From Rhizophagus irregularis (Eukaryota), in assembly GCF_026210795.1 (NCBI RefSeq), contig NC_089436.1:1364001-1428000 (forward strand): DNA of 64,000 bases, read 5' to 3'. The notes under the pieces are model-generated. The model made no database searches. It was given only the letters and a program-made list of their open reading frames with translations, and was not told the origin of the DNA. Of this stretch, positions 1 to 64,000 are shown piece by piece. The position numbers and the translations under genes were made by a program. Each line of letters opens with the position of its first letter. Within the stretch, counting starts at the first letter, position 1.

Positions 1-3000
1 CAAAAAAAAAATTTATTATTAGCTCTAAGATCTCGTTCAGGGCCGAAATTACAATAATTCCGGCTGGTGTCTAAAGAAGGAAATAATTTCCTGACTAGAA
101 TTATCAAAAATTATCCATATAAGGAAGGATCTACGTGATTATTCTACGAACTTCTACACGTTACCAATCGTTACCTACATGAGACTTTTCCGGGGTCCTC
201 TTATTATTGCCGAAATTAATTTGCTTTCTCTTATCTGAAGAATTTGCATCAGAAGAACTTGAATATTTCTTTTTATAAAGGATTCGAATATTGGGGATTC
301 TCGGAAAATTGACTGAGAAATGGTATATTCAGGAAAACGCCATTTAGGAAAAGGTCCGACAAGGTTGTAAATTATTATAGTTTGTAATTACATTAGACAA
401 TCTATATTATATATTATTATATCAACATGAATAAATGTATTATAAAAAGAATAATATTATTAGGAGGTTTGTTACATGAATACATCAACAAACCTTTAAG
501 TTTGTACTATGTATCATTTCAAAATAAAGTTTAGCCGTTCCTATTTTAATAAAATAGATTAGAGTTTATATAATCTTTGTCAATATTGATACAAAAAATA
601 GATGAGACAAACTGATTTATTTGTATTAATAATTATCTTCCGTTTTTTAAATAATATTAGTGCTGAACCTTCCGTTAAATCAGTCTTAGAAATATATAAT
701 GTAATAAATTTTTGAAGTAAACGAAAATTCTTAAAGTGTTGAGAATTGAAGTCATGCATAATTAATTACATATCAATACGCAAAAGATATATTATTGTAT
801 TTATTATATATGTTGGATTAAATATTAATTAAGATTTAAAAAAAAAGAATTTGGAAAAGGAATAAAGGAATGAAATTTTTAAATCTAACGCTTCAAGATC
901 CAGAATTTAATTTCTTCGACAATATCAAAAATTGATTTATAAATCCAACAAATCCAACGGATCTATTACATACTGTTTCGGCTCAAATATCCCAAACATT
1001 GCAGAAATACTACTAAAAAGTGAAAACATCGGCCAATTCGGTCATGCATCAAAGAACTCATAACGGTTTCATTAAAGGTTATCCTAAAACGATTAGATAA
1101 TTCTCAGAATATAAACCAAAAATTTGTAATCAAATAGATATTTATAATATTAGTACATAACATAGTAGAGCGAAAACTAATCTCTTCGGCAAGTCAAATT
1201 GATTAGACCCTAACATTCGTAAAGATAAGAGGCTAATATCATTGTAAATACTTCGAATCTACGTAACTACGAAAAATTTTTTTAAGAGGAATTCGAACCG
1301 TCCTTTCCGAAATCTTTACATTGGTGTAAAATAATTTTTGAAGAAATTTTTAACCAGGAAAATTTACAATTAACATTGAATGAGTTAGCATATAACATTG
1401 CAACATTATATAAGTCAATCAAGTATAACATTTACGCGATCGGACCAGATTACCCCGAGCGACCAAGATCCATATTCATAATATCTCTAAGACTCAACAC
1501 AATTTAGTTATGCGTAAATTGAAATAACTATGTAACATTTTTGTTAAAAAGTATTAATAAAATTAATTCATAAAAAATTTGAAGTGGTGGCGTTTTTATT
1601 TCATACTTACTTGATTTACGAATTTTTGATTTATATTCTGAGTGTATCTAAAATCGCTTTAGGATGATCTTAATGTGACATTACGAGCTAATTTGAACCT
1701 TTATAGTCGAAAGTGCCTCGTTTATTAGTATATTCAATAAGTCGAAATCAATCCACTCAAAGTAGTCTGTGCTATTACAAATTTACAATATCGCAATTTT
1801 GCATCACGCAACGGCAGTTCGTTGACTAATTTACAATCTGAACAATTACCGTATGTAAAAGTCTTATTATTATGATGAGATCCCGAGACCCGGAGGTCAG
1901 TCGGGGTGTTTTGTTTCTTTTATTTGCTTTTTTATGCTTTAAAAAATTTTTTTTAACAAGAATGAGAACGGGCTATATTTCTAATAAGATGCTATTTTTA
2001 TAAACATTTGAACGAGGATCTTTTTTATATTTATCTAAAAGGAAAATAAAATGATGCAACAGTATTTAAAGATATTATGAACCTTTTACGTGTCCCATAA
2101 AATGAACCCATATGAAATAGCACTTAAAATCATCACGTTTTTGATTCATGCAAATAATTGGGCCAATTATATTTATTTGTTTTTTTTTCGGCGTAATAGA
2201 GCAAATCTTATGATATCTGCATAACAGACCCCAACTATATTGTCGGATTACCCTCATCTCATTATTTTATTTCCCTAACTGGAGCACCCGATAAAAAATA
2301 AATCTATAAATGTACATAATAATGATGTATTACTTGAATATACTAAGCCACATATACAATACTAGTAGCTTATATACTTATTATTTAGAATACTTAAATT
2401 GTTATTTTGATAAAAATGAAAAATAGAGCACGGAACTTCTCCTAAACTATTGTTTTTGAAATTCGTATAGATAGAAATTGTATTTTTATTTTATTTTGAT
2501 ATATACGAAATTAATTTTTGAGGGAAAAACCATAATTAATTACTAATCAACATAATTATGAGAATGAATTACCAAAAATATTCAGCTCGTGACTCGATGA
2601 CAAAGCCATTTCTTGCCCGTAACTTTTATTTCGTAGTTCTATAAGCCATTTTTACATTTTTTCCACAGAGAAATATAAATAGCTTTTTATTGATAATTGT
2701 TCTTAATTTAAGAATTTAAATTCTTCATTTATACAGATAATAGTAACTTAAATCTATCACTCATAAATTGTATTGTAAACTGAATACCTTGGGACTACTT
2801 GTATAAAGAAACTAAATTACAAAATCGAAGAGTTTCTTAAAAAACGAACGACTTGTCGAATTCTTTAAGATGGTTAATAATTTCAATGGTCTGTTGATGT
2901 TAAAATCTATACATTACAATATAAATGCTTATTCCTGCTTATGATCACGTGGATATTACTATCTGACTGTTTCCTGACCCGCATTATTCCGATTTTGACT

Positions 3001-6000
3001 AGAATTCATATACAATTAGCGACGGAAATATACGGTATGCGTCGTGCCGTCGTTAAGAGATTTCGGATCAGTAAATTTTATTCAAATTTGCAATTCGAAA
3101 TTTTGAACTATACAGCAATGATAGTTCATTGTTCTTCGCAACCTAGATAGTTACCAAATAATAAAAATTTATTGTATGAAACAATATTAAGCTCGTAAGT
3201 CAGGTTGTGATGCACAACATTATATTTTTTTACTTTTGCTTTTAACACGCTGCATTCTTATGATCAGACGCATTATTAACTATTACTGATACAAAATGAC
3301 AATATATTTCTACTTTGTATTGTTTTTCATCTCGTAACAATACATATTTGAAATATTTTTTTTATTCAAATTAAAAGACAAACTGAAAAAAAGATCAAAT
3401 GAAAATATTGCATCATGCTGTGTGTATATAGCCTGATTCAATCTTGAAAAAAATAATAAAAAAAAATGAAAATGCAACATAATGTGCGTCAATAACGAAG
3501 ATAATAATGGTGTGTAACGTTGATTGAGCGATAAGGAATAAAGTTTGAGATACATATGTGGCGTATTTCTTTATTCTCGTTACACTGTACATAGTACAGT
3601 ACGTATACACGGAACCTGGACAATTTTAATTATAATTAAAAGTATGGCAAAGAAATTGTGCATATTTACAATTAAAACTCTCGATATTATTTTATTTTAT
3701 TATTTTATTTTTGCATACTTCTACGTATACAGATAGCAAAAAAATTTCTTTATTACATGGCTTAAATTTTAACCAACGAATTCACAAGATTTTGATTCTT
3801 TTTTTAAAGTTCTACGTACATTAACATAATAACACTCGGGAAGATTCGGGAGAAAAAAAGTAATTTGATCATAGTAGGTGTGTGGAGGTCATCCCTTGGG
3901 CAATATTCGAAATTGGGGATCGACAATGCAATCTGGATATCGACGAAGTATAGTTGTTCTTTTTTCTGTGCGTTCCTTTCCGATTTTTATTCTTACTATA
4001 TGTTCGATGTTTTCTCATTATATACTAATTGTTACCTATTATAATATTCATTACCTGTTATCGTAATATTTATCGACCACAGCAAATATTTCTTCGTTCA
4101 TCAGAAATTGTTAACAATGATTCTAAGAATTGGATTGGTGAGTTCTGGGGTAGTAAGCAGTCGCACACTTTCGACAAATGTAATGTATCCCTATATTTTT
4201 CGTAATATTTTTTTAGCGTATGTTTTCACTAAAGATTAACACTTGAAATCATCGCCAATAATACTCTTATGTCAGTTAATACATGGGAACATTTTTATTT
4301 CACAAATTACAAGTAAAAGTTTTTTCTCATAAATCGTTGTACCTCATGTTACGAAAATAATAATAGTACAGAACACATATGCGAGTAAAACACGATTTCA
4401 TTAATGTCTGTACAGTAATCGCACAACCTCATTTGTTTTTTGTATTTATTTGAGATCGTGACCCGTGGGTCACACTGTCGCTCTTTCCGGATATTCTTCA
4501 CATATCACTTTGCTTAATTGTCTACTGCGCCTTAGAACTAATTTTTGTTGACTACGGTACGCGACAAATAAGTAATTAATGAACTAGTGTTAAATCACGT
4601 GACTGTAATTTCCGAGAGGCCCGTCCCAGAAAAATATTCTCCGCACCAAAAACAATTTCCGGAGGAGATGATCAGAATCTGTCGGACACTTCATCAGAAA
4701 CCACCATAGTTGGAGAGTGCACTGCAATCATTGCACAATGGAATACCACAAAATTCAGCCTCTATCTAATACGTATCCTTTGGAGTAATAATTTCTTAAG
4801 TTTTCGATTACTAAAAAACTATTACTGTTTCCTTATTCATTCGATTTCTTATCATTAATACTACACGTGTAATGTACTAACATGTGCCCTCCTTTGTGCT
4901 CGTGGATAATTACTCATCTAGACCATTAATTAATGAAACTATCACATGACAATATAAGAGAAGCTTACGAAGTAAATTTTCAACATCTGCGGATACTAAT
5001 TCCTGTAGAATATATCTTTCAAAAACATCGCCCACATGAGTATGAGCAGTTGTTTCCTTTTTCGTAGGACAAATGCGATGTCAAAAATTACGTTCTCTTT
5101 TACCTTGTTAGCAATTGGTCTTATCTGCGGAATTCTTAATACTCAGTAATGATAATTCTGATTAAAAACGATGATATAATATTGATGCCTGGAGGATGTG
5201 ATCGATATATTATATCTTCGGGTATATAAGAACATGGTTAGATGACATCCAACTCATATACAATACAGTAAAAATGACTTATCATTCGTTATCTATTATC
5301 TTTTCCAAATATTATTTTACTCACTAGTAGTATTCTTATCCATTAAAAATCGCCTAAGAAAGTTTCTATATCGAAAACACTATTGAAATTAGCGCATTCG
5401 TTGATAAAAAATATGAATTTTATTGTCGATTTCGTTTTTTCTTGATTTGATGATGTCACAATTATTATAAAAGTGATCTATCGACAAATATTCTTTAAGA
5501 ACAAAATAGTAGCACTAGCTGTTGTTAATTGATATCTAAAGATGTAAGCAATTACTCAAAAAAAAATAATGCGTGATAAATATATACAATCAGTTTTGCA
5601 ACCATATACACAGAGAAACAAAACACAATGTGACAATAATAACTATATATTTGTGACTAATAAGGTGTAAAAAGGTCTGGGACTCTGGGGTAGCTTCTAA
5701 TAATTAATATAGTATATGATTCGTTTTTGAAAGAAATATCTCGATAATAATCAACAATACAAAAACGCAAACCGTTGTTAACAAATAATAAACAGGCTCA
5801 GACGTTATCTTCTTGGGGTTACCAAAGAATCTTCTATAGCTTCCGATAGAGTATCATCCTTAAAAATTATTTTTTACTGATAGATCACGTGATAATGCAA
5901 AATAATGTAATCTGAGTTGTCTTTTTTTATTAAAAAAAAAAAATTTGATGTAGCTTAAATTTCTACGATGTATTGTGTATATATTGCAATGCATAAGTCA

Positions 6001-6146
6001 AATCTTTTTATTAAAATAATATTAAATAAACAATATAATTAGCATAGTCTACAAATTAATAAAAAAAAAATGTCTAGTATTAAAAACGTCCTTCTTGCTA
6101 TTCAAATGCTTTTGTCCATTTTTTAGTTTCAACTCTTCTTTCATTC

Positions 6147-7373
6147 TTATATAAAAATGTGTCTAATAAAATAATTAAAGCCCTTATCTTTATTCGTATA
6201 AATGAAAGCATCATCACACTCAGGAGTGAATTTCTTATCGGTTCTTGGAGAAAAGAGATTACCCACCAGAGTGCATTTTATGTTGGGAAATAAAATATCT
6301 AAAGCGTAACCAATAACAGCGAGACGCCAGCACAACTGAACAAATCCATGCTTAATGATATCATTAGATTCTGATCTTTTAATTTCTCCTATTTCTAGGT
6401 TAAGTATAACATTAATTCCCGTAACGATTACTTCAATTTTTCCACGCACATCGATATTGATCATCTTTAAAAAAGGGGTATACCCTTTCTTCGATGCCTT
6501 ATTCAGATCTGTTACTTGGGCGGTTAATATCATTATAGTGATACTTTATTGGTGTATTAAAAAAGATTGTTTGGATGAGTCACCAACCTTGCTTCCTATA
6601 TTGTTTAAAAAAATATGTGTGAGTGTTGTACTACAAAGATCAAGAACTATAGCCAGTAAGTTTAGGTATGTAAAGAACAGAGTTTGTTTGTCTCTTATGT
6701 TTCTAGAATATAACGATCTTGAATTCCTAAACTCATTTGTCTTTTTACCTTACCCATTCATATTTTGGGAATAATAACACATACATTTGCTTTTAGAAAA
6801 ACTCCATCCCATTTTTGATCCAAGTAAATCTGATGACTCTTATCTTTTTTCTTTAATGCAATATTTATAGATTCTTTAGCAAAAGAAAAAAGCTCGATAT
6901 GGTTGTCAGAGTTATATAATTTTTCTGCCTTGTTGACATAATCTTTAAAGTTTTCAATTAAACCATTATTCTGTTACAAAAATAAAAATAGCAATTAATT
7001 TCTTAAGATAAAAATTCTTTGGTATTTTTTCTTTATCACTCATGTAAATATATCTCGCTATTTTATCAGCTCTGTGGTCCATAATGTAAGCCTGACTATC
7101 GTAATCCATATTCTCTTGAGGCAGAATTTGGTCCTTTGGTGCAATTATACGTACAAGACCATTTAAATCGTAAACATTAAATTCTTCAGAATAATGTTGC
7201 CTGTATTTTTTGCCTATTTCATTTCGGGCAATAATTTCATATATTTTTCCAAATTCTCCTCTCATATTTTTGTAAACATCATTAATCTTATCATCAATCT
7301 TTTTGTCAATACCATCGAACCTTTTGGCAACATTTTTATCCATAGAACATATTTTTTCAAAAATTACTTCCAA
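6147..7373 (-). pseudogene. Disrupted multi-exon hypothetical gene; C-terminus has a PD-(D/E)xK-like motif (IDVRG...LEIGEIKRS)
   Basis: Protein-like ORFs 6966-7373 and 6147-6533 on one strand, with an internal exon (NNGLIENFKDYVNK...). The expected first donor reads ATGAGT rather than GTGAGT, and an in-frame TAA precedes MILTAQ. Confidence 0.5.
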
Positions 7374-7852
7374 GGTTTATCTATATAATTAAATATAATG
7401 GATTATTCAAGCATGTTGAACAGTAAAGGCCCTTTTGACCATTTTTTACAGAAAGTAACAAAAAACTAAAACTCGCAAACACATATTATTCGCATCAATA
7501 CTAGACTTTTGGTTATTATCACTATTCATACTGAAATTATTTTAAAGAAAAAGGATAAAAATTTGTTTTAAAGAAAAAGATAAAATTTTTTTTAAAAGAA
7601 AAAGGATAAAATTTTTTTTTTAAAAAAAAAAGTTTTAAAAGTTTATATATGATGACTAATAATATAGACTATATAACATCATCGTTAGACGCAGAGATGA
7701 TGAATTTTGCGGTGAAATTTTATGATCTGCCGACAGTTTCTGTCCTGCTTCTGCGGCCCTGAATTATTATTTCGGTGCATATTCTGCTCATTTGTTTTGT
7801 AATTCTGCTAATTTCGGCAGACTTTGGCTGTAAAAAATATTTGTTGACTTTA

Positions 7853-8019
7853 CATATGGGGACACGCACAGCAAAACAAGGGGATAGGATTTAAAAATTT
7901 TTTTTTGAGACTTCATTACAACTGTAATTTTTGGATAAATTGGAGCATAATTATCATATAAACTTAAGAAATTTTTTTTTGAGGCTATCCCCTTGTTTTG
8001 CTGTGCTTATCCCCATATG
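7853..8019. mobile_element. MITE with ~35-bp terminal inverted repeats
   Basis: CATATGGGGACACGCACAGCAAAACAAGGGGATAG at left; its reverse complement with 2 mismatches at right. TA or ATAT target duplication, depending on where the ends are placed. Confidence 0.8.
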
Positions 8020-8164
8020 ATCTTTGTCAGTGACGTGCTATTGACGGTTTTTTATTGCCGTCACAAAAACCGGAATATTCTGTATTTCTGGATAAGGACA
8101 ATTTACTGTACATTGTACATTAACCCATGAAATTCCTCATCCACTTACGTCACTACGATAATTT

Positions 8165-8459
8165 CCCTATAAAAAAAGAAAATTCGGAATTTGTCCTGAA
8201 AAGTATGGAAAATGTCCGGAAATTTTCCGTGCGTCCGGAAAACATTCGGAAACAGTCACGTTTTGGAACATTTTCCAGACGCACAAATTCCAGACATTTT
8301 CTTGACACTCCAGAATTTGTCCGGAATTTGTCCAGAATCGAGCGTCCGGAAAATGTTCCAAAACATGACCGTTTCCGAATGTTTTCCGGATACACGGAAA
8401 ATTTCCGGACATTTTCCATACTTTTCAGGACAAATTCCGAATTTTCTTTTTTTATAGGG
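8165..8459. mobile_element. Near-palindromic CMC/CACTA-type MITE (CCCTA...TAGGG)
   Basis: Arms of >110 bp are near-perfect inverted repeats; 3-bp TTT duplication on both flanks; internal TTTTCCGGA repeats. Confidence 0.88.
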
Positions 8460-9810
8460 TTTCTTTTCTTGAATTAAACTACCCCTGTCTATTTCCTTTT
8501 ATATTTGTAACATTATTTTGTAACTTGTTTTTTAAAAAGTTAACCTATCAAGTCATTATTATTTGTTGGTAAAATATTTTTGTGTTCCTTTTTTATATAA
8601 TTTATAGTTACTTTGACAAGTTTCTTGTTGATTATATTAAAATTATGAGATCAGGAAAAAGTTTTCGATTAATAATTTACAATAAATTGTGTCAAGCGTC
8701 AACCAAATAATGTTTGCAGATTGGAGAGTGTAGCCAATATTTTCATCTATATACATATATATTACAATTATCTCCAAATGTCAAATAAATATTTTAATAA
8801 AGATCGAATTTGTTGATTGTTTAAGTTATATTGAAGCATTCTGGCCGTGTTTGTTGTTAACTTGCCACATGCGTTTGTGAGATTAGTACAACTAAAAAAG
8901 TGATCAAAGAATTCATTTAACTGTCACAGTATTTGCATTTGACGTCTCCGCATAAGTGATAATATCATTTTTTCATAATTTCTAATGTAGATAGGACTGT
9001 AGGAACTTCTGATTCAATTTAAAAGCTTCAGTTAATGAATATGCTGTTATCCTTGCTTCAGTTGCTTGACGTGCAGTTGAATCATGTATCTTCAATCAAT
9101 TTGAAACAGTTGAAGATATCTCTATTAATCCTAATCCTATTATATCTCCAGTTTGCTTCTATGACAGGCACAAATGTGATCAATAAATTTTCCGATGTTT
9201 TTATCAATAATCTGATTGTATCATAAATGTAAAATTATGTCTAAATTAATATTGTATCGCACTGAGGATCTATATTATCTGCTAATTCATTACCCAGTAC
9301 CCCGAATATCCATTAAATTAGTATCTAATTGTTTTTCTGTACAATCAATCATTCATAAAAAAATTCATCTCAATAAAGTTAAATCTATTAAAACATCATG
9401 CATTCATATTGACAAAAAAGTGAAAGAAATGTTTTTTTTTTGGATTTTAATATTTATCGGAAATACATCCATTATATAATCATTTGCATGTAAAACATAA
9501 ACAAAAAACTTACCAAGATCTTCCCACGCCATACAGAGATATGACACATTCCAAATTCGAAAAATGGTTCTTTCGAAATTAATTTATTTTATACAAGTGT
9601 GGCTATCTTTTTAGTATAGATTTTTTTTCTATTAAATTATTGGCTGGTTAGTCTTAATAAACAGCAAATGAGTTATACTAGAATGATAGACAATTTTAGT
9701 ATTATACATTCTTTTTGCTAACATTATTTATTCATATGAAAATGCGAATGTACGAATTAAAATAAAATTAAAATGAACTTCTCCATATTATATTTGACAA
9801 GCCTCTAAGC

Positions 9811-9991
9811 CCCTATGGAAAATTGTAATATTCCGGTCACTTTCTGGAACCAGGCCCGAACCCTCCTAGACATTTTCCGGGCATTTTCCGGAATTCACAA
9901 TGTCTCTGCGTCCGGAATATTGCAATTTTCCGGACATTTTCCGGACGCCCGGACATTTTCTGGACATTTTTCTGACATTTTTTTTATAGGG
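9811..9991. mobile_element. Degenerate CCCTA-type MITE related to 8165-8459
   Basis: CCCTAT...ATAGGG ends and the same GGACATTTTCCGG internal repeats; TSD ambiguous. Confidence 0.7.
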
Positions 9992-10957
9992 TAAGTAGAT
10001 CAATTTATTATTTTTTGTGAGACTATTCATTATTCAGCGTTCAAATTCCAAATCGGACTACCTTTGTCTGCATCGAAATTGTATCGGTAGATAATTGTTA
10101 AATAATATTCATATAATTCATTTATTTATTCGAAATTTTGGGGAGCACGCTCAAATAAAAAGTAAATATCCCGTGAATCGATCTTAAAAATGTACGAATC
10201 ATTTTGCCACATTTGAGTAATAGTCGCTACTTTGCCTCAATCTCACATATCAACTACGAATGAATTTATTCACAACTAATTTCGGTGTTTTAATTTTGTC
10301 GATTCAGGATATTTAGTGAAATTCACTACCGGATTTTGCCAGTGCCAAGTCCCACGACTTTGAAAGCTCAAAAATATATAGAAAGAAAGCTAAATCAACA
10401 CCAGTGAAAGGCAGAATTTGTCATTAAATAAAATTTTGTAATTGGTCAATATAAAGTATGTTATTGAATCATTAATATGCTAATATCCAAACTTATTGCT
10501 ATATGAGAATTACTCTATTTTTTTTTAATATACTAAAAAATAATTATAATATTATCAAATGCGGAAAATTTAAATCATAATGCATAATCATAATTTTATT
10601 GATATAAATGAATTGTTATGTTAAATCTTAAAAAAATAAATAAATAAGTATTCATAATCAATTACATAATAACATTTTACCATAAATGTAAATATAACTC
10701 ATAGAAACTTAATTTTATGATTCCCTATAAAAAATGAACCCCAATTTAGAAGAAATATTCGGTTGTAACAATTAGCGTTAAACCATTTTTTTTTCAAAAG
10801 CTATAATTCTATAAATAAATATAGTTATAAGTGATTTTTCTAGATTCTAGAAACAAAATATATAATATTAATTAACACAAATTTATATTCAATAATTTAT
10901 TCGCATTAGTATACGTTTTTAAATTTTCTATATAAACATATAAAATTGTAATTAAAC

Positions 10958-11611
10958 TTAGATTAAAGAGGGGTTGAAACTATTTTGATGATTTTGATAA
11001 TTTGTGAAATTATTGAAATCAACTTGTTGCTGCGGTTGAATGTAAGTGCTCTCCGATCCATTTATAAAATGGTCACTGCCTGGCAAATCATTGTAACTAT
11101 AGTTTTGAATATCTGCCATTGGTGTTACTATTACATGATTCCCAATATCAAGTGAGTATGTATTTCTACAATACACTCGATAGTAAAGTTTTTGCTTCAA
11201 GCTTTGTTCGAGATGTAACTTTTGATGTATGGATAATACTCGCATATCAAAATCCATTTCACAAATTTCATCGTTCAAAACGTTTTCTACTAAAGAACTT
11301 GAGAGTAATTTACAAGTAACATGATATCTTGTTGAGGGATCGCTTGGATGCTGGTAAAAGAATTCGTGACTATGGCGATCATGACTATCGAGAGTGTCTT
11401 CTTGTGAAATGATTTTACAATTAACAAGATAAAAATTATCATCATTTGATGAAAAATGATAAAACTTTAAGAAGCAGATTAGATTTTTTTGTTGTTGAAT
11501 TTCATAATAAAAATCACGTGTTGGCGCGTTTTGATTGGGACGAGCGGAGACAGGTTGAGAATAATTTATAGTAGATGATTGTTGATCATAAAATGAACAA
11601 GTACTATCCAT
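10958..11611 (-). CDS. Hypothetical protein (217 aa) with two FFY/FYH...YxVxCK motifs and a Q/N-rich tail
   Basis: Uninterrupted ORF in AT-rich DNA, protein-like composition; 3' splice-like signal just upstream of the ATG. Confidence 0.65.
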   Translation of the reverse strand: MDSTCSFYDQQSSTINYSQPVSARPNQNAPTRDFYYEIQQQKNLICFLKFYHFSSNDDNFYLVNCKIISQEDTLDSHDRHSHEFFYQHPSDPSTRYHVTCKLLSSSLVENVLNDEICEMDFDMRVLSIHQKLHLEQSLKQKLYYRVYCRNTYSLDIGNHVIVTPMADIQNYSYNDLPGSDHFINGSESTYIQPQQQVDFNNFTNYQNHQNSFNPSLI

Positions 11612-12041
11612 AATGCTGTATAAACGTTATTATTAGAACAATGAAAAAATTATATATTTCACAATTAATAATATTACAATAAAATCTGGTTGTAATAATT
11701 AATTGAATTTATTCTTACAAGAAAGGACATACAAAGTATACAAAGAAAGATTTAACACGAAAATTTTAATAAAAAAATAATAATGAACGATTTTTAAATA
11801 TCGTATAAAAAGAGGATTTAAATTTTCTTTTTTTTAAAAAAAAATTCGAAGGAAAAAGTCTTCAACTGTCATCTTTATAGTGGTAGGGGCAAAATGAGTT
11901 CTGATTTGCGGTATCACGTGTATAAACTCACATGATACGTCTTGCAAATGACTCATCATAGTTCGTCATTCGAGTATTAAAATGACACATCATTTGTAAT
12001 CATGTGTCAATTGTGTCATTTCAAGTCATTTTTCAAACAAA

Positions 12042-12222
12042 TTTAGCATACTTTCTCTTATTGCCAATATTAGAAGGCAACGGACAGTTTTTTAAATTCA
12101 GTATTTAATTCCTATCATTGTATTACTAGAATTTGATTCTCTGTTGAATTCCATATTTAGAAAAACAAAAAGAAACTCTCTGTAGTAATAGATCGTCATC
12201 ATATGATTGTTGTCATTCGGAG
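12042..12222 (+). repeat. ~175-bp direct repeat, copy 1
   Basis: Nearly identical to 17545-17714 (TTTAGCATACTTTCTCTTATTGCC...TCATTCGGAG). Confidence 0.9.
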
Positions 12223-13199
12223 TTCGGTTGCAAAGTTAACAGAGCTTTTTCACCTTTTGGTATGATTTATATCTATTATACGCCAATAGTAGGGGCAAAA
12301 TGTGAGTTCTAGGACAAAATTTTCCGAAGGTATCCAGAAAAGCTTCCAATAATATTTCCGAAGCTTTCTAGCTAATAAGAATCCATAATATATAATTCAA
12401 TGCTTAAAATTGTGCCAGGCTCAAATTTTGCTATACGAAAATTTCTGGTATCAAATTGGCTTAGAAATAAGCATAGGATACCAAGAATAAAACCATCTAT
12501 TATAGCCTTTCTAGCCCAATTTTAATTCCAAATAATAAATCGAAAAATGTATGTCATACTGGTTGCCTCTGAAAGAAACATTGAATATAATCAAACGAAG
12601 TGAGATTATATTCAATTTTCGACTTATTCAAGCCTAAAAAGCATACCATATTTTCATGATATCCTAGAATTAATTCTTAAAAGTGATTCATTTCCATCTA
12701 GCAAAGGTCAAAAAGTCACCGAAAATCAGCTTTGGTAAGACTTTTTATATATCACCAATTAAGTAAAAAAAGTATAGCTCTTATTCTAGTATACCAAAGA
12801 TTTTATGTAATGCAAGAAGACACTCTAAAACCATTTAAATAACATAAGCACTAGGACAAAAAATATTACCAAAAATTTGACAAAAAAATCTATGGTTGAG
12901 ATTTACTTTACTATTAAAATAATATTTGGGATTCTGTACCCATTTTATCATCCACCCATCCTGAATGACTTTTTTGTAAAAATTACCATTAATTTTAGCG
13001 AAAATCAATAAATATTTTATAATGCAATATAGCGGGAATATTATTTAATGTGAAAATTATTGAATTTTTACATTATTAGCTATATATTTTATATATTTTT
13101 ACTACACTTCCTTTTCCTTAACTTATAAGCTAGTAGTTAGTATTTTTAAATAAGTATTTCAAGCAAGCTGCTTGATATATCCCTTCAAATTATTATAAT

Positions 13200-14340
13200 T
13201 CAAATTTATACAGCAATTACATATGTTCTTCCAAATCCCATCCGCAAACACTCCCCTCCAGAATTCAATAGCTTCATCTACTTTATTTGAAGTATTTATA
13301 TTAGCTTCAAGTACTTGATTCTCATTTAAGCGAATGTAAATGGATTGAACAAGCGTAAATAAGTCATCTTAAAACTTAACAATTGGTCGCTCAGCTTTTA
13401 TAGCTTCCATCAATTGTAATGAGTGAAATGGCAATGCCAGACCACAGAAATTCCAATTCTGAAATTTATAAACAAATTAGTAATAATATAAATCATAACT
13501 GACTTCCAGAAGAACACTTACATTTCCTGCACACAAACTACACCTAAAATCAGCTAAGATAAGCCTGCCATTGTAAATAAGAATATTATTCAATCGTACA
13601 TCGCCATGTACTATATTATTTTGATGACATATCCACAACATCCCCCAGTTTTGACACAGGCTCGTGAGATTCTTTGAAGTTTGAACAATCCAATTGCTTG
13701 TGGTTGTAACATTAACGCAGTGTTTGATGATTTGACGAGCTTTATAATTCTCTCGTCAGTAGTATGGCTTTGAAGCTTATTTAATATTTATATTTCATTT
13801 TCACATTTCTAATAACTTTGACAATGGAGTTTATATCACCAATGACACAAATGTGGTAGAATTTGATGTAGATGCAATCAAGTCTCTAATTGTGCACCCA
13901 GTCCTGAAAGTCATAAAATTACAAAATTAAAAAGTGCATACTGCAGAGATGATATTAGGTCATCAAAATACCTGACATGGGATGGCAATATATCAAACTG
14001 AGAAGTGCTTGTAAATACTTTGTAGTTATTTGGTTGCTAAGGCTTATTTGGTCAGAAAATGATATCTTGTATGGTGTTTTACTTTCTTCACTACAATCAG
14101 TTAGGAACCCTGTAATTTCCTTTATTGCTTCAGTGTTAGAGTAGCATAATGTAAAACTTGTCCCGATAAGTAGAATTGAAGCAAGAACCTAAAGGTTTTA
14201 TTTCTCCTATAACTTCTACTGTATGTGATGTTAGCACAAATATATGGAGCTTTTCCATCAAGAAATTTTTTCCCAGCTATGACATAGTTATTATCTAATT
14301 GCGTAAGTGGGACACTATTGACATTTGATATTTCAGGCAT
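13200..14340 (-). pseudogene. Degraded protein-kinase-like gene
   Basis: Minus strand near 13520-13645 reads WICHQNNIVHGDVRLNNILIYNGRLILADFRCS (catalytic loop and DFG-like motif) up to a GTAAGT donor; neighbouring exons contain stops. Boundaries approximate. Confidence 0.65.
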
Positions 14341-14870
14341 ACCCTTTGATAATACCCTTAAGTTTGTAATTTTTCACACTCTTTATCATCGGCCAGCGGT
14401 CGGCGGTGTATCAATTGAAAGGTCACGTCTGGAGAGTTAACCATAATACTCTAACACGTGTCGGGTTATATACTTTCCACAAGCGAGAAAGGCTGTAGGT
14501 AGTTGCATCAAAAAGAGTTTGAAAATGACATCTCTTATTTTTTCTTTTTCGTATTTAATTCCATTACAAGTCTCTTTCGTTTTCTATGAGACAATGTTCA
14601 CGTCAAAAAGAAATTGGCTTACCTCTTGATTTGACATATCCGATATATCCCCTCAAGTAGTCAACTTTTTCTTTATTTTCTGTTATTGTTGAAAGAACTT
14701 TCTCTACTTTATTTGCGTCTTTTTGGTTAAAAAAATGCATAGCAGAAATATCGATCCAATACACAATATGACTAATATGAATTAACTTTTTTGTTGAATT
14801 ATTGCATCAACAGATATCTGATATTGAATTTTTTTTTGAACAAGTGCTAGAGAAATAAGAGAAACATATG

Positions 14871-15758
14871 AAATGCGAGTCCCAGCATCATATTTATTTC
14901 TTTGCTCTCTCACATTTTCGAAAAATATCTATAACTAATTTATTTCTCTATAGCTAACTACGAGATTCTCGGCCTTTTCAACAATAGATATTCGAAATAA
15001 ATAATCCACCCATATATACAGAATGTTTGCCCATTTATATCACTCGCATAAATTATAAAGAAACTATCGATTTTAGCCAATTTCCGCAAGAGAACTTCCC
15101 AGAGATTAAGTAATTTCAAAACTACTGCGTAAATTCTGGAGATTAGCAATGAGTTAAAGAAAATAAGCGATGCAATATTTCTCGATTAAACTTACCAATT
15201 TACTTAATTTTCATAATATTCCAATCCACCTCATATACAAGGAATCGATTACTTAATTTCTTCTGCACTACGACACTGCGCAGAATTCTGCACGTGAAGA
15301 CTTTTGCTGTGCCGTTGCATGTGACGAGTTTCATGTGAATAATTTCACTGCGCGTGATGATAGTCTGAGATTTTCTCGGCATGCCGATATATAACAAGAA
15401 GGTAAAATGTCCGTTTTTATTTTGGAACATCTATAGGAAGATTGATTAACATCGTGATGACAAGTTTCAAGAAGCTAGCCGAACAATAAACCATCTTACC
15501 TTATTATTACTTTGCAGAATATACGAGTTCATTTGATTAATGATATTGATGATGTACAGTAAATAATGGTAAGCTAGATTGGTTTAATTAGTTAGTTTTG
15601 TTTGATTTTTATTTTACTTGCATGAGGTAGACAAAAGGATTCGTTAACCGGGACATCACCTTTTTATACAATTTGGAGGATCGACCTTTTGGGAAAAATT
15701 ACATTAATATGATCGCATCACGAAAATCTGATCAACGGCATCCCTTAATTTAACAATA
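14871..15758 (+). repeat. ~900-bp dispersed repeat, copy 1
   Basis: Collinear blocks shared with 57299-58220 (ATGCGAGTCCCAGCATCA; TTTCAAGAAGCTAGCCGA; AACCGGGACATCACCTTTTTAT; CATCACGAAAATCTGATCAACGGC). Confidence 0.85.
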
Positions 15759-17544
15759 AAGAATTACGTATCCAACGCCGATGTTTTATATTATGTATAT
15801 AAAATGATGTATTAATTTACTTTTCAACAACTTGAACTTTGTTCTATTTGTAAATATGAATAAAAACTATCATTTGTAGTGATCTTGAGTTTTAACTGAA
15901 GTTAATAATAAACCTTCGATAGTCTAGGCGATTGAAATTCATCTTTGTCCAATTTTATGACATCTTGTGAAATAGAAGTATTTTATGCGAAACTCCGTCT
16001 TAATAACCTATTCCAAATAATAATTTCATCCAAATCCAAATTATCCCGTTTTAAAAGCAACTCCAGAATAAAATACAATTTTAGCTTCTTGAAAAATTTT
16101 CTCAAACATTAATTAAAATAATTCCACAAATCCATAAGTAAATTACTTATGTTGATAAGTTGTTCAAGAATTTCTATTCTGTTGCAAAAAACTCACAATC
16201 ACACCTTTTTTAATGTACAATATCCATATTATCGTACGGCTAATGCAGATCATGCTTTATTTTGTTTATTATTAATAGACTTATTCTTTCAAAGTATCTA
16301 TGAATAATACAAGAGATTAGAGTGAGATTGGATATTAAGTTCATTTACTGCAATTAAGAACTGGAATATTTCAGAACTTTGTAGTTTTTTCAAATCAATA
16401 AAATTTACACTATAGGTATTAGTTACCGAAGTCCATTTTGTTTAACTCGTATTACAAAACTACTTGATCGAAATGTCATATTACCGAAAGTTACTTGATC
16501 GAAATGCCAATTTGCCAAAATCCATTTTACTGGAGGAATATTTTATCAAAATACGAAAATTAATTTTTTTAATGAAATAAAAATGAATTTTAATTATATG
16601 AAAATGATCCGAGTCATTTGAATTTCAAGAATCAAAAAAGCGCTTTCTTTAGTTATTATTGAAAAATACAATAACTAGAAGACAGATCGGTATCCTGTTG
16701 ATTTGTTAATTGTTAATTGCATCGGGAATTGATATTGTCACGAGGTATCGCATGTGAACATTACCACCATTATATGCGCAAATTATCCGATCCGCAGATC
16801 TGATTATCAATATGATTCGCGGTTCCAGATTAATAACAAAATTGGGATTCAAATCGGGATCTGAATCAAATTTATAAGGATCGGATCACATTTTTATGTT
16901 TTCATCAGAGTTTTTTTTTATTACACTAGATATAGCGAACTTTTATAGTAAAACACTCCGTATCCTATCATTTTGATATACCTGCTTTCCCAAAGTTTTT
17001 CACCCACGTGACTTGCATAATTTATCGCCCTGTGCACGTTTAAGTATTCTGAGACGAATTTCTTAGTGTCACCTATGATCATGTGAATAAAATTTTATTT
17101 GTGCTTACCTAACAGTTCGGTTTATATAATAACATTATGTAGTGAACTCACTCTATACGGAGAGTTCATTATATCTAGTGGCGATTGTACCAGAAAACAA
17201 TGTATGGAAGAATCCACAACAGTTCAGAAATCAATCCACACTTGGACTACATATTTCCATCAGAACTCCTGGTTTATCTGGTTTATGCATGAACTTGTTG
17301 AAACTTGATTATCCCAGAATACAAATATAGTTGAGGCATTCCGCTAATGGAATGAATACATTGATTGGAAGAGCACATATTAATGTTTACAATTATAGAA
17401 GAAAAAATTAATTTACTTCATATTTCTAATTATATAGCAGAAAAATAACAAAAATAAATATTCTTAATAATATTTTTAAAATTTTAAATAAAAAAGGTAC
17501 TTGGTATAATCCCTCTTGTAATACAAATAAATAAATATTATAAT

Positions 17545-17714
17545 TTTAGCATACTTTCTCTTATTGCCAATATTAGAAGGCAAATCCAGTATTTAATTCC
17601 TATCATTGTATTACTAGAATTTGATTCTCTGTTGAATTCCATATTTAGAAAAACAGAAAAACAAAAACTCTCCGTAGTAATAGATCGTCATCATATGATT
17701 GTTTTCATTCGGAG
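17545..17714 (+). repeat. ~170-bp direct repeat, copy 2
   Basis: Matches 12042-12222. Confidence 0.9.
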
Positions 17715-18290
17715 CGGAATAAATGTTTTGAGCGTAAAATGGTGAATACACTGTACTGTACATATTTATATTCATAAAATGGAAATTGTAATGATTTGAT
17801 GAATTAGCGTTAAAAGAATTAGGAAACGATCAGGTTTTCAATCCAAGTAAAATTCGACAAATGTTTATAAATAGTGCTACAGTAATGAATTATTTTTAAA
17901 ACTAGGAAAACGGTAACCGTTAAAATCTGTCACTCATGAACTTTTTTTATTACAACATTAAATAAAAAAAATTGATTACGACAATAGCAAATTATCAGTG
18001 TTACAAAAAAAGGAATATGATTGAATAAAACATATAGAAAATCATCGTTTAAATTTGGATGTTAAAAAATTTCTTCAACGTGCTAACCCTAAGAACAATA
18101 ATTCAAAATCAAATAGTCTAAAAATTAGATATACCAAATTATTTATTTAGTTATAAAATCAATTTAATAAATAACGAATCGATTTGTGACTTACGTAGTA
18201 TGTAATTACTATTTGTTGCTGACTTAGCCAAGTTTTTTAAAAAACTTGTTGTCACCTGATCACCACGTTGAGGTGCAGCAACATTGATCA

Positions 18291-19380
18291 GGGGGGAAAG
18301 GGGAGATACGAAAGGGAAAGGGGAGATACGAAAGGGAAGGGGAGAACGAAGGGAAAGGGGAGATACGAAAGGGAAAGGGGAGAACGAAAGGGAAAGGGGA
18401 GATACGAAAGGGAAAGGGGAGATACGAAAGGGAAAGGGGAGATACGAAAGGGAAAGGGGAGAACGAAAGGGAAAGGGGAGATACGAAAAGGAAAGGGGAG
18501 ATACGAAAGGGAAAGGGGAGATACGAAAAGGAAAGGGGGAGATACGAAAGGGAAGGAGATACGAAAGGGAAAGGGGAGATACGAAAGGGAAAGGGAGATA
18601 CGAAAGGGAAGGAGATACGAAAGGGAAAGGGGAGATACGAAAGAGAAGGGGAGAACGAAGGGAAAGGGGAGATACGAAAGGGAAGGGAAAGGGGAGATAC
18701 GAAAGGGAAAGGGGAGATACGAAAGGGGAAAGGGGAGATACGAAAGGGAAAGGGGAGATACGAAAGGGGAAAGGGGAGATACGAAAGGGAAAGGGGAGAT
18801 ACGAAAGGGGAAAGGGGAAATACGAAAGGGAAAGGGAGATACGAAAGGGAAAGGGGAGATACGAAAGGGAAAGGGGAGATACGAAAGGGGAGAGAAAGGG
18901 GAGATACGAAAGGGAAAGGAGGAGATACGAAAGGGAAGGGGAGAACGAAGGAAAAGGGGAGATACGAAAGGGAAAGGGGAGAACGAAAGGGAAAGGGGAG
19001 AACGAAAGGGAAAGGGGAGATACGAAAAGGAAAGGGGAGATACGAAAGGGAAAGGGGAGATACGAAAAGGAAAGGGGGAGATACGAAAGGGAAGGGGAGA
19101 ACGAAGGGAAAGGGGAGATACGAAAGGGAAGGGAAAGGGGAGATACGAAAGGGAAAGGGGAGATACGAAAGGGAAAGGGGAGATACGAAAGGGAAAGGGG
19201 AGATATGAAAGGGAAAGGGGAGATACGAAAGGGAAAGGGGAGATACGAAAGGGAAGGGGAGAACGAAGGGAAAGGGGAGAACGAAGGGAAAGGGGAGATA
19301 CGAAAGGGAAAGGGGAGATACGAAAGGGAAAGGGGAGAACGAAAGGGAAGGGGAAAGGGAGAACGAAGGGAAAGGGGAAA
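18291..19380 (+). repeat. Purine-rich minisatellite, ~20-bp unit GGGGAGATACGAAAGGGAAA
   Basis: About 1.1 kb of tandem units with small indel variants (GAGAACGAAG); explains the five overlapping low-complexity ORFs. Confidence 0.95.
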
Positions 19381-22300
19381 GAGCAAGGAAATACACAAAC
19401 ATATACACCACCCACATACAAACCCACATACAAACCTACACACAAAACAACCCATATACCTAAAGGAAGACGCAAAGAAAAGGGGGCTAAGAATAAAGAG
19501 AAGACCTAGACAGAGAAAAGACAGACCTAAAAAAAAGAAGACAAAGAAAAAAGAAAAAAAAGACATATTTATATTATTTAAATATATACTCATGAGTCAT
19601 GAGTCAATGAGTCATGACAAAACCCACATCAAGATTACGGTACGTGTTACACGTCATAAGGATTAAGGAATTATTAATTTTTTTTTTTTTCGCGTAAGTA
19701 GCTACTGTATTATAAATCATATGAGTAATTATATTTATTAAGTCACGTGGTTAAAATTTGCTATGCTATATTTAATACTAAAGACTCTAATATATTTTAA
19801 TAAAATTTAAATTTTGCAAATAAAAAAAAACTTATCATAATGATCTTTATTTTTTATATAAATTACAATTTATTAAATCAATGTAACCACTTCTCAAAGA
19901 AAATACTAAATTAAAGTGTCCAAATGTCCCTAAAAAGAGAGAGAGAGGTGCTTTAAAATGTATCTCAAAGAAAAAGTCGAAGTTTTTTTTAAAATAAAAG
20001 GGCTAAAGAGAAATTAAGTGAGAGAGTGAAAGAACAAATCAGCGAGACTATGATATCGCGCCACTGTCATGTGGTGAACGGGATAAACCTCCTGGAACAG
20101 GTTAAGATTCCCATCTTTAAAAAGGCAAAAATCTCAGAAATATGTTATTGTACGATAAATGATTGTTCATACCACCTTGCTCCGACCGGGAATTAACTTC
20201 GTCTTGTCCAGACTATGCAAAGCAACAGGCCACCTGACATCTACTTCTATATTAATACAATATAAATTGTTTTAACCAGAGAGTTCGTTATATCGAGTTC
20301 TGATCGTATTTAATATTTATAGGTATATTGTTTTTTTGTTCTCTCCAAAATAAAAAGAAAACCTAGAAAAAAAAAATCTCATCGCATACCAAGTGAAATC
20401 CCACAGAAATCTTGACTTTTCAAAATAAAATTTACTCTCTTAAAATCAATTCTTTACTTACATCACGCGTTCTACGAATAATTATCACTAACTGAATTTG
20501 TTGTATTACAGTCTTGGCTAATTCAAGTTTCAGTGGCTTAGATAACCAAATCTGTTTATTTCCGAAAAAAAGAGAGATATGCAACTTGAAGCTTCGAATA
20601 CTGTTATACCAGACATTGAAGGTACGAGTTATTTTGTATCAGTAGTGTTCTCAGAAAACCCAGCAGTACTTAATAATTTTACTCACCATTCCAAACTCGT
20701 ATGTTCAACCTAATATCAATAGCGAAATGCTTTAACGAAATCTAAAATTTTGTGTTGCAAATGTAGAAGGGCTCACAGATAATAAAGTTCAAACATTCTT
20801 TAAGTTACATAAGTTGTGTTTACTACGTATTGTTGGACTGAATAAGTGACCCTTTAGCCTCAATTGTACTTATTTATCATGAACAGAAGTTGTTAAGTTA
20901 TATTTCAAAACTCAGCAATCATCCCTATGCAAACTATTGCTTGAACAGAATCATTACGTGTCATTAGATCCCGAATTTGTCATAAATATTGAAGACGCGA
21001 ATGTGGAAGACTTTTTTATTATGTTTACCATTTGATAGGTTATTATTGTTTTTGACATAAGAAACTTTTTTAAAAGAACGAAAGCCTGAATAATATTATA
21101 TCAAGCAATAGACTTGGAGAAACACAGGTCGCTCCAGAGATTCTCGTCTGGGTTAGTGAGAATATATGTTCCTTTGGCAAACGGAAACATACAGATCAAA
21201 AACTTTTGGTCATTCGTGTAATCTCTACATATTTTACATTTATAATTTATAAAACAGAGATTCCATGCAGAGTATTTGAAGGAACTTGAAAACGGCCTAC
21301 CGCAAGAGCAGTCAGTTAAAATTCAAAAAATGGCCGGCTGATTTACAATCTTGCAGGACAAAATGGAAATGAGACGAGCAGTGTTGATAAGCATTAGCTT
21401 AAATTCGTGCATCACTTTTACAAGGGATAATTAATTTAGTCGTACTTGGGAGCATTTTTGTATGTTACATCATTATGAAACTAAACTTTTTACGTTATTA
21501 TTGTTCTTATTCAAAATCGAATGAATGACCTTATTAATACAATTTTATTCCAAGTGTATCTAAATATATATTTTTATTTTGCGCTAAAATAGTGACATCC
21601 GGCAGTGTTATAAATTCAAAAAATTCTTATACGCGCAAAGCGCATATCATTAATAAAATTCATATGCGCAACCTACTAATTTCATATGCGCTTTATATAT
21701 TAGAATAGGCGCTACTAAGAAAAATGCCGCCTAATATTTTCAACGAAATACGCGGGAAATAAAAGTAATGTACGCTGCGCCTACTGCGCACTGGACTGAC
21801 ATGCATATTGTTTGTTTATTTCTAATTATAATATGGTATATATATATATGTCTTTAATCTGCAATTACAAATATACAAATAGAAAAGAATTATAAATCAT
21901 TCTTTACAAATCATATTACACAATTATTATATTTTTTATTTAAAATTAATATTTATTTTTAGTAAAATTGAAGAACTTATACGTTCAAACTGCATCTCTT
22001 TTATTAGTAATAAAAATCGAAAATCTTAGATTTTTCAGTTGAAAGGTAAACTGAATACTCATAATACCGAATATAATATTCACAATAATTTATTCAGCTC
22101 ATATCATAAATAAATATCAATCGCCCTAATATCAATCTAAATATAATGTTATAATATCGATCTATTCGATATTTAACTTGATGTAGTTATACTTCATTTG
22201 GAAAAACGTTTTTGAAACGAATGACTTGAAACCTAAATTGGATTACGGATGGCATAATTAAATTTTCTAAACTTGATTGATTGGATATTAATCGAATACA

Positions 22301-23344
22301 ATAAGTACATCGTCGTATACTTTCTTTATATTTTCTACCTCAGGAAATAAAGAAAAAATCGAAAGGTTTTAGCACTAAAAAAATCAAATTCTTTAAAAAC
22401 AAATCACAAAATAAATTTTTTTTTATTATTTTTAACAAAAATTTGATTTTAACGAATTAATTATCACAAAAAAAACTTGTTCAATTATGTTCCTGAGATA
22501 TCGACTGTCCGTTAAGTAGTACTTTGAATTTGATTGTAATTCACTTTATAATAAAATATGAATCTTAATACAGAATCAACTCGAAAGACTTATGCAATCA
22601 AAATATAGGATAACAAAAAAAAAATTATTTTTTTATTTAAATAATTTCCGTAATATGTGTGGTATCATTATTCCAATAATAAATACCGCATTTTTTCTTG
22701 TGGATAATAAATATCAGTTATCTCCTACAAGAATGGAATGTATTATACTGTACTTTAATAATTTGTTTGTGAACATGCACACCCATCACGATTAACATTA
22801 AAGGCATACGGATGAATTATTATATTATGTAAGGATAAATACTATATTAATGGTTAGAATAATTCCGAAAATGAATCAATAAATTGATAAATGGCGAGAT
22901 ATTAATTTATCATTTAACAATCAAGCCTGTGGTACATGACTCAGCTATTTATATATAAACCGTATTGAAAAAGCTATATACAGTCTACCGATTGAAGAAC
23001 AGCATTTTTTCTAGAAAATTAGTTAATAAATTGTTAAAAATGACGAGATATTAAGTTATCATTATAACAATCAAGCTCGTGGTTGACTTAAAACCTATTT
23101 ATACATAAACCTTTGTTTATGGTCATTTATCCGTCATCTATTTGAAGTAAACTGGTTGAAATTACCCAATTTACTTTAAATTTAGACTAAACTATTTTAT
23201 TAATAATTATAGTTCGCAAATCGTAGCAACGTGCTACAAGATTATGTAAATTATTTTACACAAACGTATGTCGATCATCTAATAAGATATAAGTGCAAAA
23301 AAAAAGTTGATCCAACATCATCAAAAAAACTCTCTTTCTTCAAC

Positions 23345-25193
<1,849 letters not shown>

Positions 25194-25529
25194 TGATGAT
25201 TTTTTATTTTCAACTTGAAAATTAAAATTAAGAACGATAGATACAATATTTTAGTTATCTCTATATTAATTTTATTAGAAAATTTAGTTATTTTCATTTT
25301 AATTATTTTAGTGATAACAAAAATATTAACAACATTATTTTATTCATTATAGTTTTTATCTTTTTCAATATAAATTCGAAATTAAAATAGTTCTTTCAAA
25401 CATTTATATATATAAACACAATTTTTAGAATAAAACAAATTAAACATTATCAAGCATTTTATCCTCTTTTTTTTATTTTATTAAACATTTCTGTCTTTTT
25501 TTTTTTAAAAAAAAAATTTCGTTCATTTA

Positions 25530-27167
25530 TCAAACTTTATTTTCTAATAATCTATATAAGTATTCAAAAGTTGCAAATTGTATACCACCACCAGGAGCAA
25601 TTCTAATGATTCTTAATAAAGAACCTTTAAATAAAGAGAGGGGACCTTCATATTTCATCATAATCTTCACACAATCCCAAGAACTTTTATATGAAGCAGA
25701 TTGATCTTGCATTCTCGTTTTAACTACATCAGGAGGTGAATTAAGAATTCCTACTAATACATTTGATAAGAATCCTGATGCAACAAAATGGTGAGGTTTC
25801 AAATTATCATTACTTTGCATACGAAATAAATCTAAAAACAGTGCAAATCCAGTGAACTAGAAATATAAAATTTAAAGAATTAAGAAAAATTCTATTAAAA
25901 AACATTTAAAAATTTTAAATAATTAACTTACTTTTACAGCCAATCCCCACGATTGTCTAAATATCGTAGGTACCAATCCTTTATAAAGTGCTGTTATCCT
26001 ATAATTATAAATTAATTTATTAATATACAAATATATAAAGTATAAAAATATATGTAGGTTTAATACATACTTACCCTTCCTCTTTTACAATTAATGCAAT
26101 AGTGGAAAACATTCCATGATATTTAAATCGATTTATATCAGTTTGTTGTCTTATTTTAATTAATTCTAATGGGGTTACTAAAGTTATTGCTTGCATTATT
26201 CCTGTACATACCTAATATCATTAAAAACAAAATTTTATTTAAATATTTTTAAAACATTTAGATCTAAGAAATCATATACTTACCCCGGTAAATGCAGATG
26301 CACTATATTAATAAAAATCAAGTTAAAAATTAATCAGAGCGTGATAATGATACATAAGTTAGTAATAGACAAACCTTCCAGATGGTATAAATTTTCCTTC
26401 CATTCTTTCAAATATTGGTTTAAACATTGCTAATCCTGTATACTGTAATGATACTCTAAGTAAAAAGTAATTAAGATTTAACGTTAAAATTATAATTTTT
26501 TTTTTTTAATTTTTTTTTAAAAAAAAAAAATTTTTTCCTTTTAATTCATACCTTGGAGTAACGATACACATTACAGGTAATGTTCCTCTATACAAAGCTA
26601 AAATATATAAAGTTAATTAATTTATTCATAAATACATTTATATATATGCAATAAAATTGAAATTACCAAAAAATCCCTCTTGTTTAACAATTTTAGCAAA
26701 TGATCTTAATATACTAATATCATTATAATTTGATGCAACTCGAATTGACTAAAAAGTAATCATTGTTTCCAATAAGAAATTAACGAATAAAATGGCAAGT
26801 AGGTTTAATAATGGTATTCTGATTACCTGATATCTTTCATAAAAAATTGGTAATGTTAGATATTTGATGAAATTAAATAAATAGATTGAAATCAAACTCA
26901 CCTTGTTTTCAATACGTCTGTAGGCTAAAAATTTATTAAAAATTGTTAAAATAAATGAATTAAAAAAAAGTTTTTAACCCGATTTAAACAAAAAAAAACA
27001 ATTAACCTGCATTAACGATACTTCAACCAAGCTAAAATCATCAAATTCATCAATTAAAAAATCTAGTAGGTAATTATTTAACAAATGAAAATATAATCTT
27101 ACCCTGCTCCAGTACCGGCTAAAGTTGAAGCGAATATATTTCTCTTTTGGCCTTTTTGTCCAGACAT
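25530..27167 (-). CDS. Mitochondrial carrier family (SLC25) protein, possibly di/tricarboxylate type
   Basis: Three signature repeats PTDVLKTR, PLELIKIR, PPDVVKTR with following EG...LY(R/K)G-like motifs, split over many short exons. Confidence 0.9.
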
Positions 27168-29899
27168 TATTGTAATATGTAAAAAAAGATGGATGGAATT
27201 TTAAATCAAATTATTCCGATCCGCGATCTCCCGATACGATCACGTCACGTTATTAAGAACGAATGAAAAAATTGTTAAAAAAAGCTTTTGTTTAAAGTAA
27301 AGGGTTAGGGATTACAAATGTTAATATATATTTTTTGATTTAATTCTCAAAATTCTAATATTTTTTATTTTACTTACATTTTTGATAAAAGTTTTTACTT
27401 AACGTTATTACGCGATTTTCATTAATGTAATTTTATTAATAATATTAAATTTAATATTTAATGCTTCGCTTATTGCACCTACATTCACGAGAATAAGAAT
27501 ATTAATTAAAATTCGTTTATTTAAATTCGTTAGTATCGCTCATGATTATGTCTCAGAATACCACAAAAATAATCACGTTTTTGAATTGGCGTCATTAAAT
27601 TTTCTTGAGCATATTATTAAAATGATGCTCCATCATAGACAAATGATACGAATGAGTAAATAAATAAGAAGATTCTCACCGAGCTCAAATTTCCCAAAAT
27701 TTGTCTTAGAAAATTGATGTATAAATAAAAAAAAAAATTGTGATTAGATTATTAGAAAATCAAAAAATATCTCAATAAATAAACTTAACTTTATATCATA
27801 TTTATATTTCAAGCTTTACCAATTAGGATCAAAAATAAAATAAGTTAATATCAAATTATAAACTTGTCCCAATCAATTTTTAATTTTACAATAATGAAAA
27901 AATCTCAGTCTAAAAATAAATATTCCTGTCATGCTAGGAAAAATTTTCCATTCGGTACTTTTCGAATCGATTAAAAAGCATCATCGAATTTTGAAGATAA
28001 TGGATGTTATCTTACATTAATATCTGCATAAATTATTTCAAAGAATAACGTCCCTTTAATTCCGAAAGAGAGAGATTTAAAATGTATACATACTATAGAC
28101 ATACAGATATGTAGTTAAACCTATCAGGTCGGACAGATCAGCTGACAGATCAACTTGTACGACATTTCTAAAACATCCAGCTATTGTAAAGGTATTACTT
28201 TAAGTGTCATTTTATTTATTAAAATTATCAGTTATACATTCGTGATTTCGTGATTCAATATCAAAACATTATTATTCTATCTTGTGGTCTTGTGGTGCAG
28301 CATCCATAATTCTATATTGAAATAAGACAATAGGTATATAACAGATAATTTCTCTTGATTTACATTCATATTGCGGCAATAACTGATGTATTTAGTTCAA
28401 TTAAAATTACGCAAAATATCGATCTTATGAAAGCTCGAATTTTCTATCACATGGCATTTAACCAATCATGTACGCTAAATACCGTATCACTCGTTATAAA
28501 AAAATCGGCCAATTAAGTTCTCACGGATTTACTGACAATTAGCATCCCTTACCCGACGTTCACAAATCGTAATCCTGAAAATTCAAAATCCTGAAACTCA
28601 TTATCCCGAAATTTAATATTTTCATGAATACAGACATTTTAAATTAAATTTTAATCAGTATATTAAAAATAAAAAATTATATCTGGTACTGGTAAAATTA
28701 TCACTAGTAATACGTAGAAATTGCGCGGAGAAATAATTCATTGTTAAATCAACGTGTTTAAATTAGAATTACGAGACATCATTTCAGAGCGGCATAATTA
28801 ATATATTTTATTTACCAATATCGTGAATAGATAAAAATAATTATAAAGAATTAAATCAAGTACAAAAATTAACAGTTATCTAAATTTATGAGAAAAGTGC
28901 AAATCGATGAGGAAGTGGTAACAGTTTACTTTATTTTTTTACTGTAAGCAAAGCTTTCTAAACCAAACGTCTTTATTACTTATTACAAACTAATTTTTAA
29001 AGCGTGTACTACATACAGAAAAAGTTATCTTTAAAAAATTATATAACAACCTTTTGCTAATTAATGGTACCCGTATCATCATTATCGGTTATTTTCGTAT
29101 CGTGTAGTTGAGAAAGATTGATCGATTTAATGAATAATATAAATTGGCGTGTTTGATTCAAAGTACACATATTTAAAATGACAAAAGAGAAAGAAAATTT
29201 ACGATTTTGACGAATAGTCATCAGAATGCATACTGTTTGTTATAACATTTGCTATTTATTCCGTAATAAATCATAATTTAGCAAAATGATATTACTATTT
29301 ATTATTATCAATAAAAATTAATTTTCTAGTAACAAGCAAATAATACACGTTTACTTAACTGATATTGCTTATTGAATAAGAAAGATTTAATTAAATGGAT
29401 AATCAAATTATTAATTAGTAATTCTACTAAAATTAGGTTATTTATAACTAAGCACCAATTTCCAAATAAGCCATACAAACCATACCGCACATGATTGCTA
29501 TATGTTATATACTTATTGCATTTAATTTGAATCATTTTTGCATAATTACTGTTTCATAATTCATTGTCTCTTTTGTTTCATATTATTTATTAGAACTGAA
29601 AAAGGATCCGTTTCAGAATACTATGTACGGTATGATTGCACAATTCTGATAAATAATATTGAAGCAATAAGAATTTTTAATTAGGAACTTTGTTAAATTA
29701 ATGATTTTCTAAAATCATGCAATTAATTCGATATTATTTTCGTCTTACTCGATCGTAATCTTAAACCATGATTACAATCATAATAAATAACTCATTGTTG
29801 ATACTTTTTTATATGTACCATTTTATAAATACATAAAAATTATCTTGATTTTAGTCCCAATAATTCGACTTTCGTTATATATAGACACGCCTTAAATAT

Positions 29900-31110
29900 T
29901 ATGACTCTAAAGACCTCAAGATTCTTCCTAAGATTATCGGCTTTGGAGGATCCTCTTTAGATCAGGCCGCATACTGAAAGAATACACTAACAATGTTTGC
30001 GATTAAGAAATTTAACGAAAGTTCTAAGAAAGAGGAAATAATTAATGAAGTGCGTTATTTAACCATCTTGAAATTCTGATTAATTTATTTAACCTATATA
30101 ACGAACTACAGTATATCTTGAATATTTTCCTCCTCTTCGATATGGTTACTTATATTCTTTTTCTTTATAGATCAAGATTATGAAAATAGCTTCTCAGTTC
30201 TCATCCAAGTATAATTAGGTTTTTTTGGGTTACGAAGTTACAAAGTAGAGTAAATACCTAATTATGTAATTATCATATATTACTTTAAGTATCTTGTTTA
30301 CATATTTTTTATTATTAGACAATGCGAATTATTCGTTCGTTCTTGAATATGTGGAAGACGGAACATTAGAAAAACACTTAAGAGACAATGCTAGAGCTTT
30401 AATTGAATGGAAAAGACAATTAAAGTTTGCCAAAGAAATTGCGGTTGCAGTTTTCTGGTTATCATAATAAAATTATACACGGAGATCTAGTAAATATAAT
30501 CATATTTCATTCTTTCAAAGAAATGTTTCACTTTATCACGTAATTAACACATTTTTTTTTTAGAATCCCAAAAATATCTTAATGCATCCTGATTTTTGGT
30601 GTTCATGTTTAGAGGGAGAAAAAGTGTCTACTAAACCGCGTGACTCAATATCCTACGTGGATCCCAAATATTTTATACAAGTTACAAAATAACAGAAAAA
30701 TCTGACATATACATCTTCTGGGAAATTAACAAGCTGTTCATCGCCTTTTGATTATGAAACAAAAAAAAGACGAAAATGTTAGAAATTCTTACCTATCCAA
30801 AACACAAATGGTAAATTCGTTGCTCTTTATGAAAGTGAGTAAAACTACTAATATTATTTAATATTACAATTTTAACAGTTAAGTTGGCAACACGAATCAG
30901 ATGAAAAGCCGGGTATTTGCGAAGTGATTTCAAAACTCAAAAGTATTGTTCCTATTATGTCTGAAAAAAAAATGAAGTATCAACTGATTTTGATTTCAAA
31001 GAAAGCAAAAGGAGAACAAACTGAGAATAAAGTATCAACTGCAAAAGAGTATGAAAATTTTGATTTGTCAAATTGTGACGAAGATTGCGATTTAAATCAC
31101 ATCAATTATA
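29900..31110 (+). pseudogene. Tyrosine-kinase-like (TKL) protein kinase pseudogene
   Basis: Fragments IIGFGGSS, EEIINE, FVLEYVEDGTLEKHLR, QLKFAKEIA, IIHGDL, YVDPKY, WQHE with frameshifts and stops. Confidence 0.8.
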
Positions 31111-31909
31111 GATCACTTTCATTTATTGTTCTTTTTAGATTTTTCGTTTTATTGTGTCACAGATTATTGTTTCTTAGTCTTTCTATGGTATTTATTGATG
31201 TATAAATAGATAATGACTCGATGTGCACATGACCTTCGTTATTCTAGAATGAATACTGCTTCGTCCAATTCTCTCAGTCCAAATCTTATCATACGCTGAT
31301 TCATTCTATAGGATCAGTATAGAAACAACATTAAGTATAATGCGACATTACATAAATATTTTATCTGCATATACTATAGAATATTTATAAATGTTTTATG
31401 TATGATTCACATGTACTCTCACCTGCCAAAAGTATCCGGACAGCATCTTTTCAAAGAGGTTAATGTTATAAATTACATTATATTAAAATACTGAAAGTTA
31501 TTTTTTCTAACTAATAACATTAATAATAATTCATTAAATTGAAATATTATTAAATTATTAAATATTAATAAACCTATTAATTTTTAAAATAAATTAAAAA
31601 TCTTTACATATTAATAAAAATATATAATTGTTACTTAAATTGTTACTTAATTTTTGCGACATGTTAACAACAGCTAATTTTTACAATAAAAACATTAATT
31701 CTTGCGCCTAATAAAAAAAATAATAACGTATAAAAAATAAGTGTCAGTGTCGGAATTTTCGAGATTATGATTTGTCAGTATTATCTAATCGTCGGGTTTT
31801 TTGAATGGTTCCCATTCTTCGCTATATAATCTTTGAGTTGTAAACCAAAGGGTTCGTTATATCGAGAGCTGATAATACAATTGCGGTATAATTAACCCAC
31901 CAACTACAG

Positions 31910-33775
31910 CAGTCGCCACTGGGTATAACGAACCCTCCGTTCCAGAGAGTTTGGTTCGGTATAGGGTGAATTCGTTATATAATACTTTAATTTTATTTTA
32001 TTTTTTATTTTTATGTTTCAGACGAACCAATTCGAAGTACAAATTACAAGGACAACAAATAAATTGAGCCGAAAGTAATTCTATCACTAACGAAAAAACC
32101 GCCACAACAGGCAGTGACATCTGACCTTGAAGAAAAGCGAGCAACGGGAAGGATCCACGATCACCCCCAGAACTCACCCGCCAACCCGGAAAGAAACAAT
32201 CAAGAAAAATAAATAAAAAATTTAATGATCCGTATTTTTCTTTCGACCCGAAGGTCGCCACCCCTGTAAATACTGTCATAGGTGGAGTGATTCACACTAT
32301 TTGATATTGTTGGTGTTGTAAAAAATTAATTAGCGGTAGCTTGGAGTGATTTCATAAAAAAGCTACGACTAAAAAAAAGTTTTTAGACTCCTAAATGTAA
32401 AAAGGGAATTTTTAAATTGCCAAACTAAACAACCGGGAGTCGGGTTAAAACGATTATTTAGAAAAAGAAATATCTCCTCTGAGATATCATAGGGTAAAAC
32501 TCATATTAAATGAGTGGATAAATGTCACAATCCATGTCAGAAATGGACGTGTATCTAGGTCTTTTATCTATGTGTTTAAGCTCCAAAGAGTCTGAAAAGA
32601 AAATGTTATCAGTATTACGTTTGTTAGTCCGTAATTCAAAAGGTGATGTAAGTTCCAAGGAAGCTTTGTATAGAGGTATGTCGAAGAATTTGCTAGCGTC
32701 GAAGAGTTTCATACTTTCATATCGACGTAAATCTCATTGAATAGTTCGAGAGGGTCTTGTTGTAAAAATTTGATCCATTCGCTAACCTTGTTGTGGAATT
32801 TATGTGATCGCTGTGTAAATTCCTCGGTTAACAATTCTTTGATAGGTAGATATTCGATGGTGGTGCCAAGGAGTTTCGCATCCTGGGCCGCAGCTAGCGT
32901 GTATAAACTTTTAGCTTCAATCAATCGCTTGTTATTGTTTAAAATAGGTTCATTGGGAGAAATCTTTTTACGATGTTCCTCCATTATCTTGTTTAATTTT
33001 CGAGCATGAGAAGCCACCTGTTCTTGCTGCCGGATTAGTATGTCTTGTCGTTTACGGATGGCGGCCAATGTTTTTCGGCGTTCTTGCTCTTGTTTATTAT
33101 GTAAAGCTTTACGATCTTCCAGCAGCTGCAACCAAGTTTTACTTCCTGGTCGTATAGGTATGTTTTCACGTTTATCCTGATCGGATGCATATACCGGTAT
33201 ATTCGGTACGAAAGGAATTAAGTCCTTAGAGATTACGAAATTATAAGTGATTATTTGACCATCAATAGTTTCCTTATCATCTGGAACAGTGATGGTAGTC
33301 GTTCGAAATTTTCTTTTTCTAATAAATCTAGGGTTCGAAAAAGTGTCTTTTGGAGAAATATGTGATGGGAGTCAAAGATATTTCAAGTGTTGTATAGGTT
33401 TATCTATAGATTGCGATTCATCAAATAAGAATCGGTGTTGATGAGCGCGATTGAGACGGTCTTCAGGAGTTAAGGCGGGATCATGTTTGTTCCAATTAAA
33501 ACTCTTCTACAACTACGCTGGAATCATTTATAATACTTTAATCAACATACCGTATATAGATTCTACCAATAAAATCAAGTCACATGATTAAAATTATACC
33601 AATTTTAATTCATGTGGCTAATATATTTGATCAATAAACACGCGGTATATAGCATTTTACCATATAATTTCGTTATATCCAGTGTTATTAATTATAAAAA
33701 AATCGGTTCCGCACTATTTGGTTCGATAAAACGAGTTTTCGGTATATCCAGGTTCGTTGTATCCAGAGGCGACTG
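31910..33775. mobile_element. pogo/Tc1-mariner-type MITE interrupted by a retro-insertion
   Basis: Left CAGTCGCCACTGGGTATAACGAACC vs right reverse complement CAGTCGCCTCTGGATACAACGAACC (22/25); TA follows the right end; internal TTCGTTATA repeats. Confidence 0.75.
31992..33528 (-). mobile_element. 5'-truncated non-LTR retro-insertion (LINE 3' part or retrocopy) with a broken intronless ORF
   Basis: 14-bp direct repeat TATAATACTTTAAT at 31978-31991 and 33529-33542; decayed poly(A) (T-run 31992-32012); intronless ORF 32506-33520 with a stop and a frameshift. Confidence 0.8.
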
Positions 33776-34682
33776 TACACCCTATTCCTTTTTTAATCAT
33801 ATTTTTTTTTGGGTAATTTGTAACCAGCCTTCGGAAAAAATCCGGAAAAACATCGGTATTTGTAAAATTCCCCGAAAATCTAACATAACTGAGTAACAGA
33901 ATCGTGAAAACTTTCCCGGTTTTACAAGAAATTTTTCGGAGAATGCGACAAATTTAGTATAGATCGGACTTGTAACACTAATAACATTAATAAATTTCGT
34001 GATACGATAATTTTGTTGTTAAATAGTGCAACGGACTTTTGAATACCTAGTATATTAAGTATATTATTAAAAAAAAGTCTTTTTTGTTTTTTTTTCATTT
34101 TAAAAATGTTGACAAATTTATAATAAAATAATGTTCTTGACTTCTTAATAACATTATTTTTTTGATCTAAAAAAAAAATGTATATCGTATAATTTATGAA
34201 TGTAAAAAATTAAGCTCCATCTAGATATTTTGTACTCACAATAAAGTTTTATGAAAAGACGAAATAATTGATCGGCCTGCATGAAATTGTCATGCCAAAT
34301 GCGTGCGCAATGAGCTTTAGCGCAACGTTAAACCTCTACCAGCGTATAAAATCTATTCTAAAATCTGAACTTGTCGGATATCAATTATAGTATTCAAACA
34401 ATATGTGTAAAATATGCAATTCATATTATTTATTTTAATTGTGTATTACAGAGACGCCTTGTCATTTTTTACTTTGAGCTATACCGAATATTAACGAGTG
34501 TCTGAAAATTATTCGGTATCTCATACATTGCGATATACTGGTAAATTTTAGATTTCGGAATTTTCTATTTCCGAAACTTCCAATCTTTAAAAGATTCGAT
34601 TATGACAAGAGCATAAATAAACAAAATTTCCCATGCTTTCGTTTTCTTTCCTCTAGTTTTCTTTTTCTATCAATAGATAAAA

Positions 34683-36192
34683 ATGTTTCGAAGTATAATA
34701 ATTCTCATTACAATCTTCGTAATCATTATAGCAGTTTCTTATAATTGGCTATATGAATTTTATACTGTTCTTGGATATAATAGACCAAATATTAAACCTT
34801 ATGAAAATGGAAAATGCAGAATAATCAGAGGTGAACAAATTTCTTCTAAACTTTATTTTGTTTTTTTTATATATATAACTTCATGATAATCATATTGTAC
34901 AATATAAAGGTGTTGAAGCTTGTGAAGATATTCATATTCATCATCGTACTGGGTATGCTTTTATGACTTGCGGAAACGAAATTAAAAGAACTAAAGGTTA
35001 TTGGCCGCCACTTAGTACTTATAATTCCAATATTCAGACAAAAGATACGCCTTATATTTACGATATCAATGTAAGTTAAAATTATGTTATTAATTTTTTT
35101 ATTACAAATATATTTATCTTATTAATATATACATATATATATACACGTTTTTTTCTTAGAATGATAAACTCATTCCACTTGTCTTGAAAAATTTTCCTCT
35201 TGAAGAAGATTTTGCAACTCATGGATTAGGAATTTATGAAGATCCTGAAAATGAAAATAAATTATATTTATTTTTCGTAAATCATAAAAGATCTGGAAGT
35301 TGTTTTGAAATATTTGAACATACTTTACATACAAATGAATTAATTCATTTAGAAACAATTCAACATAAGTTAATAAATACTCCAAATGATGTTGTTCCAG
35401 TTTCAAGACACGAATTTTATTTTACTAATGATCATTATAATAACAATCCTACATATAAACATTTAGAACGTGAGTTTTTTCTATTATATAAATTTCATAT
35501 TTTCATGATTTTTTTTTTAAAAAAAAAACAATTATATTTATCTATTATTATTATTTTTTTTATTACAAGATATTTTGCCTCTTTCATGGGCAAATGTAGT
35601 ATTCCATTCATCAATCACGAATGAAACTAAAATCGTTGCTGAAATGCGGCTTCCTAATGGAATTACTTCGAATTTGGATAATTCTCTTATCTATGTTGCC
35701 ACAACATTTGGTTATGTTTTAGTATATGAAAGAAACAAGTATAATAACGAACTTGAATTAAAGGATAAAATATTCACAGGATATGCTACCGATAATCTTA
35801 GTGTTGATGAAGAAACTGGTGAAATTTATTGTGCTAGTAAGTTATATTTTATTAGAAACTAATCTTGTTTATTAAATTTAAAATAACTTATTTATTTATT
35901 ATTATTATTATTATTATTTTTAATAGTCTTTCCAAAACCATACATGGTTGTAGCAGCTCATGGCAAGGAACTAGGATATGCTCCTTTTGTACCGACTGGA
36001 ATATTAAAAATTAGTAATAATACTGAAAGGGATAATGAAAAATACTCTCTTAAACCTATTTTTGAAGATGATGGATCTTTATTTCAATTAACAACGATAG
36101 CCGCTGTAGATAGAAAAAGAAACACTTTACTCCTTGGTTCTTTTCGTTCTAAAGGTATTGTAAGATGTAATAGTTTAGAACCATTAATTTAA
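34683..36192 (+). CDS. Paraoxonase/arylesterase-like Ca-dependent lactonase, copy A (5 exons)
   Basis: N-terminal hydrophobic anchor; motifs ACEDI, HGLGI, FVNH, PNDV, TNDHY, PNGI, DNLSVD of PON-family six-bladed propellers. Confidence 0.92.
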
Positions 36193-36661
36193 ATACTAGA
36201 ATATTATTAGAATTTCTGTAAATCAATTATTAGATAATTTTATATAATTTATAATTTATAATTTTAATTACAATTTTAAAAAATTCTGTGTATGTATGAT
36301 TTGTATAACATGATGACAAACTTTGATCATAAAATACAATAAAGGATTTAAAGGATTTACCACAGTCTCTCCCTAAGCCAAAGTTAAAAACTTGTGTAAA
36401 CAACCTAGATTGTGAACAGATAAAATACTCATAAAATTATCCCAATAGTTTCAGACAAATTCGCAATAAGGAACTTGAATTCGAATCGTTAATAGCGGAT
36501 CAAAAAGAAGGATCAAAGGAACTTTGAAAAAAGTACGAACCAATCAAATTCTTACATATTCATGAAAAGAGATCAGAACCAATACTTCTTTGGCCTGATA
36601 ATGCTGCGTAACCACTTCACGGATATACTTGATTGGCAGTTGCATTGCAGTGATGGCCGAC

Positions 36662-36878
36662 GGGTCTGGCTCATTTCACCGACACCCGACAGTTTTGAAA
36701 TCCTAATCCACTTACTCTAACCTTATCCAAACTCTAATCCTAACCCTAATTTCTTACTTAACCCTAATTCTAATCCTAAATTCACTTGTCGGCGAGATAA
36801 TTGTCGGGGAAACATTTGTCTGCGAAATGACCGTCGGTGAAACGTCTGTCGGCGGTGAGATAGAAATGAATGCGACCC
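36662..36878. mobile_element. MITE with GGGTC...GACCC ends and a telomere-like core
   Basis: Imperfect TIR GGGTC-N5-TCATTTC, subterminal GTCGG(C/T)GA repeats, central degenerate (CCCTAA)n; not present in the duplicated arm. Confidence 0.65.
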
Positions 36879-37099
36879 ACCACTCGTAGAATAGTTATAA
36901 ACAAAATTTTTTTTACTGCAATAATGATAAATATGTTGAAAAAGATATTGACAAAGTTAGTGACTATTTGAACTTGTGCTCTATATCACAGTAAAAAACA
37001 AACTCAAATTGAATACTATTTAAATACCGGTTAAATAGTTCATGTAAAGTAAAAAAAAAATAATTAGGTTATTACAAATAAATTTACGAGTATCGGTAA

Positions 37100-37254
37100 G
37101 GGCAGTGACATTTATTACATAATATCCATTTACTATAAGCCCATACTCCCTCACCCCCATGTAATATGAAAAATCTTACGTTACACTTATATGTTATATG
37201 ACCTTTAAATACCCTCCCACCCCCTAAAATATTACGTAATAAATGTCACTGCCC
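37100..37254. mobile_element. PIF/Harbinger (Tourist-like) MITE
   Basis: TIR GGGCAGTGACATTTATTAC(A/G)TAATAT, TAA duplication on both flanks. Confidence 0.88.
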
Positions 37255-37428
37255 TAATTGATATCAAAAATTAAACTGTAGTTAAAAAGTTATATATGTA
37301 TGTACGAACATAATGTTTTAATTTTAATATGTAATAAATAAATACAAGTAAATGTTACTTTAACAAATAATGGTATTGAATACATAATTAATATATTTAA
37401 TCTTCAATTAAAGTAAACTTAATTTATA

Positions 37429-39228
37429 TTAGTTAGGATTTAGAGGTTTAATTTTAACCATTAATTCTTGACAGGTAGTTAATGCAGTAGATTTCGTTTT
37501 TAATGGCGCATTCTTATCAACTAATTCTACATCATACTTTCTATAAATCAATGCAGTTAAAAGTTTCAATTCAATCATTGCAAGTTTTCGTCCTGTATAA
37601 TATTTATTTAGAAAAGTGTGTAATTTAAGAAATAAATCTTTTAATAACGACATCTTAAATTAAGAAAAAAAAGATATAAATAATAATAATTACCTGGACA
37701 AATCCTTAGACCCCCACCCCACATGTTAAAAGCACATTTATGCCTCTTTTCATCTTTTTTCATAAATCTCTCTGGATCTACCTTCTCAGGATCTTCCCAA
37801 TGAGCTTTATTTTTATTGATAGCTGCAAAATTCATATGAAACATAGTCCTTGCTGGCCATTTATAACCAGCGATTTCGTCAGGTTCACTACTATATCTCA
37901 TCATCATGTTGATAACAGGTTTTATGCGAGCTATTTCATAGATAACAGCTTCAGTATATTTAAGTTTATCAAGATCTCCATTTGTTACTGGGCGCGTCGT
38001 ATCATCTCCAAGGACTTGATAAAGTTCTTGTCGTAATTTTTCTTTTATTTCCGGATTATGTTGAAGATAATAAGCAATAAAACTTAAAGAATTCGCGGTC
38101 TATTGTGATAAATAATAAAAATTATCGTTAAATCGGGGTTTCCAATTTTACAGATAATAATAAAAAAAAAAATTTTTTTAATACCGTGTCAGTACCACCA
38201 GCTATAGCATCTCCCATACTTCCAAGAATTTCTTCATCTGTCATAGGTCTCAAGAATTCTTCATCAACATTTCTAGTTTTATTGATATCACGGGGTGTAT
38301 TTGCTGTAATAAAAGAAGTCAACATATCATGTCTGAGAGATACATCTAATGGAGTTTCTTCAATTTCTTTTCTTCTATTTTCAATAATTTGTTCAAGTTT
38401 ACTATAAAAATAATCCCGATTTTTCAATAATTTATCTTGATGTTGTTTAAAGAAAGGAAAATAACGTCTAATAATAGTCGGTATAATAATAAAGAAGGCA
38501 TTTCCTAAAATTAACATTCGAAGAGATTTAATAAATGCTTCAGAATCTTCAATTGAAGCAGGAGGAACATCAGATTTTTTTTCACTTATTGTATTAAAAT
38601 AAGAAGGTAAAGAATAAATTCTTTTTCCTGTAGTTAAAACTATAATCATATCATTTGTAAAACGTTGCATCCAAGCTGAATAATCTGTTGGAGTATCAGG
38701 ACCAATATCTTTCCAATAATTTTCCATTTCATAAAATAATTGATGACCTTGATTTAAAGCTTCATTAGCAAAACTAGGTGTAAGTATAGCTTGAGAAAAA
38801 AATGTTCTATTATATTTCCAAGAATTATAATTATAATTAGTTATAATTCCAGTACCAAAATATTTTAAATCATCTAATTCTTTTAAATGAGGAAATCGAA
38901 GAAAATATTTAGTATTTTTTGAATGGTTTAACATATTTTCAATATAATCCCCACGACAAAGAATTATTCTTCTTCGTCCTAATAATACAACTTCAAATAT
39001 ATCGCCATATTTTTTATGTAATTTTAAAAACCATTCATCTAAATCTCCAGATTTATTTAAAAGATTTCCAATAATTGGAAGTGGTATTGGTCCTGGAAGA
39101 GGATTTATTCTGGTAAAATATTTATAATAAAAATGTGTTACATAAATAAGTATTGTAGTTAATAAAACAATTAATATGTCGGTTTTTTTAAATGATTCGA
39201 AACACATCGTTAGATAATTCATCTTCAT
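37429..39228 (-). CDS. Cytochrome P450 (3 exons)
   Basis: N-terminal TM plus PLPGPIPLPIIGN hinge, I-helix AGGTDT, EIAR (ExxR), DPERF, heme motif WGGGLRICPG. Confidence 0.95.
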
Positions 39229-40457
39229 CCTGTTAATTAAAAAGATTGAGTGGGCAATAAAAAGAGTAGGTGAGAGACCACTGTATTTAATACTTTATTA
39301 TATCTAATTTTCTCGTGAGAAGTTCTTGAGTAATACGGTGTAGGGTAGGAGGTGTTGTGTAGTGTATAAGCCCCCGCGTGATACTATACACATGTGATAA
39401 ATAACATAACCTAGCCAAAATTATCATAATGCCGGCCGGGGTGTTATTTATCACGTACGTTTGTTTCACTCCATTATATGTTACACACTGCTAAATATCA
39501 CCAATGGTTAAAACGGTTAAATTACATCCGATATATATATCGCCTGATTTTTTTATGTTACATTCGGATCATATCAGCCCATATCAGCTGAATTCTCATT
39601 TCCATAATATAATCAAAAAAATGACATGTGATTACGCGTAGGTAAGACGAATACCCAGAAGTAGTGCATCAATTTATCCGGATATCCGTTTACTATTAAT
39701 ATCCGGATAAATTATCGTCGGATTAACCGGATTTAAATTTTAAACACGGATCTTAAAGTCACGTGCTATAGTTATTGGCTGCGGAATTTTAGATAGTCAA
39801 ATACTGTTTTAATAATATACATTTTTCGGTTATTAACTAGTACAAATAAGCTTTATTGCGAACTGATTGAATTATGTGATAAATGCACTTATGCACATAT
39901 GTAATGTGTGACAGGTTAGGTCACGTGCAGGTGACAAATAATATCTTTCAAAAAATCCAAGTGTTTTCGAACTCTCGCCAGCACGTATTATAGTATGATC
40001 GACCTAACTTGTCACACATTATAGATGTGTGTGTTAAATATAACGATACTAATAAACAATATGACCAATGTTTGAGTCATTAAATTTTGGAATACAACGG
40101 CCATTCATAAGACCACTATTCGGATAGGTGATTGAAATTGATGGAATTGAAGGATCTATAAAATAATAAATCATAAGTAAAAAAATATAAGTAAAAATAA
40201 ATATCATTTTGTATAAACCTTTTATTATAATAAATACAAATTTACCAATTGAAATTGCGCAGCTATATCCATGAGTATCTAAAAAATATATACATATAGT
40301 ATATATATATAATATTAATATTATGAATATTATTCTAATCATCATTGGATTAAAAAAAAAACCTACCAGTAATACAATCATCATCATTGAATTTAATTAA
40401 ATCTAAAAAAAAAAATTTTATTTAACGAGTTAATATCAAATATCAATAAAACAACAT

Positions 40458-41996
40458 TTATAAATTCTTAAATACTGTACCATTTTTAACGAGAAATGGT
40501 AACCTTAGAATATGACTTTCATTCCAAATCCGTTGACTATGAATGACTTGTGGATATATTTGTTTTGATATGGTTAATAAACTTAAACATCTTTTTTCTT
40601 CTGCAGCTTTAAATCCAAATACATCTTTGCGATTTCCTTTAATCATTGAATTTGAAAATTTCCAAATTCTATTACGAACTTCTTCCATGGTTGGCCGCAA
40701 ATTTGGATCCGGATTCCAACAATCTTGAATAAGTTTAGCAAATGCAGGTGGTGTACCTTCAACTATTTTGGGTCTTCTACCTTCAATAATTTCATAAACG
40801 AGGTGAATGTCTTGTCTCACATCAGAGAATGGCATACGACAAGATGTTAATTCCCAAAGTATTATCCCAAAAGAATATACATCTGCAGCTTTTGAATATG
40901 AATTTCGACGAAGCACTTCAGGTGCCATATACCCAATTTTTCCAAAAATGCTATTATTCGTCTTTTGATTCGCAATATCATCCTCTTTCAAACATAGTCC
41001 TAAATCAGCAATCCAGGTCCACAAAATTCCGTAGCATGTAATATGATTCAGGATGTTACCGCTATGAAGATCGCAATGAATAAGTTTCTGGATAATATAC
41101 GAAGAGTATAATATTAAATTAATTTATTCATATATTATTTGAAACATAAGAGGTATAATAAATTGTAGTTCACCTTTCTATGAAGTTCTCGAAGAGCTTT
41201 AGCGATATCATGTGATAAGTGAATGATACGTTCCCATGACAATTCTTGATGATTCTTTTTAATATAAGAAGTTAAATCACCTGAAGTAAAAAACTGAATT
41301 AATATATATATATATATACATTATACTTTTATGTGCACATCGTTAAAACTTAAAACTGACCTTGATTTGCAAAGTTAGTAACCATCATATAACGTCCTGT
41401 ATCCGGATGACGAGTTACACCAAAGCAATGAACTATTCTTTTTACACCAATGCAAATAGAATGATGCTCAACCTTGTATAACAGATTTATACAGATATAG
41501 ATAAGGTAAGCATTTATTTTATTTATTTATTTATTTTTTTTGTTTATATTTTTTAAGTAAATTTTATTCATACTTCTTTGAGGAATTCTTTACGTCTTTC
41601 ATCAATACCATCACGTTTAAGAGTTTTAAAAGTAATCTTTCTTGGACCAGATGCAACCCATTTCATTAGTTCATTATCCCATTTCCATCTTGGACCTTCA
41701 ATCCAAGTAGCAGAATAAACAATTCCAAATCCTCCTTCTTTAATCTTCTCAATATTCTCAAATTTTTCAAAAGGGATCCATTCAAGATATTCTGTATGTG
41801 CATCAGCATTTAATTGAGTATTTCTTATACATAAATCTAATTCATGAAATTCACTCGTCCAATTTGGAAAATCATCTTGAAGACGTTTTGAATCGCATAC
41901 GGTACACCAAAAAAGTGCGTTATTATAAACTTTCTTACAGACTGGACAGGAATCACCTTTAGGAAATTCGTCAATCTCTTCTGTATTAACTGACAT
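40458..41996 (-). CDS. Tyrosine-kinase-like Ser/Thr protein kinase (4 exons)
   Basis: LEWIPFEKF, EGGFGIVYSA, IHCDLHSGNIL, IADLGL, GYMAPEV, DVYSFGIILWE, CW.PDP..RP; N-terminal CxxC...WCxxC. Confidence 0.92.
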
Positions 41997-43638
41997 TAAT
42001 TATGGTCTATGGAGTTTTATCTTGAAAAGAAAAAAAAATAAAGTCACTTAACGGAATGATAACAAATTTCCGTAAGAATATATACGAAAAAAACTTTAAT
42101 TCCGATTTCTGCGAGGCCAATTTGACGATTTTTTTTTTAAAAAAAAAAGCTTGAATCCTTCCAAGTGAAAGAAATTCTACCTCTTAAATATTAATGTCAT
42201 TAACAAAAAATTTTAATAACTGATATGATGATAATTCTCAATGTACTACGAAATAAAATTCGTAATACCATTAATTTATATTAATTGATTTTTTTATAAA
42301 AAAGAATTTTAGAAATTTTAGATATTATTCGTCCATCTTACTGTAAATATTTATTAATTAAAAAAAACATAATAAGATAAGAGCAAATTTTTTTGGTAAT
42401 CTATCAATTTTCACATTCAAAACCCAAAATCTGTTATTTAAAAGAAGCATTAATTTAACCATAAATAGTAATGAAAATTATTTAAAAATGAAATTTTTTT
42501 TCATTGTTTTTTTATTATTTGAGGGGGATACGTCGATCATTACATTATTTGGATGATTTTTATTGTTTTTAAAAAAATTATAGATAGAAGAATCTCAAAA
42601 TTGAATGAAACATTGAATTATTAATCATATCAGATATAATTAAAATTATAGCAAAAAGTTATCGATCAATTGATCCTGGACGACGGTCTTTTGAAAAGTA
42701 ATAATGAAGCGCTTTGAATTTTTTTTTTTTTGCGACGTTAACAAGATTAAGTAAAGATGAAATGACGAAAATAAAGTTTGGTTTCTCTGTGATAGATCAT
42801 AGATACCGAATAAAAGGTTCCAAGGCCCTGAACTGAATGAACTGATTAATTGGATTGGGGATCAAAATTTACTAACCTTGTTTGTTAGCGTTGTAGCACA
42901 AAAAAAATTCAACAATTATATACTTCCCAATTACGGAGAAACCAACGTCCAGAAATTGATATCCGATAATATGATCTACAATTCTGGCAATTCTGGATCC
43001 GGACCGAAGTAAGACCGATTGACTCTACTTAAAAGAGAAAAGTGAGGAAAATAAAAATAAATTTTTGAACTAGGTTTTCTTAATCTGTAAAATAATAGAG
43101 AAAACTCTTAAGAGACAATTTATCCTTTTAATTATAATAAAGGGTATTAGTGGGCTAAAATAATCGGAAGGACTTCGCTTGTCATTTATTATCATAGTTT
43201 AAATGGGCTGGGCTGAGGGAACTTTTTACCCGAATTTGGAAATACAAAGTTTAAAGTTTAACACATTTCTTTGTTAGCTGTTTCGTCTTTTACCTTATCT
43301 TGGTACAATTTTAGCAATTATTATAACAAAGTGAGTCCTTTTATTCAAAAAAAGAAAAGCAAGAAAAAAAGAACCAATTTTGTTACATGCATACAATATA
43401 AATGTTTCAAGTTTTAGCCGATTATGAGACAGAATTAGTTTAAACACTAATTGTTACTGCGGTCCTCCTCTTCATATAAATTCATCTTTGAATTTCCTTA
43501 TAAAATAAATTTATTAATTCTTCAAATCTCGCTGGTTGAGGTCAATATCATATATATTTATTTTTATTCAAAAAAATTATAAAATTATCTCTTAGACACT
43601 TTACATTTTCAAAAACTTCATTTTTACAAATAAAAACA

Positions 43639-44241
43639 ATGTACATACTTACACAAAAACTTGAAAAAATTTTTGATAAGAAAATATTATTATCGTCATT
43701 TCGACAATACGCTTTATTCTTTTCATTCATTTATTTTATATCAGTTATCATATTATTGTATTACATTCCTTCAGATAACCTTAAAACAGAACCAAATTAT
43801 AATGATGGAATTATAATTTCAAATCAAAATTTACAACAAATTTCTAGAAAAATTCCTTTATATACTATAAACATATCAAATAATACAGTTATTGGATCAA
43901 TAAGAATTTCTTCTTCAAAAGAGGAGAATAATAAATTCGAATTATCTGGTTTTTTATATTTTACTTATAATAAATCAAATATATATAATATGAAATATAT
44001 TTTGGTATCAGGTGAATCTTGTCATAATTGGAATAATATTACACAAGATATCTCTAATAAAGTTATTTTTAAATCTCGTCATCAAGGAACAAAGATTTTC
44101 AAAAAGATTAGAGAAATATCTTTTGAATCAAATAAGATCGAATCGGCAAGTCATTTTGTTATTATACAGAATTTTAGACGTAATTATAGACAAATAGCTT
44201 GTAATTCACTAAATAATGCGTCTAAAACGAACACTTTTTAG
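43639..44241 (+). CDS. Hypothetical single-pass membrane protein (200 aa)
   Basis: Uninterrupted ORF; hydrophobic segment at about aa 24-42 followed by a beta-rich domain with two Cys. Confidence 0.55.
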   Translation: MYILTQKLEKIFDKKILLSSFRQYALFFSFIYFISVIILLYYIPSDNLKTEPNYNDGIIISNQNLQQISRKIPLYTINISNNTVIGSIRISSSKEENNKFELSGFLYFTYNKSNIYNMKYILVSGESCHNWNNITQDISNKVIFKSRHQGTKIFKKIREISFESNKIESASHFVIIQNFRRNYRQIACNSLNNASKTNTF

Positions 44242-44513
44242 GTTAATTTAGATAGAAATATATTTTAATTATTTTAATTTATTATGTAGTTTAAAAAGAA
44301 ACAGTTAATAAAATGTTCATGTTATCACGTGGTTTACATGTGTGAAATCGTAGATACGGTTTGGTGTTGTAATAATGTTTTCATGGCATAGGGGACGCAG
44401 ATACCTAATATTCGTATGAGACTTGCCCCACATTTATCACCTAATGATGAATGAAAAGCATGGATGATAGAGAGTGGTTAATTAAGGATACAAAATGTGA
44501 CGCTGCTCTCAAA

Positions 44514-44675
44514 TTAAATAAATATTATACAGGACGAAAATTTGCAATGATTGAATTAAAACTTTTAACTGCATTGATTTATAGAAAGTATGACGTGGGA
44601 TTACTTTATATGAATGCGCCATTAAAAACGAAATTTACTGCAGTAACCACCTGTCGAGAATTAATTATTTGTTAA
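44514..44675 (+). pseudogene. Orphan last exon of the cytochrome P450 (duplication breakpoint)
   Basis: GRKFAMIELKLLTALIYRKYDV...APLKTK nearly matches 37429-37594; no upstream P450 exons. Confidence 0.9.
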
Positions 44676-45549
44676 CAACATTTATTTAAGTTAAACCATT
44701 ATATAATATGTTCGTACATAATATCAGCTTTTTAACTACAGTTAATTATAATTTCAATTTTTATAAATTACTTATCAGCAGGTTATAATATAATAACTTA
44801 AATTATTTAGCTGGTATTTAATCTTTCACTGTGATATTAACCATCAATATCTTGTTATTATTATTACCAGAAAAATCGTCTTTTACGGCTTACAAACGTG
44901 CTACTTAAGCTACTTAATTCAGCTTTTTATTAAATAAATTTAATAAAGTTTCCCTAATAGTGTTTATTAATTTGCTGTAATGTTTTTTTTTTTGAAATTG
45001 TATAAAATACTAAATAAATTTCACTACTCACTAGTCTAGTACATTATTAATCATATTATGTTAGCTATAACTTATAATAATAATGACGTGACAACCAAAA
45101 TCACTGCAACTGCCACGTGAAGTATTAGTACGAAAAAAATATTTAGAGTCTCTACGTATTCTTTCAGTTTTGATCTCTCGATGGTTAAGTAAACTTTTTC
45201 AGGAATTTTCTGTTATTAGTGACTCGAATTCAAGTTCCAAAACGCCTCTATATTGCGAACATCTAAACCATTAGGATTATCGCTTTAGAGTTTAGATTGT
45301 TTACACATTATTTTCTCAGATTGGAAGCAAGTGTTTAACATTGACTTAGGAAGAGACTCTGTTAAATCCTTTAAACGAGAATTTGATGAAATTGTATTTT
45401 ATGATCAAGTTTGTCATCATGTCATCATTTCATACATATCATACATAACATACACAGTTTTAGCAGAAATTTTTAAATTGTAATATATTTTATAACTATA
45501 TAAATTATTTAATACACAACAATTCTAATAATATTCATAATTTTTAAAT

Positions 45550-47039
45550 TTATGGTTCTAAACTATCACATCTTACAATACCTTTAGAACGATAAGAACC
45601 AAGAAGTAAAGTATTTCTTTTTCTATCTACAGCGGCTATCGTTGTTAATTTATATAAAGATCCATCATCTTCAAAAATAGTTTCAAGAGAGTATTTTTCA
45701 TCACCCCCTTTAGTATTATTACTAATTTTAAATATTCCAGTTGCCATAAGAGGAAGTTCTAGATCGTTGCCATAAATCATAATCTGGTATAGGTCTTGAA
45801 AAACTATTAAAATAATAATAATAAGTTATATAAATTTATAAACAAGATTAGTTTCTAATAAAATATTACTTACTAGCACCATAAATTTCACCAGTTTCTT
45901 CATCAACACTAAGATTATCGGTAGCATATCCTGTGAACATTTTATCCTTTAATTTAAGTTCGTTATTATTCTTGTTTCTTTCATATATTAAAACATGACC
46001 AGATGTTGTGGCAACATATAATAGAGAATGATCAAAATTCGCGGTAATTCCATTAGGAGTTCGCATTTCAGCAACAATTTTAGTTTCATTCGTGATTGAT
46101 GAATGGAATACTACATTCGCCCATGGAAGAGGGAAAATATCTTGTAATAATAGTAAAAAATAGATAATTAATTTTTTTTTTAAAAAAAAAAATCATGAAA
46201 TACGAAATTTATATAATAGAAAAACTCACATTCTAACAGTTTATTTATGGGGTTGCTAAAATAATGATCATTAGTAAAATAAAATTCATGTCTTGAAACT
46301 GGGAAAACATCATTTGGAGTATTTATTAATTCATGTTGAATTGTTTCTAAATGAATTAATTCATTTGTATGTAAAGTATGTTCAAATATTTCAAAACAAC
46401 TTCCAGATCTTTTATGATTTACGAAAAATAAATATAATTTATTTTCATTTTCAGGATCTTCATAAATTCCTAATCCATGAGTTGCAAAATCTTCTTCAGG
46501 GGGGAAATTTTTCAAGACAAGTGGAATGAGTTTATCATTCTAAGAAAAAACGTTCATATATATATATATATATATTAATAATTAATAATAAGTATATATT
46601 TGTAATGAAAAATTAATAATATAATTCTAACTTACATTGATATCGTAGATATAAGGCGTATCTATTGACTGAATACTGGAATTATAAGTACCAATTGGAG
46701 GCCAATAACCTCTAATTCTTTCAATTTCTTTTCCGCAAGCCATAAAAGCGTAACCAGTACGATGATGAATATGAATATCTTCACACGCCTCAACACCTTT
46801 ATATTGTACAATATGATTATTTTTTTTTTCACAATTATGAAGCTATATATATATATGTATGTAAAAAAAAATTCAAAAGAAATTTGTTCACCTTCGATTT
46901 TTCTACACTTTCCATTTTCATAAGGTTTAATATGCGGTCTATTATATCCAAAAACAGTATAAAATTCATATATCCAATTATAAGAAAGTGCTGTAATAAT
47001 TGCAAAGATTAAAACGAGAATTGTTATACTTCGAAACAT
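45550..47039 (-). CDS. Paraoxonase/arylesterase-like lactonase, copy B (5 exons)
   Basis: Same exon structure and catalytic motifs as 34683-36192; frame maintained at the splice junctions checked. Confidence 0.92.
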
Positions 47040-47579
47040 GTTTATTTATTATAAGAAAAGGAAGACTAGAGGACAAGAAAGTAAGTAAAAAATATGGGAA
47101 ATTTGGTTTATTTTATGCTCAACTAAATTGGATAAAGATTTCCTAAAATTTCCCGATATAACGATGTTTACGTAATGCTACGAGACTCTTAGTCATCGAG
47201 AGATATGGTAATCGGTAAATATTCGGTATAGCTCAGAATAAAACAAAAACTATAAAACTATGCTCTCTGAGTACATGATGGACCGGTACTACCATAGGAA
47301 AAGTCAATCGTGAATTAAAAAAAAATAAAATAAAATAGAACAAAAATTATACCATTGTACTTGGAACAAGTGTAATGATAACCCTAAATAATGTTCATCC
47401 TGTACAAAATTTTTATTCAAACAATAAATTATGTACTACATGCCTACTCGGACACTTCTATAAATCTGGTTACTCTAATTAAACTCCAAAAGTTAACTCC
47501 TTCCCTAATAAACATGTCAACTCAATTAAAAGAGAAATTTAAGAAACACACCTGTATTAGACTCCGGAGAATTTTTTTT

Positions 47580-50500
47580 TTTTAAAATCATAGGTATCTT
47601 AGAAGATATTATTAATAATTACTAATCTATATCTAATATTTTAAAAATATTATCTAATTTAAAAGACTTTTAAAATTTAAATGCATCATATTATAAAAAT
47701 CCTATTATAACTAATTGCAAACTAAATATATTAAAGTTTATTTATTTAATTTATTAACAGTATTCCTAATTTCTCACTTATAATAATACTAAAAAAATTT
47801 TGCATTATAGATATTACAAGTAATCTTAATTTATATGTTATTTTTTTTTTTGAATTAGGTTTATAATAATTTTAAAATACATTTTTAAAATATATTAAAT
47901 ATACTTTTGTTATTATTTTATAATTGTATTGTATCTAGTTCTATAAAAATAATTCAAAATAATATCACAATAATTTTTTATAATTATTTTATTATTGTAA
48001 TGTAATTAACTTTAATATTATTTTAATATATTAATTTCAAAATACTTCAAATATATTAAATATATTTAAAAATTTTATAAAATAATTGAAAAGTTACTGT
48101 ATTTAGATTTACAATAATAAATACATATATATATATATATTTATATATAGTGATTTTTTGTAAAGTAGATAATACTACTGTCAAATTTTAAATACAAAAT
48201 ATATTTTTTATTAATTTTCTATTATTTTTAAAAATTGGATTTATAACTTGTATTTAAAACTTAAATATAATGCAAAAATACTGCTAGATTTAATATTTAC
48301 TTACTAATTTAATTAAATAAATTATTAGTAAAAAGTAATTGAAAATATTTTTGATTAGTATTTTATTAATACAAAAACTATAATAAAGTTCAAAAAATAA
48401 TATATTTATATGTAATTAACTATAAGAAATATTTTTTTATAAGTATTATATTTTTACTTATAAAATTAAGTTAAATTTAAAGTTTAATATATTTAAAAGC
48501 AGCCTTTCAAATAAGAAAAAATAAACTAACTTCTAACATCAAAGGTAAAACATTCATATTATAATCATTTTCACTTTTACTAGAATCACTATCATCTGGA
48601 ATACTTTTAATAAAATCATTAAAAAAATTGCATCATTAGAATCATCACTTAAAATTGATTCTGAATCACTTATTTTAATAGTATTTATGATAAAATTTAT
48701 AAAATAATGACAAAGGTAAGGTTAAGATAAAACATAATTTATATCATACTGTTTAAATTTACTATTATATTTTATAATTATTAAAAATTTATTATTATTA
48801 TTTTATTATATATAAAAATTAGAAAAAATATTATTATTATACTTTTTACTCCTTTTTATTGTATATCAAAACCACACTATTTCTAATTTATATAATTATC
48901 TTTTTAAATGAAAAATAAATAGTCCTAAAATATTTGTAATCATTTTTCAATATTTTATAAAATTTTGTGTATTTTTTCTTATTTGAGTTTTCAAGAAAGG
49001 ATTACTTTCATAGCCATTATTAATTTTAAAAGTCTTCCATGATTCTGAGAATTTCTATATTTTGAAAGTTTATTGTAATAATAGTATTTTGAAATAAATA
49101 CTTTGATATGGAAATTGTAAGATAAAGTCCATTAGATTGAATGATATATAACTTAATTTTTATGATATTAGCTTTAGCTTTTGCAAAAAAAAGTATTGTG
49201 AGTATTATTTTTAAATAATACTTCAGTTTTTTAAAGTAACCTTTTTTTTTTATTATGAATACTTAAGATATCATTTTCTTGAACAAGAATTTTAGTACCT
49301 AAAGATTTGAAAAATCCCTTATTATTTGATAATTTTGAAGTATTGCAACCATCAATAGAATCCTAAACAATACTGATATAACTTACATTTAAGTTTGCTT
49401 AGAGTTTATATTAAAATTTTTCAAATGTTGTGTAATATTTTAAAATTTTGTTATTTTACATATCTTTATTTTTAATACAATTAGTAACTTAATTTTAATA
49501 AAATTTATATTATTAGATTCATCTTGATGAGAGAATTCTAATGATAGTAAAATCACATTTTTAGCAGCAATATTGACAAAGTTATATCATAAAATATATT
49601 TTTACTTCAGTATTTAAAGTTTATTTGTGAGTTATATTAGTATTATTCAGGATTTTCCACCAATATTCAAGATTTTTTTTAATTTGTTATATTAATTGAA
49701 AGCCAATTCTCTATAACTTAATTTTATATCATCATTTCTAAGAAATATATTTCTAATTAATGGAGTCCAGATATATATATTTAATTTAATTTCAAACATA
49801 ATTTGTAAAAAAATGTTATTTTTATATAAAAAGAAAAAATGTTTAAAAAAAATTTACAAAAAGTGAGGTCATTTGATATAATAAACATATCAATCAGATT
49901 TTCATTAAAAACTTTTACTAAAAATCTCAAATTTACTATATTAGAAGAATTGTATCACTTCCTCTTTACAATCAACCACAAACTTAAAAATACTTATTAG
50001 TAAATTTGACAGCTTTAATTTTAAGGTTTCATAGTTAATTAGCAATAAAATGTTTAAAATTATTAGATAAAAATTTTGTATAACCAGAGTTATAGATGTT
50101 AATGATACCAATACAAAAAGATTTTTTTTTGTGATCTTCAAATTTGAGTAAATAGAATATATATTTAGTATATTATTATATATTAATTTTTTATTCATCA
50201 AGACATTCATTTGATATATTTTTAATACTTCTAATACATAAGTATTATTAAATTTTTATTTTAGAAACTATTTTCTAATAATAAAAAAATATTAATATTA
50301 AAAATACATTTTTTTGAAATTTACTTAGAAATATTAAAGTATAAGATTGCAGGTTAAATTTATTTTAAAATTTGATAAAAGTCTAAACCTTTATTGAAAT
50401 TGTCTAAACTATTAACAAAATATTTTAATATTATCTAAATTCAATAATTGTTTAAACTTTTAATATATCTATTACTATTATTAAATAATATAATTTAAAT

Positions 50501-51560
50501 TAAAATCAAAATTAATATTTTTTATTAAATGTAATTAATTTTTTTTTTATTAGCAAAGTAAATCAATTGGGAATTAGAAGTATTAAATATAATTAAGATT
50601 TTATATAAATTGATATTTTAATATAAAATTTAATTTATATATATTTAAATTTGCTATTTGCTAAATTATATAAATTATATAATTTAAAGAATTGTTCTGA
50701 AGGTGATAATTACCAGTGATTGAAATAATGATGATTGATTAGCATTAAAAAAATATAGTGCCAGTAAAAATTGATAATTCTGGCCAACGACAGTAAAACA
50801 GTTTAAACAATTTCAATTTTAATAATTGTCTAAACTGCTAAGTTTTATCTGCAACCTTATTAAAACAAACTAGAAAAAGTAAAAGAAAAAGTAATAGTAA
50901 TATTCAACTTAAATAAATAAAACTAATTGAACATTGTAGTAAAACAATAATATTATTAATAGATAGTAATAAATTAAAAATTCTAAAAGATTTTAATTTA
51001 GGTCAAATATTACTATCTTTATAAGTTAAAAAAAATTTGAAAATTGTATAATAGATTCAATTTAATTTGCTTCAATCTTAAACTAGAAGATTATAATCTA
51101 TATCAGGTTTAATTTGAAATAGAAGATTAATTGAAATTATTTTTAATTTTAAATAGAGTTATTTTAATTACATTGAAAAAGAATTGTATAATTCAAGTGC
51201 AATTATTCTATTTTTGTATATCACATACTCAAGTTTATGAAAATTCATAAGCAATGGGATATAAAAGCATTTTCTTATATATTTGTGAAAAAAAAAATTT
51301 ATTAAATTACTTATTTTTTAGGCAAACTATTAAAGGTAATGATAATAAGTATAAATTAATAATAAAAGAAATCCTAAAGTATGAAAGTAAATTTTTTTTT
51401 TATCTATTTAATAATATAGTAACTTCTACACTAAAACTAAAAAAACAAATTTATTTGTATTTATTATATAGTAATTAATATATATATGGTAATTAATGTA
51501 TAGTAATTATTTCATTTATTCTATATATATATATTTATTACAAATCATACAATAATAATT
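47580..51560. other. Extremely AT-rich, CpG-depleted block, probably a decayed transposon
   Basis: Almost no CG dinucleotides over ~4 kb by eye, no credible ORF, sharp compositional edges. Confidence 0.6.
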
Positions 51561-52599
51561 AATAATGCAATGCAATTCAAACAAAAATTTTCCTGAAAAA
51601 TTAGGAATGGGTCCATATATTACCTTATCCAATCGTCATCTTAACTGATATTTCTTAATTTCTATCCATCTACTAGGAAAATAATAAATATATTCCTTAT
51701 ATGGTGGGATTATTTTGGCTGGATTAATTATTCCAATATATTCTGAGTAACTTTTTTTAAATAGAGCATGAAACTCATCGCAAATTATAATATACTCTTT
51801 TTGAGTCTCAGGATTTATTTTCATTTGAGAAATTGTAAGTATACCTAAGAATTTCTTTCTAACAAAAGTACCATCATTCCTCACCACCTTTCAAACTCTT
51901 TTTGCCAAAGATTCAGCTCTCTTTTTGTAATTCCTGTAAGCTCACTAGATAACTGTTGCATAGAAATTTTTAAAGCCATATTGATAGTAGTATTTAGGAA
52001 TCAAGAATCCCCAAGATCACTTTATTGACCTTCCTGAAATACTTTATTAAAATAGTTATACAGTATATTGGAGGATCTAATTCAAAATAGGCAAATCAGG
52101 TTTTTTATCCGTAAGCCAGTAAAGATGGTCAACGATCCTACTCGGTTTGTCTCAATCCGGTCCAAATGCTTCCAGTCTTTGGAATAATCCGACCATAATC
52201 TTCGAATCCACAGTCCTAATAAAGACCGATTACTGCAATTGGTCAAATATAATCACGTGACATTATATAAGTCCAAAAAAAGGAAATTTTATTTCCTTCC
52301 AAAATGGAAAAATGGTTACATAAGAATCCAAAAAAGGATATTTTTGCAATGATTATTTAATTTTAGCTGGAATTATCGTAAATTTCAAAATTTATAAGAC
52401 GATTGGAGACCGCGTCCCAAGCTGGCCTGGTCTTTGCACGTAAAACTGGAGAGGCCACCTAGTCTTTAAGACATACCTTAACCATCTTTAAGAAAGGTAC
52501 ATTTCACAATTATACTAGGTGATCATACATGCAGATTATATAGCTATTCATTTCGCAAAAAAATAAAGTATGTTATGTTTGGCTAAATATAATTAAGAT

Positions 52600-53621
52600 A
52601 CATATTACATAATATTAATATTCGGTTGAAAGATATTGTGAAGCACTTTAATGGCTAAGTCTATTTTCTTCATATAGAATCGAAATATGCTTTAGCAAGA
52701 TTATCCAAAGTAGTCCTGCTAGAAATATTAGACATAATTGATCAATCATTTCAAAGATTTCTAAACTCAGATGCACTTGCACTATATTGCATGGGGTATC
52801 TCTCAAGACTACCCATTAATTTAATAGGCTTTTGTGGCAATGGAGGAGAAGTAGGCCTACTCCTTTGTTCAAAGAACTTTGGGGTGAAAAAAAGTTGACT
52901 GGTACATACATCCTGAAATCTATGATTGAGGGAGCAGTAAATTGGCGAAACCTTTTTTTGATTACCAGAAGTAACAGAAATACAAGTTGATTCAAAATTT
53001 GGAGCACTTGGCATAGTATCTTTTGCTTTAAATTGTGCATAATTTTCATAGCTAGCCATAAAATTTCCATCATGATCATATAATACTGATGCCAACTTAT
53101 CCTTTTTTGAATGTGAAGTTGGTTGGGAGAAAAGCTCTAGATAAAGATGATTAATTTTAGCCTCTTCTTGTAATATGTATTGTTTATATTGCCTTGAAAT
53201 TCCCTACTATCAATAGATTGGAGAATTTCATTTCTTCTTGCATGTTCATTTGAAATAGTATTTTCAGAATCAAGTGGCTATCATAATAGTGATGGTCACT
53301 ATAAAAAGTTGCAGATATGAAAACTAAGGAATCACATACACTACAATATATATAATTTGTTGGATGACCATGGACTTTATCATTTTCATAAAGCTTTTCA
53401 CACATTATAATATATCCATTCTTAGAAAGGATTCTTGGATTCTCTTCAAGTATTTTTCTAAATGGATCATAAATACGAGAGTACCACATTTCTGGTGTTT
53501 TATGATCATATCGTTCACTTAAAGGACATAATGCTTCTAATATTCTTCTATATTCTTTGAAGTTTACATCACTATAGCCTACAGAAACTAGCTTATATTG
53601 GGCTCTACTATCTAAATTCAT
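52600..53621 (-). pseudogene. Frameshifted intronless hypothetical gene with YIYCSVCD motif
   Basis: Protein-like ORFs 53184-53621 and 52751/52816-53095 in shifting frames. Confidence 0.55.
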
Positions 53622-54167
53622 ATTAGCATTTATAACGATTTTATTGATTTATAGTCTTTTTAGTGGATTTAGCTGATTTAGCAATATTATACTCTAATAA
53701 ATATCAGATTCATTTTTATTCGGTTATCAAAGAACTTCGGGGTGAATAATTTTTCTCAAGAGTCATGATTCGGTTAAATTAAATCTGAGTCAATACAATG
53801 GCTAAATTATTTTCGGCACTCTGTCTCTGAGCATAAAATTCGTACCACAGGTATCACTCGATGTTTCTCAAATCACGAGATGATCGGCTAATCAGATTGC
53901 TTGTAAAATAAAATGTGATACAGTTACACGTCATGCGAAACGCCTATCGGCTGATGGACTTGTGATTTACGTTGTTAAAAATCACTAGCCCGATATGGAC
54001 TGTAGAGGCACATAATCATTAGTTAATCACGATGGAAAATCACATGCTCGTGACAATTTGTCACGCAGATCACTAAAAATTATATCAGCCAGCTTTATTT
54101 ATTACACGCATCACAACAGAACAAATTATAGAAATTCATGACAAGTTGCAAAATAGAAAAGTAACAT

Positions 54168-56643
54168 TTAAATTTTTTTCTGTGGAGGCGACGCGTAAAC
54201 AATAGAATCGTTTATGTGTTGAGTACCACCACGATTAAGTTTCTTTCTAGACTTCAATGCAGATTCTATATTCTGTTGTAGGCTTATGACACGGTTCTGG
54301 CCAAATACATTAATAAAAAGGATGTTAGTTACAAATTACAGTGATCTGCAAAATGAATAAGATTTGCTACCTCACCTTAAATGTGATCATTGTTCGTATT
54401 ATATCAGACAAATTCTTTAATTGTGTAGACGCATTGGGAATCAAAAACTTGTCGAATTGGTCAACCAGATAAACCCCATCGATCCAATGCATAGAGTAGA
54501 AAAACACATCCCTCTCTGTAAATGTATAATTTTATGTTAGCAAGTACGACAAACGTAATATTTGATAAGTCGTATTGTTACTTACTGTACACAAGAATTC
54601 CGTACGTTTCCAAATTTTTTAGATTTGGACTGTCTCCAGGAAATAATTGCCGAATCTTAAAGAGAGCCAGTTGCATGGCTGGAAGTTAGATTATATTGTT
54701 AGTGGTTTTCATGATGACACAATAAAAGCTTTGATTTCACTTTACCTTTAAGGATCTTTTCGCGATCACCGTTCATTTTTACATCATCGTGATAATATGC
54801 GTTCCCAACAACTTCCCCAAAAGCTACTTGAATTTCACTTTGGCTAACATTCATCGATAAGATCGCGTCGTGGAACCAACTACCAGAATTTGTATTACGT
54901 TTGTCCTTATATCTTTTTATTTCCAACTGAAACTTTCGATCTGTATTCTCAACCTCACCTCTAATTGGAGATAAAATGTATGAGATGAAATTTTATTTTA
55001 GACAAGAATAAATTACTTACGTTTTCATATAGATTACTCCATTGACGTCCAAAAAAACTTCCTCCCACAGTCTATTTATGATCCGACTTCTATATGCATA
55101 TTCCGACGCATTGGCATCTATTAAAGGGTTTATTGGTGTTTGAAAACACATCAAACTACCGATTATAGGTAGTATTATTACATTATTAATTACAGAGGAT
55201 AATTAGAATAATTATAAATTATGATCAGAAGTATTCTTACAAAGCTGTATACACTTGTTGAATCCATCTCAAAGTCCAATCTCTCGCAAATAAATAATCA
55301 TTTTCGAATGGGACCTGACCGATAGCGGACTCAACTTTGTTCAAATCAATGTAACATCCAATAGTATTTTGTGAAATTACATTTTCATATCTCTTTAAAA
55401 GTGATTGGAGGTTACTCTCAATTGGTAGAAGGGAATTTACAATCTCCTCCTCTATCTAGAACATATAATTCACTGTTAGTAATTAAAGTTAAAAGAAATT
55501 AAAATCAGCAGGAAACACCACCTTTCTCCATTTCGATTCCATCACTATCCATTCCTTATCAGTAAACAACCGTTTAACTGGATCATTGAGGTGAAATTCA
55601 GGCAAAAATGTAATTCTGTATCTTGCGATTCCTTTTTCAATGCCGAGAAGTCTCTCAATAGTCGGGTTCAAAGTCTTTAATGCAAAAAAGATTTTGTTAT
55701 TATGAACAGCAATGAAGTGTAGAACAAAGATATCGAACCTCAACAGACAACTCTTGGAGATATGAATTTTCCACATCTTTTTCGAGGTCAAACAGGTTTA
55801 AATTGGTTTCATCTTTATCTTGAGTCTGCACAAATGGGGCATCTCGAAGAAGTTCATCCGGTGGCACCAAAGTGATGCCGGACAGTTCCTCATCATCCAC
55901 GTTATCAAATGATCGTTGCTCATGTTGAATTTCGCAAATATCGTTACACACAGGGAAGTATTGCTCAATTTTGGTACGTTTTTTTTTCTGTTTATGACCA
56001 CTCTAAGTATTGAAATACAAGATGATAAGTTTCTGCTAGCTTACAAGAAGATCAAATAGAACCAATGTTTGTAAATAAATCATGATGTTGCATTTCATAG
56101 ATTGTGACGATCTCACTTTTTTACTCGAGTTGAGGTTCTCTTCCGTTTCTTTTCTATCTCGATGGCGTTTTCCCGAAGTTGTACGACGATTGTCGATGTT
56201 TTGTGTTGAATAAGATGAGTCTCCAGTCAGATTGTTGAGTTGACTTATAGTCTTTACCTAATTGACAAAATATTAATTTATCCATTATCATACAGATTTT
56301 CAGACTAGAAGCCTACCTGGAAATTATCAATATTCATGCGAGCGCAACTCAAATTTTTTATAAAATCGTTGTACGATGCAGTCCAATCCTTGAAAATCAA
56401 AATTTAAATTATTATACTTGAGCAAAAAAACTAGCTCTTATTTCGTTAAATCCAATGAGTTACCTTCCATCTATCCAAGATTTCTTGCGCTTTTCTTCTA
56501 CGTATTATGTCGAACTCAGAAACGGAATTTGCCACCTTTATGAGATCTTTTTTAATTGAATCCAATACATTCTCCTTGCTCCATTTTTGAGCGATAATAC
56601 TGCACCAGCCTAATGCAAGACCAGTCTTCGACCTTAACGACAT
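54168..56643 (-). CDS. Multi-exon protein with C-terminal restriction-endonuclease-like (PD-(D/E)xK) domain; possibly disrupted
   Basis: About 10 GT-AG-bounded exons; GEVEN...FHDAIL...AFGEVVG...DREKILKAMQ...TYGILV; frame inconsistency or stop around exon 3 (56120-56257). Confidence 0.6.
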
Positions 56644-56995
56644 GATAAAAAGCCATTAAATTGGATGTCATTTCTTTAAATGGTGCGAGTTGAAAAATTT
56701 TCTTAAGTTTATATTGTCGATAATTGAGTCAGTCTGATTTTATTCTGCAGAACTAATATGGACACGAATTTTTCCGTTTATACGTAAAACGCGTTCGCGG
56801 GATGACTGTATGATTTGAATCTAAATTATCTGAAATTCTGTGAAACACAGAAAATCATCGCGGTTAAATAAACTGCGTCACCCGTTATTAATTGATTATT
56901 TAACAAAGAACGTATTTCGCTCCAGACTCACAATGATTTCCATTTCCTAGTTTTAGAATTTATAATAACGTCGATATTAATGTCTGAACAGCAGT

Positions 56996-57144
56996 GCAAG
57001 CTGGGACTCTTAGTCTCCAGTCATGAACTCCTAGTTCCGCAAGCTGGGACTCTTAGTCTAATAAGGACTCTCTTAATTTGACGTTAGCGCTAGCTGGACT
57101 CCTAGTCTACAGCTTAGCGAAAGCTGGACTCTTAGTCTACAGCT
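56996..57144 (+). repeat. Clustered short direct repeats AGCTGG(G)ACTC(T/C)TAGTCT
   Basis: Four full and two partial copies. Confidence 0.8.
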
Positions 57145-57298
57145 TTTCTTGATTAAATTTTTCCGAAGTACATGTAAATAGTTAAAAAAAATAAAAACGC
57201 ATTTATTTATTTTTGATGTATTACGAAATTATTTTTCGAAGCGAAAAAAATATATGATACTATCAAAGAGGAAGGGAGTACGCGGATCCTAGGCCATT

Positions 57299-58220
57299 AA
57301 ATGCGAGTCCCAGCATCAAATTATTCTTTGCTCTCGGAATAATTTCTACAGATAATTTATTTTTACATCTATTACTAACTACACCCCAACAATCTTTCTC
57401 TACACTAGAATTCCGAAATAAATTACACCACTTATATCTACATAATTTTCGTCTATCTATATCACTCCCACTCGCACAAACTATGTAATAGATTATTTCC
57501 CATAAGAGAATTTCTCCAAGATGAAATGATTTCGAATCTATAGGAAGAATTCTTGAGATTACAATGAGATAAAAAAAAAATAAAACAAGTTGAGGGCTTC
57601 CGATTCACACTTACTGCTATAATTCATTTTAATAATAATTATTCCACACCCGCCTCATAATATTTCGAATTTTTTATTGTTCGATAAATTTATTTGACAT
57701 ACTGTGCCAAATTTTGTTGATGTTGATGAGACACGTGAAGTCGATTAGATTAGATAATATTATTTTTCGTGATACTGCTAATTATTTCACTGCGCCTATT
57801 ATATGCGTAAGGATTTTCTCGGCAAAGATCAAAATGCCGATATATAATAAGAAGACCGGTGGAAGTAATATGTCTGGTTTAGTTTGGAACATCTAAGAAG
57901 CGGGAAATTTGATTAAACATTGTGATGGTATGTTTCAAGAAGCTAGCCGAGCAATAAAACCAACCTACCTTATTATAACTTTGCGGAATATGCGAGTTCA
58001 TTTTGATTGTTGATTTCGATGATGTTAATAATGGTAAGTTTTATTTTTCGTTTGATTTTTGCTTTAGTTGCGCAAGACAGATAAAAGAGTTCACTAACCG
58101 GGACATCACCTTTTTATATGATTCACAGGATCGATTTTAGAATACGCTTTTGGTGCAAATTACGTTAATATGATTACATCACGAAAATCTGATCAACGGC
58201 CTCTCCTTAATTTAACAATA
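57299..58220 (+). repeat. ~900-bp dispersed repeat, copy 2
   Basis: Diverged collinear match to 14871-15758. Confidence 0.85.
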
Positions 58221-58702
58221 GTATATCAAGATTGTCAGGGAGAGCTTTTATTAATAAATTTCATTGAGTACATGCGGTAAAGTTCGAGAACAAATGCTAT
58301 ACTACGGTTATAAATAAGTTATAACTAATAGATCTATACAAAAATAAATTACAAGAATCGAGAGCTAATTTGTGATATATGACAAGGACTGTCCTATACA
58401 TTGTACTAATACAATATCCTATCATTAATTCCATAGTCCGTTTCATTTGTGCCTTTGTGATCCTCAAAAAATCCCGGAACGAAAAATACCATTAGCTTGT
58501 AATCCTGAGTTGCTTTATTGAAATGCATAGTCACAACCACTCCCACCTTAAATGCGCAATGTTTCGTACGAATTTTTTTTTCACTGACACTTTTTTCATA
58601 TTGCGGTACGATGCCCTGTTTTTGTATTTGCAAGACTTCAGAAGAAATGACAAGAATATCATACTGCGCATTTCAGGTGATCGGTCTCACATGACGGAAT
58701 TT

Positions 58703-59516
58703 CTATGCTACGATCGCGAATTTGAATTTATTGCTTGGAGTGAAGCAAGTAAGATAATATTCCAACTTAACTTGGGAATACAATTTCGCTAATTCAGGAT
58801 CATAAGGGAACTGATTCCCATTTTTGTGGTACCGTTCGTCATGTAATCCATAATTCCCATGTTTTCCATCGCAAATAGGACATGGTGAATTCCACGGCAG
58901 AGGTGATGTAAAATCATAATTATCAATCCCTCTGAAACTATTTCCAAATTTCAAGTATGGGAAGTGCTCTAAGATGGATTTGATAATTAATTCTGGATCA
59001 GGTCTGACTTCAAAAGTTATAGGCTCAGAAGAAGATAAATAGGATACTTTGTTTTCTGGCTTTGAATTTATGAGAAGGTGATCTTCTGATAATTGCCATG
59101 GCTCATGCCCAGTTTCTTTTTTATATTTTTTGTATAAGTTGGACCAAATCTTATCCATCAAAACACTTGGTAACCCACTCCCTATAAAAACTTTTTATCC
59201 AAATATTTCCATTATTTCTCTGTGTCTTCCGTAAAAATTCTGTGAAAATGGTACATTCACGGATATCCATGTTAGCAAGATGAAAATTTTCATGATTTAA
59301 AGCTATTAATTCCATGAAAATGATACATTCATGGAAAAAACATGGAAAGATAAAACACGGATCAGACTTTTTACAGGGACTTAATACTTTATCGGACTTA
59401 GTTATGTTTTCTTTTTTCTATGATTACAGATCAATTTAAATTCCTGGATAGAAAGCTGTCTAATATTTCTTATTATATTTCCAAAAAAATAATTAGATCA
59501 TCTTTTAAATTATCTA
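58703..59516 (-). pseudogene. 3' part of an intronless hypothetical gene (LEHFPYL...CPICDGKH) broken by MITE/CACTA insertions
   Basis: Removing 59180-59378 plus one TSD restores KSDKVLS-GLPSVLMDKIW...; upstream portion has stops. Confidence 0.65.
59180..59378. mobile_element. CMC/CACTA-type MITE (CCCTR ends)
   Basis: CCCTATAAAAA...TTTTTACAGGG, 3-bp ACT duplication on both flanks. Confidence 0.85.
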
Positions 59517-59871
59517 CACTAGTCAAAAAAGGACAATTCGGCCTAAATTTGACCAGGTCGAATATAGGTCAAATGATGATCTAACCTGTGTCAAATTGAG
59601 GTCAAATTTTTGGGCGCATTTAGGGTGCCAATCGTCTCAAATTCGGAAAGAATATTTGGCTAAAATTAGACCTATATTTGACATTAAAACTTAAGTTGAA
59701 TTATAGTCTAACAACCACCTATTTTATTTCTGAATTTATTTTAATTTTATCATATAATCATATATCAAATTTATTAAAGTATTTATTAAATGCTTAATTA
59801 TATTATTATTATTATTAGCATCTATCTAAATTACAAATAATTATTGCTAATCTACAATTTCACAATCACAT

Positions 59872-62049
59872 GATTCGTGTATTCGTATATACTTACGAAT
59901 CTTGATCTTTTGGAAATCCACCAAAACTATAAAAAAAAGAAAAGAATAATGGTTAGTAACCGTTCTATACTATTAAAAAAAGCAGAAAAAAATCAAGATT
60001 CTACTTACGAATCTTTGTTTTTTCTGTTCTTTAGAAGCCCACCTGAGACACCAAACCTATAAAAAGAAAAGAAAAGAACGGTTAGTAACCGTTTATAATA
60101 ATAAAATAAACCAAGATTCGTACTTACAAATTTTGGTTCCTCTTTTCCCTGAAAGTCAAGATGACATCAAAAAAAAGAAAGAATGGTTATTAGTAACTGT
60201 TCATTAATATTAAATCAAACCAAGATTCGTACTTACTTACGAATCTTGGTTTTTCTACACGGAAGCTCGCCTGAACCTAAAAAAAAGTAAAGAACGGTTA
60301 TTAGTAACCGTTCATAATATTAAAAAATATATATATAAAAAAATATATAAAGATTCGTACTTACGAATCTTTATCTTTGGGTTTTCATTTTTTGGAAACC
60401 CACCCGAACCTAAAAAAAAAGAAAGAATGGTTAGTAAACCATTCATAATAATAATAAATAAATAAAAAATTAAAAGATTCGTACTTGTACTTACAAATCT
60501 TAATCTTTAGGTTTTCGTTCTTCGGAAGCCCACCCGAACCTATAAAAAAAAGAAAGAATGGTTAGTAAACCATTCGTAATAATAACAAATAAAAAAAAAA
60601 TTAAAAGATTCGTACTTGTACTTACGAATCTTAATCTTTGGGTTTTCATTCTTTGGAAGCCCACCCGAACCTATAAAAAAAGAAAGAATAGTTAGTAAAC
60701 CATTCGTAATAATAATAAATAAAAAAAATTAAAAGATTCGTACTTACGAATCTTTATCTTTGGATTTTCGTTCTTCAGAAGCCCACCTGAACCTATAAAA
60801 AAAAAAGAAAGAATGGTTAGTAAACCATTCGTAATAATAATAAATAAATAATTAATTAAAAGATTCGTACTCGTACTTACGAATCTTTATCTTTGGGTTT
60901 TCGTTCTTCAAAAGCCCACCTGAACCTATAAAAAAAAGAAAGAACGGTTATTAGTAACTGTTCGTAATATTAAAAAAAATATAAAAAAAATAAACCAAGA
61001 TTCGTACTTACGAATCTTGGTTCCTCTTTTCCCAAAGGTTAGAAGCCCACTCCATCCGAACTTAAAAAAAAAAGAAAGAACGGTTATTAGTAACTGTTCG
61101 TTAATATTACAAAAAATACAAAAAAAAACCAAGTTTTGTACTTACGAATCTTGGTTTTCCATTCTTTGGAACTCAGAACCCACCCGATTCTAAAAAAGAA
61201 GAAAAGAACGGTTATTAATAACCGTTCATAATATTAAAAAAATAAAAAAAATAAAGATTTATACGTTGAATCTTTGGGTTTTCGTTCTTCAGAAGCCCAC
61301 CAAACCTATAAAAAAATATACAAGAACGGTTAATAAACCGTTCGTAATAATAATAATAATAATAAATAGAACCAAGATTTATACTTACTTACGAATCTTG
61401 GTTCCTCCATTTTTCAGAAGCCCACCCGAGACACCAAACCTATAAAAAAAAAGAAAAGAACGGTTAGTAACTGTTCATAATATTAAAAAAATTAAAATTA
61501 AAAAAATTAAACCGCCAAGATTCGTACTTACGAATCTTGGTTCCTTTTTTCCCGAAGGTCGGAAGCCTACTGAACCTATAAAAAAAAGAAAGAATGGTTA
61601 TTAGTAACCATTCATTAATATTAAAAAAAAATATATAAAATAAACCAAGATTCGTATTTACGAATCTCGTGCTCCTCTTTTCCCGAAAGTCGAAAACCCA
61701 CCTGAACCTATAAAAAAGAAAGAACAGTCATTAGTAACCGTTCATTAATATTAAAAAATAAATATATAAAAAATAAACCAAGATTCGTATTTACGAATCT
61801 TGGTTCCTTTTTTCCCAAAGGTCAGAAGCCCGCCCGATCCTAAAAAAAAGAAAGAACAGTTATTAGTAACCATTCATAAAAAAAACCAAAAAAAGAAACT
61901 AAGATTCGTACTCATACTTACGAATCTTGGTTTTCCGTTTATCGGAAGTTCACCCGAACCTATAAAAAAAAGAAAGAAACGGTTAGTAAACCGTTCCATA
62001 ATAATAAAAAAGAAAAAAAATTTAAGATTCGTAATATAATACTACTTAT
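59872..62049 (-). repeat. Tandem array of ~18 intron + micro-exon units (~110-135 bp) with two palindromes per unit
   Basis: Minus-strand unit: GTAAGTACGAATCTT...T-rich...GAACGGTTACTAACCGTTC-TTTCTTTTTTTATAG followed by a 30-50 nt exon-like segment ending AAGATTC. Confidence 0.9.
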
Positions 62050-62469
62050 GAATCTTCACTTTCATTTTCCCTTTCACTTTCGTTTTACCCTTCCCCTTTC
62101 TTTTTCGTTTTACTCTTCTCCTTTCGTTTTACCTTTCCCCTTTCTTTTTCGTTTTACCTTCCCTTTCGTTTTACCTTTCCCCTTTCTTTTTCGTTTTACT
62201 CTTCCCCTTTCGTTTTACCTTTCTCCTTTCTTTTTCGTTTTACTCTTCCCCTTTCATTTTACCTTTCCCCTTCAGTTTCGTTTTACCTTTCGTTTTCCCC
62301 TTTCTTTTTTCCCCCTTTCTTTTTGTTTTCCTTTTCCTTTTCATTTTTATCCTATCCTTTTCGTTTTACCCTTTTCCTTTCATTTTACCCTTCCCTTTCA
62401 GTTTCGTTTTACCCTTTCGTTTTTACTTCCCCTTTCATTTTCTCTTGCCCATTCATTTTCCTGCGAAAC
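62050..62469 (-). repeat. Purine-rich (minus strand) minisatellite GAAAGGGGAA(A/G)GGTAAAACGAAA
   Basis: Pyrimidine-rich tandem repeats on +, bounded on both sides by the array's intron unit. Confidence 0.85.
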
Positions 62470-62875
62470 CTATATGGAAAATATGAACAGTTAGTAAACC
62501 GTTCATAATACTAAAATAAAATAAAAAAACTGACTTCCCCCTCCCATTTACCTTATTATCCCTGGTGCGTAGTTTTGACCAGCATTCTGGGAAGGGAAAG
62601 ATGACACTAGAATTTTTAAAAAAAAATAATAAAAAAAAAATTTTTTTTTTTCTGCGCCTATAGAGCTAAAAGACGAATAAAAGTTTAAAAAAGAATGCAT
62701 GATTCTTATTTAAACTTTTGATATGCGTAACGCATGACGTGACCATTTCACCAGCATGTTGGTTCGACCAATGTCTAATCGTAGATCATTGCTAATTGAG
62801 GTCGAATTTTTTAATTTTAGTCGAATATAAGCCGAATTTTACTAAGGCTGAATATTCTTTTTTCGACTAGTGCTA

Positions 62876-63850
62876 TGATAAGAAAGGGTAATGATTAATG
62901 AGATTATTATACAGTTATCTCAATTTCACGCTGTTCACATTTAATAAAGTAAAATCTGAATTTATACCTACCTTCTATGCTTTTTTCATCATTATGATCT
63001 AACTTGCATAATGGGCATGATGTCTCGTCAGTAATGTCATAATAATCAAAATTTTTGCTACTAAATTCTTTATACAAAGTAGGATATTGATCTAATATCT
63101 TGTTGTAAAAATAAGAGTGGTTATAAGTTATAGTTACCTTAGCTGAAACATTAATCTAATCATCATAATTCATGATGAAAGTCACATGATTACAATTTGA
63201 TACCTCTGGTCAGTATTGTACATTTTTGATGTCCACAACTTTTTTTGGTTGTTCTGAACATGCTTACGCTCTGTCTATACTCTTCTGTAACTTAAAATTC
63301 TCTACAAAAATTATATATATTTAAGTATAATTGGATGCTAAACATTTTTGCTAAGTATTAAACAAGGTTATCATAGAAAAATTTTGAGAGGTTATCATTT
63401 CTTTTTTGTGTAATATATCCCGAACATTATCCTATGACAACACTGCCTCCAGTATTCTTTCTGCTGAAGCCACATTCTTGATAACACTTTGAATTTAATT
63501 AATAGTAAGGCTTGATATGTCATAAATACTGAAAGTAATTTGCTTAATTTTATCTATTTCCACTCCACCTTTCCTAAATAACATATGGATTTTTTTAGCT
63601 CATAGGGTTTTCATACGTAAGTTTCCCAATGTGATACCAGGTAGATGTTCTAGCATTTCTTTGTATATTTGTAATCTAGCTGTTTTATTTGAAGCTTCAG
63701 TGTCATGACAAATCTCATCAACTTTATTTTCAAAACTATTTGAATAATAGAGCCAAGATAAGATCACCTTATGTTCAGCTTATATTGCATTCTGGAATAA
63801 ATGAACTAAGTTTTGCATCATATCTAAAGATGATGATGAATGTAATATTA
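62876..63850 (-). pseudogene. Degraded intronless hypothetical gene (KTARLQIYKEMLEHLPGITLGNLRMKTL*AKKIHMLF...)
   Basis: Protein-like reading with in-frame TGA/TAA; same strand as, and probably contiguous with, 58703-59516 before the CACTA insertion. Confidence 0.55.
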
Positions 63851-64000
63851 AAGGTATTTGTTCCATACACTGGTCAAAATCTATGCTATCAGGTATATAT
63901 CGGACACCTATATATTGGTAATAAATCAGATATATATAGGGCAGTTACATATATTACAGACACATCGTACACTAATATATCATATGGAATCTTGATAATT

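Follow-up and report, generated by a model that had tools for sequence, protein, structure and literature searches.

The window analysed here is a 64,000-nucleotide stretch of Rhizophagus irregularis DNA, AT-rich and of fungal type, with P450 and tyrosine-kinase-like open reading frames (ORFs). A splice parse and a pattern scan of the minus strand identified a tandem array of 30–49 nt exons and 71–92 nt introns at 59897–61959, preceded in transcript order by the first array intron (61960–62048), which has a dead donor, ATAAGT. The array comprises 18 exon-plus-intron units, of which 16 are intact, one has the dead donor and one has lost its acceptor; in this last, damaged unit (60128–60240, minus strand) the AG is gone, while the donor and branch point are kept. 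The exons of the minus-strand parse (59897–62551) measure 38, 45, 46, 44, 47, 41, 44, 49, 45, 45, 45, 45, 45, 36, (acceptor lost near 60161), 48 and 30 nt in transcript order, exactly the series listed in a preliminary description of this DNA, and the introns measure 65–92 nt. That description had given a unit of approximately 125 bp; the repeat structure was recovered, with the tandem period corrected to about 131 bp and single units of 110–140 bp.

The units carry the features of U2-type introns, namely, a GT donor, a branch point, a pyrimidine tract and an AG in this order. The ordered pattern GTAA[GA]T, branch point, pyrimidine tract and AG matched 13 times on the minus strand of 59872–62060, with no match on the plus strand of the same interval or on either strand of window positions 1–59500. 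Among 500 dinucleotide shuffles, 494 gave no match and six gave one match. On the minus strand, GTAAGT was counted 14 times and TACTAAY 15 times; neither was found on the plus strand. The earlier statement that nearly every unit has a GTAAGT donor is corrected for two GTAAAT donors, one GTATAA (61264) and the dead ATAAGT (62048). The final donor (59896) has no array-type acceptor downstream. The splicing-cassette array reported at 59872–62540 is a real feature, and its description as a tandem repeat with a splicing cassette as the unit was borne out by the parse, by the pattern scan against shuffles and by exon–exon joints in family copies.

The array is embedded in a gene-like order that runs, 5′ to 3′, from a short first exon through a first intron and a 421-nt purine-rich exon to the array and an AATAAA-bearing tail, all on the minus strand. 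The candidate first exon (62552–62602) matches residues 8–25 of the annotated gene model P0085 at 89%. An upstream exon with a GTCAGT donor had been proposed; it stands as a candidate with two possible donors, GTCAGT at 62534 and GTAAAT at 62551, and the annotated relative P0085 uses the latter. The first intron (62470–62551) has a TACTAAC branch point at 62496. The purine-rich exon (62049–62469) consists of GAAAGG-type repeats and has stops in all three frames. The probable last exon (59723–59896), within which the last donor is unspliced in one contig of the public run X18 (59826–59921), contains AATAAA at 59787, 59775 and 59728. AATAAA is the main poly(A) signal in R. irregularis (PMC10234402); these hexamers may be due to chance because the tail is AT-rich.

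What the preliminary description missed is the container: the array forms the inside of a DNA-transposon-like element that ends in terminal inverted repeats (TIRs) and has a target-site duplication (TSD). Judged from its ends, the element spans 3,356 bp (59517–62872, minus strand) and would be a non-autonomous EnSpm/CACTA-type DNA transposon. Both termini carry CACTAGTC in inverted orientation, and the 5′ TIR (62843–62872, minus strand) is identical to the 3′ TIR (59517–59546, plus strand) at 24 of 30 positions; an end related to the latter occurs in another copy, the metagenomic contig L002. TAG flanks the element on both sides (5′ copy at 62873–62875, 3′ copy at 59514–59516, minus strand), a duplication seen at this one insertion, as L002 shows a single end. 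CAC..GTG termini with a 3-bp TSD, as found here, are the class criterion for fungal EnSpm families (PMC12730594). In R. irregularis, which possesses both RNAi and methylation, elements of the CMC type have recently expanded and are expressed (PMC8647823, PMC11075540). Two other classes were rejected. Chapaev3 requires a TWA duplication between A and T (PMC4079192), and here the duplication is TAG, followed by A. Plavaka requires TGT..ACA or CATCA..TGATG termini, which the ends do not match. Within the element, no long ORF was found besides low-complexity frames, and the element would be non-autonomous because no transposase lies inside it. Subterminal repeats are a feature of EnSpm/CACTA elements; AAATTYGRC/ATTYGAC-like short motifs numbered three and six in the two 200-bp ends, counts without a chance control. 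Two joints in contigs of public runs, 59503–62908 (X15) and 59441–62908 (X20), span the element from flank to flank with intervening letters that are not known, and are compatible with empty sites. No second copy of the element junction occurs in the window. The left flank adjoins a dispersed repeat (14868–15758 and 57296–58220, 68% identity), and the element seems to be inserted inside another repeat.

A further property absent from the preliminary description is that the splice signals sit in hairpins. Each unit forms three of these: the first lies within the exon, the second pairs exon end with intron start so that the donor is at the tip, and the third holds the branch point in its loop. 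For example, at 60993–61022 (minus strand) the exon end pairs with the intron start, placing GT atop the stem and AAGT in the loop, and at 60292–60313 (minus strand) CTAA occupies the loop. Three of five units folded with z below −3, and the five exons spliced in silico were not structured (z 0.1). The donor stem carries two-sided changes (A-T to T-A or G-C; C-G versus A-T). The covariation between its arms was reached in 0 of 5,000 shuffles, compared with 37 for the branch stem and 1,796 for the exon hairpin, which thus shows none; this covariation was not counted as selection because it is confounded by shared descent. Among 39 donors, a set that omits two from the window and contig L001, the loops exist in 21 variants, mainly short duplications or deletions at the tip and including loop deletions and, in L002, a loop inversion; GTAAG is intact in 33 of the 39.

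Where CpG pairs in the three stems had changed singly, 22 G-U wobbles and 22 mismatches resulted, and the present copies therefore decay without preference for the RNA strand. We then delimited 35 units on a stem arm alone. In these units, the acceptor AG was kept in 34, YTAAY in all 35 and the TTY|GTAAR donor in 31, against an average identity of about 0.7 across the exon-body columns (mean of the printed columns); the stems were conserved equally to the splice motifs. Of 39 donors, 35 keep the G and 29 the base that pairs with it in the stem (p=0.14). Conservation of splice motifs beyond what palindromic symmetry imposes, a test proposed earlier, can be seen at the acceptor AG, which lies outside the stems; at the donor, the G does not differ significantly from its partner and the stems are equally conserved. 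In 41 branch hairpins, the CpG at the 5′ edge of the stem, with its G inside the stem and its C outside, has decayed one way (TG 19, CG 14, TA 3, CA 0), which shared descent may explain. In L004, at 1470–1707 on the 3′ side of the array, donors that do not belong to the array also stand directly before short hairpins.

The array belongs to a dispersed family. A motif scan of soil-type metagenomes recovered four contigs (L001–L004) that contain it with differing flanks, and motif scans of viral contigs and prokaryote genomes gave none. L002 matches the last units of the element at 88% and ends with the related TIR CACTGGTC (30/40 identical) followed by TAG; L001 and L004 have other flanks with additional exons. 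All 47 rows of two protein searches were R. irregularis gene models built from array exons; 20 further protein matches comprised 16 from R. irregularis and four unrelated repeat proteins. After removal of P0052, P0060, P0075 and P0087 (four long matches from a profile-free search that are unrelated repeat proteins), P0001 and P0104, 102 of 108 models were retained, of which 94 match the element and 80 contain a junction-type peptide. The locus tags among the matches include at least seven RIR_jg and six OCT59, so each genome carries the cassette at several loci. Probable mis-annotation thereby explains dozens of 'orphan' or 'hypothetical' proteins in R. irregularis. Three annotated models (P0037, P0045 and P0046) splice unrelated upstream ORFs into the array, which suggests, at the level of annotation, that the cassette could be an exon trap for transcripts from its surroundings. 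Family members differ in the purine tract that comes before the array, which stands in one orientation or the other (P0041, P0049 and P0082 versus P0032, P0043 and P0085).

For evidence of splicing, we used joints in contigs of four public runs (X15, X18, X19 and X20), for all of which the RNA label is guessed; in the run search, no run containing the stretch was on record as RNA. Fifteen array joints were scored, comprising 13 among the 15 joints listed out of 61 and two from a second listing. In eight of these 15, an exon end was linked to an exon start, compared with about 1% of random position pairs, using distance windows that were set after the data had been seen. All eight came from X18, X19 or X20, which belong to three studies, and represent eight of the 13 listed array joints of these runs; neither of the two X15 array joints lay at splice sites. 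One of the eight has CT..AC ends, and one is present in all three runs. In four cases, hand reading of the letters between the two parts yields an exact exon–exon junction; for the other four, these letters are not known. One more joint, from X18, is compatible with a second donor lying 4 nt downstream. With 148 million letters and 2,477 contigs (seven times X18's contigs), X15 contributed none of the seven such joints in the main listing; this genome-sized run behaves like DNA though labelled 'RNA?'. The calling of joints used 88% likeness within a repeat, a setting in which false joints may arise, and they come from contigs of family copies, not demonstrably from the locus 59517–62872. X18 and X19 cover intron positions deeply, meaning that a large part of their material is either unspliced or DNA. 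Both have zero cover over the subterminal arms, which was not used as a transcript boundary because X15 is also shallow there, and summed contig depths were used neither as copy number nor as expression. Several of the joints 'go back', for which the simplest explanation is paralogues whose exons stand in another order; back-splicing is possible. Junctions at the predicted sites, proposed earlier as a check, were thus seen in family copies, and there is good support, short of proof, at the level of the family for splicing at these sites.

Whether the spliced product is read as protein was then considered. Five consecutive 45-nt exons (60365–60925, minus strand) read as RSGGLPKNENPKIKI variants in one frame, precisely as described before, and they depart from their majority sequence 16 times, with 10 of these differences silent in the frame compared with 31% expected. 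Counted as distinct changes, only six of 11 are silent, three of these six being CpG transitions, and the frame is the best of three. Nine of the 16 differences lie at CpG, and the 'silent' changes are largely CpG decay. Exons that are a multiple of three make up seven of 21 in L001–L004, exactly the chance level, and nine of 16 in the window, where five are near-identical neighbours. The RSGGLPKNENPKIKI frame has no ATG opening in three spliced models, in which the longest ATG ORF is 88 aa. It is the commonest frame in the gene models (149 of 259 motif matches); 39 of 48 models combine two or three reading frames of one exon, and the family's models use all three. A crude signal-peptide screen for a hydrophobic N-terminus was passed by three of 102 models, and Pfam gave no family in the array-derived models or flanking ORFs tested. 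A Rfam search of the introns returned six matches (E 0.087–0.9), all far below gathering scores, and no box C motif was found in the introns. The array transcript is likely a non-coding RNA rather than a protein message. Of the functions put forward in the preliminary description, the non-coding option is favoured by exon phases, mixed frames, stops and the lack of an ATG. A host transcript for structured intronic RNAs finds no support in the Rfam scores or the box C scan. An intron-amplifying element of the introner type is likewise unsupported because the introns multiply together with their exons, in tandem; all 41 units examined stand in tandem with homologous exons.

The best reading of these results is that the element carries a spliced non-coding transcript that grew by tandem duplication of an exon-plus-intron unit, a proposal to which we give an even chance. 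It builds on what has been shown, namely, the ends with their TSD, the U2-type splice signals that 16 of the 18 units hold in order, the hairpins and the family's dispersal. An EnSpm/CACTA-type (CMC) transposase acting in trans would have moved the element, and slippage or unequal exchange would have multiplied the 110–140 bp unit. Slippage at the hairpin tips could create the loop variants, and individual copies, including 59517–62872, would decay via CpG deamination. Finally, active master elements would keep their splice signals, with an intron-dense RNA that mimics host mRNA and delays silencing by RNAi or methylation. This licensing step is the weakest of the chain, and taken alone we hold it only tentatively, as somewhat short of an even chance. 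A non-autonomous DNA transposon needs no RNA for its movement, which counts against the proposal. Precedents exist in both directions: intron sequences shield Caenorhabditis elegans transcripts from piRNA silencing, and in Cryptococcus, stalled spliceosomes on introns with poor splicing kinetics trigger RNAi against transposon RNA (PMC6232588).

Several other explanations have to be weighed against this transposon-borne, spliced transcript. The array could be a neutral passenger satellite, in which an ancestral transposon exon and intron were amplified through palindrome slippage or a role at the DNA level, with splicing incidental and without function. The equality of wobbles and mismatches, the donor G, whose retention does not significantly exceed that of its stem partner, the abundance of donor-loop variants with the inversion and deletions, and the tolerance of dead donors and a lost acceptor would all be expected of such a satellite. 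Set against it are the acceptor AG, kept in nearly all diverged units in spite of lying outside every stem, the GTAAG that persists despite the loop variants, and the recurrence of the cassette with at least four different flanks; we regard it as possible and rather doubtful. The present data do not separate the neutral satellite from the licensing step. A bolder reading holds that a selected, swappable 'splicing cassette' was adopted and amplified by several fungal DNA-transposon families. Its roughly 18 hairpin-gated introns would place spliceosome marks on the element's RNA and thereby decide between passing as host RNA and feeding RNAi, with back-spliced circles (the joints that 'go back') as possible by-products; this we consider unlikely. 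The hairpins might instead serve as a silencing trigger or decoy, hiding donors and branch points so that spliceosomes stall and siRNAs directed at the transposon family arise from the stalled transcripts. The enclosure of both signals in hairpins, the folding of three in five units with z below −3, the deep intron cover in X18 and X19 and the Cryptococcus precedent, in which stalled spliceosomes recruit RNAi (PMC6232588), fit this idea. It is made improbable by the missing strand bias towards RNA-compatible pairs and by signals near to perfect consensus, unlike the poorly spliced Cryptococcus introns.

The micro-exon peptide gene family of the preliminary description, in which exon skipping would yield variable basic peptides with RSGGLPKNENPKIKI repeats, gains from the shared frame and silent differences of the five 45-nt exons, from the prevalence of the RSGGLPKNENPKIKI frame and from two annotated isoforms, P0082 and P0105, that differ by one repeat. 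Random exon phases, mixed frames, few signal peptides, a frame that lacks an ATG here and the absence of a Pfam family, together with silence in only six of 11 distinct changes, leave it very improbable. Lastly, the exon–exon joints might be intron-less DNA copies or mis-laid repeat contigs instead of products of splicing, in keeping with the guessed RNA labels, the 88% likeness and the joints that 'go back'. This is extremely improbable, given that eight of 15 joints fall at donor and acceptor positions against about 1% expected and that such joints are absent from X15, the deepest run and genome-sized. Intron-less copies are excluded by X15 alone, since that run, itself labelled 'RNA?', is the only DNA-like comparison; such copies would themselves imply earlier splicing.

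With regard to known systems, the container is a known kind of element, and the difference lies in its tandem exon–intron content. Non-autonomous EnSpm/CACTA (CMC) elements of fungi share with it CAC..GTG termini, imperfect TIRs of approximately 30 bp, a 3-bp TSD and the lack of an internal transposase, and CMC families are known in R. irregularis (PMC12730594, PMC11075540). The interior differs, as a tandem array of complete exon–intron units is not described in the available text of these two sources. Introners, fungal introner-like elements and the symmetrical (stw)introns of Hypoxylaceae are likewise families of similar introns with internal symmetry. However, they insert singly at new gene positions and their symmetry runs end to end, whereas here exon and intron are copied head to tail within one element and the hairpins are local, at donor and branch point (PMC11282704, PMC8469720, as far as their available text goes). 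Schistosome micro-exon genes also string together 10–20 very short exons; their coding exons are mostly multiples of three, with a signal peptide and introns of 0.1–5 kb (bioRxiv 10.1101/2023.06.21.545858, available text). In contrast, the array has random phases, introns of 65–92 nt and exons that are repeats of one another. Revolver of rye is similar in being a TIR element of about 3 kb whose internal transcript is spliced and for which no transposase is known, but has three exons, two long introns, a 139-aa ORF and no tandem array (PMC2851119, available text). The transposon-derived lncRNAs of Blumeria hordei are also non-coding and come from an obligate biotroph with RNAi, but they are antisense to transposons, and a repeated splicing cassette is not mentioned in the portions of PMC10648671 available. 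The content of the element differs from Glomhopper introns as presented in the accessible part of PMC13465315.

No such array is described in the available text of R. irregularis genome and transposon papers, among them PMC8647823, PMC11075540 and PMC5751038, or in the open-access literature retrieved by keyword. Six sequence and peptide motifs of the array were absent from the open-access literature and from one supplement; the element may be present, as a family without a class, in Repbase or in repeat libraries that are unpublished. The route by which working introns multiply differs here from that of introners: exon plus intron would be copied in tandem and then dispersed by a DNA transposon. 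Natural variants are numerous in the family, with splice sites either live or dead, and make the question whether introns shield or expose transposon RNA directly testable. Long-read, small-RNA and methylome data already exist for R. irregularis for this question of introns and silencing.

Other repeats were noted in the window. A 20-bp purine-rich tandem repeat of about 53 copies, open in several frames, occupies 18294–19354; it is 66–71% like the purine-rich exon of the element, with no intron array nearby. A 257-bp MITE-like segment with inverted CACTAGATATA ends and no clear 3-bp duplication lies at 16924–17180. The window further contains a palindrome of about 295 bp that is 87% self-complementary (8165–8459) and an inverted 1.8-kb duplication (34609–36394 and 45328–47120) with 85% identity.
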